A DNA stretch of 64,000 nt from Acidimicrobiales bacterium (lineage in GTDB: Bacteria; Actinomycetota; Acidimicrobiia; Acidimicrobiales; Bog-793): NCBI GenBank assembly GCA_052143575.1, contig JBKQSP010000033.1, positions 10,161 to 74,160 on the forward strand. Direction: 5' to 3'. A model generated the notes under the pieces. It saw only the letters and a list, made by a program, of their open reading frames with translations, was not told the origin of the DNA and did not search any database. Below, in pieces: positions 1 to 64,000 of the stretch (its first letter is position 1; each line of letters begins with the position of its first letter). The translations under genes were made by a program, and so were the position numbers.

Positions 1-2820
1 GCCCGTTTCGAGATCACCGGTGTGCCCGAGAGCCTGATGGCCGACTTCTCACAGCGCGTCGAGCAGATCGAGGCCTCCAAAGACGACCTGATCGAGGCCT
101 TCGTCGCCGGTCACGGCCGACGCCCGACGGGCGTTGAGATCGTGCGGCTTCGTCAGCAGGCGACCATCGCCACCCGACCCGCCAAGAACCATCGCAGCCT
201 GGCCGAGATGACCGAACACTGGCGCCGGCGCGCCGGCAACCTCGACGACGGTTGCGCCGAAGGAGCGTGGGTGGCATCGCTCCGGGACCGCAACGATCTC
301 CCCCTACTGGCGGCCGGCGACCTGGCGGAGCCGATTCTCGATGACGCCGCCCGGGCTGTTGTCGCGGCGGTGGCGGAGCGGCGTGCCACCTACCGGCGCG
401 ACAACCTCCTCGACGAGGCCCACCGTCTCCTCCACGGTGTCCGTTTCGCCAGCCCCGACGACCGCGTGACGGTCGCGGAACACATCACCGAACTCGCCAT
501 CGACGCCTCCTTGGCCCTCACCCCGCCGGTGTTGCACCACACACCCGAGCGGTATCTCCGCCCCGACGGATCGTCGCGGCTGGCGCCCCGCAGCCATCGC
601 ATCTACACGACCGAGACCTTGCTCGATGCCGAGGCCCGTCTCCTCGAGACCGCACAACGAAGCGGTGGACCGACGGTCGCGACCCCCACCGTCGCCGCCA
701 TCACCGAGCGCAACCTCCCCGGACGGAACCATCGCCTCTCGGTCGACCAGGCCGTCGCCGTGGAGAAGATCGCCACTTCCAACCGGTGGATCGACGTCTT
801 GGTGGGACCGGCCGGGACCGGCAAGTCCACCACCCTGGCGGGCCTCCGAGCGGTCTGGGAAGCCGAGCACGGGCCCGGGTCGGTCATCGGTCTGGCGCCG
901 TCCGCCGCAGCCGCCGAGGTCCTCGCCGGCGAGCTCGGCGTCGACACCGACAACACCGCCAAGTGGCTCACCGAGTATCGCAAGCTTCCCAAGCGCACCG
1001 CCGAACGCCAGCAAATCGCAGCCATCCTCGCCGGCCGCCCCCACTCGGCCAACGCCCAGCAGCTCCGTGAACGGATGCAGTCGTTGGACGCCGAGATCGC
1101 CCGATGGCGCCTGCAGCCCGGTCAGTTGTTGATCATCGACGAGGCCGGCCTGGCGGGGACCTTCGCCCTTGACGAGCTCGTCAGGGATGCAGTCGACGCC
1201 GGGGCGAAGGTCCTTCTTTCGGGCGACTGGGCTCAGCTGTCGGCCGTGGACGCCGGTGGGATGTTCGGGCTTGTCGCCCGCGACGACACCACCTCGGCGG
1301 CCGAGCTGGGAGAAGTCCATCGGTTCAGCTCGGAGTGGGAACGGACCGCCAGCATCGAGCTCCGCCACGGCAACGATCGCGCCCTCGATGCCTATGAGTC
1401 CCACGACCGGATCACCGGTGGCACCCGCGAGGAGCTGCTCGAAGCCGTCTACACAGCATGGAAGCACGACATCGACGCCGGCACGTCGAGTCTCATGATC
1501 GCCCCCGACACTGCCACAGTGAGCGAGCTGAACCGCCGTGCCCGCGCCGACCGTGTCGCCGCCGGAGACGTCGCCGAGCACGGCGTGAATGCCGCAGCCG
1601 GGCAGACGGTCGGCGTCGGCGACCAGGTCGTCACCCGTCGCAACGACCGCCGCCTCGCCACCGGAGCCGGCTGGGTCAAGAACGGCGACCGCTGGGTGGT
1701 CACTGCCACCGATGACGACGGCAGCATGACCGTGCGGCGCGCCGGCGGACACGGCGTCGTCGTTCTGCCGGCGCACTACGTGGCCGAACACGTCGAGCTT
1801 GCTTACGCGACCACGGCGCATCGTTCCCAAGGCCGCACCGTCGGGACCGCCCACGCGCTCGTGTCGCCGAGCACGACGCGAGAAGTCCTCTACGTCGCCG
1901 CCACCCGAGGGCGCGACGCGAATCGCCTCTACGTCGACACCGCCTACGACCCTGACCCGCAAACCAGCCACGATCACGCCGACGACCCTCGAACGACCCG
2001 AGAGGTGCTGGCCAGGGTGCTCGCCAACACGGGAGCTGAGTCATCCGCCCACGAGACTCTCCGCCGAGCACAGGGCGAGTTCGAGAGCTGGGCGAGCCTG
2101 CACGCCGAGTACCAGACCATCGCCCAGGCCGCCCAAGCCGAGCGCTGGAACACGCTTCTCGAGCACTCTGGGCTGACAGACCAGCAGCTCCAACAGGTTC
2201 GCTCAAGCGGTGCCCACGGGCCGCTCCTCACTGCGTTCCGAGACGCCGACTCCCGGGGCCTCGACCTCGAGTCCTCCCTGCCGCGGCTCGTCCGGACCCG
2301 CACCTTTGCTGACACCGACGACCCCGCCTCTGTCCTTCACGAACGTGTCGAACGGTGGATTCATGCCAGTGGTAGCCGCCGCCAGCCACGCAGCAACCTC
2401 ATTGCCGGGCTCATGCCAAGAGCTCTCGGAGTCACCGATCCCGATTTCGCCCGGGCTCTCAACGAACGCGACAAAGGGCTTGAGGGCCGCGCCCGACTGC
2501 TCGCCGAAAAGGCGGTGATCGATCGGCCCGGGTGGCTCCGTCAGCTCGGCTCCCCACCGGTCGATCCCAGGCTGCAAGCGCAGTGGGTGCGGGCCATCTC
2601 GACGGTCGCCGCCTACCGCGAACGCTGGAACATCACCGCCGCCGACCAAGCCCTCGAACCCCCGGGCCGGATTGATGATCTCGATCGGGCAAAGCAGCGC
2701 CAACGGGCGCTCGCTGCCGCCAAACAAGCACGTCGGCTGTCCTCGACCACGCCACGCCGTCACGACACGGGGCTGGCCGTCAGCGCGCCGACTGCGAGCC
2801 GCGAAGGGATCGACCTCTGA
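1..2820 (+). CDS. MobF/TrwC-TraA-type conjugative relaxase, C-terminal RecD-like helicase portion (5' partial)
   Basis: ORF 22..2820 stays open in frame back to nt 1 (ARFEITGVPESLMADFSQR...). It has a Walker A (VLVGPAGTGKST), a Walker B-like LLIIDEAGL, and the YATTAHRSQGRTV plus LYVAATRGR motifs typical of relaxase-linked helicases. Confidence 0.8.
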   Translation, partial: ARFEITGVPESLMADFSQRVEQIEASKDDLIEAFVAGHGRRPTGVEIVRLRQQATIATRPAKNHRSLAEMTEHWRRRAGNLDDGCAEGAWVASLRDRNDLPLLAAGDLAEPILDDAARAVVAAVAERRATYRRDNLLDEAHRLLHGVRFASPDDRVTVAEHITELAIDASLALTPPVLHHTPERYLRPDGSSRLAPRSHRIYTTETLLDAEARLLETAQRSGGPTVATPTVAAITERNLPGRNHRLSVDQAVAVEKIATSNRWIDVLVGPAGTGKSTTLAGLRAVWEAEHGPGSVIGLAPSAAAAEVLAGELGVDTDNTAKWLTEYRKLPKRTAERQQIAAILAGRPHSANAQQLRERMQSLDAEIARWRLQPGQLLIIDEAGLAGTFALDELVRDAVDAGAKVLLSGDWAQLSAVDAGGMFGLVARDDTTSAAELGEVHRFSSEWERTASIELRHGNDRALDAYESHDRITGGTREELLEAVYTAWKHDIDAGTSSLMIAPDTATVSELNRRARADRVAAGDVAEHGVNAAAGQTVGVGDQVVTRRNDRRLATGAGWVKNGDRWVVTATDDDGSMTVRRAGGHGVVVLPAHYVAEHVELAYATTAHRSQGRTVGTAHALVSPSTTREVLYVAATRGRDANRLYVDTAYDPDPQTSHDHADDPRTTREVLARVLANTGAESSAHETLRRAQGEFESWASLHAEYQTIAQAAQAERWNTLLEHSGLTDQQLQQVRSSGAHGPLLTAFRDADSRGLDLESSLPRLVRTRTFADTDDPASVLHERVERWIHASGSRRQPRSNLIAGLMPRALGVTDPDFARALNERDKGLEGRARLLAEKAVIDRPGWLRQLGSPPVDPRLQAQWVRAISTVAAYRERWNITAADQALEPPGRIDDLDRAKQRQRALAAAKQARRLSSTTPRRHDTGLAVSAPTASREGIDL

Positions 2821-2821
2821 C

Positions 2822-3316
2822 GTGAGCGACCGATACGGAGAGGAAAGACGACGACGGCGTCAGCCAGTTGGACACGGTGACGCAGTGAACCAGGTTGCGC
2901 CTTCATTGCCCCACGGGATCGATCCGCCACCATTGCACCCCGTCGCGGGCGCGGCCATCACGCCGGCGGTCGTCAGCATCGAAGGGCTGATCGAGGCCGC
3001 CGTCGAGCGGGCGATCCGCCGCGGTCTCGGGCCCTACCTGCACCGTCTCAGCGCCTGCGAGCCGGCCGTCTACACCGTCGCCCAGAGCGCCGAGGTCCTG
3101 CAGGTCTCCGAGGACACAATCGGCCGGATGGTGCGGCGAGGAGTACTTCCACGGGTCCCGCACGTCGGCGGCAAGGTGCTCATCCCCAAGCGTGCGCTCC
3201 ATCGTCTCATCGAGGGATCAGAGCTCGCTTACACCGCCCCGGCCGCCGAGGACGCCACGGCGGCGGAGGCCGGCGATCCCCGGAGCAGCCGGTCCATCAG
3301 GTCAGCCGCCTCGTGA
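2822..3316 (+). CDS. Excisionase-family / MerR-like helix-turn-helix DNA-binding protein (start uncertain)
   Basis: The ORF 2672..3316 frame contains VYTVAQSAEVLQVSEDTIGRMVRRGVLPRVPHVGGKVLIPKRAL, a typical excisionase HTH. A GTG at 2822 follows the relaxase stop directly. The 3' tail overlaps the integrase 3' end convergently. Confidence 0.55.
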   Translation: MSDRYGEERRRRRQPVGHGDAVNQVAPSLPHGIDPPPLHPVAGAAITPAVVSIEGLIEAAVERAIRRGLGPYLHRLSACEPAVYTVAQSAEVLQVSEDTIGRMVRRGVLPRVPHVGGKVLIPKRALHRLIEGSELAYTAPAAEDATAAEAGDPRSSRSIRSAAS

Positions 3317-4485
3317 TCCGATCCGGGGATGTAGTGACGGTACGTGCCCAAGATGTTGGCTTCGGTGCAGCCGAGGCGCTCGGCCACGACTGAGATGGGG
3401 ACGCCGGCCATGAGCATCTGGCTCGCCGCCGTGTGCCGGAGGTCATGGAGCCGCATGCGGGCGACGCCGGCCCGGGCGCTGTAGCGCAGCCAGGCGTGCG
3501 ATGGCCACGGAAGGCTCCAGTGCGAGACGCCGTCGTCGGAGAAGACGAACGACTCTGGCCCGAAGGGCACTCCTATCTTCCTAGCGCGTTCCTCCGCCCG
3601 GACGGCGTGGGCGGCCAGCATCTGCTTGGTGTCCGGCCCGAGGGTGACCGGGTACGAGCGGTCCGCCTTCGTTCCCTTTTCGACCGTCCCACACTCGGCC
3701 TCGGCGATCGAGCGCGAGAAGGTGATGGTTGCCCGCTCGAGGTCGACGTCACCCCAGCGCAGGGCAACGAGCGTGCCGCGGCGGGCACCGACGGTCGCAG
3801 CCAGCTGGATGAACGTGGCGAACTCCGGAGTCGCGACATCCTGGACGGCGCGTACGTCGGTCATCGACGGGACGTCGAGCTGGCGGGACTTCACCCGGGG
3901 AGGGTCCGCCGCCAGCGCTGGATTGGCGCTCACCAATCGCTTTCTGACTGCCCAGTTGAACATCGTCCGGATCTGGCCGTGACAGCGAAGGATGACCGAC
4001 GGTGACAGTCCGGTCTCCTGTTCGAGGCTCCGGTAGAGACGGTCGAGGTGCACGCCACTCACCTGCTCGGCATGCCAAGGGCCGATGACGGGAAGGATGT
4101 GGTGGCGAAAGTTGTCAGCCACCGTCTTGGCGGTTTTCGGAGACCAGCCGATCCAGTCCCCGCTTCGGGGATCCTGCCGAGGACGGTTTGCCTCCTGCCA
4201 GGCGGCGGCGATCTCGGCGACCGATGGGCCCCGACCAGGCGTGTCCCGAGCGTCGGGATAGCGTCCCGACTCGACGGCCGCAATCAGCTCGGCGAGGCGA
4301 GCATCGGCGAGCTTGGCTCCCGCTCTGTTGTTGGCGGCGGGGACGGTCTCGTAGATGGTGCGGCGCCGGCCCGTAAGCGGATCGAAGCCGTTGGCAACCG
4401 CCAACCGCCAAGCGCCTTCCTTGAACCGTTTGTGACCTCGCATGGTCCCACTATGTTGGCGGGATTGTTGGCGGAGGTCAAGCAC
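3229..4485 (-). CDS. Tyrosine recombinase / phage-type integrase
   Basis: The 418-aa ORF has an N-terminal SAM-like domain. Its C-terminal catalytic region carries ARRGTLVALRW, HDLRHTAAS and LGTYRHY (the R..H-x-x-R..Y signature). It is adjacent to a tRNA 3' end. Confidence 0.9.
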   Translation of the reverse strand: MLDLRQQSRQHSGTMRGHKRFKEGAWRLAVANGFDPLTGRRRTIYETVPAANNRAGAKLADARLAELIAAVESGRYPDARDTPGRGPSVAEIAAAWQEANRPRQDPRSGDWIGWSPKTAKTVADNFRHHILPVIGPWHAEQVSGVHLDRLYRSLEQETGLSPSVILRCHGQIRTMFNWAVRKRLVSANPALAADPPRVKSRQLDVPSMTDVRAVQDVATPEFATFIQLAATVGARRGTLVALRWGDVDLERATITFSRSIAEAECGTVEKGTKADRSYPVTLGPDTKQMLAAHAVRAEERARKIGVPFGPESFVFSDDGVSHWSLPWPSHAWLRYSARAGVARMRLHDLRHTAASQMLMAGVPISVVAERLGCTEANILGTYRHYIPGSDHEAADLMDRLLRGSPASAAVASSAAGAV

Positions 4486-4532
4486 CTCTGCGGAGGATTT
4501 CGTGAAAGACTATCTGAGCTGGACTTATATGA

Positions 4533-4606
4533 GCACCCCCAACGGGATTCGAACCCGTGCTACCACCTTGAAAGGGTGGCGTCCTAGGCCGCTAGACGAT
4601 GGGGGC
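4533..4606 (-). tRNA. tRNA-Glu (anticodon UUC)
   Basis: The reverse complement reads GCCCCCATCGTCTAGCGGCCTAGGACGCCACCCTTTCAAGGTGGTAGCACGGGTTCGAATCCCGTTGGGGGTG. It folds as a cloverleaf with anticodon loop CTTTCAA (TTC) and T-loop GGTTCGAATCC. No CCA is encoded. Confidence 0.9.
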
Positions 4607-4711
4607 AATCGCCGGGGAGAGCCACCGGCAGGACCGGTCGAGGTTACCAGCGGGCGGGCAGAGGCTCGCTCGGCACAGCTCGCCCGTCCGGATGCCTGAT
4701 CGAGGGCCGTC

Positions 4712-6142
4712 TCACGACGACAGCAGCCACTCGGTCCCTTCGGCGGCGTCCCGCACCTCCACCCCGAGCGCCTCGAGGCGCTGACGGATCCAGTCCGCCT
4801 CCTCGAAGCGCCGCTCCGCCCGCGCCCGGCTGCGCAGCTCGAGCATGGTCTCGATGAAGGGCCCCACCACGCCGCGCGGGTCACGCACACCGGCCTCGCC
4901 AGCGCGGCCCAGCTCGACGACGAGGGAGCGCAGGCTCGCCCGTGCCCGGTCCATGGCGTCACCGAAGGGGATGTCCGTCGACCATTCCGTGATTTGAGCC
5001 TCCAACTCGAGCACCTCGCCGACGGCGCCCTGCACGTCCCGACGGGCGAGGGCGGCGGCAAAACCGCCCTCGCGTTCCCGCACCAGGCCGATGAGCGGGG
5101 AGTCCGTGAAGGCCCCGGCGATCGGTGCCGCGCCCGGCGCCGCTGTGGCGGCGGCGCCACGGGCTGGGCGCTCGGACGCCTCCCCGGTATCGGCGCCGGC
5201 GCCGGCCGGCTCGCCGGTGCGGCGCCTGACGGCGCCGCTACCACCACTTGCCAGCTCCATCGCTACCTGCGGGAATTCGTCGATCTTCACGATCGCACCG
5301 GCGGGGAACGTGCTCGCCCGCCCCGCAGCCCTCACCGTGACGACGCCGAGCCCCGTGATGCTGGCGACGCCCTCGTCCAGGTCGAAGGTGACGGCCGTGT
5401 GCTCGTCGACACCGAGCACGAAGACCCCGGGAGGAAGCTGCGTCTCGAGGTAGGAGAGGCGCCGTTCCCCGAGATAGCAAAAACGTGTGTCGTGTGTGCC
5501 GCCCTCGGCGTTGTTGTAGTGAGGGATCACCGCCGCCCGGATGCCGAACGACGACATCAAGTCGAGTCCGGCCAGCCAATACGGGTCCGCTCCGACCTTG
5601 TAGATCTCGTAGACCGGCACCGTGCTCACGCCGAGGGTGAGGGCTGCGGCCGACGAGAACGTGAGCCCGCCGCCGTGGGCGAGCATCTCGTTCAACAAGG
5701 AGGGGACGACGGTCGAGGTCCATTTTCGCAAGGCGTAACTGGGGCTGCCGGGCCCTGTGAAGACGTAACGGGCGCCGCGCACCGCCGACACGAGGCGCTC
5801 CTCGGCGAAGGAGTCTCCTGCCGTGGCGGACCACATCGTCCCCTCGGAGACGGGCGCGATGGCCGACACACCCGCCACGTCGATCTCGGCATGCAGGCTC
5901 TCCGCGAAGTAGCGGCGGATTCGCTCGCAGAGCTCGGGAGCGTTTTCTTGAAAGGCAAAGGGCGTATCGAGCAGAACCGTCGGCACAGGGGGCGGCCCCA
6001 GGCGCTCGAGCATCGCCCGGTGCACCTTGACCATCGTCGGGGCGATCTCACCCGATCCCATGATCGTGAGGAGGCGGGGCGTCCCTGCCCGACCCGAGCG
6101 GGCCGCGCCGGCGGGCGCGGCGCCGGCGGCCGAACCGCTCAT
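4712..6142 (-). CDS. Two-domain protein: N-terminal S51/cyanophycinase-like (type-1 glutamine-amidotransferase-like) domain fused to a CysRS/MshC-type C-terminal (DALR-2-like) domain
   Basis: The ATG at 6142 overlaps the stop of the upstream gene (ATGA). The N-terminus reads LLTIMGSGE...YVFTGPGSPSYAL...TFSSAAALTLG, an S51-like pattern. The C-terminus reads FAAALARRDVQGAVGEVLEL...ELRSRARAERRFEEADWIRQRLEALGVEVRDAAEGTEW, which matches the characteristic C-terminal end of cysteinyl-tRNA synthetases. Confidence 0.6.
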   Translation of the reverse strand: MSGSAAGAAPAGAARSGRAGTPRLLTIMGSGEIAPTMVKVHRAMLERLGPPPVPTVLLDTPFAFQENAPELCERIRRYFAESLHAEIDVAGVSAIAPVSEGTMWSATAGDSFAEERLVSAVRGARYVFTGPGSPSYALRKWTSTVVPSLLNEMLAHGGGLTFSSAAALTLGVSTVPVYEIYKVGADPYWLAGLDLMSSFGIRAAVIPHYNNAEGGTHDTRFCYLGERRLSYLETQLPPGVFVLGVDEHTAVTFDLDEGVASITGLGVVTVRAAGRASTFPAGAIVKIDEFPQVAMELASGGSGAVRRRTGEPAGAGADTGEASERPARGAAATAAPGAAPIAGAFTDSPLIGLVREREGGFAAALARRDVQGAVGEVLELEAQITEWSTDIPFGDAMDRARASLRSLVVELGRAGEAGVRDPRGVVGPFIETMLELRSRARAERRFEEADWIRQRLEALGVEVRDAAEGTEWLLSS

Positions 6143-6810
6143 GGCCCTTCTGTCGGCTGCGGCGTACCGTCCCAGCGAAGACCACCGAGTGGCTCGCCCC
6201 AGGGGTCGTCGGGCACGGAGTCGTCGGCCCCTGGGATCGGCTCGGGCAGCCATCCGGTGAGGAAGTCCACGAGCTCGGTCTGGAGACCGGAGAGGTAGTA
6301 GTAGTAGAGCATCTGCTGCGGCATCCCCGCCCTGGGCGGCTCGGTGCCCTCGTCGACTCCGAGGATCGTGCCGAGCACGAGGCGGATGTCGTTGAGCGCC
6401 GTCATCCACTCCTGGATCTGCTCGGCGTCGAGCCGCTTCGCCGTCGCGGTCGACGACAGCGTCTGGAGCGCCCGCCGGTGGTGCTCGAGGAGCGCCGGTC
6501 GCACCGTTCCGACGTAGGCGCGCTCGGCATCGTCGTCACGCGTGTAGGCCGGTGGGAACAACCTCCGCAAGGAGGGCGGGACGGCGGCGGCGCCCTCGAC
6601 CGCCGGAAAGGCCGGTACAGCGTCGGCGGCCAGTGCCGCGGCCTCCTCGACGACCGAGTCGCCACCGTCGCCGTCGTCGGCAGCGGCGAGCGCACCGAGG
6701 ACGTCGTCGATCTCGCGGGGCAGATTGGCAAGGAGAGCTCGCTCCGGCGAGCTCAGCCGCAGCACGCAGCCGCCGGGGTCGTCTCGATTCGGGAGTATTC
6801 GCTTCCTCAC
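6139..6810 (-). CDS. DUF2017 domain protein (the conserved ClpS neighbour in Actinobacteria)
   Basis: The GTG at 6810 overlaps the clpS stop (GTGA). The C-terminal region [18 protein letters not shown]...[15 protein letters not shown] is typical of DUF2017. Confidence 0.7.
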
Positions 6811-7118
6811 GTGCTTCGCTCCATCGTGGCCCACAGCCCGTGCTGGTGCAGCCGAGTGACGTCCATCTCGGCCCGCTCCCTCGGCCCGCTCGCTACGACT
6901 GCTCGGCCCTTGTAGTGAACGTCGAGCATGAGCTTGTGCGCTTTCGACTTCGAGTAGCCGAAGAGCTTCTGGAAGACGAAGGTCACGTACGTCATGAGAT
7001 TGATGGGATCGTTCCAGACGATCACGAGCCAGGGGCGATCGACGTCGAGTGACTCGTCGGTAATCGGGCGTTCGACCTCGACGGGGGCCGCTGCCGGCCC
7101 GGGCGCCATGCTCGTCAC
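6807..7118 (-). CDS. clpS: ATP-dependent Clp protease adaptor ClpS
   Basis: The 103-aa ORF carries the core [47 protein letters not shown], a canonical ClpS fold sequence. Its GTG start overlaps the ctaA stop. Confidence 0.9.
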
Positions 7119-8143
7119 GTCGCGCTCGCCACGACAGGTCGGCCGCTCGACGTCGTGTCGCCGGCGTCGGAGCCGTCACCGGTGGCGGCGTGTGCTCGGC
7201 GGGGATGTTCGTGCAGCGAGAGATAGAAACCCACCGCTGCCAGCCACAACATCGTCACCCCGAGGATGTGGAACTCGACCACCCAGGGGGAGTCGTGCAG
7301 GAAGAACTGCACGTATCCGAGCGCTCCCTGTACGACGAGCAGCTCGAACAGCCATCTCAGGTGCCGTTGCACATCGGTGGGGACGCCGGGGCGGCGGAAG
7401 GCGAAGAGGGACGCCAGCGTCAACCCGATCAGGAAGATCGCCACATCGCTGTGCGCCTCGGCGACGTCCCTGAAGGCGATCGGGATGCGTTGGATCGGTT
7501 GGCCGGGCGAGCCCGGTGCTCCGGCATGAGGGCCGGCGCCGGCTACCACGGTGCCGATGCAGCACACGAGTCCGAGCACGACCACGAGGACGCGCCCCAG
7601 CCAGCGGAGCTCGGTCGACACGACGGGAGTGAAACGCGTCGCTTCCTGCTCAGGACCGATTCCGCTCTGGTGGTAGAAGACGACGGCGTCGGCCAGCACG
7701 ACGATCGTCAGCAGGAAATGGCAGGCGACCAGGTACGGGTTCAGCTTGAAGAGCACGACGAGACCGCCGAGCACGATCTGGGCGACGACTCCGGCGGCGA
7801 GGCCGCCACCGAGCCAGCAGAGGTCGCGCCGCCTCGGCGAGCGGGCAAAGGCCACCAGGAGGGCCAGCGCCGAGACAATCGTCACGGCCACCGTGACGAG
7901 CCGGTTCATGAATTCGACCATTGGGTGGAACGAGACGTGCGCCGTCAGCTGGTGCTGGTAGCACGAGGGCCAATCCGGGCAGCCGAGACCGGAGCCGGTG
8001 AGGCGGACGGCCCCACCCGTGATCATCAACAGGACGTAGCAGATCACCGAGGCGAGGGCGACCTTGCGCACGACCGATGGCGAGACGGCAAAACGGGACG
8101 CGGCGTTGCCGACTGCGGACCGGACGTCAGAAGAAGGTCCCAC
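7115..8143 (-). CDS. ctaA: Heme A synthase (COX15/CtaA family); the start is uncertain (the maximal ORF reaches 8227)
   Basis: It contains [20 protein letters not shown] and is polytopic with conserved His residues. It is divergent from ctaB. The GTG at 8143 was chosen to avoid overlapping the divergent ctaB start. Confidence 0.75.
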
Positions 8144-8218
8144 CTCGCCCGATGGTACGCGAAGTCGCGCTCGCAACGAATTCGGCGCGCCTGCCGGACT
8201 CGGCCATAGGATGGCAGC

Positions 8219-9130
8219 GTGGCCCAAACTGTTCCGCTCCTGAGTGAGGGCCGCACCCTCGGTGTCCGGTTACGCGGCTTCGTCGCCCTCACGAAACCGC
8301 GGATCATCGAGCTCCTCCTCGTGACGACGCTGCCCACGATGGTCGTCGCCCGTCACGGCCTCCCGTCGGGCTGGCTCATGCTGGCCACGCTCGTCGGCGG
8401 CTCGCTCTCGGCCGGTGGCGCCAACGCCACGAACATGTTCCTCGATCGCGACATCGACGCCATCATGAAGCGCACGCGGAAGCGCCCGCTCGTCACGGGC
8501 GCCGTCACGCCGGCCGAGTCGATCGTGTTCGCCATCACCCTGCAGATCGTGGCGTTCTTCGTGCTGTGGCGCTTCGTGAACCTGATCTCCGCCGTGCTGG
8601 CCCTCTCGGCAGCACTGTTCTACGTCTTCGTCTACACGATTGTCTTGAAGCGCCGCTCGGCTCAGAACATCGTCATCGGCGGCGCCGCCGGTGCCGTGCC
8701 CGTGCTCATCGGCTGGACGGCCGTCACCGGTCGCCTCGCCTGGGCGCCCATCGTCTTGTTCGCCCTCATCGTCATCTGGACGCCTTCGCACTTCTGGGCG
8801 CTCGCCGTGAAGTACCGGGAGGACTACGAGGCGGCCCACGTGCCCATGCTGCCGGCCGTGGCGTCCTTCGAACGGGTCGCCCGCCAGATCGTCGTCTACT
8901 CGGTCGCCCTCGTGGCGGTGTCTGTGCTCTTTGCCGTCGTGGCCCACATGGGCCTCGTGTTCTGGGTGGTCGATCTCGTCGCCGGTGCCCTCTATGTCGC
9001 CGACGCCTTGCGGCTGCGCCGCGACGGCGGCACGGCGAAGTCCGCCATGCGGTTGTTCACGTACTCCATCACCTATGTGACGGTGATCTTCGCGGCGATG
9101 GCGATCGACGTCTTCGTCCATGTCCACTGA
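8219..9130 (+). CDS. ctaB: Protoheme IX farnesyltransferase (heme O synthase)
   Basis: The 303-aa UbiA-family polytopic protein contains LTKPRIIELLLVTT and NMFLDRDIDAIMKRTRKRPL. Confidence 0.9.
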   Translation: MAQTVPLLSEGRTLGVRLRGFVALTKPRIIELLLVTTLPTMVVARHGLPSGWLMLATLVGGSLSAGGANATNMFLDRDIDAIMKRTRKRPLVTGAVTPAESIVFAITLQIVAFFVLWRFVNLISAVLALSAALFYVFVYTIVLKRRSAQNIVIGGAAGAVPVLIGWTAVTGRLAWAPIVLFALIVIWTPSHFWALAVKYREDYEAAHVPMLPAVASFERVARQIVVYSVALVAVSVLFAVVAHMGLVFWVVDLVAGALYVADALRLRRDGGTAKSAMRLFTYSITYVTVIFAAMAIDVFVHVH

Positions 9131-9968
9131 GGGCGCCCAGGGCTCCACGGCGGCAGCCGCCCATCCCGAGCGCTGGACGGACCCGTCGTTCCTGAGGAGC
9201 GTCCAGTACGCGGATCCCTCCAATTTCGAGGCACGCCAGTCCATCTACGCCTACCAACAACCGCGCCTGCGGATTCACGATTGGGCACTCGATCTCGGCG
9301 ATCTCGCCGGTGACGAGACGGTTCTCGACGTCGGTTGCGGCAACGGCTCCTACCTGGCCGCCCTACAGCGGCGAGGCCATCGTGGGCTCGTGGTGGGCAT
9401 GGACTTCTCGGCCGGCATGCTGCGGAGCGTCCGCGCTTCGGACCGTGACGGCCCCCAGCCGGTCGTGCAGGGAGACGCCGCCGCCCTGCCGTTCGCGTCC
9501 GGCTCGGTCGACGTCGCCCTCGCCATGCACATGCTCTACCACGTGCCCGATCGCGCACGGGCGCTTCTCGAGCTGCGCCGCGTCGTCGGCCGGGAGGGCG
9601 TTCTGCTCGTCGTGCTCAACGGCTCGCAGCACAGCGCCGAGCTGCGCGCCCTCGTGCGTCGGTGGTTCGCCGAAACCGGTGCACGGGCCGTTCCGCCGCG
9701 TCAGTCGCTCGACGCCGATGCCGGCGAGAGCTTGCTGAGCCGCTACTTCTCCGTCGCGCGCCACGACGCTCCAGCGGCTCAGCTCGTGATGAGCGAGCCA
9801 CGACCCGTCGTCGAGTACGTGCGCAGCATGAGCTTCATCCGGCCGGGCCCCGAGGCGGGGGACGAGGAAGCCCTCTTGGCCTTCGTGGCCGAGGCGGTGT
9901 CATCCAGCATCGCCGCCGAGGGTGCTTTTCGCATCACGACGGCGAGCAGTTGCCTCGTGTGCCGCTGA
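9120..9968 (+). CDS. Class I SAM-dependent methyltransferase
   Basis: It has the SAM-binding motif I VLDVGCGNGSYL and the downstream VDVALAMHMLYHV. Confidence 0.8.
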   Translation: MSTEGAQGSTAAAAHPERWTDPSFLRSVQYADPSNFEARQSIYAYQQPRLRIHDWALDLGDLAGDETVLDVGCGNGSYLAALQRRGHRGLVVGMDFSAGMLRSVRASDRDGPQPVVQGDAAALPFASGSVDVALAMHMLYHVPDRARALLELRRVVGREGVLLVVLNGSQHSAELRALVRRWFAETGARAVPPRQSLDADAGESLLSRYFSVARHDAPAAQLVMSEPRPVVEYVRSMSFIRPGPEAGDEEALLAFVAEAVSSSIAAEGAFRITTASSCLVCR

Positions 9969-10011
9969 TGCGAGTCGGCTCAGGGAACGCCCACCGGATA
10001 CTGTCCGGGCT

Positions 10012-10632
10012 ATGAGCCCCGTGCCGGCGCGGCGTCGACTCTCGGCCGCCGACCGGCGATCGCAGCTGATCGAGGTCGGCTGCAATGCCTTCGCCGAGCT
10101 CGGCTACGAGGCCGCCACCGTGGAGGAGATCGCTCGCAGGGCCGGCATCACGAAGCCGATCGTCTACGAGCACTTCGGCGGCAAGGACGGCCTCTACACC
10201 GTCATCATCGAGCACGAGGCGACCTGTGTGCTCGAGACCATCTCGAAGGCCATCGCCGTCGGGTCGCCGCGTGAGCGCATCGAAGCCGCCGTGCTCGCCT
10301 TTCTCGGCTACGTGCGCGACAACCCGGCCGGTTTCGCCGTGCTTGTCCGCGACAGCCCGGCGAGCAGCCGCTACGCCAGCATGCTGGCGGACATCGCTTC
10401 CCAAGTGGGCTGCATCTTCACCGAGGAGTTCGAACGCGCCGGCTACGACGGGCGCTTTGCTCCCATCTATGCGCAGGCGCTCATCGGCATGGTGACGTCC
10501 GTGGGCGAGTGGTGGGACGAGGATCGCTCCCGCCCCGTGGAGGACGTCGCCAGCCACGTGGCGGCGCTCGCCTGGATGGGGTTGCGCCACCTTCCCCGCA
10601 ATCCCGCCAGGGTCAATCCCAGCGGAACATGA
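10012..10632 (+). CDS. TetR/AcrR family transcriptional regulator
   Basis: The ATG at 10012 is in the frame of ORF 9922..10632. The N-terminal HTH reads ATVEEIARRAGITKPIVYEHFGGK. Confidence 0.85.
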   Translation: MSPVPARRRLSAADRRSQLIEVGCNAFAELGYEAATVEEIARRAGITKPIVYEHFGGKDGLYTVIIEHEATCVLETISKAIAVGSPRERIEAAVLAFLGYVRDNPAGFAVLVRDSPASSRYASMLADIASQVGCIFTEEFERAGYDGRFAPIYAQALIGMVTSVGEWWDEDRSRPVEDVASHVAALAWMGLRHLPRNPARVNPSGT

Positions 10633-11341
10633 CGGCGGCGACCACCGGAGCCGCCACCGCCCAGGTGACGAGGACGATCCACGACTCGGCCGGGCCGGCG
10701 CCGGCCGTCCCAGAGCCTGCGAGGGTCGCCTGCAGCGCACGTGAGAGGGCGGCGGCAGGCAGAGCGCGGGCGACGACGGCGAAGCCGCCCAGCTTCGTCA
10801 CCGGGAAGACGATTCCGCCGATCAGCAGCAGCACGAGGTAGACGCCATTGGAGAGTGCCAGGTTGATCTCCGCTCTGAGCGCCCCCGCCATGGCGAGACC
10901 GATGCCGGCGAAGGCAACGGTCGCCAGCAGCTCGGCGACAACGGCGAGCCCGGCCGAGGCGTGCGGCCGCCAACCGAGGCCGACGGCGATCGCCACGAGG
11001 ATGACGACTTGGACGACCTCCACGGCGATGACCGAGATGATCTTGGCGGCGAGCAGCCGCGGGCGACCGAGCGGCGTCGAACCGAGTCGCTTCAGCACGC
11101 CGTAGCTCCGCTCGAAGCCCGTGGCGATACCGAGGCTCACCATCGCTGTCGACATCACCGCCAGCGCCAGGACGCCCGGCGCCAGGAAGTCGATCGGGTG
11201 CCGGTCGCCGGTCGGCAACACGTGGACCTCCGAGAAGAAGACGAGCAGGAAGGCGGGGATGCCGAGCGTGACGAGGAGGGTTTCGCCGCGCTGCAACGTC
11301 ATGGTGACCTCGGCGGCGACCTGGGAACGGAGGGCACGCAC
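10613..11341 (-). CDS. ABC-2 type transporter permease
   Basis: The 242-aa protein has about 6 TM segments. It lies immediately downstream of an ABC ATPase (3-nt gap). Confidence 0.8.
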   Translation of the reverse strand: MRALRSQVAAEVTMTLQRGETLLVTLGIPAFLLVFFSEVHVLPTGDRHPIDFLAPGVLALAVMSTAMVSLGIATGFERSYGVLKRLGSTPLGRPRLLAAKIISVIAVEVVQVVILVAIAVGLGWRPHASAGLAVVAELLATVAFAGIGLAMAGALRAEINLALSNGVYLVLLLIGGIVFPVTKLGGFAVVARALPAAALSRALQATLAGSGTAGAGPAESWIVLVTWAVAAPVVAAVMFRWD

Positions 11342-11343
11342 GC

Positions 11344-12294
11344 TCAGGCCGACCCGTCCGGATCGCTCACGAGCCGCAAGAAGAGGTCCTCCAGCCGCTC
11401 ATGGCCAGCCCGGAGCGTCCCGAGAGCGAGTCCCCGCTCCGCCATCCAGGTGTTGAGCGACGCCAGCAAAGCAGGCGTGAGGGCGCCCGGGACGACGTAG
11501 TCGCCGGGTCCCCCCTCGGTCACTTCCACGCCGAGCGCCGCCGAGAGAGCAGCGACGTCGAGCCCGGCGGCGGCCGAGAAACGCACGGCGTCAGTTCCCG
11601 AGGCGATTTCTCCCGGAGCGCCGGCGACGACGACGCGACCGCGATTGATGATGACGACACGGTCGGCGAGTCGCTCCACCTCGTCGAGCTCGTGGCTCGT
11701 GAGCACGACACAGGTGCCCTCGTCTCGCACGGCGGCGATGACGCCTCGCACGGCGAGGCGCCCAGCCGGGTCGACGCCCGACGTTGGCTCGTCGAGGAAG
11801 ACGACCTGCGGGCGCCCGAGCAGGGCGAGGGCGAGGGCGAGGCGCTGCTGTTCGCCACCGGACAATCGCTTGAAGGGCGTTCTTGCGACGCCACCGAGAC
11901 CGAGCAGTTCGATCAGCTCCGATCCGTCCCGGGGCTGGTCGTAGTAGGAGGCGAACAGGTGCACCGCTCGTTCCGCGTTCATCATCGGGTAGATGCCCGG
12001 TTGCTGCAGCATGACGCCGATGCGGCTCACGAGGGCGCGGTGGTCGCCCGCCGGGTCGAGTCCGAGGACCCGGACCTTTCCGGAGCCGGGCCGGCGGTAG
12101 CCCTCGAGAGTCTCGACGGTGGTGGTCTTCCCGGCGCCGTTCGGCCCCAGGATCGCCAGCACCTCGCCCGAACTGGCCGTGAACGATATGCCGTCCACGG
12201 CGACCCGCTCTCCGTAGGCCACGCGGAGATCCTCAACGACGACAGCAGGAGCGGCGGTCCCGCCGGGCGGGCCCGGAGCCGTCTCGAAGCCCAC
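11344..12294 (-). CDS. ABC transporter ATP-binding protein (DrrA-like)
   Basis: It has a Walker A (GPNGAGKTT), the ABC signature LSGGEQQR and a Walker B (VVFLDEPTSGVD). The GTG at 12294 lies just downstream of the response-regulator stop at 12297. Confidence 0.85.
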   Translation of the reverse strand: MGFETAPGPPGGTAAPAVVVEDLRVAYGERVAVDGISFTASSGEVLAILGPNGAGKTTTVETLEGYRRPGSGKVRVLGLDPAGDHRALVSRIGVMLQQPGIYPMMNAERAVHLFASYYDQPRDGSELIELLGLGGVARTPFKRLSGGEQQRLALALALLGRPQVVFLDEPTSGVDPAGRLAVRGVIAAVRDEGTCVVLTSHELDEVERLADRVVIINRGRVVVAGAPGEIASGTDAVRFSAAAGLDVAALSAALGVEVTEGGPGDYVVPGALTPALLASLNTWMAERGLALGTLRAGHERLEDLFLRLVSDPDGSA

Positions 12295-12296
12295 GC

Positions 12297-13190
12297 TCAG
12301 CGCCGCGGCGCCTCGAAGCGATAGCCGACGCCGCGGATCGTCGTGATGAGGACCGGATGAGCGGGGTCCGCCTCGATGCGGGAGCGCAGCCGCTTGATGT
12401 GGACGTCGAGCGTCTTCGTGTCGCCGACGTAGTCGAGGCCCCACACCCGGTCGATGAGCGTGTCACGCGTGACGACCCTGCCGGCGTTGGCGAGGAGGAT
12501 CTCGAGGAGCTCGAACTCCTTGAGGGGCAGCTTCACCTCCTGCTCTCGCACCATGCATTCGTGGCGAGAGACGTCGAGGTGCACGCCGCCGACTTCGAGG
12601 ACCTCCTCGAGGTCACGGCGCAGCGGTCGGCGCTCGGACGCCCCCGAGCGCTGCCGCTCTGGCGCCACGGCCGGAACCGGAGCAACCGTCGCCGTCGCCT
12701 CCACCAGCGCCGCCGTCGGATTGATCGCCACGACCGCCGCCAGTGACCCGTCGCCGTTCTCGCTCGCGGTCCGGGAGGGGTGGTTGATGTTGCTGAGCGG
12801 GATCTGCCTCGACCCGCGACGCAAGACGGCTCGCATGCGGGAGACGAGCTCACGGAGCCGGTACGGCTTGGCGACATAGTCGTCGGCACCGACCTCGAGG
12901 CCGACGACGGTGTCGAGCTCGGTGGACTTTGCCGTCACCATGATGATGGGGACGTCGGAGTGGGCGCGGATCGTGCGGCAGACGTCGATGCCGGACATAC
13001 GCGGCAGCATGACGTCGAGGAGCACGAGGTCGGTTGTGGCTGCGTCGAAGCGCTCGAGCGCTTCGACACCGTCTCGGGCGACGGTGATGGCGAAGCCCTC
13101 ACGCTCGAGTCCTACGACGAGGGCGTCCACGAAGGACTCGGCATCCTCCACGAGGAGGACCCGAGTGGGTGCTGCGATGTCGATGGTCAC
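12297..13190 (-). CDS. OmpR/PhoB-family response regulator (RegX3/PhoP-like) with an unusually long inter-domain linker
   Basis: The receiver domain reads RVLLVEDA...LLDVMLPRMSGID...ADDYVAKP. The winged-helix output domain reads LPLKEFELLEILLANAGRVVTRDTLIDRVWG...TIRGVGYRF. About 65 Ala/Pro/Val-rich residues separate the two domains. Confidence 0.9.
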   Translation of the reverse strand: MTIDIAAPTRVLLVEDAESFVDALVVGLEREGFAITVARDGVEALERFDAATTDLVLLDVMLPRMSGIDVCRTIRAHSDVPIIMVTAKSTELDTVVGLEVGADDYVAKPYRLRELVSRMRAVLRRGSRQIPLSNINHPSRTASENGDGSLAAVVAINPTAALVEATATVAPVPAVAPERQRSGASERRPLRRDLEEVLEVGGVHLDVSRHECMVREQEVKLPLKEFELLEILLANAGRVVTRDTLIDRVWGLDYVGDTKTLDVHIKRLRSRIEADPAHPVLITTIRGVGYRFEAPRR

Positions 13191-14443
13191 ACGTCGCTCC
13201 TCGGCTGGAGGGGCAGGCGGAGCGTGAAGGTCGAGCCTTCGCCCTCCCGGGACTCCACCTGCACGCTGCCACGATGGTTGGCGGCTACGTGGCGCACGAT
13301 AGCCAGTCCGAGTCCCGTCCCGCCTGTCGAGCGACTGCGGCCCTGGTCGACGCGGTAGAAACGCTCGAAGATGCGTTCCAGATCACGCGCCGGTATGCCG
13401 ACGCCGGCGTCGGCCACCTCGATGAGTACCTCGTCGCCGGCCAACCGGCCGGTGCAGCTGACGTCGGAGTTCTCGTAGGAGAACTTCACGGCGTTCTCGA
13501 GCAGGTTGTAGACGGCCGAGGTGAGCTGGCGACGGTCGCCGAGCACGGCCACGGGCGGATCCGGCTCGTCGAGAACGACCTGCACGTTGAGCTGCTCCGC
13601 CGCCGCCCTCACGCGCTCGGCCGCTTCGGCCATGACGAGGTTGACGAGTACCGGCTCGCGAGGCGGTGACTCCTCGTTCTCGATCCGGGAAAGATCGAGC
13701 AGGTCGTCGATGACCCGGCTGATGCGAAACGCCTCCGTGTGGATGCGGTGCGCCAGTCGTTGGGCGACTTGCGGCTCCGTTTCGGCGAGGAGGGTCTCGG
13801 CGAGGAGGCCGACGGCGCCCATGGGCGTCTTCAGCTCGTGGCTGACGTTGGCGACGAAGTCGCGACGGATGCCCTCGAGCCGCCGCCGCTCAGACACGTC
13901 GTCGATCACGGCCATCACGCCGAGGACCCGAGTGCCGTTGTCGATGCTCTCGGTTCGCACGACGAGTGTCCGCCGCGGCGGCCCGTAGAGCTCGAGCGTG
14001 CGTTCCTCCGTGGCGCCGATGGGCGTCGACTGCAGCAGCTCCTCGACGGCTTGGGCGGCGAGAGCGTCTCCGTGCCGACCGCTCATGAGCATGAGGGCGT
14101 TGTGGTTCGAGAAGACCGTCTCGCCGTGCTCGTCACGGATCAGGACGGCCTGCGGGAGGGCGTCGAGCGCTCGGCGGATACGGATCGTCTCCGAGCTGGC
14201 CTCGTGCACGGCTGCCACCGCGTTGTCCGTGGCCCGTTCCAGGAGGGCGAGGCTTTCCTCCAGACTCTTCGGATCGCGGGAGGGAGGGTCGGCGCCGAGA
14301 CGGGAGACGAGTGCCCCGATCCTCTGGCGCATCGCCCGTCCGCCCCGCCGATCACCGAGGGAGAAGGCGGCGCCGATCGCCACGATCACGACGACAGCGG
14401 TGACCACGATCTCGAGCACAGATACGTGCATCACGGTCGCCAC
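13187..14443 (-). CDS. Sensor histidine kinase (SenX3/PhoR-like) with a PAS-like region
   Basis: It has the H-box FVANVSHELKTP, the N-box LLENAVKFS and a G-box GTGLGLAIV. A single N-terminal TM segment is present. It overlaps the regulator gene by 4 nt. Confidence 0.9.
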   Translation of the reverse strand: MATVMHVSVLEIVVTAVVVIVAIGAAFSLGDRRGGRAMRQRIGALVSRLGADPPSRDPKSLEESLALLERATDNAVAAVHEASSETIRIRRALDALPQAVLIRDEHGETVFSNHNALMLMSGRHGDALAAQAVEELLQSTPIGATEERTLELYGPPRRTLVVRTESIDNGTRVLGVMAVIDDVSERRRLEGIRRDFVANVSHELKTPMGAVGLLAETLLAETEPQVAQRLAHRIHTEAFRISRVIDDLLDLSRIENEESPPREPVLVNLVMAEAAERVRAAAEQLNVQVVLDEPDPPVAVLGDRRQLTSAVYNLLENAVKFSYENSDVSCTGRLAGDEVLIEVADAGVGIPARDLERIFERFYRVDQGRSRSTGGTGLGLAIVRHVAANHRGSVQVESREGEGSTFTLRLPLQPRSDV

Positions 14444-14601
14444 GCCTCCAGCTTGGCAGCCCGCTCCGCCTTGCCCGTTTGCAGAAATATAAGAAAATCA
14501 CTTGAGAACAAAAGAAAACCACTGATATCCTGATGAGCAGCATCGGTCGATCCGGCCCGTCGTGAGTCCAAGCGCCTGAGCGCTCAGCCGGGAGGTCGAT
14601 C

Positions 14602-14913
14602 GTGACACCACTCATCCACCGGTGGCTGCTGGCGGGAACGCCAATCGTCCCCTTCAACCCCAACTCGGGCGCCGTCCCCGGCTCCGGTCCGCTCGAGACC
14701 CTGACGAACGGCATCGGTTGGTGGGCGCTCGTCGCTTCGCTCGTCGGGCTCGTGCTCGGCGCCGCCGCCTGGGCACTCGGGAGCCACACGAACAACTACC
14801 AGTACTCGAGCGCCGGGCGGCGGGCGGTCGTGGTCTCCGCCATGGCCGCCCTCGTGATCGGGGCGGCACCGATCGTCATCAACTTCCTGTTCAGCCAAGG
14901 ACGGCTGTTCTGA
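14602..14913 (+). CDS. Small two-TM membrane protein, VirB2/TrbC pilin-like (DUF6112-like)
   Basis: A GGGAGG RBS lies 8 nt upstream of the GTG start. The 103-aa protein has a leader followed by two hydrophobic helices (WWALVASLVGLVLGAAAWALG and AVVVSAMAALVIGAAPIVINFLF). It is the first gene of the T4SS-like cluster. Confidence 0.55.
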   Translation: MTPLIHRWLLAGTPIVPFNPNSGAVPGSGPLETLTNGIGWWALVASLVGLVLGAAAWALGSHTNNYQYSSAGRRAVVVSAMAALVIGAAPIVINFLFSQGRLF

Positions 14914-14966
14914 GCCCGTCCGGCGCCGGCGGCGGTCCCGGGTCCCTCGCCGCCGCCCCGGCGCTG

Positions 14967-16199
14967 TTGTCGCCGGCCCGCCGAGCGGTCAGTTCCGGGC
15001 TCCTTCCGAGCCCGTCGAACCTCTTGAAGCAGCTGGCGACCGATCTCGTCTCGGGTTTCTTCAAGGCGTTCGCACACTGGGTGGCGAGCGGCACGACGTG
15101 GCTGCTGCATGAGGCATGGCACGGCATGTCGGCCACGACCGAGCCGGTGCTGACGGGCGCCGCCTTCAGCTCCGAGTACCAGGTCATGATCCTCATCGGG
15201 CTAGGCGGTGTGGCGCCCATGCTCGGGCTCGCCGTCATTCAGGCCATCGCCCGACAGGATCCGAGTGGTCTCCTGCGGACCGCCCTCCTGCGCCTCCCGA
15301 CGGCGCTCCTGCTCACCGGTGTCGTGATCGAGCTCGTGTCGCTCGGCCTCAGGTTCACCGACGAGGCGAGCGTCGCCTTGCTGACGGCGGGCGCAGGCGC
15401 CGCCGGGCGGGCCTTCGGCAACATCGAGGCTGCCGTCGGGCCGGTGGCGCCGGCGGCGTACGGATTCGGCCAGCTGCTCCTTGTCCTCGTCGTAGCGCTC
15501 GTCGGGTTCATGCTCTGGGTCGAGCTGGCGGTGCGATCCGCCGCTGTCGCCGTGGCGACACTGTTTCTCCCGCTCGCCCTCGCCGGGCTCGTCTGGCCGG
15601 CGACCTCGCACTGGGCGCGGCGCCTCGGAGAGACGCTTGCCGGCCTCGTCCTCATGAAGCTCGTCATGGCCGCCGTGCTCGCACTTGCCGGCGGTGCCCT
15701 CGCGGCGGACGCCGGCGGCATCTCGAGCCTCGTGGAGGGCGTCGCCCTGCTCGGCCTGACGGCGTTCTCTCCCTTCGTCCTGTTCCGGTTGATCCCCATC
15801 GTCGAGGGCGGTGCCGTCGGGCACCTCGAGGGGGCTCGCCCGGCGCAGGCAGTGAAGGACCAGGCGTCGTCTCTTGCCGCCGACGGCGCCCACTGGGTGA
15901 CGGCAGCTCTCAGCGTCGCCAAGCCGGCCTCGAAGGGCACCTCCGGCCAGGAGGGAGTGGCCAGCCTACCTGGCGCCGGCGGCAGCGTCTTCGCTGCCGG
16001 GGCAGCGAGCCGTGGGCGTGCAGCTGCCCGGCCGTCGTCCTCGCCGGGTGCCACCGGAGGCGACCCGGGCAGGGGCGAAGCGCCAGCGGGCCGCACGGGC
16101 GAGCCGGCGGCGCCCGGGAGCGGGAGCCAACTCGGCGAGGCGGGCTGGGTGCAGCACATCGTCCGTCGCTCCGAGAACCGCAGCCGTGGCCCCTCCTGA
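14967..16199 (+). CDS. Polytopic membrane protein, TrbL/VirB6-like, with a Gly/Ala/Pro-rich C-terminal tail (start uncertain)
   Basis: It uses the frame of ORF 14622..16199 downstream of the preceding stop. It has at least 6 predicted TM helices, for example LLLVLVVALVGFMLWVELAV and LAGLVLMKLVMAAVLALAGGAL. Start candidates are the TTG at 14967 and the ATG at 15126. Confidence 0.5.
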   Translation: MSPARRAVSSGLLPSPSNLLKQLATDLVSGFFKAFAHWVASGTTWLLHEAWHGMSATTEPVLTGAAFSSEYQVMILIGLGGVAPMLGLAVIQAIARQDPSGLLRTALLRLPTALLLTGVVIELVSLGLRFTDEASVALLTAGAGAAGRAFGNIEAAVGPVAPAAYGFGQLLLVLVVALVGFMLWVELAVRSAAVAVATLFLPLALAGLVWPATSHWARRLGETLAGLVLMKLVMAAVLALAGGALAADAGGISSLVEGVALLGLTAFSPFVLFRLIPIVEGGAVGHLEGARPAQAVKDQASSLAADGAHWVTAALSVAKPASKGTSGQEGVASLPGAGGSVFAAGAASRGRAAARPSSSPGATGGDPGRGEAPAGRTGEPAAPGSGSQLGEAGWVQHIVRRSENRSRGPS

Positions 16200-17667
16200 G
16201 CCGTCGCCGGCCCGCTACCGTCTCGGGCCCCGCAGCACCCGCGGGCTCGTCGCCGGCTGGCGGGCGGGCCAGATCGCCTGTGTGGCGATCGGCCTCGTGC
16301 TCGCCGTGGGCTTCCTCCGCTCCATCGGCGGACCCCCCGGAGGGTTGCTCGCCCTTGCCGCCGCCGGCGGTGGAGTGGCCATGGCGACGTGGCCGGTGGG
16401 CGGGCGGACACTCGAGCAGTGGGCGCCGACGCTGGCGAGCTTCGGCATCCGGGCTGCGGCTGATGCTCGGCACCGACCCTGGCAGGGCGCCAATCGCCGA
16501 CCTTGCGGAGCCCTCAGCAGCATGGCCTTGCTGGAGCTGCCGGAACCAGGGGAGTGGGAGCCGGCCTGGCGGGAAGGTCTCGAGACCCTCGCAGAGCGCG
16601 CTCGGGCGTCCCGTGCCGGCCGACGCCCCGCCAGGACGCCCGTCTCGGCTACGGGCATCGGTGTTCTCGCAGACGCCACGTCGCACGCCTGGACGTCCGT
16701 GCTGCCCGTCGGAGGCGCGGGTTTTGCCCTCCTCAGCGAGGGCGATCGAGTCGAGAGAATCGCAGCCTGGTCGGGCGTGCTGGCGGCCATGGCTCGCGAC
16801 ACCGCAGGTCTGCACCGGCTGCAATGGCTGTCGGCCACCTACCCCGCCTGGCTCGAGGATGCCTTGCCGGGCGGCGGCAGCGGCCTGCCGGGCGAGCACT
16901 ATGCCCGCCTCCTCGAGGAAGCATCGCCCGAGCTGTGGGCGCACGAGGTGTGCGTCGCCGTCAGCGTGCGCCGGAGCACCCCCCGCGGGAGCGGCGTCGA
17001 CGGTGCCGCTGCCCTCTTGCGCGAGCAGCTCTCGACCCTCGGCGATCGCCTTCGAGGGGCCGGCCTCGCCCCCGGGCCACCGCTCTCGCCCCTGGCCCTC
17101 GCCTCTCTCGTACGGCGGAGCTTCGAGATGGCGCCGATCGGCACGCCGGCTCCGTGGCCCTGGCCGGTCGGGATCGACGACGGCTGGGGGCACCTGCGCA
17201 CGGACGCCGCCTGGCACGCCACCTACTGGGTGGCGGAATGGCCGCGCTGCGAGGTCGGTGGGGGTTTCCTGTTGCCGCTGCTGCTCGAGCCGCGCTTGCG
17301 ACGCGTCGTGTCGGTGACGATGGCACCGGTGGCGGTCGTGGCGGCGGTGCGGCGAGCCGAGCGGGACCGGACCGAGGGCACCGCAGATGCCGAGATGCGG
17401 CGCCGGCACGGCTTCGCGATGACGGCGAGGGCGGCGCAGGAGCAGGAAAGCCGCCGGCAGCGAGAAGCCGAGCTGGCTGAGGGGCACGCCGGCTACCGCT
17501 ACTCGGGCTATGTCCGACTGACGGAGGCGGATCAGGACGCGCTCGAGCGTTCCTGTGGCCGGCTCGAGCAGTCGGCCGCACTGGCTCAGCTCGAACTCCG
17601 CCGCCTCTACGGCGCCCAGGAGGAGGGGTACTGCTGCACGCTGCCGACCGGTCGGGGGTGCCGGTGA
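16186..17667 (+). CDS. Membrane-anchored protein resembling the N-terminal half of VirB4/TcpF-type ATPases (SCO6880-family-like)
   Basis: The GTG at 16186 overlaps the upstream stop. The N-terminus reads RYRLGPRSTRGLVAGWRAGQIACVAIGLVLAVGF followed by a second TM segment, then a large soluble domain. The C-terminus reads YGAQEEGYCCTLPTGRG. Confidence 0.5.
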   Translation: MAPPEPSPARYRLGPRSTRGLVAGWRAGQIACVAIGLVLAVGFLRSIGGPPGGLLALAAAGGGVAMATWPVGGRTLEQWAPTLASFGIRAAADARHRPWQGANRRPCGALSSMALLELPEPGEWEPAWREGLETLAERARASRAGRRPARTPVSATGIGVLADATSHAWTSVLPVGGAGFALLSEGDRVERIAAWSGVLAAMARDTAGLHRLQWLSATYPAWLEDALPGGGSGLPGEHYARLLEEASPELWAHEVCVAVSVRRSTPRGSGVDGAAALLREQLSTLGDRLRGAGLAPGPPLSPLALASLVRRSFEMAPIGTPAPWPWPVGIDDGWGHLRTDAAWHATYWVAEWPRCEVGGGFLLPLLLEPRLRRVVSVTMAPVAVVAAVRRAERDRTEGTADAEMRRRHGFAMTARAAQEQESRRQREAELAEGHAGYRYSGYVRLTEADQDALERSCGRLEQSAALAQLELRRLYGAQEEGYCCTLPTGRGCR

Positions 17668-18965
17668 GCGCCCTCCGGCTGCCCGCCCACGAGGCGACGA
17701 CGGCGCAGCTGTGCGCCGCTTATCCGTTCGTGGCGTCGCGCCCGCTCGGGGTGGGTCGGGTGCTCGTCGGGCGCGATCTCGCCGGCGGGGCCTTCGTTCA
17801 CGACCCGTTCTCGCTGTACGCGCTCGGTGTGCTCACGAACCCGAACATGACCATCCTCGGGCAGATCGGCCGCGGCAAGAGCGCTCTCGTCAAGAGCTAC
17901 CTGTACCGGCAGGCCGCCTTCGGGCGCCAGATCGCCGTGCTCGACCCGAAGGGCGAATACGGGAGCCTGGCGAGAGCCCTTCAGGCCGAGCCCATCACCC
18001 TCTCGCCCGCTGGCGGGGTGAGGATCAACCCGCTCGACGAGAGCGGCTTGTTCCGAGGCAGCGATGCGGGCGTCCGCCACCGTCGTCTCGTCCTGCTCGG
18101 TGCGCTCGCCGAGGCGACGCTGCATCGGCGCCTTTCGCCCCGCGAGCACACCGCCCTCGAGCTCGCCCTCGACGAGGCGGTCGCCCTCTCGCTCGTGCCG
18201 ACTCTCAACTCCGTCGTGGACGCCGTGCTCCGCCCTCGTCCCGACGCCGGTGTCCGGCTCGGCATCACGGCGAGGTCGCTTGTCGAGGACGGCCGCGACG
18301 TCGGCTTGGAGCTCCGGCGGCTGGTGGGCGGCGACCTTGCCGGCATGTTCGACGGCGAGACGAGCCCGGCGCTCGTCGCCCGGCGTCCGGCCGGCTCGCC
18401 AGAGGACGGGGCAGGAGCTCCTTGCGCCGTCGTCCCCCCGCTCGTCGTGGATCTCTCGGAGGTGTATCACTCCGAGGCCCTGCCGGCCCTCATGGTCTGT
18501 GCCGCAGCCTGGCTGCAGGCCATGACCGGGGCGGAGGACCGGCAGACGTTTGTTGTCGTGGACGAGGCCTGGGCGGTCCTGAGCGAACTGGCCGTCGGCC
18601 GCTTCCTGCGTTCGTCGTGGAAGCTGGCACGCGCCCGTGGCGTCGCCAACGTCGCCGTCTGTCACCGGGCGAGCGACCTGAGCGCCAGCGGAGCCGCCGG
18701 CAGCGAGGAAGCCCGACTCGCTGAGGGCTTGCTGGCCGACTCCGAGACGGTCGTCTGCTACGCCCAGCCGGCGTCGGAGCTCCCTTCCCTCGCAGCCCTG
18801 CTCGGTTGCTCACCTGCGTCGCTCTCCCTCTTGCCGAGCCTCCCCCGCGGGGTCGCCCTCTGGCGGGTGGCAGGCCAGTCGTACCTGGTCGAGCACCTGC
18901 TGGCCGCGCACGAGCACGGCCTCGTCGACACCGACGCTCGCCTCCGCAGTGCGACAGCCTCCTAA
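17658..18965 (+). CDS. P-loop ATPase, VirB4 C-terminal-domain-like
   Basis: It has a Walker A (ILGQIGRGKSALVKSY) and a Walker B (TFVVVDEAWAVL). Its start overlaps the upstream stop. Confidence 0.75.
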   Translation: MPVSALRLPAHEATTAQLCAAYPFVASRPLGVGRVLVGRDLAGGAFVHDPFSLYALGVLTNPNMTILGQIGRGKSALVKSYLYRQAAFGRQIAVLDPKGEYGSLARALQAEPITLSPAGGVRINPLDESGLFRGSDAGVRHRRLVLLGALAEATLHRRLSPREHTALELALDEAVALSLVPTLNSVVDAVLRPRPDAGVRLGITARSLVEDGRDVGLELRRLVGGDLAGMFDGETSPALVARRPAGSPEDGAGAPCAVVPPLVVDLSEVYHSEALPALMVCAAAWLQAMTGAEDRQTFVVVDEAWAVLSELAVGRFLRSSWKLARARGVANVAVCHRASDLSASGAAGSEEARLAEGLLADSETVVCYAQPASELPSLAALLGCSPASLSLLPSLPRGVALWRVAGQSYLVEHLLAAHEHGLVDTDARLRSATAS

Positions 18966-20562
18966 GCGTCGTCTCTCCGGCAACCGCTCGCCCCTCGCCG
19001 CCCGCCGCGCGCCGGGAGGTGGTCGTCGCCAGCAGCCCCCCGGCCTCATGCCCGACGTGCTGGTCGGCCTCGCCGTCGTCGTCGTGGCCGTTGTGGCCGA
19101 GCTCACCCGCCTGCGGGCCGACGTCGTCGCTCATCGTCACGAGCTCGATCTCGCCGCCCGTGCCGGTGCCGCCCTGGCGGCGGCGACGCTGCTCGGTGGC
19201 CCCCTCGTCCTGGCAGGGCACCGCCGGAGGGGGCGTCCGAGGCGGAGCCGCCATCGCCCTTGGTCATCGCCGTCGCCCGAGGCCGGTTGGGCGAGCCGCC
19301 GCCAACTGCGACCGCTCGAGGTGACAGCGCCGCCGGGTGATCGCATCGTGCTCGGATCCCATGGGCGCTGCCTGCTCGCCGCCGAGGGGGGCCAGTCGGT
19401 GCTCGTCGTGGGTCCGACCCAGTCCGGAAAGACGAGTGGCCTCGCCATCCCGGCGATCCGCGAGTGGCGGGGTGCCGTCGTGGCGACGAGCGTGAAGTCG
19501 GATCTGGTCCGCGAGACCATCGAGCAGCGGCGCGCCCTCGGGCAGGTCCAGCTCTACGACCCCACCGGAGCGTCCGGTTTCTTGGCGACGGGGTGGTCGC
19601 CCCTGTCGGCGGCTGCCACCTGGACGGGCGCCAAGCGCCTCGCCTCCGCCCTCTGCTCGGTGGCGAGGGCGGACGGGGGCATGGACGACGCCGCCTTCTG
19701 GTACGCCTCGGCGGAGAAGCTGCTGGCGCCGCTCCTACTGGCGGCGGCTTCGGCCGGAGCCGGCATGGCCGACGTCGTGCGGTGGATCGATGACGAGGAG
19801 CTGCACGAGCCCCTCCTCGCCCTCGAGCTGGCCGGCGTGCCCGACGCTCTCCGGGCGGCCCGCACGAGCTTCGGGCGGGAGGAGCGCCAGCGGAGCTCGG
19901 TCTTCGCAACGGCCGAGACGATCGTCGCCGGCTTCGGCGATCCCGTCGTAGCGGCTTCTGCCCACGGGCCCGGCATCGATCCGCCCGCCCTTGTCAAGGG
20001 TTCGGCGGACACGCTGTACTGCTGTGCGCCCGCCCGCGAGCAGGACCGCCTCCGGCCCGTGTTCGTGGCCCTGCTGCGCCAGGTGCTCGACGCAGCCTTC
20101 GAGCGTTCCGGACGGCTCGGCCGACCGCTCGATCCGCCCCTGCTCGTCGTGCTCGACGAGGCGGCCAACATCGCCCCGCTCGCCGATCTCGACACCATCG
20201 TCTCCACGGCCGCCGGCCACGGGATCGCACTCGTGACGGTGTGGCAGGACTTCGCCCAGATCGAGGCGCGCTACGGGAGGCGATGGCCGACGATCGTCAA
20301 CAACCATCGAGCCAAGGTGCTGTGCCCGGGGAGCGCCGATCCCCTCACGCTCGACCACATGAGCTCGCTCATCGGTGAGGACGAGCGAACGGAGCGCTCG
20401 ACGACCTTCTCCGACGACGGCCGGTGGAGCAGCACGGAGGCCGCGTCCGTCCGCCGGGTGGCTCCGAGCGCCGTCCTGCGCACACTGTCGGCCGGCGAAG
20501 CGGTCGTCGTCTACGGCTCGCTGCCGCCGGCTCGCGTGGCCCTGCGCCCCTACTACGGGTGA
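18949..20562 (+). CDS. Type IV coupling protein (VirD4/TraG/TraD-like, TraM-recognition-domain type)
   Basis: It has two N-terminal TM helices, a Walker A (LVVGPTQSGKTSGLAIPAI) and a Walker B (LLVVLDEAANIAPL), followed by VWQDFAQIEARYG. An alternative ATG start is at 19048. Confidence 0.75.
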   Translation: MRQPPKRRLSGNRSPLAARRAPGGGRRQQPPGLMPDVLVGLAVVVVAVVAELTRLRADVVAHRHELDLAARAGAALAAATLLGGPLVLAGHRRRGRPRRSRHRPWSSPSPEAGWASRRQLRPLEVTAPPGDRIVLGSHGRCLLAAEGGQSVLVVGPTQSGKTSGLAIPAIREWRGAVVATSVKSDLVRETIEQRRALGQVQLYDPTGASGFLATGWSPLSAAATWTGAKRLASALCSVARADGGMDDAAFWYASAEKLLAPLLLAAASAGAGMADVVRWIDDEELHEPLLALELAGVPDALRAARTSFGREERQRSSVFATAETIVAGFGDPVVAASAHGPGIDPPALVKGSADTLYCCAPAREQDRLRPVFVALLRQVLDAAFERSGRLGRPLDPPLLVVLDEAANIAPLADLDTIVSTAAGHGIALVTVWQDFAQIEARYGRRWPTIVNNHRAKVLCPGSADPLTLDHMSSLIGEDERTERSTTFSDDGRWSSTEAASVRRVAPSAVLRTLSAGEAVVVYGSLPPARVALRPYYG

Positions 20563-20676
20563 CGCAGGCAGAGGGCGGCCGCCCAGCCGGCCCCTGCGAC
20601 GGGGCGCCTTGGGCGACCGCAGCGGTTGGCGATCCGCAGTGGTCACCGTGTCGATCGGTGACGGCGTGACCGGTAG

Positions 20677-20949
20677 GTTCTCGCTCGTGAACGACCCCGG
20701 CTGTACGCCACGATCTTTCGCCGGCGTGACGTGCGCGGCCAGTTCAGCGGCGAGCCCCTCGACGACGCCACCCTCGCCAAGGTGCTCTTGGCGGCGCACG
20801 CAGCGCCGAGCGTCGGGCTCTCGCAGCCGTGGGACTTCGTCGTCGTGACGGACGAGTCGACGCCGGACCTCGAGCGAGCCGGCTGGCGCGCCCGCTTGGA
20901 GCTCTCCGCCGTGTGCCACCGCGAGCGGTGGGGGAACCGGGACGGCTGA
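20677..20949 (+). pseudogene. Truncated BluB/nitroreductase-family fragment
   Basis: The frame reads ...LYATIFRRRDVRGQFSGEPLDDATLAKVLLAAHAAPSVGLSQPWDFVVVTDES and then diverges and stops. Only about 80 of the expected ~210 residues are present, and there is no convincing start codon. Confidence 0.45.
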
Positions 20950-21030
20950 CCCGACGGAACGGCGGTCCCCCGGACGGCCCGTTGCACCTCGAAGGCTCGA
21001 CCGGGCGGTCCCTCGTCGCCGCAACGGCGC

Positions 21031-21681
21031 TCAGGCGCCGGCGGCAGGCGCCCGGATATCGACGCGGAGCGGCACGCGCCGCGTCAGGTTGACGGCGTGG
21101 TCGCCGAGCCGCTCGTAGAAGCGCCCGAGCAACGCGAGCTCGATGGCGACGGGGACCGGCACGGAGCCCTCGGCGATCTCGGCGATGAACTCCACGTGGA
21201 GGTCGTCCATCTCGTCGTCGAGGAGAACGATGCGCTCCGCACCGGCGACGCGCTCGGCATAGGAGTCGGCCGCCATCCGCCACATGGCGCATGCCACCTC
21301 GCCCATTCGCTCGATGTAGCCACGCATGCGTGCCGGGATCTCGGCGGGAAGGTTGCGCGTCGCCCGTTGCGCCACGTGCTCTGCGAGGTCGCCGCTTCGC
21401 TCCAGCTCCGGGAGCATCGAGAGGACCGAGAGGAGCCACGTCGTCTCGTCCGGTCCGATCCCGCCCGCCACGACACGGTCGTGCACGAGGTGCTGCAGCT
21501 CGACGTAGAGCTCGTCGAGGGCGACGTCGTTGGCGACGAGCGCTCTGGCCTGCTCCCGGTCGCCGGTGAGGAGGGCGTGGGTGGCGCCGGCGACAGCCTC
21601 CTCGACGATGGCGAACATCTGGATCATCCGGCGGTGGATCTGCCAGACGACGTCGGGAGGCTCCGGAGCAGCGGGAGCCAC
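21031..21681 (-). CDS. phoU: Phosphate signalling complex protein PhoU
   Basis: It has two PhoU repeats, and ELERSGDLAEHVA and LLGRFYERLGDHAVNL are the conserved E/D-xxxD motifs. The GTG at 21681 gives a length comparable to PhoY/PhoU proteins. An alternative ATG is at 21627. Confidence 0.85.
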   Translation of the reverse strand: MAPAAPEPPDVVWQIHRRMIQMFAIVEEAVAGATHALLTGDREQARALVANDVALDELYVELQHLVHDRVVAGGIGPDETTWLLSVLSMLPELERSGDLAEHVAQRATRNLPAEIPARMRGYIERMGEVACAMWRMAADSYAERVAGAERIVLLDDEMDDLHVEFIAEIAEGSVPVPVAIELALLGRFYERLGDHAVNLTRRVPLRVDIRAPAAGA

Positions 21682-22039
21682 GAGGGCGACGGCCGGGGCG
21701 TCGGCATCGTTGAGATGTCGGGCGCCCTCCTCGCCCCCGCTGTCGTTTCGAGAGTTGGCGTCTCGGCTACCGGGCGCATCTCGCCCATTGGAACCGAAGA
21801 CACGACGCACGCTTCCACCGTACCGCTCCCTCGCACGCAAATGTCCGGCCAATTCGGCAAATTCCAGGTGAACTCCGAGGAGGCCGCGGCAGTACCCTCC
21901 ACGGTGGTGGTGGTACAGCGTCGTTCCGCTCCGGCGAAGTCGGCGAACCCGACGAGCGACGTGTCCTCGCACCGAGAACACGAAGCGTCAGACCTTCGCC
22001 CCGCTTCCCAGTCCTCATCGAGCCGCGAAAGAGGTCCTC

Positions 22040-22485
22040 GTGCTGGTCATGTCAACCATTGACTTCCTCTGGTTCGTCGACAAGGCGCTCGATGACATGG
22101 TGAGCATCCTCGAGCTCCTCGGCGAGGAGCTGGCGAACCGCCGCCCGGCGCTCGACGGGGCCAATTCTGCTGTCGCTACGGTCACGCACTGCCTCGGCGT
22201 GATGGAGTTCTGGGGCGGCTACGCCGTAGCGGGTCGGTCGATCGAGCGCGACCGTGAGGCCGAGTTCAGGGCGAGCGGGCCCCTCGCCGACCTGATCGAA
22301 CGCGTGCGGGCGTCTCGGCGCCCGGCCTCGACGGGCTGGCCCCTCCGCTCGGCCGGCTCGAGGACGAAGACGCCGGCACCCCCCTGCGCACGCAAGCAGG
22401 CGTGCTCCTCCACATCCTGGAAGAGCTGACGCAGCACCTCGGGCAGATGGAGCCCTCGCGGGACGTCCTTCTCGCCGCCGGCTGA
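22040..22485 (+). pseudogene. DinB-family (DinB_2/DUF664-like) protein interrupted by a frameshift
   Basis: The N-terminal part (frame of ORF 22040..22429) reads STIDFLWFVDKALDDM...VTHCLGVMEFW. The expected C-terminal helix GVLLHILEELTQHLGQMEPSRDVLLAAG* is in another frame and ends at 22485. The frame switch lies near 22300-22330. Confidence 0.6.
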
Positions 22486-22493
22486 TCAACTGG

Positions 22494-24779
22494 TCAGAAG
22501 ACCGCCAGCTCGCGAGCTACCCGTTCGATGTCCTCGACCTGGGGGAGGATCGCCTGCTCGAGCGTGGGTTCGTAGGCGACAAAGGTGTCGCTGGCGCCGA
22601 CGCGGCGCACGGGACCGTCGAGGTCGCCGTAGCAGTGCTCTCCCGCCCAGGCCGCTACCTCGGCACCGAAGCCGGCGGTGAGGATGTCTTCGTGCACGAC
22701 GAGGAGCTTGGAGGTACGGGCGACCGTCTCGGCGACGGCTTCGCGGTCCCAGGGGATGATCGTCCGCAAGTCGATCACCTCCACCGTGGTCCCCTCGGCG
22801 GCGAGGTGGTCGGCCGCCACGAGCGACTTCTGCACAGTGGCACCCCAAGTGACGATCGACAGGTGGCAGCCCTCCCGCAGGCGCGCCGCTTTGCCGGGAG
22901 GCAGCACGAAGCCCGGCTCCGGGTAGGGGTCCATTGCGTACTTCTGGCGGAGGAGATGCTTGTGCTCGAGGAACAGCACGGGGTCCTCGCAGAGAAACGC
23001 CGCTCGCAACAGCCCGACGGCGTCGCGTGCCCGCGAGGGGAACATGACGATGAGGCCGGGGATGTGGGCGAAGATGGACTCGCCGCTCTGCGAGTGCCAC
23101 AGCGATCCCCCTCGCACATAGCCGCCGATCGCCGTGCGGATGACGAGGGGGACCGTGAACTGGCCCTGCGATCGCCAGCGGGCGGTGGCCGCCTCCGCTC
23201 TGATCTGGTGCATGGCCGGCCAGATGTAGTCGAAGAACTGGATCTCGGCGCACGGCCGCAACCCGCGGATGGCCTGGCCGATACCGCGGCCGACGATGTT
23301 CGCCTCCGCCAGGGGCGTGTTGTAGCAGCGGGCGATGCCGAAGGTCTTCTGCAGCCCGTGCGTCGTCCCGAACACGCCGCCCTTGCCTTCGACGATCTGC
23401 AGGACGTCTTCGGCGGCGTCGGCGACGTCCTCACCGAAGACGCGTATCCGGGGGTCGGCGCCCATCAACTCGGTCAAGGCGAGCCGGATGGCGTCGCCCA
23501 TGCCAACGGCCTCTCCCCGGATGGCGAACTCGCTCATCGGGTCCGACGGGTGGACGGCGGCTTGCCTGGCGGAGGCGGCATCGCCGGCGCCAGTGCCTCG
23601 CTCCGGGTCGGGCAGCTCGGGCAGCCGGATGACGCCCTGAGTGACCGTCGCCGGGTCGGGCCGAGCGGCCGCCAGCGCTTCTCTCGCCATCTCGGCGACG
23701 TAGCCTTTCGCCTCCGCGCGGATGTGCTCCGCTTGCTCGCCCGTGAGGATGCCGCCCCGGATCAGCTGGTGCTCGAAACGCAGGATGGGGTCGTGATTCG
23801 CCTCCTCGAGCAGCTCGGATGCCGAGCGGTACTTCGCCTGGGTGTCCTGGGAGGAGTGAGAGTACGGACGCGTGACCGTGGCGTGGATGAGGCCAGGACC
23901 TTCGGCCGCCCGCACACGAGCGATGGCGTCGGCGCCCTTCTGACGGCTGGCGAAGTAGTCGGTGCCGTCGACCTTGGTGATCGCCAACCCGCGAAACCCC
24001 CGCACCAGCTCGGAGATGGGCGCCGGCGCCTGGTCGGCCGCCCGAACCGAGATGGCGTAGCCGTTGTCGGCGACGAGGAACAGGATCGGCAGGTGCAGCC
24101 GGCAGGCCGTGTTGAGGCTCTCCCAGAACTCGCCCTCGGACGTGGCGCCCTCGCCGAGCGAGACGTAGGTGATCTCGTCCCCGTAGGCGGTGCAGCCCGG
24201 CAGGCTGCGAGAGGCGATGTAGCGGGCGGCCTCGGCGCTGCCGACGGCCGGCAGGCATTGACTGCCTGTCGGGCTCGTCTGGGAGACGATGTTGAGGCGC
24301 TTCGAGCCCCAGTGCGACGGCATCTGGCGACCACCGGAGCTCGGGTCCTCCGCCGAGCCGACGGCCTGCAGGAGGATGTCGCGCGGTGTCACGCCGAGAG
24401 CCAGACAGAGCGCTTGGTCCCGGTAGTAGGGGAAGAACCAGTCGTAGGAGGGCCGCAACGAGCGAGCGAGCGCCAGCAGCAGTATCTCGTGGCCGGCGCC
24501 GGAGATCTGGAAGAAGACGCGGGATTGCTTCTGCAGCATGATCTCCCGGTCGTCGAGAGCCCGCGACGTGCAGGCGAGCCGGTAATCCTCGATGAGCTGG
24601 GCGCGCTCGTAGCCGCGGTATTCGCTCGGGGCCACGACGGTCGCCCCCTTGCCGTTGAGGCTGGGGGCCAGCCTGCTCGCCATGGCGGGGGAGCTGGGTG
24701 GTGCAGCCGGCTTCACGGTCTCGGCTACCTCAGCGAGATCGTCATCGCGAAACTGGCCGCCTCTCTTCACAGTCGTCAC
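22494..24779 (-). CDS. Fused alpha/beta E1 component of a 2-oxoacid (pyruvate/branched-chain) dehydrogenase, TPP-dependent
   Basis: The GTG at 24779 is preceded by AAGGAG 5 nt upstream. The alpha part contains GEGATSEGEFWESLN (TPP motif). The beta part contains FGEDVADA...GGVFGTT...YNTPLAEANIVG. Confidence 0.85.
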   Translation of the reverse strand: MTTVKRGGQFRDDDLAEVAETVKPAAPPSSPAMASRLAPSLNGKGATVVAPSEYRGYERAQLIEDYRLACTSRALDDREIMLQKQSRVFFQISGAGHEILLLALARSLRPSYDWFFPYYRDQALCLALGVTPRDILLQAVGSAEDPSSGGRQMPSHWGSKRLNIVSQTSPTGSQCLPAVGSAEAARYIASRSLPGCTAYGDEITYVSLGEGATSEGEFWESLNTACRLHLPILFLVADNGYAISVRAADQAPAPISELVRGFRGLAITKVDGTDYFASRQKGADAIARVRAAEGPGLIHATVTRPYSHSSQDTQAKYRSASELLEEANHDPILRFEHQLIRGGILTGEQAEHIRAEAKGYVAEMAREALAAARPDPATVTQGVIRLPELPDPERGTGAGDAASARQAAVHPSDPMSEFAIRGEAVGMGDAIRLALTELMGADPRIRVFGEDVADAAEDVLQIVEGKGGVFGTTHGLQKTFGIARCYNTPLAEANIVGRGIGQAIRGLRPCAEIQFFDYIWPAMHQIRAEAATARWRSQGQFTVPLVIRTAIGGYVRGGSLWHSQSGESIFAHIPGLIVMFPSRARDAVGLLRAAFLCEDPVLFLEHKHLLRQKYAMDPYPEPGFVLPPGKAARLREGCHLSIVTWGATVQKSLVAADHLAAEGTTVEVIDLRTIIPWDREAVAETVARTSKLLVVHEDILTAGFGAEVAAWAGEHCYGDLDGPVRRVGASDTFVAYEPTLEQAILPQVEDIERVARELAVF

Positions 24780-24929
24780 TCCAGCTCCTTTGAGGAGGGA
24801 TACGTCGTTGGTCCCCCGTGCGCCGAGGCTTGCGGGCGGCCCAGCGCGAGCCTGCATGCCCGATGCGACCCTTTCACCTTAGAGCCTTGGGTCTTGTCTT
24901 CCCTGACGCTTTTGCCACGACGCTGCCTA

Positions 24930-24945
24930 GACTGACGTGTCAGTC
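24930..24945. promoter_or_regulatory. Candidate operator: inverted repeat GACTGAC-GT-GTCAGTC
   Basis: It has perfect 7-bp arms. It lies in the divergent intergenic region between the E1 gene and the nitronate monooxygenase gene, 43 nt upstream of the latter's ATG. Confidence 0.4.
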
Positions 24946-24987
24946 AACAGCCGCGTTAGCGGCGCCACCGACGAGAGGGTCACCGCC

Positions 24988-25980
24988 ATGCACACCCGCC
25001 TCACTACCCTGCTCGGGATCGAGCACCCCGTGATGCTCGCCGGCATGGGCGGCGTCTCCTATGCGCCGCTCGTGGCGGCCGTCTCGGAGGCGGGCGGCTT
25101 CGGCACGCTCGGAGCCTCCACGATGGGACCTGACGGCATGGTGGCCGAGATCCGGGAGGTCCGGCGCCTCACGGACAAAGGGTTCGGCGTCGACCTGCTG
25201 ACGGCGATGCCGGGCGATCTCGAGCGCCAGGTGCAGTCGCTCATCGAGGAGGGGGCCACCGTCTTCGTCGCCGCCCTCGGCGTGCCGACGACGGTGGTCG
25301 ACATGTGCCACGACGCCGGCGTGCTCGTCGTGAACATGTGCGGGAAGGTCGACCACGCCCGCCGGGCCCTTGATGCCGGCTGTGACATCGTCGTCGCACA
25401 GGGAACCGAGGCGGGCGGTCACACGGGCACGGTGGCGACCATGCCGCTCGTGCCCCAGATCGTCGACGCCGTCGGTGCCGACATCCCCGTCGTGGCGGCG
25501 GGGGGCATCTTCGACGGACGTGGCCTGGCGGCCGCGCTGGCGCTCGGTGCAGACGGCGTCTGGGTCGGCACGCGCTTCATCGCCACCCCCGAGGCGAGAG
25601 CCGTCACCGGCTACAAGGAGGCGCTCGTGGCCGCCCGGGAGGACTCGACGGTCGTGAGCCGGGCGTACTCCGGCAAGACCATGCGGGTGCTGCGCAACGA
25701 CTACACGAAGTACTTCGAGGAGCACCCCGACGAGCTGCAGCCCTTCCCCGCCCAGCTCGGGCGCTCCATCGGCGACGGGGCCCTCCATCTCGGCGGCGAA
25801 GCCGACCACCCCGGCGGGGACAGCATCGACACGAGCCGCGAGTGCTACCCAGCCGGCCAAGGCACCGGCGCCATCGGCGAGCTCGTGCCGGCGGGCGAGC
25901 TCGTGCGGCGCCTCGTCGCCGAAGCCGAGGCGGTTCTCGAACGGATCGGTGGCCTGACCTCGCCTCCGGCGCCCAACTAA
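24988..25980 (+). CDS. Nitronate monooxygenase / FabK-like FMN oxidoreductase
   Basis: The N-terminus reads MHTRLTTLLGIEHPVMLAGMGGVSYAPLVAAVSEAGGFGTLGA. It also contains VVAQGTEAGGHTG and VVAAGGIFDGRG. Confidence 0.85.
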   Translation: MHTRLTTLLGIEHPVMLAGMGGVSYAPLVAAVSEAGGFGTLGASTMGPDGMVAEIREVRRLTDKGFGVDLLTAMPGDLERQVQSLIEEGATVFVAALGVPTTVVDMCHDAGVLVVNMCGKVDHARRALDAGCDIVVAQGTEAGGHTGTVATMPLVPQIVDAVGADIPVVAAGGIFDGRGLAAALALGADGVWVGTRFIATPEARAVTGYKEALVAAREDSTVVSRAYSGKTMRVLRNDYTKYFEEHPDELQPFPAQLGRSIGDGALHLGGEADHPGGDSIDTSRECYPAGQGTGAIGELVPAGELVRRLVAEAEAVLERIGGLTSPPAPN

Positions 25981-25983
25981 TCT

Positions 25984-25999
25984 GACTGACTCATCAGTC
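25984..25999. promoter_or_regulatory. Candidate operator: inverted repeat GACTGA-CTCA-TCAGTC
   Basis: It uses the same half-site as 24930..24945. It lies 14 nt upstream of the fadE-like ATG at 26013 and just upstream of the RBS AGGAG. Confidence 0.4.
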
Positions 26000-26012
26000 G
26001 ACAGGAGCTCCG

Positions 26013-27281
26013 ATGCGCTGGAAGGTGGAGGACACGCCCGAGCGGGCGGCGTTCCGGGCTGAGTTCAGGACGTGGCTGGCCGAGGTGTTGCCCGCCGGGT
26101 GGATCGAGGCGCTCGAGAGCCAGGACGACGCCGCCTTCGCGACGGCGCGGTCGGGTTTCGACTTCCTCGCCTGGATGGGCACGATCGGCCGCACGGGCTA
26201 TGCCGCTCCCTTGTGGCCTCGCCAGTACGGAGGGCTCTCGGGCGAGGCCTGGATGCAGCAGATCGTGCGCGAAGAGCTCTCGGCCCATCGCCTGCCGACC
26301 TTTGGCGTGAACCTCCTCGGCGTCGGCCTGGCAGGCCCGACGATCATCGCCCACGCCAGCGAGGAGCAGAAGGCCCGCTACCTTCCGAAGATCCTCTCCG
26401 GCGAGGAGATCTGGTGCCAGCTCTTCAGCGAGCCGGGCTCGGGCTCAGATCTCGCCTCCCTCGGAACCCGGGCGGTGCGCGACGGGGACGAGTGGGTCGT
26501 CAACGGCCAGAAGGTCTGGACCTCGATCGCCTCGTTCGCCACCTTCGGGATGCTGCTGGCACGAAGCGATCCGGACGTCCCCAAGCACGAGGGGCTCTCC
26601 TACTTCATCGTGGACATGCACTCGCCCGGCGTCGACATCCGACCGCTCCGCCAGATCACCGGCTCGGCCGATTTCAACGAGGTCTTCTTCAGCGACGTGC
26701 GGGTGCCTGACGCCAACCGAATCGGCGAAGCCGGAGAAGGCTGGCGCTATGCCCGCACGACGCTCATGAACGAGCGCGTGGCCCTCTCGGGGCTCTCCAT
26801 CGATGCCGCCTCTCTCACCGGCGGGCTCCGCCGCGACGCCTGGGAGGCCCTGCTCTCCGGCGTGAGTGACCGCGACAATCCGATCATCCGACAGGAGCTC
26901 GCCCGCATCCACATCGCCCAGGAGGTGAAGGAGATCACGGCGTTTCGAGCGAGCGCGGCCCGGCTCGCCGGCCAGATCCCCGGCGCAGAGGGCGGCATCT
27001 CCAAGGTCTTCAACGCCGAGTTCAACCAGTACCGGGCGAACGTCGCCATGAACGCCGCCGGCATGGCGTCCATCGCCTGGGAGCCAGAGCCCGCCCGTGC
27101 CTTCGGCGCTTCCGGCGACCGGTCCGCCAAAGCGACGGCGTTCCTGCGCACGCGGGCCAACACCATCGAGGGCGGCACCTCGGAAGTGCTCCGCAACCAG
27201 ATCGGGGAGCGCATCCTCGGGCTCCCCCGCGAGGTGGAGGTCGACAAGGGGGCGCCGTGGATGGGGACGCGTCGCAGTTGA
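26013..27281 (+). CDS. Acyl-CoA dehydrogenase
   Basis: The 422-aa ORF contains WCQLFSEPGSGSDLASL, GQKVWTS and a C-terminal IEGGTSEVLRNQI. Confidence 0.9.
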   Translation: MRWKVEDTPERAAFRAEFRTWLAEVLPAGWIEALESQDDAAFATARSGFDFLAWMGTIGRTGYAAPLWPRQYGGLSGEAWMQQIVREELSAHRLPTFGVNLLGVGLAGPTIIAHASEEQKARYLPKILSGEEIWCQLFSEPGSGSDLASLGTRAVRDGDEWVVNGQKVWTSIASFATFGMLLARSDPDVPKHEGLSYFIVDMHSPGVDIRPLRQITGSADFNEVFFSDVRVPDANRIGEAGEGWRYARTTLMNERVALSGLSIDAASLTGGLRRDAWEALLSGVSDRDNPIIRQELARIHIAQEVKEITAFRASAARLAGQIPGAEGGISKVFNAEFNQYRANVAMNAAGMASIAWEPEPARAFGASGDRSAKATAFLRTRANTIEGGTSEVLRNQIGERILGLPREVEVDKGAPWMGTRRS

Positions 27282-27964
27282 GCTCGGCACTCGACGGGCT
27301 ACCGGCCGCCCGCCCGTTTCGTCGTGCCGTCAGCGATGCCGACAAGGCCTCCCGGCGCTCAGACATCCTCTCGGCGGCGAAGCAGGTCTTCGCCGAGCGC
27401 GGCTACCACGCCACCACGGTGGCAGACATCGCACGCCAGGCGGGTCTCTCGTACGGTTCCATCTACTGGTACTACGACTCGAAGGAGACCCTCTTCCACG
27501 AGCTCATGTCGGCGGAGGCGCAGGCGCTGCGGACCCACATCAACGCAGCCGTGCGGGCCACCTCCGCCGAGGAAGGGCCTTCGGCGCCCCTGCAGGCCGC
27601 CGTACGGGCGACGCTCGAGTTCTACGAAGCAGACAGCGCCCTCGTGAAGCTGTTGTTCCGGGACGCCTTCGCCCTCGGGTCGGCCTTCGAGGAGCATCTC
27701 TATGCCATTCACGCTTCCTTCGTCGAGGATGCCGAGCGGCTCGTGCTCCTCGCCCAACGCCAGGGCGCCCTCGTGGAGGGACCGCCGCGGATGATCGCCT
27801 TTGCCATCACGGCCCTCGTCGGCCAGCTCGCCCACCGCCGGCTCACGACCGAGGACGGGCTGAGCGCCGGCGTGGCCGCCGGCTTCGTCGTGCAGCTGTT
27901 GCTCGACGGCCTGCGCCCCCGCGAGCCCGCCGAAGGCGGCGCCCGGGTCGTGGAGCGGCCGTGA
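27257..27964 (+). CDS. TetR/AcrR family transcriptional regulator
   Basis: Its HTH reads ATTVADIARQAGLSYGSIYWYYDSKE. It is embedded in the acyl-CoA operon. Confidence 0.85.
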   Translation: MDGDASQLSSALDGLPAARPFRRAVSDADKASRRSDILSAAKQVFAERGYHATTVADIARQAGLSYGSIYWYYDSKETLFHELMSAEAQALRTHINAAVRATSAEEGPSAPLQAAVRATLEFYEADSALVKLLFRDAFALGSAFEEHLYAIHASFVEDAERLVLLAQRQGALVEGPPRMIAFAITALVGQLAHRRLTTEDGLSAGVAAGFVVQLLLDGLRPREPAEGGARVVERP

Positions 27965-29595
27965 GCCTCGACCCGGATCGGACACCGGTCGTCGTGGCCG
28001 TCGGGCAAGCCGAGAGCCGCGACCTCGCACTCGGCCCGCTCGAGCTGGCCGAAGCGGCCGCCCGGCAGGCACTCGATGCCTCGCCGAGGCTCGCAGGCGC
28101 CATCGAGCGGGTGACGCTCGTGAATGTCCTCTCGCGGCGGGCGGGCGTCGCCCCCGCCGGTGCGTTGTGCGAAGCGCTCGACCTCCGCGGCCGCCCCCGC
28201 GAGACGACGAGCATCGGGGGCAACACGCCGCAGGCCATGGTCGAGCGCGCGGCCGGTGACATCGCCGGCGGCCGCCTCGGGGCGACCCTCATCGTCGGTG
28301 CCGAAGCCGTCCGCTCCGGCCGTCTCCGCTCGGCAGCAGCCGTCGAGGAGAAGAAGGCGCCTCCCTCGGCCGGCGCAACGGCCTCCGCCGCCGGAGCCGA
28401 GCGAGCCCGAGAACCCGACGTCGTGGTCGGGACGGACCGTCAGGACCTCTCCGACGAGGAGCGCCTGGCGGGCCTCTACATCCCCTTGCACGTCTATCCC
28501 ATGTTCGAGAGCGTGCTTGCCGCCCGCGCCGGCCGCACGCCCGCTCAGCAGCGCGCGGTCATCGGGCGACTGCTGGCGCCGTTCACCGAAGTAGCTGCCG
28601 CCAACCCGCACGCTTGGTTCCGCCAGGTGCGCTCGGCCGCAGACCTGGCGACCGTTTCGCCTGACAACCGCCTTGTGGCCGAGCCCTACCTGAAGACGAT
28701 GGTTGCCTTCCTCGGTGGGGCACAGGCGGCAGCCGTCGTGGTGACGAGCCTTGCCGTCGCCAGGGCGCTGCGGCTCGACGACGGCTGCCTGTTCGTGTGG
28801 TCCGCCGCCTCCGCCAACGAGGTCTGGTTCCCGATGGCCCGTCCCGATCTCGGGGGCGCCCCAGCCCTGGAGGCCGCCGCCTCCGCCGCCCTGGGCGCTG
28901 CAGGGATCGGCGTGGACGACGTGTCGGCCTTCGACCTCTACTCGTGCTTTCCCTCCGCCGTGCAGATCGCCGCCGCCAGCCTCGGCCTCCGTCTCGACCT
29001 CGATCATCCGGAGGAGATGCGGCCCATCACCGTCACCGGTGGCCTTCCCTACTTCGGAGGACCTGGCAACAACTACAGCACGCACGCCGTGGCGGCGATG
29101 TTCGACCTCTTCCGGTCGAGCACGGGCTTGTCCGGCGCTGGCAACGGCCCTCGGCTCGGTCTCATCACCGGTGTCGGCTGGTACCTCACGAAACACTCGG
29201 TCGGTGTCTACGGCTCGGCACCCCCTCCGCAGGGCTACGCGCCGGTCGACACCTCGACCGCCCAGGCCCTGATCGACGCCTCGGCCTTGCCCTTCGTGGC
29301 GGCCGGCGAGGAAGTGGCGGCGGAGGGCACCGTCGACGCCTCCACCGTCATCTACGACCGGGACGGTCGTCCGACGGCGGCGCCCGTCGTCGCCACACTG
29401 CAGGACGGGCGCCGCGTCGTTGCAGCCGCCTCCCCGCGTGGAGCCGAGGATGCCGCCGGTACGTTCCTCGTCGGAGCGAGGATCCGGGTGGAGGGCGCCG
29501 CCGGCGCCGCCGTCGCTCCGGCGTACTCGGTCGTCGAGGCCCCTCTCTCCCCTTCTGTGCCGGCATCAGCGGCCACAGCCTCTCCCGCCACCTAA
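27961..29595 (+). CDS. Thiolase-like (SCP-x/lipid-transfer-type) protein with a C-terminal OB-fold-like extension
   Basis: The GTG at 27961 overlaps the TetR stop (GTGA). It has a thiolase-like N-terminus (VVVAVGQAESRD...) and the region YSCFPSAVQIAA...GGLPYFGGPGNNYSTHA. The tail reads GTVDASTVIYDRDGRPTAAPVVATLQDGRRVVA. Confidence 0.7.
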   Translation: MSLDPDRTPVVVAVGQAESRDLALGPLELAEAAARQALDASPRLAGAIERVTLVNVLSRRAGVAPAGALCEALDLRGRPRETTSIGGNTPQAMVERAAGDIAGGRLGATLIVGAEAVRSGRLRSAAAVEEKKAPPSAGATASAAGAERAREPDVVVGTDRQDLSDEERLAGLYIPLHVYPMFESVLAARAGRTPAQQRAVIGRLLAPFTEVAAANPHAWFRQVRSAADLATVSPDNRLVAEPYLKTMVAFLGGAQAAAVVVTSLAVARALRLDDGCLFVWSAASANEVWFPMARPDLGGAPALEAAASAALGAAGIGVDDVSAFDLYSCFPSAVQIAAASLGLRLDLDHPEEMRPITVTGGLPYFGGPGNNYSTHAVAAMFDLFRSSTGLSGAGNGPRLGLITGVGWYLTKHSVGVYGSAPPPQGYAPVDTSTAQALIDASALPFVAAGEEVAAEGTVDASTVIYDRDGRPTAAPVVATLQDGRRVVAAASPRGAEDAAGTFLVGARIRVEGAAGAAVAPAYSVVEAPLSPSVPASAATASPAT

Positions 29596-29612
29596 CCCGA
29601 AGGAGCAACGTC

Positions 29613-30413
29613 ATGTCGGACGCCACGACCGAAACCCCACCCGAAGAGCCACTCATCCGCCAACGCCACGGCAAGGTCGAGCTGCTGCGGATCAACCGGG
29701 AGCGGGCGCGCAACGCCATCGACGGTCCCACGAGCATCGCCCTCGGGCGCGCCCTCGAGGAGATCGCCGCTGACGACGACGTCTGGGTGGTCGTCCTCAC
29801 CGGGACGGGCGAGAAGGCCTTCAGCGCCGGCATGGACCTCAAGGCCTTCGCCGCCGGGCAGGCCGGGGACATCATGTCGGCGGAGCACGGCTTCGCCAAC
29901 ATCGCACGCCGCAACTTCCCGAAGCCGCTCATCGCCGCCGTCAACGGCGTCGCCCTCGCCGGCGGGTGCGAGATCGTGCTCTCCTGCGACCTCGTCGTCG
30001 CCGCCGAGCACGCCGCCTTCGGGATCCCCGAGGTCAAGCGCGGTCTCGTGGCGGCCGGGGGCGGGCTTCTGCGCCTCCACCAGCGCATCCCCTACTCCAT
30101 CGCTCTCGAGCTGGCCTTGACGGGCGAGACGATCTCGGCGCAACGTGCCGCCGAGCTCGGCTTCGTCAACCGTGTCGTGCCGGCCGAGCAGGTCGTGCCG
30201 GAGGCGCTCGCCCTGGCGGAGAAGATCTGCGAGAACGCCCCCCTTTCGGTGCGCGCCTCCAAGGAGATCATGCGGCGCTCGATCGGCCTCACCGAGGACG
30301 CCGCCTGGGACCTGAACACCCAGCTCATCGTGCCGATCTTCACGAGCCGCGACGCCATGGAGGGTGCCACCGCCTTTGCCGAGAAGCGGCCCCCCGTGTG
30401 GAGCGGCAGCTGA
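29613..30413 (+). CDS. Enoyl-CoA hydratase/isomerase (crotonase family)
   Basis: A GAAGGAG RBS lies 7 nt upstream of the ATG. It contains VVVLTGTGEKAFSAGMDLK, AAVNGVALAGGCEIVLSCDL and FGIPEVKRGL. Confidence 0.9.
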   Translation: MSDATTETPPEEPLIRQRHGKVELLRINRERARNAIDGPTSIALGRALEEIAADDDVWVVVLTGTGEKAFSAGMDLKAFAAGQAGDIMSAEHGFANIARRNFPKPLIAAVNGVALAGGCEIVLSCDLVVAAEHAAFGIPEVKRGLVAAGGGLLRLHQRIPYSIALELALTGETISAQRAAELGFVNRVVPAEQVVPEALALAEKICENAPLSVRASKEIMRRSIGLTEDAAWDLNTQLIVPIFTSRDAMEGATAFAEKRPPVWSGS

Positions 30414-30599
30414 GCTCACCGGTATGGAGGCGGGCTCATCCGCTCGATCGGGCGGGTACGTAGTGCACGAGGAGGGGGTTGCGTTCCCCTTCCGAGCGAC
30501 GCCAGCATGGAGAGGTGCGACGGTGGCTCGCGCTGGGCCGCGTTCGCCGCGCCAGGAAGTCTCGTCTAATCTGAAGTGGTCCTCATGAAAGGAGGGCAG

Positions 30600-30845
30600 G
30601 TGATCCTCGCTGAACTTTTCGGTGCCGACGGCATCATCGTCATCGTGTGTGTGGTGGTTGTCCTCCTCTTCGGCGGAGCCAAGCTGCCGAAGCTGGCGCG
30701 CGGGCTCGGAAGTGCCTCGCACGAGTTCAAGAAGGGCCTGGAGGAAGGCGACAAGGACGGGGCGCTGCCCGGCACGGGAACGTCCAACACGTCCATCACG
30801 CCGACGACTCCCGAGGCCCTGCCGAAGGACGCCAGCGCCAGCTGA
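30600..30845 (+). CDS. tatA: Twin-arginine translocase subunit TatA/E
   Basis: An AAAGGAGGG RBS precedes the GTG at 30600. It has a TM helix plus an amphipathic helix: IIVIVCVVVVLLFGGAKLPKLARGLGSASHEFKKG. Confidence 0.85.
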   Translation: MILAELFGADGIIVIVCVVVVLLFGGAKLPKLARGLGSASHEFKKGLEEGDKDGALPGTGTSNTSITPTTPEALPKDASAS

Positions 30846-30966
30846 GCGCCCGGCGGGACAAAGTGACCGCTGCGGAGACGGCCCCCTCGTCCGTCGCGAC
30901 CTGACGCTGCGGCGCCTCAGCATCTGACTCGCCCTCCCTGCAGGCGATGCCGGTACTGTCAGCCGC

Positions 30967-32244
30967 ATGGACGACGTCCTCGACTTGGCTGATCGCCTCT
31001 GGAGGGGTGAAGCCGACGTCAGCGACCATCACCCCCTCGGCTCGGACGGGGGCCTGAGCGAGGTCGCCGACGGTGTCGCCTACGTGGCGTCGTTCGCGAG
31101 GGTGTCGGCCTTCACGACGGCCGACGGGCTCGTCCTCGTGGACACCGGGCATACGTTCGCCGCCCAGCAGATCCACGAGCAGATTCGCCGCTGGGGTCCG
31201 GGCGGTGCCGCCGGGCGCCTGAACACGGCGATCTTCTCCCACGGCCACGTCGACCATGTCTTCGGCGTCGGCGTCTTCGAGGAGGAGGCGCGCTCGAAGG
31301 GCTGGCAGGAGCCCACGGTCGTGGCGCACGAGGCCATGCCGGCGCGCTTCGACCGCTACATCCTCACGGCCGGCTACAACGCCATCATCAACCAGCGTCA
31401 GTTCGGTCTCCCGCAGCTGACGTGGCCGACCGAGTACCGCTACCCCGACCGGACCTACCGCGATCACCTGCAGCTGGAGGTGGGCGGCACGGCCTTCGAG
31501 TTGCACCACGCCCGCGGCGAGACGGACGACCACACGTGGACCTGGGTGCCGGAGCGGGGGATCCTCTGCACGGGCGACCTGTTCATCTGGGCATCGCCCA
31601 ACGCCGGCAACCCCCAGAAGGTGCAGCGCTACCCGGTCGAATGGGCGGCGGCGCTTCGCACCATGAGCGATCTCGGCGCTGCCGTGATGCTGCCGGGTCA
31701 CGGTTTTCCCGTCGTCGGCCGCGAGCGTGTCCAGGAGGCCCTTACGGCGACGGCCGAGCTCCTCGAGTCCATCTCCTCCCAGACGATCGCCCTCATGAAC
31801 GCCGGCGCCCGTCTCAACGACGTCATCCACTCCGTCGTGATGCCGGCCGAATTACTCTCCCGCCCGTACTTGCGCCCCGTCTACGACGATCCCGAGTTCA
31901 TCGTCCGCAACATCTGGCGCCAGTACGGAGGATGGTACGACGGCGATCCCGCCAGCTTGAAACCGGCGCCGGCCCATGCGCTGGCAGCCGAGCTCGCCGA
32001 GCTGGCCGGTGGGGCGTCACGGCTGGCCGCCCGCGCCGAGGCTCTCCTCGCCTCCGGCTCGAGCACCGATTTGAGACTGGCCGGCCATCTCGCCGAGCTG
32101 GCTGCCCTGGCGGCGCCGGCTGACGCGGGTGTCCACCGCGCCCGCGCCGAGGTCTTCGCCGCCCGCGCCGCCGCCGAGACCTCCACGATGGCGAAGGGGA
32201 TCTTCGGCTCGGCGGCGAGCGAATCCCGCCACCACCTGGCCTGA
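30967..32244 (+). CDS. MBL-fold alkyl/aryl-sulfatase-like hydrolase with an alkyl-sulfatase dimerisation domain
   Basis: It has the metal motif FSHGHVDHVFG, the sequence GETDDHTWTWVPERGILCTGDLF, and the dimerisation-domain pattern YDDPEFIVRNIWRQYGGWYDG. Confidence 0.75.
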   Translation: MDDVLDLADRLWRGEADVSDHHPLGSDGGLSEVADGVAYVASFARVSAFTTADGLVLVDTGHTFAAQQIHEQIRRWGPGGAAGRLNTAIFSHGHVDHVFGVGVFEEEARSKGWQEPTVVAHEAMPARFDRYILTAGYNAIINQRQFGLPQLTWPTEYRYPDRTYRDHLQLEVGGTAFELHHARGETDDHTWTWVPERGILCTGDLFIWASPNAGNPQKVQRYPVEWAAALRTMSDLGAAVMLPGHGFPVVGRERVQEALTATAELLESISSQTIALMNAGARLNDVIHSVVMPAELLSRPYLRPVYDDPEFIVRNIWRQYGGWYDGDPASLKPAPAHALAAELAELAGGASRLAARAEALLASGSSTDLRLAGHLAELAALAAPADAGVHRARAEVFAARAAAETSTMAKGIFGSAASESRHHLA

Positions 32245-32337
32245 CCGCTCGCTCGCCTCGGACCGGGAGCCGCCCGCGGGCGGACCGCGAGCATGCGTTC
32301 TGGCCCGGCCGAGACAGCGGTGACTAATGTCGCAGCG

Positions 32338-33213
32338 ATGCCTCGCCGACCCCGCCGCCAGCCGGCCGCGCCCGAGCACCGCAGGAAGCGCTTCGCGCCG
32401 GCGGCCGTCGTGGCCGTCCTCGCTCTCGCCCTGAGCGGTTGCGACGTGCGTTTCGGCCAAGTCAGAGGTGCCACGAGCCAGTCGCACCTCGAATTCCGGC
32501 TCTGGTTCTGGATGATGGTCGCCGGTATCGCCGTGGCCGTGTTCGTGTGGGGGCTCATCTTTTGGTCCATCTTCCGCTACCGGAGGAAGGACGACCGCAT
32601 GCCCAAGCAGTTCTCCGAGCACATCGGGCTCGAGCTGACCTACACGATCATCCCGCTCATCATGGTCCTCGTCATCTTCGGCTTCACCTTCGTCGTCGAG
32701 AACAACATCGACGACGTCCTCACGCCGCCGCAGGTGACCGTGAACGCCACCGCCTACCAGTGGGGCTGGATCTTCCAGTATTCGCAGCCGGGCCCGGGCG
32801 CCAGCTGCACGACCTCACCAGCGGACTGCGTCACGGTGCAGACGCCGCTCGATGCCGCCCAGTCGGCGCTCGCCCAGCCCTACACGTCGTCGATCTACCC
32901 CCAGCTCGTGCTGCCCGCCGGCGAGACGGTGAGGATCTTCCTGCGCTCGAATGACGTCATCCACGGCTTCTACGTGCGATCGTTCAACTTCAGCCGCTAC
33001 GCCCAGCCCGGCGTCGTGAACTCCTTCGAGTTCCACCCGACGACAACCGGCATTTTCCCGGGACAGTGCACCCAGTACTGTGGCCTCTACCACTCCGAGA
33101 TGCTGTTCAGCGTAAAAGTCGACACGCCCAGTCAGTTCCAGACCTGGTTCTCCCAACAGGAGCAGAAGCTGAAGACTCCCTCAACCCTGCAGAGCCTTCT
33201 GAGGACGCCGTGA
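32338..33213 (+). CDS. ctaC: Cytochrome c oxidase subunit II (lipoprotein)
   Basis: It has the lipobox LALSGC and two TM helices. The CuA site is HGFYV...CTQYCGLYHSEM. Confidence 0.85.
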   Translation: MPRRPRRQPAAPEHRRKRFAPAAVVAVLALALSGCDVRFGQVRGATSQSHLEFRLWFWMMVAGIAVAVFVWGLIFWSIFRYRRKDDRMPKQFSEHIGLELTYTIIPLIMVLVIFGFTFVVENNIDDVLTPPQVTVNATAYQWGWIFQYSQPGPGASCTTSPADCVTVQTPLDAAQSALAQPYTSSIYPQLVLPAGETVRIFLRSNDVIHGFYVRSFNFSRYAQPGVVNSFEFHPTTTGIFPGQCTQYCGLYHSEMLFSVKVDTPSQFQTWFSQQEQKLKTPSTLQSLLRTP

Positions 33214-34982
33214 CGATCGCCGCCGATCCCACCGTCGTCCTCGCCCCGGTCCACGAGGAGGAGCACGGGCCCACCGGCATCCTCAAGTGGCTCACCTCGA
33301 CGGACCACAAGGTCATCGGCAAGAGCTACACGATCACGTCACTCGTGTTCTTCTGCATGGCCGGGATGATGGCCATGGTCATGCGCACGCAGCTCGCCTC
33401 GCCGGACAACACCCTTGTCAGTCAGCACCTCTACAACGAGCTGTTCACGATGCACGGCAGCTTGATGCTCTACCTCTTCGCCGGCCCCTTCGCCTTCGGT
33501 GGCCTTGCCAACTTCATCGTCCCGCTGCAGTGCGGCGCCCCGGACATGGCCTTTCCCCGCCTGAACGCCCTCAGCTACTGGCTCTACCTCGGGGGCGGCA
33601 CCATCATGGTGAGCGGGTTCCTCACCGTCGGCGGGGCGGCCGACTTCGGCTGGGTCTCCTACGCCCCCCTCTCCAACGCCACGAACACCCCGGGGGCGGG
33701 CCCCGACATGTGGATCGTGGCGATCCTGCTGACGGGCTTTTCGGCCATCTTCACCGGGGTGAACATCGCCGCCACCACGTTCTACCTGCGCGCCCCCGGC
33801 CTCACGATGTTCCGGTTGCCCATCTTCACCTGGAACATGCTCGTGACGGCGATCCTCATCCTCATCGCCTTCCCGGTGCTGGCTTCCGCCATGATCATGC
33901 TGTGGTGCGATCGACATCTCGGCACCCACATCTTCACGGTCGCCGGCGGCGGCGTTCCGGTGCTGTGGCAGAACCTCTTCTGGTTCTTCGGCCATCCGGA
34001 GGTGTACATCCTCGCCTTGCCCTACTTCGGGATCGTGACCGACGTCCTGGCGACTTTCTCCCGCAAGCCGGTGTTCGGCTATCGGGGCATGGTCTTTGCC
34101 ACCATCTCGATCGCGGCCCTCTCGACGAGCGTGTGGGCCCACCACATGTTCACGACCGGCACGGCCCTGCTCCCCTTCTTCAGCCTCATGACGTATTTGA
34201 TCGCCGTGCCGACCGGTGTGAAGTTCTTCAACTGGATCGGGACGATGTGGCGCGGATCCCTCGTCTTCGAGACGCCCATGCTCTACGCCGTGGGGTTCCT
34301 CGTCGTCTTCCTCTTCGGAGGTGTCACGGGCATCCTGCTTGCCTCGCCGCCGATCGATTTCGCCGTGCACGACACGTACTTCGTCGTCGCCCACTTCCAC
34401 GAGGTGCTCTTCGGGAGCGCCGTGTTCGGCGGCTTCGCCGGCCTGTATTTCTGGTACCCGAAGTTCACCGGCCGCATGACCCGGGAGGGACTCGGCAAGG
34501 CCAGTTTCTGGTTCATGTTCGTGGGCTTCTGGATCACCTTCGTACCTCAGTACATCCTCGGCCTGCACGGCATGCCGCGACGCGTCGCCGAGTACGGGCA
34601 GGGCACGGGCTGGCAGTTCTTGAACCGCATCTCGACCGGTGGCGCTTACCTGCTGTTCATCTCCGTCGCTCTCACGCTCGTGAACTTCTGGGTGTCCTGG
34701 CGACAGCCCGTCGCCGCCGGGGACAACCCCTGGGATGCCCACACGCTCGAGTGGGGAACGTCGTCGCCGCCACCGCACCACAACTTCTACTGGATCCCGC
34801 CGATCCGTTCCGAGCGGCCGGTCTGGGACTACAACCACCCTGACCACACGACCCTGGACGGCCACGGCGCCCCGGCGGCGACCCCGGCCAAGGAACCGCC
34901 CACCGTCGCATCGCCGACGGTGGGTGTCGCCCCCGCCTCACCCGACGACGGCGACGGCGCTGCCGGAGGGACGGCGGAATGA
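33210..34982 (+). CDS. ctaD: Cytochrome c oxidase subunit I
   Basis: The GTG at 33210 overlaps the ctaC stop. It contains WLTSTDHKVIG, WFFGHPEVYIL and VVAHFHEVLFG. Confidence 0.95.
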   Translation: MTIAADPTVVLAPVHEEEHGPTGILKWLTSTDHKVIGKSYTITSLVFFCMAGMMAMVMRTQLASPDNTLVSQHLYNELFTMHGSLMLYLFAGPFAFGGLANFIVPLQCGAPDMAFPRLNALSYWLYLGGGTIMVSGFLTVGGAADFGWVSYAPLSNATNTPGAGPDMWIVAILLTGFSAIFTGVNIAATTFYLRAPGLTMFRLPIFTWNMLVTAILILIAFPVLASAMIMLWCDRHLGTHIFTVAGGGVPVLWQNLFWFFGHPEVYILALPYFGIVTDVLATFSRKPVFGYRGMVFATISIAALSTSVWAHHMFTTGTALLPFFSLMTYLIAVPTGVKFFNWIGTMWRGSLVFETPMLYAVGFLVVFLFGGVTGILLASPPIDFAVHDTYFVVAHFHEVLFGSAVFGGFAGLYFWYPKFTGRMTREGLGKASFWFMFVGFWITFVPQYILGLHGMPRRVAEYGQGTGWQFLNRISTGGAYLLFISVALTLVNFWVSWRQPVAAGDNPWDAHTLEWGTSSPPPHHNFYWIPPIRSERPVWDYNHPDHTTLDGHGAPAATPAKEPPTVASPTVGVAPASPDDGDGAAGGTAE

Positions 34983-35371
34983 AGGTAGAGGCCTACGTCC
35001 TGCTCTTCATCGGGGCGTTCTTCGGGCTCGTCTGCGCCACCTACTGGTTCCTCAGCTACGAGACGAGCGGCACCTTGATGCTGCTGGGGGCGATGCTGCT
35101 GGGGTTCTTCCCGGGCGGTTACTACTTCTGGTGGTCGCGGCGCATGAAGCCGCGACCGGAAGACGATCCGGCAGCCACGCGAGCAGACGGTGCAGGTGTC
35201 GTGGCAGCGTTCCCCTCCACGAGCATCTGGCCGTTCGTGCTCGGGATGGGAGCCGCCAGCATCGGGTTGTCCCTCGTGTTCGGATTGTGGACGGCCACCA
35301 TCGGCTTCGTGCTCGGCGGTGGCGCCCTCCTCGGCGTCATTCGCGAGAGCCGCCGCGGCGGCACGATCTGA
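34979..35371 (+). CDS. ctaF: Cytochrome c oxidase subunit IV (actinobacterial CtaF)
   Basis: The 130-aa protein has 4 TM segments and overlaps the ctaD stop by 4 nt. This position and size are typical of ctaF. Confidence 0.8.
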   Translation: MKVEAYVLLFIGAFFGLVCATYWFLSYETSGTLMLLGAMLLGFFPGGYYFWWSRRMKPRPEDDPAATRADGAGVVAAFPSTSIWPFVLGMGAASIGLSLVFGLWTATIGFVLGGGALLGVIRESRRGGTI

Positions 35372-35378
35372 GCCCGGC

Positions 35379-35570
35379 TTAGGACTCGGTCCGGCGCCGC
35401 CGGCGGGATGCCCGCCGTGCGGCCGCCGCAGCGGCCCTCCGCTCCCGGTCCAGCTTGACGGCGAAGCGCACGACGAAGCCGATCAGGACGAGCGACAGCA
35501 GCACGAAGAGGGCGAACACCGCCACGAAGGCATCGTGGTGGCGCGCCGAGGCGAGAAGCAGGTCATGCAC
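35379..35570 (-). CDS. Small single-TM protein with an Arg-rich tail (hypothetical)
   Basis: The 63-aa ORF starts 3 nt after the tesB stop. It has strong GC3 codon bias and the TM helix AFVAVFALFVLLSLVLIGFVV. Confidence 0.4.
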   Translation of the reverse strand: MHDLLLASARHHDAFVAVFALFVLLSLVLIGFVVRFAVKLDRERRAAAAAARRASRRRRRTES

Positions 35571-35573
35571 CGT

Positions 35574-36431
35574 TCACGCCCGCGGCTTGCCGACCCTGAC
35601 GAGACCCTCCTGCACGACGCTGACGACGAGGTCTCCCGCCTGAGAGAAGAGCAGGCCGCGGGCGAGCCCGCGGGCGCCGGAGGCCGTCGGCGACTCCTGG
35701 TCGAAGAGCAGCCAGGCATCGGCCCGGAAGGGCCGGTGGAACCACATGCAGTGGTCCAGGCTGGCCCCCATGAAGTTGTCGTCTTCCCAGCGGATGCGGT
35801 GCCGGTGGAGGATCGAGTCGTACATCGTCATGTCGGAGGCGTACGCCACGACGGCGGCGTGCAGGAGCGGGTCGTCCGGCAGCGTCCCGTCGGCTCGGAA
35901 CCACAGCTGCTGGTGGGCGTCAGGGTCAGACTCCGTGCGCATCCACGGCAGGTCGCCGATGAACCGCTGGTCGATGGGGCGGGGACGCTCGAAGAAGCCG
36001 TCCCAGATCTTCGCCACGTCCTTCAACCGCTCCTGCACGGTGGGGAGCGTCTCGGGGTCGGGCGCCTCCGGCATCGGAACCTCGTGGTCGAGACTGCTCT
36101 CGTCGGTGTGAAACGAGCACTGCAGGTTGAAGATCGCCTAGCCGTGCTGGATGGCGACGACCCGGCGAGTCGTGAAGGAGCGCCCGTCGCGGATGCGGTC
36201 GACCTCGTAGAGGATCGGGATGTTGGGGTCGCCCGGGCGGAGGAAGTAGCTGTGGAGGGAGTGCACCCGCCCCTGCTGCACGGTGCGGCCGGCTGCCACG
36301 AGGGACTGCGCTGCCACCTGACCGCCGAAAACGCGCTGACGGGTCTCGTCGAGGTGGGATCCACGGAAGATGTTCTCCTCGATGACCTCGAGATCGAGCA
36401 AATTGACGAGGTCAATGAGGGGCTTGGTCAC
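35574..36431 (-). pseudogene. tesB: Acyl-CoA thioesterase II (TesB) interrupted by an in-frame TAG
   Basis: ORFs 36138..36431 and 35574..36074 are in the same frame. Read-through gives ...RRVVAIQHG-TAG-AIFNLQCSFHTDESSLDHEVPMPEAP..., which is continuous TesB sequence. As far as I recall, related TesB sequences carry Lys at this position. Confidence 0.7.
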
Positions 36432-36454
36432 GCCTCAGACGATAGACTTGCCGC

Positions 36455-37030
36455 ATGTCGTCCCTGACCGGCCGATACCGCGCGTTCCGTGCGAGTCCCC
36501 ACTTCACTCGGATCTGGAAGTTCGCGGCCGTCTCCCTCATCGCCACAGCCGTCTCCCAGACGATGCTGTTCATCTTCTACCCCCATGTCCTGGACACCGC
36601 CATGGGGGCGAACGTCGTCGCCACCTGCATCTCCACGGTGCCGGCCTACTACCTGAACCGCCGCTGGACCTGGGGCAAGCGTGGCAAGTCGCACCTCTGG
36701 AAAGAGGTCATGCCCTTCTGGATCATCGCTCTCGTGGGCCTCGTGCTCTCGACGGTGATCGTGGGGATCGCCGCCAAGAACGCCGATCGCATCTCCTCCT
36801 CGCACGAGGTGAAGATCATCGTCGTCCACCTCGCCAACCTCTTCTCCTACGCCCTCATCTGGGTCGCCCGCTACTCCATCCTCAACCGCTTCCTCTTCGG
36901 CCCCGCCACCCAGACCCCGAGCAGCGACGCCATCGTGGACACCGTCGCCGTCGAGCAGCCGGCTCCCCCAGCCTCCCTCCCGGTGGTTGTTGAGCCGGCT
37001 CTCGTCCCGCGCGACCCCTCCTCCCACTAA
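36455..37030 (+). CDS. GtrA-family membrane protein
   Basis: It has 4 TM segments and the sequence YYLNRRWTWGKRG typical of GtrA-like proteins. Confidence 0.75.
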   Translation: MSSLTGRYRAFRASPHFTRIWKFAAVSLIATAVSQTMLFIFYPHVLDTAMGANVVATCISTVPAYYLNRRWTWGKRGKSHLWKEVMPFWIIALVGLVLSTVIVGIAAKNADRISSSHEVKIIVVHLANLFSYALIWVARYSILNRFLFGPATQTPSSDAIVDTVAVEQPAPPASLPVVVEPALVPRDPSSH

Positions 37031-37238
37031 CGGCGCTCGCAGAGGCCCTTGGGGCGCCTCGTCCCCGCCGATGCCTCGGCGGCGATGGCGGCCCGTGAGC
37101 AGCAGGCGAGCCTGACGAAACCGGCCGGCGCGCTCGGTCGGCTCGAGTCCCTCGGTTTGCTCGACCTCGGTCTGCGCCTCGGGGAGGGGAGGGGAGCCTG
37201 CCTTGCGCTGCCCTGTGTGCGGACGGCCGCCGGCATCC

Positions 37239-38804
37239 TCAGCTCGATGGCGACCTTCGGCGATGCCGGCGTGGCCGTCCTCGACGGCTGAGGTCCAGCG
37301 CCCAGCCCAGCGCCAGCATCGCCAGAGCAGCCAGCAGGACCGGCTCGTCGCCGAAGCGCTCGTACCACGTGCTGCCGTTCAGCAACGGGACGGAGGTCGT
37401 GATGACCTGCTCGGAGGAGAGTGGGGTGCGGGCTTCCACATGGCCGTCATTGTCGATGACTGCGCTGTAGCCGGTCGGTGCTGCCTGCAGCACGTAGCGG
37501 CCCTCCTCGATGGCCTGCAGCCGCGAGGCGGCGATCTCCTGGGCGGGCGCTTGCTCGCTGGAGTACGAGGAGGTGTTCGTCGGCACGAAGATGATCTTGC
37601 CGCCGGCGCGTACGCCGGAGCGCCCGCGATCGGCGAAGAAGACCTCGTAGGAGACAAGGACGGCGGCCTGCCCGACGGGCGTCGAGATCATGCCGGAGCC
37701 GTGCCCGGCTATGGCGTCGCGGGGGATGTCCTTCAGGTTGGCGAGATGCTTGAAGAAACCCCTCTCGGGCACGTATTCGCCGAACGGCACCCGATGGACC
37801 TTCTCGAAGGTGGCCACGAGCCGGCCGCTCGGTGAGAAGGCGACGATCTCGTTGCGGAACAACGTGGCCCCGACCGGGTAGGTCACGCCGGCGACAAGGG
37901 TGGCATCGTGGGCACGGGCGATGTCAGACAGCTGGCCGTAGGCGCTCGAGCCAACGAACGGCACGGTCAAGCCGACGACGTCCTCCGGCCAGAGGATCAA
38001 CTGGACGCCTCGTGGCACCTGAGCCGTCGCCCTGACGGCAGCGGCGAGGACGACCGATGCCGGCACTTGTAGCTGGTCGAGGCCGCGCCGACCGCCTCCC
38101 TGCACGATGGCGACGCGGATTTCTCCGTCGCTACCGGTGGGGGCACCTGCGGGCGGCGTGCCGGACCCGGTCCCGTTCGGGGCGAGGGCGGCCACGAGCG
38201 TGACGGCGACGGCGACGGCGATGCCGAGAGCGGCGGCCGGCCATCGCTGCCGAAAGGCGGCGGTATCCGCCGTGGCGCTCCCCGCCGGCGCCGCCGGCCT
38301 GGGCAGCACAGCGGCAATGGCGGCACCGGCCAGGACCGTCACGCCGACGACGAGCAGAGGCCCTCCGACGCGTGCCACCAGCCCGATGGGTCCGTCCATC
38401 TGGCCGAGCGGGAGCCCGCCGAGCGGGAGACCGCCGAAAGGCCAGTGCTGGCGTGCGAACTCGGCCAGGATCATCGCACCCGCGAGGGCAGGCAGGCGGC
38501 CGCGGCCGGGCGGAACGAGCACGCAGGCGACCGCCACGAAGGCGGCCTCGACGATGGAGAGGGCGATGTAGCCGGCGATGTTGAACTGGATGGCCCAGGC
38601 GAGCGAGATCGAGAACTGGCCGATACCTGCCAGCATCCCGAGCCCGAGACGGCCACGGAGCCGGCGACCGCCCAAGGCCCAGGCGATCGCGGCGATGCCG
38701 ACAATCGCCATCGGCCACCACCCGATGGGTGGGAGCGAGAGGCCGACGAGCGCCCCACCGACGAGGGCGGCGACGAGGTGGAGCCGGGCGGCGGCTGATC
38801 TCAT
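37239..38804 (-). CDS. lnt: Apolipoprotein N-acyltransferase
   Basis: It has a polytopic N-terminus and a C-terminal carbon-nitrogen hydrolase domain (VAIVQGG...ILWPE...VSYEVFF). Confidence 0.8.
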
Positions 38805-38834
38805 CGGGCGGCTCGTGTCATGCGGCGGCCGGCC

Positions 38835-40346
38835 TCATGCGACCGGCGGGACGGCGGTTCTCACAGCCTCGGCTGCCAGCTCCCCGCTGGTGATGCAGGC
38901 CGGAAGACCGATCCCGCCGAGTGCGGCTCCGGCCAGCGCCAGGGCCCCGCATTCGTGGAGGAGCCGTTGCACGGTGCCCATTCGGGCGGCGAAGCCGGGC
39001 GCGTACTGCGGGAAGGCCTCGGCCCAGCGCTGCACGCGGCAGTCGCTCACCGGAGCGGTGACGCCTGCCACGGTGGCCAGCTCGGCGACGAGCGCCTCAC
39101 TGAGCTCGCCGTCGCTGAGCGAGTCGATCCGCCGGTCGCCGTGGCGTCCTGCGGAAACGCGGGCGAGCGGGCGCTCGGGCGACCCGGTCGATACCCACGG
39201 CCACTTCTGACTGAGCAGAGTGAGGGCGGTCATGAGCGTTCCCTCCAGCCGGGGCACGAGGATCCCGCTCCAGGCGGAAACGTCGTCGGGCATGGCCTCG
39301 TCGAAGGCGAAGGTGACGACGGCGACGCTCCCGTAGCTGATGGTGCTCAGCTGTTCGGCAGCCTCGAGTGCCACCTCTTGCAGGAGGCCGGCGGCGTGGG
39401 CAGCGGGGAGCGCAAGCACGACGCCGTCGGCGGTGACCTCTCCACCGGCGAACTCGACGGTGTAGCCGGACTGGTTGCTCGCTCGCCGGAGCCGCCGTGC
39501 CGGGCAGCCGAGGCGCACGTCGCAACCGAGGTGTCGGAGCTCGCCCTCGAGCCCGCCCACGAGACGGCCGAGGCCACCCGCCAGACCGAGGAAGGGCGAC
39601 GGGCGTTTCTCGTCGCTCCCGCCGGTGCCGGCGCTCCGCAGCGGGGCGATCACGTCGCTGTGGCCGACGAGGAGGCGAGCGATCTGGGGGGCGACCGTGC
39701 CGAGCGACAGGTTGTCGATGCTGCCGGCGTTGATGCCGCCGATGAGCGGGTCGATGAGGCGGTCAACGATCTCGTCGCCGAGGCGAGGGCGCAGGATGGC
39801 GCCGGCCGACCGCTCCCGGCCCGCATCGGTGGCGCCTCCCGCCTCGAGCCCGACGTCGGCAGCCTCCAGGACGGGACCCGGCCGCTCGGCGTCGCCGGCG
39901 GCGAACTCGACGCCTTGCCGCCCCACGATGCCGCTCATCGCCACGGCCTCGAGGTCGGTCGGGATGCCGAGGACGAGCCCAGCCGGGAGCTGGCGGGGCC
40001 TGCCGGCTGCATAGACGGCGGCTGAGGCGGCGGCTGGTGCGACGAGGTCGTCGCCGAGCCCGAGCAGGCGGCACAGCCGCTCCGCGCTCGGGTTGCGCCG
40101 CAGGAACTGATCCGGGCCGAGCTCCACCGGACCACCGGCGAACGAACCCGTCAGCACCTTGCCACCGAGTCGCTCCGACGCCTCGAGGAGGACGACCTCG
40201 TCAACGGCCGCAGCGGCGGCCCATCGTCTCTCCGGCGGGGAGGCGTCGGCGCCGGGCGGCGGCTCGCTCACGGGCGCGGCGCCGGCGAGGAAGCGGGCGG
40301 CCGCCAGCCCGCTGATGCCGCCACCGATCACGACGAAGCGACTCAT
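38835..40346 (-). CDS. hemY: Protoporphyrinogen/coproporphyrinogen III oxidase (HemY/CgoX), FAD-dependent
   Basis: It has the N-terminal dinucleotide fold [17 protein letters not shown]. The ATG overlaps the hemH stop (ATGA). It is the last gene of the hemE-hemH-hemY operon. Confidence 0.85.
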   Translation of the reverse strand: MSRFVVIGGGISGLAAARFLAGAAPVSEPPPGADASPPERRWAAAAAVDEVVLLEASERLGGKVLTGSFAGGPVELGPDQFLRRNPSAERLCRLLGLGDDLVAPAAASAAVYAAGRPRQLPAGLVLGIPTDLEAVAMSGIVGRQGVEFAAGDAERPGPVLEAADVGLEAGGATDAGRERSAGAILRPRLGDEIVDRLIDPLIGGINAGSIDNLSLGTVAPQIARLLVGHSDVIAPLRSAGTGGSDEKRPSPFLGLAGGLGRLVGGLEGELRHLGCDVRLGCPARRLRRASNQSGYTVEFAGGEVTADGVVLALPAAHAAGLLQEVALEAAEQLSTISYGSVAVVTFAFDEAMPDDVSAWSGILVPRLEGTLMTALTLLSQKWPWVSTGSPERPLARVSAGRHGDRRIDSLSDGELSEALVAELATVAGVTAPVSDCRVQRWAEAFPQYAPGFAARMGTVQRLLHECGALALAGAALGGIGLPACITSGELAAEAVRTAVPPVA

Positions 40347-41341
40347 GGCTGCCCGGCTCCCGCCTGCCCGGCTCCCGCCTGCCCGGCTCCCGCCTGCCGG
40401 GTTGCTTTCGGCGCCGCCTGCAGGACGAGACCGGCCAAGGCGGCGCAGAGGCGGGCGTCGGCGTTGAGCGATGCCGTGCGTGCAAAGCGGAGCCCGAGCC
40501 CTTCGGCCACCGCCGTGGCCTCGATGTCGAGGTCATAGCTGATCTCGAGGTGGTCGGAGGTGAAGCCGGCCGGGCAGACGACGGCGCCTCGAGCTCCCTC
40601 GGCGGGAAGGCGCCGGAGCACCTCGAGGACGTCGGGGCCGAGCCAGGGCTCGGGCGTCCGGCCGGCGCTCTGCCAGCAGACGCGCCAGCGCCCCGCCCCG
40701 CTGGCCGCCGCCACGAGGCCGGCTGTCTCGAGCACCCGCCGGTCGTAGCCGTCGCCGCCCTCGACGATCCGTTTCGGCAGGCTGTGCGCCGTCACGAGCA
40801 GCTCGATGCCGGGGTCGGAGGGCTCGGCCCCGACGGTGGCGAAGGCCACTCGCACGCGTTCGGCGAGCAGGTCGATGAGGACGGGATGCTCGTGCCAGTC
40901 CCGCACGGCGCCCAGCGACAGGTCGTGCGCCTCCGCTGCCGCCTCCGCCCTCGCCAGGTACTCGCCGACACTCCCGGCCGAGTAGTGGGGCGCCAGGACG
41001 AGCGCCACGAGGCGGTCGATGCCGTCTGCGGCCATCGCCGCCACGGCCTGCTCGATCGAGGGCTGGGCATGCTTGGCACCGAAGCGGCACGAGAAGCCAC
41101 CCGGAGCGACCGCATCGAGGGCCGCTTGCACGCCTGCGACCTGCTCGGCCGTGCGAGCAGCCAGCTGGGAGATGCCGCCCACGGCGGCATAGCGTCGCTG
41201 CAGGTCGGCGAGCTGCTCGGAGCTGGGCGGCCGCCCGCGGCGGACGTCGGTGTAGAAAGCCTCGACATCCTCGGGTCGAGCCGGCGTCCCATAGGCCATG
41301 AGGAGGACACCGGTGGGGGCGCCCGGCAGCTGGGCGCTCAC
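40343..41341 (-). CDS. hemH: Ferrochelatase (likely coproporphyrin ferrochelatase)
   Basis: It contains [10 protein letters not shown] and LLVTAHSLP. The C-terminal tail ends in (AGQAG)x3. Confidence 0.9.
40349..40400. repeat. Tandem repeat: 15-bp unit CTGCCCGGCTCCCGC, three perfect copies plus a partial copy
   Basis: The copies at 40349-40363, 40364-40378 and 40379-40393 are identical, and 40394-40400 is a partial copy. The repeat encodes the QAGAG repeats at the extreme C-terminus of HemH, next to the hemH/hemY overlap. Confidence 0.9.
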
Positions 41342-42378
41342 TCGGCGCTCCGGCCCGTCGTGCGGGCGTGCACGAAGTCGACGACCGCTTCGAGGACGTC
41401 CGGGTCAGTCTCGGGCAGGACGCCGTGGCCGAGGTTGAAGACATGACCCGGCAAACCGGCGGCCTCCTCGAGCACCTTGCCGGCGGCTCGCAGCACGACC
41501 TCGACGGGGGCGAGGCAGATGGCCGGATCGAGGTTGCCCTGCAGGGCGACGCCGGGGCCGAGCCGTTCGGCGGCGGCGCCGAGAGGGACGCGCCAGTCGA
41601 CACCGACGACGTCGGCGCCAGCCTGCGCCATGAGGCCGAGGATCTCCCCCGTACCGACGCCGAAGTGGATCCTCGGGACGCCGAGGTCGGCGAGCCCGCT
41701 GAGGATGTTGCGCGAGGCGGGGAGGACGAATTCGGTGTACTCGTCGGGCGAGAGGGCGCCCGCCCAGCTGTCGAAGAGCTGGACGGCAGAGGCGCCCGCT
41801 CTCACCTGTGCGCGCAGGGTCGCCAGAGAGATGTCCGCCAAGCGGTCGACGAGGCGGTGCCAGCTGGCGGGCTCGGTGTGCATGAGGCGCTTCGTCAGGC
41901 CGAAGGTCCGCGACGGGCCCCCCTCGACGAGATAGCTGGCGAGGGTGAAGGGAGCCCCGGCGAAGCCGATGAGGGGGACATCCAACTCGCCAACCAGGAT
42001 TTTCACGGTTTCGAGGACGTGAGCGAGATCGACGTCGGGCTCGATGGGCCGAAGGCGGGCGACGTCGTCGTCATGGCGGAAGGCCTGGCCGAGGACGGGA
42101 CCGCGGCCGGGCACGATGTCAATTCCCACGCCGACGGCGACGAGCGGCACGACGATGTCGGAGAAGAGGATGGCGGCGTCGACGCCGTAGCGCCGCACGG
42201 GCTGCATCGTGAGCTCGGCCGCCACCTCGGGGTGGGCGATGGCGTCGAGGATGTTGCCGTCAGCCCGTAAAGCCCGGTACTCCGGGAGCGATCTCCCAGC
42301 TTGGCGCATGAACCAGACCGGGGTGTGTGGCACGGGCTCCCGCCGGCAGGCTCGTAGGAAGGCGTCGCCGGGGAGCAC
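41338..42378 (-). CDS. hemE: Uroporphyrinogen decarboxylase
   Basis: It contains [15 protein letters not shown] and a C-terminal [12 protein letters not shown]. Confidence 0.95.
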
Positions 42379-42585
42379 GCCGCGACCATATCCCGGTCAG
42401 TCCGAAGGCCTGTGTCGCCAGCTCGGCGGGCCGCTCGGCGACCCGCCGGGACCGTGTTCGCACAAGGCCGCAACGGGGCGGCGGGCGAGCCGCCGGAGCG
42501 GCCGAGGGGCCGCCGGGGGGCGGTGAGAGCCGTCCTGACTTCATGTCTGGCCCGCTGCCCGTCGCATCGGCTAAGAAATGCACCC

Positions 42586-43185
42586 ATGGCAGACGCGACG
42601 GCAGCCCTCGAGCGGTCACGCCCCGGCGGCCATCCCGTTGCGGAGCGGCCTCAGCTGCTCGCGGTCGGCGTCATCATCTGGCTCGGTTCCGAGTTCATGT
42701 TCTTCAGCGGCCTCTTCGCCGCCTTCTTCACCATCCGGGCGGCCGCTGCGGTCTGGCCGCCGCCGGGTACCAAGCTCGACACGATCCAGGCCGCCATCTT
42801 CTCCGTCGTCCTGCTCGCCTCCAGCCCGACGATGCAGTTCGGCGTCTGGGCGCAGGAGCGCGGCGACTACAAGAAGGCCAAGGCCTGGATAGCCACGAGC
42901 TTCATCCTCGGGGCTGCCTTCCTTGCCAACCAGGCCTACGAGTGGAGAACGTTGGGTTTCAAGCCCTCGACCAACTCCTACCAGTCCCTCTTCTTCATCA
43001 TGACCGGCCTGCACGGGCTCCACGTGCTCCTCGGTCTCGTCGCCATGATCGCATTGCTCGGGCGCCTTGCCGGCTCGAAGAACGACCCCGGCGAGACGGC
43101 CGTCTACCAGGGGGTCAGCTACTACTGGCACTTCGTCGACATCATGTGGATCGGGCTGTTCAGCGCGCTCTTCCTGCTCTCCTGA
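42586..43185 (+). CDS. ctaE: Cytochrome c oxidase subunit III
   Basis: The ATG at 42586 is in the frame of ORF 42412..43185. It contains FMFFSGLFAAFF, GLHGLHVLLG and YWHFVDIMWI. Confidence 0.9.
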   Translation: MADATAALERSRPGGHPVAERPQLLAVGVIIWLGSEFMFFSGLFAAFFTIRAAAAVWPPPGTKLDTIQAAIFSVVLLASSPTMQFGVWAQERGDYKKAKAWIATSFILGAAFLANQAYEWRTLGFKPSTNSYQSLFFIMTGLHGLHVLLGLVAMIALLGRLAGSKNDPGETAVYQGVSYYWHFVDIMWIGLFSALFLLS

Positions 43186-43197
43186 GATGACCTGAGC

Positions 43198-44133
43198 ATG
43201 CGCCTCCTCCGTCGCTTCCTCGTACCGTTCGCCGTCCTCGTGCTGGCGGCCGCTCTCGGCACCTTCGTGCTCGGCCGCGTCCATGTCGCCGCCTCCTCCC
43301 CCGCCATGCAGAACCCGGGCATGAAGCTGACGTCATCGGACAGCCTGGACAACGCCGGCATGATCGCCGCCGGCCGCATCCTGTTCACCCAGACGTGCTC
43401 GACGTGCCACGGCGGGGAGGCACAAGGCTCCACGCTCGGCCCGAGCCTGCAGGGCGTCGGTGGCGCCACCGTGGACCTGTGGCTCTCGGCCGGCTGGATG
43501 CCGTTGCGCACGCCGGAGACCCAGCCGGAGGCGAAGCCGGTCTACCTCTCTCGTACCCAGATCGACGAGATCGTGGCCTACGTCGTCTCCCTCAAGCCCG
43601 GCGGCGTCCCCGTCCCGACGAACATCCCGCTCAATTCGGCCAACGCCGCCGACGGGTTCTTCGTGTTCTCACTCAACTGCGCCCCCTGTCACACCATCAC
43701 CGGCGCCGGCGACGCCCTCGCCAGCGGCGTGCACGCCCCGTCGCTGCACGGCGCCACGCCGACCGAGGTGCTCGAGGCGATCCGCACCGGGCCGCAGAAC
43801 ATGCCGCGCTTCGGTCCCGGTGACATCTCGCCCCAGCAGGCTCTCGACGTCGTGCTCTACGTGACGAAGTACATCAAGACGCCGACGAACATCGGTGGCA
43901 TCGGACTCGGCGGCGTCGGCCCGGTGGCGGAGGGTTTCGTCGGCCTCTTCGTCGGTGTCGGCGTCTGCCTGCTGGCGGCCTACTGGGTGGGGGACCGCAC
44001 GGCGCGCGACGACGAGGACAGCCACGGGCACGGCGAGGCTGAGGAGAGCGACGACGACGACGGCAGCGGGGCCGGCGAGACGGCGGAGACCGGCGACACC
44101 GCCGGGGAAGAGATCGAGAACGCGGATGCGTGA
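43198..44133 (+). CDS. qcrC: Cytochrome bc1 complex diheme cytochrome c subunit
   Basis: It has two CxxCH motifs (CSTCHG and CAPCHT), a C-terminal TM helix and an acidic tail. Confidence 0.9.
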   Translation: MRLLRRFLVPFAVLVLAAALGTFVLGRVHVAASSPAMQNPGMKLTSSDSLDNAGMIAAGRILFTQTCSTCHGGEAQGSTLGPSLQGVGGATVDLWLSAGWMPLRTPETQPEAKPVYLSRTQIDEIVAYVVSLKPGGVPVPTNIPLNSANAADGFFVFSLNCAPCHTITGAGDALASGVHAPSLHGATPTEVLEAIRTGPQNMPRFGPGDISPQQALDVVLYVTKYIKTPTNIGGIGLGGVGPVAEGFVGLFVGVGVCLLAAYWVGDRTARDDEDSHGHGEAEESDDDDGSGAGETAETGDTAGEEIENADA

Positions 44134-44187
44134 AGGCGAAGGGGCGCTGGAGCAGATGCCTGAGCGCGCAGAGAGGACCGCAGGGGC

Positions 44188-45135
44188 GTGAGCGTCACGG
44201 GGGACAAGCAGGGCGAGGGCACGCCCGTCACGATCCGGCTCGACGCCGACCAGTACAAGGTGGCGGCGGCCAAGCCGCAGCAGATGGAGTGGACGGTCGC
44301 CGTCACGTTCCTGCTCGGGCTGGCCGGCTTCATGGGCTTCGGCGCCGCCTACTGGGTGAACGCCTCCAACTTCTGGCTCGGCGTGTCCCTCGGGGTCGGG
44401 TTCCTCGGGCTCGGGGTCGGCATGGTGGCATGGGGCAAGTACCTCATGCCACGCGGCCCCTTCTCGGAGTCCCGTCACTCGATGGTGCCGACCCAGGCTG
44501 AGAAGGACCGCATCATCGGCGACTTCTCGAGCCGCGGGAAAGTCGTCATCGAGCGGCGGACCTTCCTCACGAAGATCCTCGGAGCCGCCGGCGCCGTGTT
44601 CGGCGTCGTCGCCCTCTTCCCGCTCGTACGCTCGCTCGGGCCGTTGCCGAAGAGCTTCTCGCAGGCGACAACCTGGCACAAGGACTCGTTCCTCGTGAAG
44701 ATCGACGGGAGCAAGGTGCACGTCGACGACGTCGAGTTCGGCGGCATGCTCACCGTCTTTCCCGACGGCGACGCCGGCGGTGCCCTCTCCCAGACGATGC
44801 TCGTGCGCCAGCAGCCTCCGGCCGGTGAGACGAACATCGTCACGGCTCCGGGCCGCGAGACCTGGAGCCCGCTCGGTTACATGGCCTTCTCGAAGGTCTG
44901 CACGCACGCCGGCTGCCCGATCGGTCTCTACCAACAGCAGACGCACCAGTTGCTGTGCCCCTGCCACCAGTCGCTCTTCGACGTCGGGCCGGGCAAGGAC
45001 GCCGTCCCGGTGTTCGGCCCGGCGCCTCGGCCGCTGCCCCAGTTGCCCCTCTACATCGACGCTGACGGGTTCTTGAGGGCGCAGGCGCCCTACGACCAGC
45101 CGGTGGGACCGAGCTTCTGGTGGCGCCGTGATTAA
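44188..45135 (+). CDS. qcrA: Cytochrome bc1 complex Rieske iron-sulfur subunit
   Basis: The Rieske motifs are CTHAGCP and CPCHQSLF. It has three N-terminal TM helices. Confidence 0.9.
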   Translation: MSVTGDKQGEGTPVTIRLDADQYKVAAAKPQQMEWTVAVTFLLGLAGFMGFGAAYWVNASNFWLGVSLGVGFLGLGVGMVAWGKYLMPRGPFSESRHSMVPTQAEKDRIIGDFSSRGKVVIERRTFLTKILGAAGAVFGVVALFPLVRSLGPLPKSFSQATTWHKDSFLVKIDGSKVHVDDVEFGGMLTVFPDGDAGGALSQTMLVRQQPPAGETNIVTAPGRETWSPLGYMAFSKVCTHAGCPIGLYQQQTHQLLCPCHQSLFDVGPGKDAVPVFGPAPRPLPQLPLYIDADGFLRAQAPYDQPVGPSFWWRRD

Positions 45136-46732
45136 CGCCCTCTACGACTGGATCGACAACCGTTTGAACATCTCCGGTGGCGGCCGGAAGATGGTCAACA
45201 AGATCTTCCCGGACCACTGGTCGTTCATGATCGGTGAGATCGCCCTCTATTCCTTCGTGATCCTGCTGGCCACGGGCGTCTTCCTCACGCTCTACTTCGT
45301 GCCGTCGTCCACCGACGTCGTCTACAACGGTCCCTACCTGCCCCTCGACGGCGTCCACATGTCCGAGGCGTATCTCTCCACGATCAACCTGAGCTTCAGC
45401 GTGCGCTGCGGGCTGTTGATGCGCCAGATGCACCACTGGGCGGCGAACATCTTCGTCGGCGCCATCGTCGTGCACATGTGCCGGGTGTTCTTCACCGGCG
45501 GCTTCCGCCGCCCACGCGAGCTCAACTGGATCATCGGCATGAACATGCTGATCCTGGCGATCTTCGAGGGTTTCCTCGGCTACTCGCTGCCGGACGACCT
45601 CGTCTCGGGAACGGGCATCCGCATCTCGTACTCGATCCTCGAGACGCTCCCGTTGGTCGGCACCTACCTTGCCAACTTCCTCTTCGGTGGATCCTTCCCC
45701 GGTACCGCCCTCATCCCGCGCTTCTTCATCATCCACGTGCTCATCCTGCCTGCGATCATCGCCGGGCTCCTCGGCGGCCACCTCACGCTGCTCGTCCGAC
45801 AGAAGCACACCCAGTTCAAGGGCCACGGCGCCACCGAGCACAACGTCGTCGGGGCACCCATGTGGCCGACGTTCATCGCCAAGACGAACGGCTTCCTGCT
45901 CCTCGTGGCCGCCGTGACAGCCATCCTGGCGGCCGCCGTGCAGATCAACCCGATCTGGCTCTACGGCCCCTACCGGCCCTACGTCGTCACCTACGCCGTC
46001 CAGCCCGACTGGTACATGGGCTGGCTCGATGGCGGCCTCCGCATCATGCCGCACTGGCAGACGGTCATCGGCGGTCGCGTCTTCTTCCCGAACGCCTTCT
46101 GGCCTGCCATCGTCCTGCCGGGCATCACGTTCACCGTCCTCATGCTGTGGCCTTTCATCGAGCAGCGCCTCACGGGCGACCGTGAGGACCACCAGCTGCT
46201 CGACCGCCCGCGGGACCGCCCGAAGCGAACGGCTCTCGGAGCGGCCGTTCTCAGCTTCTACTTCGTGTTGTTCGGGGCGAGCGCGACCGACGTTCTCGCC
46301 AACTACCTGAACGTCTCCCTGAACGCCGTGCTGACGTCGTTCCAGGTCCTCGTCTTCGTCGTGCCGATCGTGACGTATCCCGTGGCGCTCAAGATCTGCC
46401 GCGAGCTGCAGGCGACGGCGGGCGGTGGCAAGACGAAGGTGCACAACATCGTCATCCGCAGCGCCGAGGGCGGGTACTCGGCGGTACCTTCACAGTCTCG
46501 CCCCGGAGACGCCGTTCCCGAGCTCGAGCCGGTGGCGCTCGACACGAGCATCGTCCTGCCCGCCCTCGTTGGGTCGCCGTCCTATGAGGCGGTGGACCGC
46601 TCCGGGCTCGGCGCCCGGGCGGCAGCCGCCGACGGACTCGGCGACGGGAACGGCACGGCGGGGACGACCGACGGCAACGGTGGCGCGCCGGCCCGTCGCG
46701 GCGTCTTCCGCATCCCTCGCAACTACCGCTGA
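45128..46732 (+). CDS. qcrB: Cytochrome bc1 complex cytochrome b subunit
   Basis: It contains RQMHHWAANIFVGAIVVHM and is polytopic. It overlaps the qcrA stop. Confidence 0.95.
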   Translation: MINALYDWIDNRLNISGGGRKMVNKIFPDHWSFMIGEIALYSFVILLATGVFLTLYFVPSSTDVVYNGPYLPLDGVHMSEAYLSTINLSFSVRCGLLMRQMHHWAANIFVGAIVVHMCRVFFTGGFRRPRELNWIIGMNMLILAIFEGFLGYSLPDDLVSGTGIRISYSILETLPLVGTYLANFLFGGSFPGTALIPRFFIIHVLILPAIIAGLLGGHLTLLVRQKHTQFKGHGATEHNVVGAPMWPTFIAKTNGFLLLVAAVTAILAAAVQINPIWLYGPYRPYVVTYAVQPDWYMGWLDGGLRIMPHWQTVIGGRVFFPNAFWPAIVLPGITFTVLMLWPFIEQRLTGDREDHQLLDRPRDRPKRTALGAAVLSFYFVLFGASATDVLANYLNVSLNAVLTSFQVLVFVVPIVTYPVALKICRELQATAGGGKTKVHNIVIRSAEGGYSAVPSQSRPGDAVPELEPVALDTSIVLPALVGSPSYEAVDRSGLGARAAAADGLGDGNGTAGTTDGNGGAPARRGVFRIPRNYR

Positions 46733-46832
46733 GGCCCTGCGGGCAGGAGACGCACGCCTGAGGAATTGCCCGCAAGCTCGTAGGCGTCCCCGACGTCTGC
46801 AGACTGTGGGACTCGCACGATTCGCACGAGCG

Positions 46833-47735
46833 ATGCAGGCTCGAGGCCGGGAGACGGCCTTCCTCGTCCTCGTCCTCGCCCTCGCCGGCTGTTCTGCCAC
46901 GGGCGTACGAGCCGGAACCGCCATCACAGCGACGACACGGGCGACCTCCACGACGGCGGTGACGACGACGACGGCGCCGACGACCGTCTACTACCTGTCG
47001 CTCGGCGACTCCGTCGGCATGTGGGACGGCCGCCGCTCCTACCCCTACCTCATCGCCGCCTACTACCGGGCTGCAGGGCTTTCCCGGCTCCGATTGGTGG
47101 ACATGTCGTGTTCGGGAGAGACGACGTCCTCGATGATCTCGCACTCGACCTGTGCTCCCGGCGGATCTCAGTACCGCAACGCCGTGAGGTTTCTTCGCGT
47201 CCATCGGGGGGCCGTTGCACTCGTGACGATCGGGATCGGGGGCAACGACGTCGTCGGATGCGCCAGCCTCACGATCGACACCGGTTGTCTGGCGACAGGG
47301 CTGCGGCTCATGCAGGCAAACCTCGCCCTCATCCTGGCGGGGCTCCGCACGGCTGCCGGTCCCGCCGTCCGCTTTGTCGGCATGAACATCTACGACCCCC
47401 TCCTCGGCAACTGGCTGGCACCCGGCGCCGGCCGCGCTCTCGCTCTGGCTGCCGTCGCCGCAGTGAGGCGCCTCAGCAACGACATGGACGAGCGATTGGC
47501 GGCCGCCTCCATGCCGGTGGCGAACGTCGAAGGCGCCTTCGACTCGAACGACATGGGGCGATTCGTGTCATCGCCCTGGGGCAGGGTGCCCGTGGCGGTC
47601 GACCGTGCCTGCCAGCTGCTCGACATCACGTGTCGTGCCGGCGTCGTCGAAGGCTTCGGGGACGACCCGAACGACGCCGGCGCCGTCGTGATCGCCCGCA
47701 CTTTCGAGCACGTGATCGGTGTGCTGCGCCCGTAG
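46833..47735 (+). CDS. SGNH/GDSL-family hydrolase lipoprotein
   Basis: The ATG at 46833 is followed by the lipobox LALAGCS and a Thr-rich linker. It has block I YYLSLGDSVG and block III TIGIGGNDV. Confidence 0.75.
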   Translation: MQARGRETAFLVLVLALAGCSATGVRAGTAITATTRATSTTAVTTTTAPTTVYYLSLGDSVGMWDGRRSYPYLIAAYYRAAGLSRLRLVDMSCSGETTSSMISHSTCAPGGSQYRNAVRFLRVHRGAVALVTIGIGGNDVVGCASLTIDTGCLATGLRLMQANLALILAGLRTAAGPAVRFVGMNIYDPLLGNWLAPGAGRALALAAVAAVRRLSNDMDERLAAASMPVANVEGAFDSNDMGRFVSSPWGRVPVAVDRACQLLDITCRAGVVEGFGDDPNDAGAVVIARTFEHVIGVLRP

Positions 47736-47820
47736 CGGGTCGGGCCGATGGGGAGCACCGCGGGTTCGTGCCCCGCCAGCCACGCCTATCGATACGTGAT
47801 CGTCTCGTTACCGCAATACG

Positions 47821-48519
47821 ATGTCGCCGGTGAGCCAGGGACAACGATCAGGCAGGGCGGAACCGCGAGAAACCCGTCCGAGCCGCATCGAGGGCTCCTC
47901 GCGAACACGAGTAGGCCGGGGCGAGCAAGCACGGCAGCGGGTGCTTCGCGCCGCCCTCGAGGTGTTGGCGGAGAGCGGGCTGGCCGGCTTCAACATGGAG
48001 TCGATCGCCCGCAAGGCGGGTGCCGGCAAGGCGACGGTCTACCGTCACTGGGCGTCACCCTCCACGCTCCTCGTCGACGCCATGGACGCCCAGTTTCGGC
48101 CCTTCCCCGCCGTCTCCACCGGCGACGTGAGGGCTGACCTCGTCAGCCTTCTCTCGACCTTGACGTCGCTGCTCAACGACTCACCCTTCCCCGGGCTGAT
48201 GGCGGCGTTCATCGACGCCGTCGAGCGCGATCCGGCGCTCGGCGGCTTGCACGCCGAGCTCACAAGCCGGCGCCGCCAGCCGATGCTCGATCTCCTCGCC
48301 GAAGCAGTCCGCCGCCATGACATCGTCGCCGACGCCGACCCCGAACTCGTCGTCGACCTCCTCACCGGTCCCTTCTTCTACCGCCGCTTCATCGCCCACC
48401 GGTCGATACCGCCCGGGATGGCAGCAGCCGTCGTCGATCAGGTTCTCGTATCGCTGCGGCCAAACGCATCCGACAAGCCGCCGCGGCGACCGCCTCGCCA
48501 AGCCGCAGAACGTCCCTAG
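47821..48519 (+). CDS. TetR/AcrR family transcriptional regulator
   Basis: Its HTH reads FNMESIARKAGAGKATVYRHW. Confidence 0.8.
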   Translation: MSPVSQGQRSGRAEPRETRPSRIEGSSRTRVGRGEQARQRVLRAALEVLAESGLAGFNMESIARKAGAGKATVYRHWASPSTLLVDAMDAQFRPFPAVSTGDVRADLVSLLSTLTSLLNDSPFPGLMAAFIDAVERDPALGGLHAELTSRRRQPMLDLLAEAVRRHDIVADADPELVVDLLTGPFFYRRFIAHRSIPPGMAAAVVDQVLVSLRPNASDKPPRRPPRQAAERP

Positions 48520-48995
48520 GGCGCCGAGGGTCGCCTCGGGAGCCAACGGCTCACGCGCCGCTTGTACTCCAGATAGCCGTCGCCGAACGAGCGGCGCAGG
48601 ACCGGCTCCTCGTAGCCGATCACGAAGACGTGAACAACGACAGCCATCTCGGCGGCGTACTCGAGCAGCGAGACGGACTCGAAGATCCACGCCTCCCCGA
48701 GGACGACCGTGATTGCCGCCAGATAGATCGGGTTCCGCACCCAGCGATAGGGACCGGACACCACCAACTGGCGGGGTGGATCCCAGGGTCCCGGCGTGCC
48801 TCGACCCCTCACGGCGAACGCCCGCGCGCACCACACGTACAGGCTCAGGCCGACGAGGACCACCGCCAAAGCGGGCCACACCGACGGCGACGGCAAGCGC
48901 CAGTCGTGAGACAGGAGCCACCACGGCAAGAGCACTGCCCCGACTCCCGGGATCACGAGGCTGAACACGATGTTCTTCACGAGGAGGCGGCTCAC
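48516..48995 (-). CDS. Isoprenylcysteine carboxyl methyltransferase (ICMT/PEMT)-family membrane methyltransferase; the start is uncertain (the maximal ORF reaches 49094)
   Basis: It contains GPYRWVRNPIYLAAITVVLGEAW and EEPVLRRSFGDGYLEYKRRV. The GTG at 48995 leaves the 49029-49050 palindrome upstream of the gene. Confidence 0.65.
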   Translation of the reverse strand: MSRLLVKNIVFSLVIPGVGAVLLPWWLLSHDWRLPSPSVWPALAVVLVGLSLYVWCARAFAVRGRGTPGPWDPPRQLVVSGPYRWVRNPIYLAAITVVLGEAWIFESVSLLEYAAEMAVVVHVFVIGYEEPVLRRSFGDGYLEYKRRVSRWLPRRPSAP

Positions 48996-49028
48996 GATCC
49001 GTGCGGCGCCTTCCTCGAGTCTGACATC

Positions 49029-49050
49029 ATCGATACGGTATCGTATCGAT
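49029..49050. promoter_or_regulatory. Palindrome ATCGATAC-GGTATC-GTATCGAT (8-bp perfect arms)
   Basis: This is seen directly in the sequence. It lies in the divergent region between the ICMT-like gene and the beta-helix protein gene. Confidence 0.4.
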
Positions 49051-49313
49051 GAGCTGACGGAGTTCGTTCGCTGGTCAGGTTCGGCCGTAAGCAAGCCTCC
49101 CAGCCAAGGTGACTGCCGCCGGCCTGTCGAGTTCGGTGAGACGCGGAGTGCACCGCACGCGACTACCTGGCCAACCCGGGGACCCAGTCCGTGACCCGAC
49201 AGCTTGGTGCGGAAGCGAGGGCTCTCCCGCGGCCCTCATCGGCTGAATTCGCCTCGGCAGGGCACGGACCCCCTGTTAGCCTGCCGGGCAGTCCGATCGC
49301 GGGAGGACACAGA

Positions 49314-51188
49314 ATGCGTGCAGAACTCGAGCAGCCGGCGGCGACCGGGGCGGGGCGTCCGCATCGACGGACCATGCTTCGCCGGTGCCGAGGGACAGCC
49401 TTCGCCACGGTGCTGGCTGCGGGCGTGCTGGCCGGAACCTCGTCCGCCGCTTCCGCCGCCACGGCCGTCACGCTGTACGTCGCCAAGTCAGGAACCGCCA
49501 CCAGCGGCTGCACCGCCTCCAAACCATGCGCCACCATCGCCGACGGCATCGAGGCGGCTGAATCGCTCAGCGGCGACACCGTCACGATCGACGTCGCCGC
49601 ATCGACAACGCATTACGACGAGAACTTGACGGTCGAGGACACGACGAATCCGTCGCTCACCATCAAGGGAGCCGGCGCCACGAGCACGACGCTCGACGGT
49701 TCGAGCGACGGTACGCCCGACCTCGAGGTTGGCGCCGGCGTCGTGACGATCAGCGGGCTCTCCATCGTGAACGGCGTCGCCTCCTACCCGGGCGGCGGGG
49801 TGGAGAACTCCGCCACGCTCACCCTCTCGGGCGACACCCTCTCGGGCGACTCGGGCACCTACGGGGGTGCCATCCACAACACCGGAACGCTCACGCTCAC
49901 CGGCGACACCATCTCGCGCGACGACGGCAGTGAAGGGGGCGGCGGCCTCTACAACCAGGGCCCCGCCACCCTCGACGACGACACGTTCTCGCAGGATTCG
50001 GGATACGACGGCGACGGCGTCTTCAACACGACGGCCACGCTCACCGGCAGCGGCGACACGTTTTCGTCGGATTCCGGCGCCGACGAGGGCGGCGGCCTCT
50101 ACAACGCGTCGGGCGATGTCACGCTCGCCGACAGCACCTTCAGCGACAACTCGGCGGTCTACGGCGGCGCGGCGTTCAACTACACGGGCCACCTCACGCT
50201 CACCGGTGGCACTCTCTCGGGTGACAAGGCGAGCGCCGAGTACGGCGGCGGCGTCGCCAACTACACCGGCACCGTCATCCTCACCGACGAGACCGTTTCG
50301 GGCGACACCGCCGCGACCGACGGTGCCGGCGTCTTCAGCGAGGGATCGGCCACGCTCACCGACGACACCCTCTCGGGCGACAAGGCTTCGTCCGGCGGTG
50401 GCGTCTTCAGCGACGGCACGCTGCTCATGACGAACGACACGCTCTTTGGCGACGAGGCTTCCTCGGAAGGCGGCGGCATCTACTCCGGCGACACGGCCAC
50501 GCTTACCGACGACACCCTCTCGCAGGACACGGCCTCCGACGGCGGGGGCATCGTGGCCTTCGAGACGGTGACCGTCGCTTCCTCGATCCTCGAGGCGGCA
50601 CCATGTGCGGGTATCGACTTCTCCGACGGTGGCCACAACGTGGAGTCGGACGACTCATGTGGATTCGGCGCCACGAGCAAGGTGAACAGCCACACCATCG
50701 CGCTCGCCGCCGCCCTTGCTCGCAACGGCTCGAAGGGTCCCGAGACCCTTGCCATCGCGCCGGGCAGCTCTGCCTACGACGAGGTGCCGAGCGCCCATTG
50801 CACGGTCGGGACCGATGAGCGGGGCATGCACCGACCGGGCGAGCTCGGCCAGAGTGCCTGCGACGCCGGCGCCTTCGAGTTCCAGTCGAGCGTCGCCTCA
50901 CCTGCTCAACACGTGCGGGCGACGGCACGTAACAAGTCGATCACGCTCCACTGGAGCGCTCCCGCTTCCAACGGCGGCCTCGCCGTCTCGGGCTATAACG
51001 CCTACTGCTCGAAGACGAGGCCCGTGTCCACCAAGGGGCCGCCGGGGGCAAAGGTGAGCGGCAAGGATTACTCCGCCACTCTGAAGGGACTCAAGAACGG
51101 CACGAAGTACTACTGCGTCGTGCTCGCCCTCAACGCAAAGGGCACGTCGTCACCGTCGTCAACGGTGACGACGACGCCAAAGAAGTGA
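49314..51188 (+). CDS. Secreted parallel beta-helix repeat protein (Pmp-like GGxI/FxxN-type repeats) with a C-terminal fibronectin type III domain
   Basis: A GGGAGG RBS lies 7 nt upstream of the ATG. A signal-like sequence (TAFATVLAAGVLAGTSSAASAAT) is present. At least 11 repeats of roughly 22-25 aa follow the pattern TLSGD..A..GGG(I/V/L).(N/S). The FN3-like end reads ITLHWSAPASNGGLAVSGYNAYC...GTKYYCVVLALN. Confidence 0.75.
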   Translation: MRAELEQPAATGAGRPHRRTMLRRCRGTAFATVLAAGVLAGTSSAASAATAVTLYVAKSGTATSGCTASKPCATIADGIEAAESLSGDTVTIDVAASTTHYDENLTVEDTTNPSLTIKGAGATSTTLDGSSDGTPDLEVGAGVVTISGLSIVNGVASYPGGGVENSATLTLSGDTLSGDSGTYGGAIHNTGTLTLTGDTISRDDGSEGGGGLYNQGPATLDDDTFSQDSGYDGDGVFNTTATLTGSGDTFSSDSGADEGGGLYNASGDVTLADSTFSDNSAVYGGAAFNYTGHLTLTGGTLSGDKASAEYGGGVANYTGTVILTDETVSGDTAATDGAGVFSEGSATLTDDTLSGDKASSGGGVFSDGTLLMTNDTLFGDEASSEGGGIYSGDTATLTDDTLSQDTASDGGGIVAFETVTVASSILEAAPCAGIDFSDGGHNVESDDSCGFGATSKVNSHTIALAAALARNGSKGPETLAIAPGSSAYDEVPSAHCTVGTDERGMHRPGELGQSACDAGAFEFQSSVASPAQHVRATARNKSITLHWSAPASNGGLAVSGYNAYCSKTRPVSTKGPPGAKVSGKDYSATLKGLKNGTKYYCVVLALNAKGTSSPSSTVTTTPKK

Positions 51189-51641
51189 TTGGCGGGAATG
51201 TCGTCTAGAGGCTGCTGAGCGCGCGCTGGGAACGAATGTTGGGACGGCGGGGCCGGGGAGCTTCTGGGTATCCTCGATGGCATGGAGGCGGCTGACACAC
51301 TGACGTAGCGGGAATGAGCCGAAAGTCCTCGCCTGCCTTCCGGCGCATTCAAAGTCTCCGGCGTTCGCGAGAACTGGCAAAGCGCAGCGCAATGAGCCAA
51401 GCCCGGTGGGCAGAATCGGGACGCTGGCGAGGCCGCGACGGATATAGGAGAGCGATCTCCAAGTGCTCGTATCGATGGCGCGGACCCTGGTTCTATTGCA
51501 GCAGGCCGTACTCGTCCTCCCGGTCGAACTGACCAACCAGCGCAAAGCGAGCACCGCAAGCCCGATACCCGCCGTGGCGGGTGGAAAGACATGCCGTGGA
51601 CGCAGTGCGAGACGATCAGGCCGCTGAGCAGGGATTTTCAG

Positions 51642-53107
<1,466 letters not shown>

Positions 53108-53123
53108 ACCTCCCGGCTCGGTG

Positions 53124-53143
53124 CCGGCGGTCAGCACCGCCGG
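53124..53143 (+). terminator. Candidate stem-loop terminator after sqdB (CCGGCGG-TCAGCA-CCGCCGG), with no U-tract
   Basis: A perfect 7-bp GC stem lies 17 nt after the sqdB stop. Confidence 0.3.
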
Positions 53144-53193
53144 ATCACGGAGGACGGCAGTCCGGCGCCCTCAGGCACTAGCTTCACCTGGTC

Positions 53194-54453
53194 ATGTTCG
53201 GGGCTCTCCGCCGTCGCCGCGGGCTCCAAGTGGCGCGCCGCTCCAAGGGGCGGGTAGCTGCCTGGATCGCCACCGTTGTCGTCGCCGCAATCGTCATCGG
53301 TGAAGTGGCGGCGGACGTCGTGAACTCCTCCGGGCCGGCTTCGGTGATGTCGGATCGGACCTACGCAGCCGCCGTGGTGCCGATCATCGACGAGTCGACC
53401 GCACTGCTGCCGTGGTTGACCGACGTGCGGACGAAGCCTGTCAGCCTCGGGCGAGCCGGCATCGAGTCCGCCCTCGGCCACCTCGTCTCCGGCTCGGCGA
53501 ACGTCGAGCTGCAGCTGGCGCAGCTCGGTATCGCACCGCCGAGCGCCCGAGCCGGCGACTACCTGTCGGAGACCCTCGCCGCCCGCACGGCCGCTGCGCG
53601 TCAGGTCACCGGCGGCATCGCCCAGGCGATCGGCCCGACCGCCGGCGAGGGCGCCGCCACCGCCTCCCTCCTTGCCGCCGCCGCCGACCTGCAGCGGTCC
53701 GACGACGACTACACGCGCTTTGTCGACTCACTTCCGGGTTACGTCACTCGCTCTGTGGCGCTGCCGGCATCTCAGTGGTACGAGGCGGCCGAGTGGTCGC
53801 CGACGGCGGTGTCGTCGTTCGCGTCGCTGCTCCGCTCGACCGCCGCCCTCAAGGTGAATCACTCCCTGCTCATCGTCGCCGTCACCGTGTCGCCGCCCGA
53901 CTTGCGGATCACGGGCCTGCCGACCACGACGACCACGACCACGACTACGACCACGTCGACGACGACGACGAGCACGACCACCACCACGACGACGACGCTG
54001 CCGGGCGTGACGACGAGCAGCACGCTGCCCACAACGGCGACGAGCACGACAACCACGACGAGCACGACAACCACGACGACGACGATGCAGATCCCACCGC
54101 CCGGCTCGGTGTCCTTCTACCCGCCGACGAGTCATCTCTCCGTCGAAGTCGTCATCGCCAATGCAGGCGATGTGCCGGCTTCCAACGTGCGGGTCGGTGC
54201 GAAGCTCACCCCGGTGACTGCCTCACCCTCTGGGAAGGCGCCATCGGGCCACAAGACGAGCACCACGACGACCCCGGCGGGACCGGTGCTGCACAGCGCA
54301 GCGACATCGAGCCTCATCGCCGCCCTCGCTGCCGGCAGATCCGTCGACATCACACTGCCCGCCCTGAGCTGTCAGGCAGGTGGACGCTACGTGCTCGAGA
54401 TCAAGGTGGGAGACGACGTCGAGTCCTTCACGCTCCAAGTGGCGGCGGACTGA
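53194..54453 (+). CDS. Membrane-anchored hypothetical protein with a long poly-Thr/Ser linker and a CARDB-like C-terminal domain
   Basis: It has the N-terminal TM helix VAAWIATVVVAAIVIGEV. A tract of about 55 aa is almost entirely Thr/Ser. The C-terminus reads LSVEVVIANAGDVPASNVRVGAKL...GRSVDITLPAL. Confidence 0.6.
   Translation: MFGALRRRRGLQVARRSKGRVAAWIATVVVAAIVIGEVAADVVNSSGPASVMSDRTYAAAVVPIIDESTALLPWLTDVRTKPVSLGRAGIESALGHLVSGSANVELQLAQLGIAPPSARAGDYLSETLAARTAAARQVTGGIAQAIGPTAGEGAATASLLAAAADLQRSDDDYTRFVDSLPGYVTRSVALPASQWYEAAEWSPTAVSSFASLLRSTAALKVNHSLLIVAVTVSPPDLRITGLPTTTTTTTTTTTSTTTTSTTTTTTTTLPGVTTSSTLPTTATSTTTTTSTTTTTTTMQIPPPGSVSFYPPTSHLSVEVVIANAGDVPASNVRVGAKLTPVTASPSGKAPSGHKTSTTTTPAGPVLHSAATSSLIAALAAGRSVDITLPALSCQAGGRYVLEIKVGDDVESFTLQVAAD
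53921..54087 (+). repeat. Low-complexity ACG/ACC/ACA trinucleotide tract encoding poly-Thr/Ser
   Basis: This is seen directly in the sequence: ...ccgaccacgacgaccacgaccacgactacgaccacgtcgacgacgacgacgagcacgaccaccaccacgacg... Confidence 0.85.
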
Positions 54454-55651
54454 GGTCGTCGTCGCCCTCCGTCTCGGGAAGGACGGAGCGAAAACCGGCT
54501 TCGGCCCGCGCCGTCACCTCGATGAGCGTGAGCCCTGTGATGCGGGCGACACGAGCAGCGTCGGAGTACTCGGCTTTCACGCGCCCCGGGCTCACCTTCA
54601 CGCGCACGGGTAGGCCTTCGACCTCGACAACACCCGGTTGGCGCTCGGCCGCCCAACGTTGCACGCCGGAGGCTCGAACACCGAGGGTGCCCGTCTCGGC
54701 CGTCAGCAGGGCCGAGAGCTGGCTTGCGAGCGCCGGGTCGCACAGCACGCTCACGACATGGCCGGGACGGCCGCGCTTCATCACGACGGGATGGATCCAG
54801 GCGTCGAGCGCCCCAGCCTCGAGGAGTCGGTCGACGGCATGAGCAAGGGTCTCTCCCGTGGCGTCGTCAAGGTTCGACTCGAGCACCACGAGTGGCTGAC
54901 CGACGGGACCGGCCGACCCCTCCGAGTCCGCCGCCATGCCGATGACGACCTGGGTGCAGTTCGGTGTCCCCTCCAGCTCGCGGACGCCGGCTCCGAAACC
55001 CGACGCCTCGATCGTCATGGCCGGCATTGGTCCGAACTCCGTTCCCCAGGCCCGCAGGATGGCGGCGCCGGTCGGTGTCGTGAGCTCGACGTTGACGTCG
55101 CGCCCGACCGTCGGGATGCCGGCGAGCAGCTCGACCACGGCGGGGGCAGGGTTGGGCAAAAGGCCATGGGCGGTCCGCACGACGCCCGTGCCAGTCACGA
55201 CCGGGCTCGCCGCCACGCTGTCGATCCCGAGCAGCTCGAGGGCGATGGCCGAGCCGACGATGTCGACGATGGCGTCGTGACCGCCGACTTCGTGGAAATG
55301 GACCTGAGCAGGCGGGCGCCGGTGCAGGCGCCCTTCCACCTCGGCCAGCACGGAGAAAGCGGCCACGGCGCGGGCGCGCACCCGCTCGGGCAGACGAGCC
55401 TCCTCGACGATCCCGATGACGTGCATGAAGGTCCGCACGACGCCGTCGTCGCGCGCCGACACGATCGCCTGTGTCGCCGCCAGACCGTTTCGCAGCACGG
55501 GCTCAAACTCGAGCGACCAGCCACCGATGGGAATCTGGCCGAGCAGCTTCACGAGCTCGTCGGTGTCGGCCCCGGCGTCGACGAGGCTGCCGAGCGTCAT
55601 GTCGCCCGAGATGCCCGAGAAGCAGTTGAACCAGGCGATGCGACGGCTCAT
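54428..55651 (-). CDS. larC: Nickel-pincer cofactor biosynthesis protein LarC (nickel insertion, DUF111 family)
   Basis: The ATG at 55651 overlaps the larB stop (ATGA). The N-terminus reads MSRRIAWFNCFSGISGDMTLGSLVDAGA. It also contains HFHEVGGHDAIVDIVG. Confidence 0.85.
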   Translation of the reverse strand: MSRRIAWFNCFSGISGDMTLGSLVDAGADTDELVKLLGQIPIGGWSLEFEPVLRNGLAATQAIVSARDDGVVRTFMHVIGIVEEARLPERVRARAVAAFSVLAEVEGRLHRRPPAQVHFHEVGGHDAIVDIVGSAIALELLGIDSVAASPVVTGTGVVRTAHGLLPNPAPAVVELLAGIPTVGRDVNVELTTPTGAAILRAWGTEFGPMPAMTIEASGFGAGVRELEGTPNCTQVVIGMAADSEGSAGPVGQPLVVLESNLDDATGETLAHAVDRLLEAGALDAWIHPVVMKRGRPGHVVSVLCDPALASQLSALLTAETGTLGVRASGVQRWAAERQPGVVEVEGLPVRVKVSPGRVKAEYSDAARVARITGLTLIEVTARAEAGFRSVLPETEGDDDLSPPPLGA

Positions 55652-56412
55652 CGGAGGATCCGAGCGACGGCGCACGCCGCACCGAAGCCGTTGTCGATGC
55701 CGACGACGCAGACGCCGGCCGCACAGGAGGCGTGCATTGCGAGCAGAGCCGTCACGCCGTCGAGGGCAGCCCCGTACCCGGCCGAGGTGGGCACGGCGAT
55801 CACCGGTGCGGGCGTGAGACCGCCGACGAGGCTCGCCAAGGCCCCTTCCATACCGGCGATGACGACGACGGCGTCTGCATCCACGAGCTCGTCGAAGGCG
55901 GCGAGTATCCGGTGGACACCGGCGACGCCGCAGTCCTGCGTCACCTCCGGCCTGAAGCCGTAGGCACGCAGCGTCGCCACGCACTCGTCGCTCGCCGGTT
56001 GATCGGCCGTGCCCGCTGAGCAGACCAGTATCCGGCCCGGCCGCGCGGCGTTCGGGCGCCAGTAGAGCGTGCGCAGGCGGTCGTGCTCGGCTGCGGAGGC
56101 ATCAGGAACGCAGACGCCGTCCGGGCAGAGGGCGAGGGCCGCGGCCGCCTGCAGTGCCGTCGCCCGCGTCAGGAGAACGGGGCCGCTCCCACCGGCAAGG
56201 AGCTCGGCCACGATGCCGGCGCACTGAGCAGGCGTCTTGCCGGGGCCGTAGATCGCCTCCACCATGCCCTGGCGCAGCGGCCGGTGGTGGTCGACCTTGG
56301 CATAACCGAGGTCGGTGAAGGGCAACCGCTGCAGCCGGGTCACGGCATCGTCTGGCGAACAGGCGCCTGATTGGATGTCCTCTACAAGTTGGCGCACGTC
56401 GAACTCGTCCAT
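55648..56412 (-). CDS. larB: Nickel-pincer cofactor biosynthesis protein LarB (PurE-like carboxylase/hydrolase)
   Basis: It contains AKVDHHRPLRQGMVEAIYGPGKT and AVVVIAGMEGALASLVGGL, followed by the C-terminal PVIAVPTSAGYG. Confidence 0.85.
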   Translation of the reverse strand: MDEFDVRQLVEDIQSGACSPDDAVTRLQRLPFTDLGYAKVDHHRPLRQGMVEAIYGPGKTPAQCAGIVAELLAGGSGPVLLTRATALQAAAALALCPDGVCVPDASAAEHDRLRTLYWRPNAARPGRILVCSAGTADQPASDECVATLRAYGFRPEVTQDCGVAGVHRILAAFDELVDADAVVVIAGMEGALASLVGGLTPAPVIAVPTSAGYGAALDGVTALLAMHASCAAGVCVVGIDNGFGAACAVARILR

Positions 56413-56433
56413 TGTGCTTACTATCCTGCCCGC

Positions 56434-57393
56434 ATGGACGGGGACTTGCGACCTTCGAGCTCGCGCTGGCCGACGATCGGCTTCCTCGGCCCTCCTGGCA
56501 CCTTCACCGAGGAGGCCTTACTGGCTGAACCGGAGCTTGCCTCCGCCGACCTCGTCCCCTTTCCCACGATCGGAGAAGTGCTCACGGCCGTGGACGCCGG
56601 CGAGGTGGCGGCCGGCTACGTGCCGATCGAGAACTCCATCGAAGGGACCGTCCCGGTCACCCTCGACCACCTCGTCTTCGAATCGGAGCTGCTGATCCAA
56701 GGCGAGTCCATCCTGGACGTCCACCTGCACCTCCTGGCGCCGCCGGGGACCAAGGTCGCCGACGTGCGCCGTGTCGTCTCGTTCCCGCACGCCAGCGCCC
56801 AGTGCCGGCGCTACGTGCGGGAGGTGCTCGGCGGCGCCGAAGTCGTGGCGTCGAACTCGACGGCGGAGGCTGCCCGGCTCGTCGGCAGCGAGCCCAGCGA
56901 AGGGACGGCTGCCATCGCCCCAATGCTGGCCGGCCGTCTCTACGGCCTCGAAGCCATCGCCGAGCGCATCGAGGATTACGGGGAGAACCAGACCCGCTTC
57001 CTCCTCGTGGCACCGGGCGAGGTGCCGGCGCCGACCGGGCACGATCGCACGAGCATCGTCTGTTTCCAGCAGGCGGACCGACCGGGCAGCCTGCACGAGA
57101 TCCTCTCCCACTTCTCGGCGCGGAGCCTCAACCTCACCAAGATCGAGTCACGGCCGACCAAGCAGGGGCTGGGCGACTACTGCTTTGTCATCGACCTCGA
57201 GGGACACGTCACCGACGAGGTGGTCGGTGACTGCCTGAAGGAGTTGCACATGGTCCTGGCCGGTCTCAAGTTCCTCGGCTCCTACCCGGCAGCCGGGGAC
57301 CACGGTCCCCGCCTGCGTGAGGCGTCCTCGGTGCGGCGACGCGACGCCGAGACCTGGTTGTCGTCGGTGCGCGCCCAGATCCGCCCCGGCTGA
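56434..57393 (+). CDS. pheA: Prephenate dehydratase with a C-terminal ACT domain
   Basis: It contains TIGFLGPPGTFTEEA, the TRFL motif (ENQTRFLLV) and the ACT region ESRPTKQGLGDYCFVIDLEGH. Confidence 0.9.
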   Translation: MDGDLRPSSSRWPTIGFLGPPGTFTEEALLAEPELASADLVPFPTIGEVLTAVDAGEVAAGYVPIENSIEGTVPVTLDHLVFESELLIQGESILDVHLHLLAPPGTKVADVRRVVSFPHASAQCRRYVREVLGGAEVVASNSTAEAARLVGSEPSEGTAAIAPMLAGRLYGLEAIAERIEDYGENQTRFLLVAPGEVPAPTGHDRTSIVCFQQADRPGSLHEILSHFSARSLNLTKIESRPTKQGLGDYCFVIDLEGHVTDEVVGDCLKELHMVLAGLKFLGSYPAAGDHGPRLREASSVRRRDAETWLSSVRAQIRPG

Positions 57394-57453
57394 GCGCGAC
57401 GTCCGTGCCGCTGGCCGGTGCGCCCCGCGCTGCACGCCGTGCGCCTTCGGCAG

Positions 57454-58083
57454 TCAGCGTGTCGCCGCCCCACCCCGCACGAGCTCCACGATGGCAGGGC
57501 CGGCGGCGACGACGGAGCCGGCAGCGAAGGGGGGCTGCGGGTCGTACTCGATGCCGAGTTGGATCGCCTTGGCGACGTCGCTGCCGGCGATCAAGGCGGC
57601 CAGCGTGAGCGCCATGTCGATCCCGGCGGAGACGCCGGCGGCCGTGACGACGCGTCCCTGCACCACGACGCGTCGTGCTGTGTAGGTGGCGCCGAAGGAC
57701 TCGAGAGCATCGACCCGCGACCAATGCGTCGTCGCCTCGATCCCTCTCAACAGCCCGGCTGCCCCGAGGATCTCCGACCCGGTGCACACCGACGTCGTCC
57801 AGTCGGTCGTCTGGTGCAGCGCCTGCACCCAGGCGACGAGCGCCGGGTCGAGGACGGCATCTCGCGAACCCGGGCCGCCCGGCACGACGAGCACCTCGCA
57901 GGCGTCGATCTCCGCGAAGGCGGCGTCGGCGACGAGCGCCAGGCTGCCCGTGTCGGTGCGCACGGAGCGGGGTGACGAGGCGGCAAACACGACCGAAGCG
58001 CCCGGGAGCCGGGAGAGGACCTCGTAGGGACCGACGGCGTCGAGGGCGGTGAAGCGCTCGTAGAGCGGGATGACGATTCTCAT
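57454..58083 (-). CDS. DJ-1/PfpI family protein
   Basis: The ATG at 58083 is in the frame of ORF 57454..58251. The nucleophile elbow is TTSVCTGSEILGAAGLL. Confidence 0.85.
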   Translation of the reverse strand: MRIVIPLYERFTALDAVGPYEVLSRLPGASVVFAASSPRSVRTDTGSLALVADAAFAEIDACEVLVVPGGPGSRDAVLDPALVAWVQALHQTTDWTTSVCTGSEILGAAGLLRGIEATTHWSRVDALESFGATYTARRVVVQGRVVTAAGVSAGIDMALTLAALIAGSDVAKAIQLGIEYDPQPPFAAGSVVAAGPAIVELVRGGAATR

Positions 58084-58147
58084 GGCAGTGTCCTTTCGGG
58101 AGGGAGCCGAGCGGGATGGCTCGGCCGGGCCGGACCGGGTGTCGAGC

Positions 58148-59116
58148 TCAGGCTGAGGCAGCGGATGCGAAGTGATGGCGGTACTGGCCGGGAGTCGTAC
58201 CGAGCACTCGGCGGAACGAGCGGTGAAGGGTCTCGACCGTGCCGAACCCACAGCGGCGGGCGATCTCGCTCGTGCCGGACGTCGTCGTTTCGAGGAGGCG
58301 ACGGGCCGCCTCGACCCGCGCCGCTTCCACGTAAGCGGCAGGCGTCTCGCCGAATTCCGCCCGGAAGACTCGGGCGAAGTGGCGCGGACTCATCGCGCTG
58401 CGCCGTGCCAGGGCGCTCACCCGGAGATCCTCGTCGAGGTGATCGGCCACGAACGCCTCGAGGCGCCTGAGCGGCAGGCTCGACGGTCGCTGGGCAGCCA
58501 GTTGAGCGCTGAATTGTGATTGCCCGCCGGGCCGTTGCACGAAGAGCACCAGCCAGCGGGCGACGCTGCGGGCGAGCTCGGCGCCGTGGTCGTCCTCGAC
58601 GAGCTTGAGGGCGAGGTCCATCCCGGCCGTGACCCCAGCGGAGGTCCAGACATTGCCGTCACGCACGAAGATGGGGTCCCGCTCGACCGTCGCCGTGGGG
58701 AGGCGAGCCGCCAGCCGCTCGCACGCAGACCAGTGCGTCGTCGCCCGCCTGCCGTCGAGCAGTCCGGCTTCGGCGAGGACGAAAGCTCCCGTGCACACAG
58801 AGGCGAGTCGCCTCGAACGCCGGGCGGCCGAGCGCACCCAGGCAACCAGTGCGTCGTCTGCGACTGCTGCGCCGCCGCCGCCACCGCCGACCACGACGAG
58901 CGTGTCGATGTGGCCCCGGCACTCGGCGAGGCGCCGATCCGCGCGGATCCCGAGGCCGCAGGAGGCACTCAGCAGTCCACCCTCGGTACTGACGACCTCG
59001 CTGGTGTAGGTGGGCCGACCCTGCAGCCGGCTGGCGGCCGAGAAGACTTCCATCGGCCCGGTGAGGTCGAGGATCTCGAAACCGTCGAACACCACGAAGA
59101 CGACGCGCTGTTGCAT
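58148..59116 (-). CDS. GlxA-family transcriptional regulator (DJ-1-like N-terminal domain plus AraC HTH)
   Basis: The ATG is at 59116. It contains LASVCTGAFVLAEAGLLDGRRATTHW. The C-terminal AraC HTH reads SPRHFARVFRAEFGETPAAYV...IARRCGFGTVETLHRSFRR. Confidence 0.85.
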   Translation of the reverse strand: MQQRVVFVVFDGFEILDLTGPMEVFSAASRLQGRPTYTSEVVSTEGGLLSASCGLGIRADRRLAECRGHIDTLVVVGGGGGGAAVADDALVAWVRSAARRSRRLASVCTGAFVLAEAGLLDGRRATTHWSACERLAARLPTATVERDPIFVRDGNVWTSAGVTAGMDLALKLVEDDHGAELARSVARWLVLFVQRPGGQSQFSAQLAAQRPSSLPLRRLEAFVADHLDEDLRVSALARRSAMSPRHFARVFRAEFGETPAAYVEAARVEAARRLLETTTSGTSEIARRCGFGTVETLHRSFRRVLGTTPGQYRHHFASAASA

Positions 59117-59223
59117 GCAACCATCATGCGGGCAGGTCTGTGTGGCTGCAATGACATGATCATGACGATTTCTGCCATCTTCTCGACACCCCGGAGCAGA
59201 CGCCGCCGACACCTCGGTATCAT

Positions 59224-59340
59224 TTCGTCACTTGGTGCAATCCCGAGGAGCGGCGGTGACAGCCCGCCGGACCCGCCGGTGGCGGGTCGACCCGGTGGAA
59301 CCCCGGGGCCACGCGGTGAGACCCCGCCGAGGGCCGGCAT
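59224..59340 (+). ncRNA. Probable FMN riboswitch (RFN element) in the 5' leader of the ribE-ribB gene
   Basis: The leader contains TTGGTGCAATCCCGAGGAGCGGCGGTGACAGCCCGC, compared with the consensus GGUGAAAUUCC...CCGGCGGU.ACAGCCCGC. It also contains GACCCGGTGGAACCCCGGGGCCACGCGGTGAGAC, compared with GAUCCGGUGAAAUUCCGGAGCCGACGGU.AAAG. A hairpin CCGACG-TCGCGG-CGTCGG lies just upstream of the GGAGG RBS. The boundaries are approximate. Confidence 0.55.
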
Positions 59341-59393
59341 TCGCCGCCTCTCAGCCCCGACGTCGCGGCGTCGGCAGCGCAGAGGAGGTCACC

Positions 59394-60614
59394 ATGTTCA
59401 CAGGCAGAATCCGTCAAGTCGGCGTCGTGTCGGAGGTCGACGGCACCGGTGTGCGCGTGTACGCCCCGAAGGTCGCAGGACTCACGGACGCCGGCGGTTC
59501 CATCGCCGTTGCCGGCGTCTGCGTGACGGCGTCGTCGGTCGATGCGGAGGGTTTCTCGGCGACGCTTTCGAGCGAGACCCGGCGCCGCTCGACGCTCGGG
59601 GATCTCGTGGCCGGCTCGAAGGTCAACCTCGAGCCGGCGCTCGAAGTGGGCAGCGCGCTGGACGGTCATCTTGTGCAGGGGCACATCGACGGCACGGGCA
59701 AGGTCGCCCGCGTCGATGCCGAGGAGATCGGTCGGCGCATCTGGATCCGCGCTTCCGATCGAGTCATGGCACAGCTGGTGGCGAAATGCTCGATTGCGGT
59801 CGAGGGCGTGAGCCTGACGGTCGCCGAGATCGGGCGGGATCGCTTCTCCGTGGCTCTCATCCCGACGACGCTGGCCGAGACGACGCTGGCCGATCTCGAG
59901 GTGGGCCAGCGCGTCAATCTCGAAACCGACCTCGTTGCCAAGCTGGCTCGCCACAAGGGTGCCGCCACGGGCGCCGCGCTGGCCGCCGTCATCGGCTCGC
60001 TCCCATGGGCGGGACCGCTGAGCGGCCGACTCGGCGTCGAGAAGGCACTGGCGCAGATCGCCGCCGGGGGTGGCGTCGTCGTCTGGGATCCGGCACGCGA
60101 GACCGAGGGCGACGTCGTGTTCGCCGGCGCCCGGCTGCGGCCGGAGGCGATGACCTTCCTCCTTACGCAGGCGTGCGGGCACACGACGGTGCCCTGCGAT
60201 CTCCCGCGTCTCGAGCGGCTGGAGATCCCTCCGCTTCCAGGCGCCGGCGACCGGCACGGCACCGCCCCCCATCTGCCGGTCGACCTTGCTGTGGGCACCG
60301 GCACGGGTGTATCAGCGAGCGAGCGGTCGGCCACCATTCGACGCCTCGCCCATCCCGATGCGGTCCCTGGCGACTTCCTGCGCCCGGGGCACGTGTTCCC
60401 GCTCGGGGCGAGGAGCGGGGGCCTCCCTGAGCGCGCCGGGCACACGGAGGCATCGGTCGCCTTGTGCGAGGCGGCCGGCCTGCCGACGGTGGCTGTCATC
60501 TGCGAAGTGATGGACGCCGACGGCGTCATGGCGGGCAGCGCGGCATTGGAGCGCTTCGCTCTCAGCTGGGGGCTGCCGATCGTTGACATCGCCGATCTGA
60601 CCGCCTGGCTCTGA
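59394..60614 (+). CDS. Fusion protein: riboflavin synthase alpha chain (N-terminal) plus 3,4-dihydroxy-2-butanone-4-phosphate synthase (C-terminal)
   Basis: A GGAGG RBS precedes the ATG at 59394. The N-terminus reads MFTGRIRQVG...GHLVQGHIDGTG...IAVEGVSLTV...IPTTLAETTL (the two lumazine-binding repeats). The C-terminus reads RETEGDVVF...RPGHVFPL...RAGHTEASVALCEAAGLPTVAVICEV (DHBP synthase). No GTP cyclohydrolase II domain is present. Confidence 0.8.
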   Translation: MFTGRIRQVGVVSEVDGTGVRVYAPKVAGLTDAGGSIAVAGVCVTASSVDAEGFSATLSSETRRRSTLGDLVAGSKVNLEPALEVGSALDGHLVQGHIDGTGKVARVDAEEIGRRIWIRASDRVMAQLVAKCSIAVEGVSLTVAEIGRDRFSVALIPTTLAETTLADLEVGQRVNLETDLVAKLARHKGAATGAALAAVIGSLPWAGPLSGRLGVEKALAQIAAGGGVVVWDPARETEGDVVFAGARLRPEAMTFLLTQACGHTTVPCDLPRLERLEIPPLPGAGDRHGTAPHLPVDLAVGTGTGVSASERSATIRRLAHPDAVPGDFLRPGHVFPLGARSGGLPERAGHTEASVALCEAAGLPTVAVICEVMDADGVMAGSAALERFALSWGLPIVDIADLTAWL

Positions 60615-60784
60615 TCCTTCCGGACCGTCGCATCCCTCGAGGTGGCATCGCCGCCACCGGCTCTCGGCACTACCGGCCGACCCTCGCCCGGCACCAGCAG
60701 GTTCGCAGGCCGATCGCACCGATCTCACAGGAACGGGTTGTTCAATGATGTGGGTAACGCCGATCAATCGAAAGGCCGGCAACG

Positions 60785-62353
60785 GTGATGAGCGACTCAG
60801 ACGAAGAAAACAAGCCTTCCGGTGAGCAGGAACCCTGGGGCTGGCAGTCCTGGAGTTGGCAGCAGCCGGCCGAGGGCGCCGACCTGACCAGCCACTCAGG
60901 TAGCCCGGCGGACACGGATCCGCTCGGGCAGGCCGGTCCCTTCGAGCACACTGCGCCCCTCGGGGCCGCCACCTTCGGGGATCCAGGGCCGTATCGCCCG
61001 GCGTCGAGCGCAGGCGCGTGGCGTCCTGGGTCACCGGTGACGCCCGTCGGCGGTCGTGTCGGTGGAAGCGGAACCTACGGGTTCCCGGAGGCGCCCCCAA
61101 CGGAGCCACCTCGCCGCCGGCGGCGTGGACTGCTGCTGGGGGCCGGCGTGCTGTTGCTCGGCGTTGCCACTGCCGCCGGCATCGGCATCGGCCATGTCGT
61201 CTGGCCGCCGACCTCCTCGGCCGCCTCTGCGCCGAGTGGCACCACCTCGCCCGGCAGCTCGGGCGGTTCATCCTCAGGACTGCCGCCGTTCTCCGGCGGC
61301 TACCCATTCGGCCAGTCACCGTCCGGCTCGGGTAGCAGGTCGTCGGGTTCCACTGGCGGTACCTCTCAGGCCAGCGGAAGTCCCTCCGATGTCGCCTCGA
61401 TCGCCGCCAAAGTCGATCCGGCGCTCGTCGACATCAACTCCACCTTCAGCTATCAGCAAGCCCAGGGTGCCGCCACCGGGATCGTTCTCACCTCGAGCGG
61501 CGAGGTTCTCACGAACAACCACGTCGTCAACGGGGCCACCAAGATCAGCGTCACCGACATCGGCAACGGGAAGACCTACAACGCAACCGTCGTCGGCTAC
61601 GACGCCACCCACGACATGGCGGTGATCCAGCTGCAAGGTGCTTCCGGGTTGGCGACGGCTTCGTTCGCCGACTCCTCGAAACTGGCCGTCGGCGAGTCGG
61701 TCGTGGCGCTCGGCAACGCCGGCGGCTTGGGTGGCACACCGTCGAGCGCCGGCGGATCCATCACGGCGCTCAACCAGTCCATCACCGCCAGTGATGACCT
61801 CAACGGAACGAGCGAGCAGCTTTCCGGGCTCATCCAGGTCAATGCAGATATCCAGCCCGGCGACTCGGGCGGCTCGCTCGTGAACAACGCCGGTCAGGTG
61901 ATCGGGATGGACACTGCCGGTTCGAGCGGGTACTCCATACAGTCCTCCGCCTCGCAGGGCTACGCCATTCCGATCGACGAGGTGCTCGCCACGGCTGCGG
62001 CCATTGAGGCGGGACACGGTTCCTCCGTCGTCCACGTCGGCGCGACGGCGTTTCTCGGAGTCTTGATCACCTCGTCTGGCGGCCAGGGCGGCTACTTCGG
62101 CAGTGGAGGCAGCTCCACTGCTTCGGGAGCGCTCCTCAGCGGCGTCGTGAGCGGAGGCCCAGCGGCGACCGCTGGCCTGGCTGCCGGCGACGTCATCACG
62201 TCGTTCGACGGCCAGACCGTCACCTCGGAGTCCACGTTGAGCACCGTGATGGTCGGGCTCCACCCTGGTGACAAGGTGGAGGTTGGGTGGGTCGACACAT
62301 CAGGTCAGTCGCACACCGCCACCGTGCAGCTTGCCAGCGGGCCCGCCGCCTGA
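60785..62353 (+). CDS. HtrA/DegP-family (S1C) serine protease with a PDZ domain
   Basis: It has a disordered N-terminus and the TM helix LLLGAGVLLLGVATAAGIGIG. The catalytic triad context is TNNHVV, HDMAVIQL and GDSGGSLV. The C-terminal PDZ region contains AATAGLAAGDVITSFDG. Confidence 0.85.
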   Translation: MMSDSDEENKPSGEQEPWGWQSWSWQQPAEGADLTSHSGSPADTDPLGQAGPFEHTAPLGAATFGDPGPYRPASSAGAWRPGSPVTPVGGRVGGSGTYGFPEAPPTEPPRRRRRGLLLGAGVLLLGVATAAGIGIGHVVWPPTSSAASAPSGTTSPGSSGGSSSGLPPFSGGYPFGQSPSGSGSRSSGSTGGTSQASGSPSDVASIAAKVDPALVDINSTFSYQQAQGAATGIVLTSSGEVLTNNHVVNGATKISVTDIGNGKTYNATVVGYDATHDMAVIQLQGASGLATASFADSSKLAVGESVVALGNAGGLGGTPSSAGGSITALNQSITASDDLNGTSEQLSGLIQVNADIQPGDSGGSLVNNAGQVIGMDTAGSSGYSIQSSASQGYAIPIDEVLATAAAIEAGHGSSVVHVGATAFLGVLITSSGGQGGYFGSGGSSTASGALLSGVVSGGPAATAGLAAGDVITSFDGQTVTSESTLSTVMVGLHPGDKVEVGWVDTSGQSHTATVQLASGPAA

Positions 62354-62446
62354 GTCCCTCTCGAGGGCGCTGCCCCACTCCTTGACGTCGCCGGGTTGCC
62401 GCCGGCCCGGACCACGTCAGTTACGGTCGACCATTCGTGATGCCAA

Positions 62447-62481
62447 TTTGCGCTAGTTAGCAATCTAGCTATACTTGGGCG
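62447..62481 (+). promoter_or_regulatory. Sigma-70-like promoter TTGCGC-17 nt-TATACT overlapping an imperfect 18-bp palindrome (GCTAGTTAGCAATCTAGC); likely a leaderless arsR-family transcript
   Basis: The -35 is at 62447-62452 and the -10 at 62470-62475. The ATG at 62482 lies 6 nt after the -10, and there is no RBS. The palindrome at 62451-62468 has 14 of 18 symmetric positions. Confidence 0.45.
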
Positions 62482-62841
62482 ATGGTAGATGACGCGAGCG
62501 TGTTCCGGGCATTAGCGGATCCCACCCGCCGACAGATCCTCCAAGATCTCCGGGACGGCGAGCGAAGTGCCGGCGACATAGCCGCCCGTTTTCCAATCAG
62601 CGGGCCGTCCGTATCGCGCCACTTGAGCCTGCTCAAAGCAGCCGGCCTGATCCAGGAACGCCGGGATGCCAACCGGATCTACTACCAACTCGTCGAGGAG
62701 CGGCTCGCCTTGTGCGTTGGCGGCTTCCTCTCCGCCGTGTGCCCCGAGCAGATCGTTCTCCGCCACAAGCTCCGTGGGAGCCGTGACGCAGCGCCGCCAC
62801 GTGGTGCCGCCAAGAAGGCGGGATCTGGAAAGGGGGCGTGA
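62482..62841 (+). CDS. ArsR/SmtB-family transcriptional regulator
   Basis: It contains FRALADPTRRQILQDLRDGERSAGDIAARFPISGPSVSRHLSLLKAAGLIQERRDANRIYYQL. Confidence 0.85.
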   Translation: MVDDASVFRALADPTRRQILQDLRDGERSAGDIAARFPISGPSVSRHLSLLKAAGLIQERRDANRIYYQLVEERLALCVGGFLSAVCPEQIVLRHKLRGSRDAAPPRGAAKKAGSGKGA

Positions 62842-63415
62842 TCATGCGCCAGGTCGAGTGCACCATCGAGCGCCGCCTCCTCGTGAATTACCGCATCGAT
62901 CCGGACGTTCTCGGTTCGCTGTTGCCCAATGACGTTCGCGCGCAGATCGTCCGCGGTTCGGCGGTGGGCGGCGTGTGCTTCCTACGTCTCGCCCACTTGC
63001 GTCCCCGCTCACTCCCGTCGTGGTCGGGCCTTCGGACCGAGAACGTCGCGCACCGCTTCGCGGTGGAGTGGGATGGCGCCGACGGCGTCGTCGCCGGCGT
63101 CTACGTTCCCCGCCGGGAGACCGATTCCCGGTTGGCGGCGTGGTCGGGCGGCCGCCTCTTTCCCGGCGTCTACCGAATGAGTCGCGATCGTGTCTCGAGG
63201 GCGTAAGGCTTCAGTGCGACCGGTGGGCTGCCGAACCGCTCGAGATCGACGAGATGCGCTCCGCTGTCTTCGACGACCTTGCCTTCTTCCCGCCGGGGAC
63301 CTGCGCCCTCGACTCAGCGCTCGTGATGCACGACCTGGACTCGCAGTTCGTGGTCGATGAGCACCGTCGCGTCCTCGACAGCGATGGAGTGCCCTCGAGC
63401 GTCGGTGCGCCGTGA
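62838..63415 (+). pseudogene. COG2071/DUF2071-like protein, apparently frameshifted and internally shortened
   Basis: The N-terminal 122 aa (62838..63206) read LLVNYRIDPDVLGSLLP...LRTENVAHRFAV...GRLFPGVY. Coding-like sequence continues in another frame to 63415 (WAAEPLEIDEMRSAVFDDLAFFPPGTCALDSALVMHDL). The family assignment is tentative. Confidence 0.4.
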
Positions 63416-63633
63416 AGGATCTGGGCCGGAACGGAGTGCTCCAGTTCAGCGCTTGGTGGTCGGTGGCCGGATCGGTCGCCACGGCGCTCCAGTCAGACTG
63501 AGCTGGCAGGGGTTGGCCCGAAATTGTGGGATGGACTATGGGATCCCAGCGCGGTCATCGCCGGTGCACTGGGTGCGTCCCACGGCAAGCGCTCCTTCTC
63601 GCACCGACCGACGACTGCAGGGGAGAATGGGAC

Positions 63634-64000
63634 GTGGTGCCTCATCGGGTCGTCGAGAAGCAGGCGCGTGAGTTCCTGGCCGGCAAGTACGGTGCGGTCG
63701 ACGAGCTGCGACCACTCGGGGGCGGCTTCTGGTCTTCCGCTTACTCCTTCTCGCATGCCGGCCGTGCGCTGGTCGTCCGCTTCGGGGCCAACAAGGATTG
63801 GTTCGAAGCCGACAGGGCGGCCATGGCGTTCGCCTCACCGGCCCTGCCAGTGCCCGAGGTGGTCGAAATCGGCGATGCCTTCGGGGGCGCTTACGCCGTC
63901 TCAGCCCGCCACTACGGGACCAACCTTGAGGACGTCCGACCCGACCAGCGCGATGTTGCCGGCCCGATGCTGGCGTCGCTGCTCGGGGCGCTCTACCGGG
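63634..64000 (+). CDS. Aminoglycoside/choline-kinase-type phosphotransferase (APH family), 3' partial
   Basis: A GGGGAG RBS precedes GTG GTG at 63634/63637. The frame stays open to the window end and reads PHRVVEKQAREFLAGKYGAVDELRPLGGGFWSSAYSFSHAGRALVVRFGANKDWFEADRAAMAF... Confidence 0.65.
   Translation, partial: MVPHRVVEKQAREFLAGKYGAVDELRPLGGGFWSSAYSFSHAGRALVVRFGANKDWFEADRAAMAFASPALPVPEVVEIGDAFGGAYAVSARHYGTNLEDVRPDQRDVAGPMLASLLGALYR

Follow-up and report, generated by a model that had tools for sequence, protein, structure and literature searches.

The closest described relative of the locus reported here is the cmdABCDEF operon of Streptomyces coelicolor (SCO4126-4131), which has a paralogous cluster at SCO6871-6884; of the products of this cluster, SCO6880 resembles CmdC, and SCO6881 resembles CmdD (Xie, Zeng and Qin 2009, PMC2782261). 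The two loci are alike in that both are chromosomal, co-transcribed, conserved across species and homologous to plasmid conjugation genes, and both encode a VirB4-like ATPase (CmdB in Streptomyces) and a protein like SCO6880 (CmdC); CmdD, a membrane protein like SCO6881, may have its counterpart in one of the membrane proteins of the module. In contrast, cmd comprises six genes and belongs to a sporulating mycelial genus, whereas the module described here comprises five and resides in Acidimicrobiales. Moreover, the module encodes a VirD4-type coupling protein, on which the cmd report (PMC2782261) is silent, and, unlike cmd, invariably lies next to a Pho-type two-component system. Because cmdABCDEF has been studied, loci of this kind are not functionally uncharacterised, as the original prediction had supposed.

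The minimal T4SSs of Firmicutes (pCF10 Prg/Pcf, ICEBs1 and pCW3 Tcp; MPF-FATA/FA) share VirB4, VirB6-like, VirB3-like (PrgI) and VirD4 proteins with the module and, like it, have no outer-membrane core. However, Firmicutes systems have VirB4 as one polypeptide, plus a hydrolase, a VirB8-like protein and a relaxase. By their descriptions, Helicobacter ComB and archaeal Ced are, like the module, host-owned and relaxase-less derivatives of conjugation machinery, but they lack a VirD4-type coupling protein, which the module keeps.

Organization of the operon

The window, a 64,000-nucleotide stretch of an Acidimicrobiales contig (JBKQSP010000033.1), carries a block of five co-directional, mostly overlapping genes (14602-20562, + strand):

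14602-14913, + strand: g1, 103 aa, two-helix membrane protein of the DUF6112 family
14967-16199, + strand: g2, 410 aa, polytopic membrane protein, VirB6/TrbL-like candidate channel subunit
16186-17667, + strand: g3, 493 aa, SCO6880-family protein
17658-18965, + strand: g4, 435 aa, P-loop ATPase, C-terminal motor half of VirB4/TraC
18949-20562, + strand: g5, 537 aa, VirD4/TraG-type coupling ATPase with an N-terminal membrane anchor

All five predicted genes proved to be real, with a coding-type GC3 (0.81-0.87). A gap of 53 nt separates g1 from g2, the start of which was set at TTG 14967, the sole canonical in-frame start codon downstream of g1; the other junctions are overlaps of 14 nt (g2/g3), 10 nt (g3/g4) and 17 nt (g4/g5). 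Within the block and directly beside it, the window shows neither a relaxase, hydrolase or integrase nor a tRNA, and a search for flanking repeats revealed nothing past GC-rich chance matches. The original prediction was therefore right about the missing relaxase and lytic enzyme and about the lack of an adjoining integrase, tRNA or obvious repeats, the nearest integrase and tRNA-Glu being 10 kb off. Neither the operon nor any other window ORF scanned encodes a wall hydrolase. The GC content, which had been described as visually similar to that of the surroundings, is in fact higher in the block (0.73-0.74) than in the flanks (0.68-0.70). Since core haem-biosynthesis genes (38-42 kb) have a GC content as high as that of the block, this difference is not a foreign signature.

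Annotation of the flanks at the Pfam level confirmed the housekeeping surroundings: an ABC transporter, a response regulator and a histidine kinase lie to the left, and a bluB-like nitroreductase remnant, PhoU, DinB and an E1 dehydrogenase to the right. The immediate neighbours are as follows:

12297-14443, - strand: Pho/SenX3-RegX3-type two-component pair (histidine kinase 13187-14443, response regulator 12297-13190)
14444-14601, no strand: divergent control region of 158 nt between the kinase operon and the T4SS-like operon
20677-20949, + strand: bluB-like nitroreductase remnant, 90 aa, with an internal deletion

The kinase carries the Pfam domains HisKA and HATPase_c, and the regulator Response_reg and Trans_reg_C. 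This pair adjoins the module divergently in all seven related loci that cover that side. No other feature of the locus is as stable; the pair is kept even in L006, where PhoU is not. The control region contains a sigma-70-like promoter (TTGAGA-18-TATCCT, 14502-14531, + strand; 1 site in the scan vs 0.0 expected), of which the -35 and -10 elements, the 5' leader and the RBS are all conserved in the five closest genomes. Two copies of a conserved A/T-rich repeat, AAGAAAAYCAC, are found in the same region; the repeat and the -35 element share nucleotides, and the former may simply belong to the promoter. Metatranscriptome contigs, which cover g2-g5 in patches, one of them crossing the g3/g4 junction, provide weak evidence of expression and could stem from DNA carry-over. 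On the other side, the bluB-like gene is intact (about 215 aa) in L001 and L002, while the window copy is shorter by 372 nt, in frame; it is an ordinary neighbour gene with a deletion, not an insertion scar.

The predicted proteins

The g1 product, a putative pilin-like protein in the original prediction, is a member of PF19607 (DUF6112; E 2.9e-7, 30.6 bits vs a cut-off of 25) with hydrophobic segments at residues 42-60 and 75-93. Its orthologues are 59-86% identical, with dN/dS values of 0.10-0.30, and a DUF6112 gene also opens T4SSs of this type on plasmids. The g2 product features six hydrophobic segments followed, from about residue 290, by a disordered Gly/Ala/Pro-rich tail, as had been predicted. 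Its proposed kinship to VirB6/TrbL is weaker: TrbL_4 and TrbL yield weak, sub-threshold matches in 18 and 6, respectively, of 37 homologues, and the fold model is poor (pLDDT 65) and gave nothing significant in the fold search. The match to the SCO6881_fam model NF047967 is also weak (E 5.8e-7) and, at 28.9 bits vs 325, far under the cut-off, a further difference from cmd. At 27% identity (E 3e-16), g2 resembles an Iamia plasmid protein annotated as 'type IV secretion system protein'. The g2 protein is a likely channel subunit, with a weak assignment to VirB6.

The g3 product belongs to the SCO6880 family (NCBIfam NF042935; E 1.3e-58, 199 bits, cut-off 60). An N-terminal membrane hairpin, which we infer to be VirB3/PrgI-like, precedes a VirB4 N-terminal domain. 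When the AlphaFold2 model (pLDDT 75) was compared with PDB structures, the best 14 matches were all to R388 TrwK/VirB4 (E 2.7e-11 to 2.2e-8), and the predicted fold thus bears out the idea that VirB4 is split, with the 493-aa g3 protein corresponding to its N-terminal half. A natural fusion of a g3-type protein and a g4 homologue in one 928-aa protein is known. Pfam also matches g3 to EccE of type VII (ESX) systems, at 29 bits above the cut-off of 23.7. This reading was rejected on fold and neighbourhood, as the 14 best folds are all VirB4, no EccE chain is among the 50 listed, and no ESX genes (EccB/C/D, MycP) were found among the neighbouring window ORFs.

The g4 product carries the motifs GQIGRGKSALVKSY and VVVDEAWAVL and matches AAA_10 (E 7.9e-9). 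It aligns to about residues 410-750 of the VirB4 models CD1110, Mbov_0397 and TraC; the VirB4_CagE and TcpF models were also matched. In VirB4 models, only the C-terminal ATPase half is covered, as expected from the prediction, and the matches to the Firmicutes-type models CD1110 and TcpF fall well short of the equivalog cut-offs. In six chromosomal orthologues, neither Walker A nor Walker B varies. The assignment of g5, with its motifs GPTQSGKTSG and VVLDEAANIAPL, to the VirD4/TraG type is upheld by PF02534 (T4SS-DNA_transf; E 4.3e-29, 102 bits vs a cut-off of 20.1), PF12696 (TraG-D_C; E 3.2e-20) and PF10412 (TrwB_AAD_bind; E 3.1e-12), the last two also above their cut-offs. Walker A and Walker B are conserved in g5 as well.

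Conservation and selection

The same operon is found at the same site in about seven related Acidimicrobiales genomes (loci L001-L007 and L010), among which the identity of g3 orthologues falls to 40%. The five genes are intact at every orthologous locus, and dN/dS values for close pairs (0.10-0.27) are similar to those of flanking housekeeping genes. In neither the window nor seven related loci does a relaxase occur within or next to the block, and no compared locus offers a candidate effector or chaperone gene linked to the operon. The location is fixed, and neither an adjoining integrase nor att-type repeats were found, in contrast to self-transmissible elements, which are recognised by an integrase or att repeats and a variable genomic location. 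A larger ICE around the block, which would have refuted the original prediction, is not seen in the related genomes; because relatives carry the operon alone at one shared chromosomal site, the block is not an ICE remnant. As judged from these loci, the operon is chromosomally fixed and vertically inherited in soil Acidimicrobiales, an old, order-wide trait that is not peculiar to one genome.

Plasmid relatives

Plasmids of Iamia, Streptomyces, Citricoccus and Arthrobacter (examples include Iamia sp. SCSIO 61187 NZ_CP050950, Streptomyces NZ_CP104318 and NZ_CP108010, and the SLP2 transfer genes) share the core order DUF6112, VirB6-like, SCO6880/PrgI-family, VirB4 C-half ATPase and coupling protein. 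The plasmid systems extend this core with a wall hydrolase (C40, NlpC/P60, CHAP or D-Ala-D-Ala carboxypeptidase), ParA-like and HTH genes and a further protein of 225-290 aa encoded between genes one and two; usually they also have a MobF relaxase. The module has none of these. Of the six plasmid examples, five have the hydrolase; the exception is the Citricoccus plasmid, with none annotated in the 19-kb stretch examined. The module also differs from actinobacterial conjugative plasmid T4SSs in that it is not located on a mobile element. The g4 protein is 38-42% identical to its plasmid homologues and, in the g4 tree, chromosomal copies group together, with Iamia as the nearest plasmid branch. 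Actinobacterial plasmid T4SSs, including those of Iamia plasmids, are the likely ancestors of the module.

The tRNA-Glu element

Pfam, ARAGORN and the gene list of the full contig revealed the end of an integrated element at the left of the window:

1-4606, no strand: end of the element integrated at tRNA-Glu
1-2820, + strand: MobF/TrwC relaxase, cut by the window start (1185 aa at full length)
2885-3316, + strand: HTH_17 excisionase-like gene
3229-4443, - strand: tyrosine integrase
4533-4606, - strand: tRNA-Glu (ARAGORN)

The element lies 10 kb to the left of the block, with twelve housekeeping genes between; its relaxase, the nearest one to the block, is 12 kb away and is 33% identical over its full length to an Iamia plasmid relaxase. 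No pore genes, VirB4 or coupling protein were found in at least 24 kb of the element. Its far end was sought and not found, and the element may therefore still carry its own pore. In three hosts, of which at least two carry the T4SS-like module, the element is 99.6-100% identical, while host flanks are 70-88% identical. Such copies could partly reflect chimeric metagenome assembly at a conserved tRNA; one lies on a contig whose naming we take to be typical of long-read assemblers. Many relaxase-only elements yet few T4SSs have been recorded in Actinobacteria (Guglielmini et al. 2011, PMC3158045). At the sequence level, the element data are consistent with mobilisation in trans via the chromosomal module, of which the element may be one user. 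The original suggestion that the block could be the pore for this element hence finds circumstantial support in the relaxase, the lack of pore genes and the near-identical copies, while the cargo itself is an assignment that we infer.

Discussion

The module is very probably a minimal, T4SS-related set of membrane proteins and ATPases in which VirB4 is split. In our preferred reading (probability roughly 0.45), it is a fixed translocon derived from a plasmid T4SS, to which a relaxase-bound DNA substrate is supplied in trans. The operon would keep only the cytoplasmic-membrane translocon, the relaxase, wall hydrolase and accessory genes having been lost. The g5 protein would recruit the substrate at the membrane and deliver it to the motor (g3/g4) and the channel (g2) for ATP-driven passage across the cytoplasmic membrane. 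The retention of the coupling protein, with motifs intact in every orthologue, leads us to regard a relaxase-bound DNA strand, provided in trans, as the substrate. The foremost candidate for the cargo, proposed tentatively and at somewhat less than even odds, would be an integrative mobilizable element (IME) with a relaxase only, such as the tRNA-Glu element of the window. A broader version is rather doubtful: Acidimicrobiales may own a communal mating pore, a host-encoded, order-wide minimal T4SS borrowed by relaxase-only elements moving between species and possibly switched on by the phosphate-type two-component system. Against a role in transfer, conjugation systems of monoderms normally need a wall hydrolase, and none is encoded by the operon or the window ORFs scanned. 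It would also be evolutionarily odd for a host to keep a pore for mobile elements over order-level timescales.

The homologous cmd operon argues in the same direction, if the comparison holds, and is the basis of a second, unlikely explanation, namely, a housekeeping role in the cell's own biology (chromosome segregation, DNA movement at division or envelope organisation) rather than in intercellular transfer. In Streptomyces, the sole source of functional data for loci of this kind, cmd is homologous to plasmid transfer genes, and its deletion results in sporulation and chromosome-segregation defects and leaves transfer of an SLP2-derived plasmid unaffected (PMC2782261). Vertical inheritance across the order at one site under purifying selection fits such a host function, as does the lack of a hydrolase and a relaxase. 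However, the link to the Cmd proteins runs via SCO6880 family membership and the reported resemblance of SCO6880 and SCO6881 to CmdC and CmdD, and the persistence of a coupling protein suggests that a substrate is recruited. Acidimicrobiales are not known to sporulate or to grow as mycelia, and the Streptomyces phenotype is therefore not directly transferable.

Release, uptake or chromosomal exchange of host DNA under the control of the adjoining two-component system, for instance upon phosphate limitation, appears improbable. The divergent Pho-type pair is the most stable neighbour and shares with the operon a 158-nt control region with a conserved promoter; in addition, ComB and archaeal Ced are relaxase-independent DNA systems derived from T4SSs, ComB serving uptake. 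However, ComB-type uptake systems are not known to have a coupling protein, whereas the module keeps one; the A/T-rich repeat may be no more than part of the promoter whose -35 element it overlaps, and a regulator-binding site is only putative. Protein secretion, in which the coupling protein would recruit effectors for export across the membrane, is distinctly improbable, although the coupling protein is intact and relaxase-less T4SS clusters have been classed as putative protein exporters (Guglielmini et al., PMC3158045). Neither a linked effector or chaperone candidate at any locus nor wall-spanning or surface parts were found. To our knowledge, no minimal monoderm T4SS of this type secretes proteins. 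A decaying, functionless remnant of an integrated conjugative element, as might be suspected from the missing relaxase, hydrolase and accessory genes, the slightly raised GC content and the damaged bluB-like gene, is highly improbable and, on sequence grounds, already contradicted by locus comparison, dN/dS and motif conservation, as the five genes are intact in every orthologous locus even at 40% g3 identity, dN/dS ranges from 0.10 to 0.42, catalytic motifs are invariant, core haem-biosynthesis genes share the GC content and the bluB-like gene is intact in relatives.

Conjugation machines normally travel with the mobile elements they serve. That a reduced version has been kept under selection at one site throughout an order implies that the host itself gains from it. 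What is new here, as a candidate user of the module, is a MobF-bearing, pore-less tRNA-Glu element that is near-identical across divergent hosts. If the module is a pore for relaxase-only elements, it would offer a concrete, testable answer as to how the many mobilizable elements of Actinobacteria are transferred despite few T4SSs. With their VirB4 in two parts, such modules could escape standard VirB4 profile searches, which could partly explain the excess of relaxase-only elements over recognisable T4SSs in Actinobacteria; were the pore role true, split-VirB4 systems would possibly be under-counted in surveys of soil and peat mobilomes. If the module instead serves the cell's own DNA handling, it would represent a second, independent domestication of the cmd type, in a non-mycelial lineage, alongside Streptomyces cmd, the sole studied relative, which has been linked to chromosome segregation.

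Organization of the operon

The block at 14602-20562 comprises five co-directional genes, listed here with the flanking genes.

Left flank: ABC transporter, then response regulator and histidine kinase of the Pho/SenX3-RegX3 type (12297-14443, - strand), divergent from the module
14602-14913, + strand: g1, 103 aa, two hydrophobic helices
14967-16199, + strand: g2, 410 aa, six hydrophobic segments and a Gly/Ala/Pro low-complexity tail
16186-17667, + strand: g3, 493 aa, membrane hairpin at the N-terminus
17658-18965, + strand: g4, 435 aa, P-loop ATPase
18949-20562, + strand: g5, 537 aa, coupling-type ATPase
Right flank: bluB-like nitroreductase remnant, PhoU, DinB, E1 dehydrogenase

The g2 gene starts at TTG 14967, the sole in-frame start codon downstream of g1. 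Overlaps of 14 nt (g2/g3), 10 nt (g3/g4) and 17 nt (g4/g5) suggest that these genes are translationally coupled. GC3 values of the five genes range from 0.81 to 0.87, and the GC content across the window ranges from 0.64 to 0.745. The GC content of the block is no sign of foreign origin, as it is equalled by that of the core haem-biosynthesis genes. The remaining window is occupied by housekeeping genes (cytochrome oxidase, haem synthesis, Lnt, riboflavin synthesis, HtrA).

Promoter scans revealed a single sigma-70-like site in the region (14502-14531; 0.0 expected by chance), and the promoter, leader and ribosome-binding site are kept in the five closest genomes. The only terminator predicted in the region is a chance-level site within g2. 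An A/T-rich direct repeat (AAGAAAATCAC ... AAGAAAACCAC, 14478-14540, 20 nt start to start), the first copy of which is kept in the same five genomes, overlaps the -35 element. This repeat could be a response-regulator site, or merely part of the promoter. The 297-aa response regulator (12297-13190) aligns over its full length, with 79-82% identity, to its counterparts in three related loci (L001, L002 and L004), indicating that its long inter-domain linker is conserved.

Identity of the encoded proteins

The g1 product is a DUF6112 protein (E 2.9e-7), with a score that exceeds the Pfam cut-off. The g5 product is a VirD4/TraG coupling protein, as evidenced by matches to T4SS-DNA_transf (E 4.3e-29), TraG-D_C (E 3.2e-20) and TrwB_AAD_bind (E 3.1e-12). 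The g4 protein covers just the C-terminal ATPase part (approximately positions 410-750) of the VirB4, TraC, CD1110 and TcpF models. The ATPase motifs quoted in the original prediction were found in both g4 and g5.

The g3 protein passes the threshold of the NCBIfam SCO6880 family (199 bits, cut-off 60). An AlphaFold2 model, obtained using 45 homologues as input (pLDDT 75), was searched against the PDB, and the best 14 matches all corresponded to TrwK/VirB4 of the R388 T4SS (E 2.7e-11 to 2.2e-8, approximately 360-410 aligned columns). Matches came from the fold search alone, as a g3 sequence profile found none in the PDB. When 1.84 billion representative proteins were searched by profile, 2873 family clusters were identified, among which P0357, a protein of 928 residues, combines g3-like and g4-like halves (the latter 49% identical to g4) in one VirB4-sized polypeptide. 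P0357 could be a natural fusion or a gene-calling read-through. The fold match of g3, the C-half match of g4 and the 928-residue fusion together indicate that g3 and g4 constitute a split VirB4. For the hairpin at the N-terminus of g3, a VirB3/PrgI-like identity is probable: one plasmid homologue has a sub-threshold PrgI match, and another homologue is named "PrgI family protein" at NCBI.

The Pfam EccE model (PF11203) scores above its cut-off on SCO6880-family proteins, including g3, and one of the g3 homologues (among P0001 and P0108) is labelled "type VII ESX translocon EccE" at JGI. These labels are probably misleading, since the predicted fold is that of a VirB4 N-domain; a type VII (EccE) assignment of g3 is ruled out by this fold and by the gene context.

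The assignment of g2 as a VirB6/TrbL-like protein is the weakest link among the five. Pfam searches with g2 and three orthologues gave no match, and g2 scored 28.9 bits against SCO6881_fam, the cut-off of which is 325. TrbL_4 or TrbL matches, all sub-threshold, were found in 24 of 37 g2 homologues, and g2 shares 27% identity (E 3e-16) with a "type IV secretion system protein" of an Iamia plasmid. The g2 structure model is poor (pLDDT 65, pTM 0.37), and the fold search retrieved TrwI/VirB6 only at E-values of about 6-8.

Conservation of the chromosomal locus

Among public genomes, the closest relatives of the window are metagenome-assembled Acidimicrobiales genomes of soil, peat and wetland origin. 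Four species-level relatives (g3 identity 70-74%) share the gene string ClpS, CtaA, CtaB, ..., regulator, kinase, g1-g5, nitroreductase, PhoU and E1. In three much more distant Acidimicrobiales contigs, whose g3 proteins are 50, 46 and 40% identical, all five genes again stand divergent from this kinase/regulator pair. In the most distant locus (L006), an IS-type transposase gene (rve, 11707-12849) separates the orthologues of g3 and g4, and PhoU is not a neighbour of the module; all five module genes are nonetheless intact.

Neither a relaxase, hydrolase or integrase gene nor any flanking repeat beyond GC-rich chance matches was found in the block and next to it. The alternative that the block is the remnant of a larger integrative element, which the original prediction proposed to check in related genomes, is not supported, as the relatives have the same chromosomal arrangement. 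A recent insertion, or the scar of one, in the interval from the Pho genes to phoU is likewise excluded, since the arrangement is common to relatives down to 40% g3 identity and the bluB-like gene is intact in relatives. In the window, this gene (20677-20949) lacks an in-frame segment of 372 nt (124 codons) that is present in L001 and L002, and a 90-aa ORF remains; the deletion may be genuine or an error of assembly.

Module dN/dS ratios range from 0.10 to 0.27 in close pairs and reach at most 0.42 in distant pairs, matching those of the neighbouring CtaA, ABC ATPase and methyltransferase genes, and are rough because dS is near saturation. Walker A and Walker B motifs are invariant in both ATPases. 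As judged from these comparisons, the module is inherited vertically under purifying selection and is not a remnant; that it is dead is very improbable. Low-depth contigs of a wetland metatranscriptome match g2, g3, g4 and g5 with at least 99% identity, and one spans the g3/g4 junction. The kinase/regulator genes and phoU are covered far more deeply, and the contigs may stem from carried-over DNA.

Relationship to conjugative plasmids and to the cmd operon

In tblastn searches, g4 matched 127 plasmid records, every one below 60% identity. Most are from Streptomyces, Rhodococcus and Arthrobacter, and two are from Iamia, a genus of Acidimicrobiia. The Iamia plasmid NZ_CP050950 carries, in order, genes for a ParA-like protein, DUF6112, a hypothetical protein, a T4SS membrane protein, SCO6880, an ATPase, an HTH protein and a coupling protein; unlike the module, it also encodes a MobF relaxase and a D-Ala-D-Ala carboxypeptidase. 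Plasmids of Streptomyces, Citricoccus and Arthrobacter have the same core as the module. Those of Streptomyces and Arthrobacter additionally carry a hydrolase (C40, NlpC/P60 or CHAP); none is annotated in the 19 kb of the Citricoccus plasmid that were covered.

In the g4 tree, the chromosomal copies and the two Iamia plasmids share a clade (support 94/98), and one label change suffices for the eight chromosomal copies (support 74/69). The most parsimonious scenario is that a conjugative core of the Acidimicrobiia type was captured once, long ago, and that its relaxase, hydrolase and accessory genes were subsequently lost.

The original prediction was aware of no functional characterisation of such loci; one has in fact been studied. 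The cmdABCDEF genes (SCO4126-4131) of S. coelicolor form a conserved chromosomal operon homologous to SLP2 plasmid transfer genes, in which CmdB is a VirB4-like ATPase, and CmdC and CmdD resemble SCO6880 and SCO6881, respectively (Xie, Zeng and Qin 2009, PMC2782261). We file the module as a member of this cmd/SCO6880 kind of chromosomal T4SS-like operon. The passages searched in a 2025 T4SS review do not mention operons of this type, and a search of the indexed literature found nothing on T4SS in Acidimicrobiia and no paper linking Acidimicrobiia with VirB4.

The tRNA-Glu element

The window, which lies on contig JBLFKL010032390.1 of GCA_052915825.1, begins inside a gene for a 1185-aa MobF/TrwC relaxase; next come an HTH_17 excisionase-like gene and a gene for a tyrosine integrase, which abuts the 3' end of tRNA-Glu. 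Past the window, this integrated element carries a 105-aa gene, a gene for an RHS-repeat toxin of 1991 aa that ends in an Amidase_6 domain, a 239-aa gene that may encode its immunity protein, transposase fragments, two recombinases, a Replic_Relax protein and insertion-sequence genes. No VirB4, coupling protein or other visible pore was found in the at least 24 kb followed, which stop short of the element end; nor was a second copy of the tRNA 3' end, marking the far attachment site, found in the available sequence. Along its entire length, the relaxase shares 33% identity (E 6e-116) with the MobF enzyme of the Iamia plasmid on which a T4SS of the module's type is encoded.

The element occurs at window positions 1-4606 and in L010, L011, L012 and L017, with 99.6-100% identity over the 6-11 kb compared, in three host backgrounds that share just 70-88% identity in their chromosomal flanks. 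The chromosomal flanks of the window genome and L010 are 69-84% identical per 500 nt, whereas from the tRNA onward the two sequences are 100.0% identical across more than 11 kb. The same step is seen in L012, in which the element is 99.6-100% identical and the flank shares 69-83% identity with the window and 80-92% with L010; the L012 contig name presumably reflects a long-read assembler. A near-identical element on divergent flanks points to very recent movement between different hosts, apparently of different species. At least two hosts of the element carry the chromosomal module, L010 being one of them. The link between element and module is circumstantial: the element is known from one end, and short-read contigs could be chimeric at a conserved tRNA.

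Possible function

By homology, the module encodes a cytoplasmic-membrane translocon that derives from a T4SS and has both of its ATPases intact. The g5 coupling protein would recruit the substrate, which the split VirB4 motor (g3/g4) and the g2 channel would move across the membrane. Relaxase-only elements mobilised in trans rank first as cargo, at a probability of about 0.4, because the coupling protein is kept everywhere and a relaxase-only element of compatible type is spreading among hosts. The main objection to any cell-to-cell role is the absent wall hydrolase, the gene for which could lie in another part of the genome.

A cmd-like function, in which the module would act on the DNA of its own cell, is a possible, less favoured alternative: cmd deletion causes sporulation and chromosome-segregation defects and actinorhodin over-production, and leaves transfer of an SLP2-derived plasmid unchanged (PMC2782261). 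Pho-controlled release or uptake of DNA, which the divergent kinase/regulator pair brings to mind, is unlikely, and protein secretion slightly more so.

Relaxase-only elements exceed detectable T4SS in Actinobacteria (PMC3158045), and the interest of the module lies mainly in the testable link that it offers to this excess.
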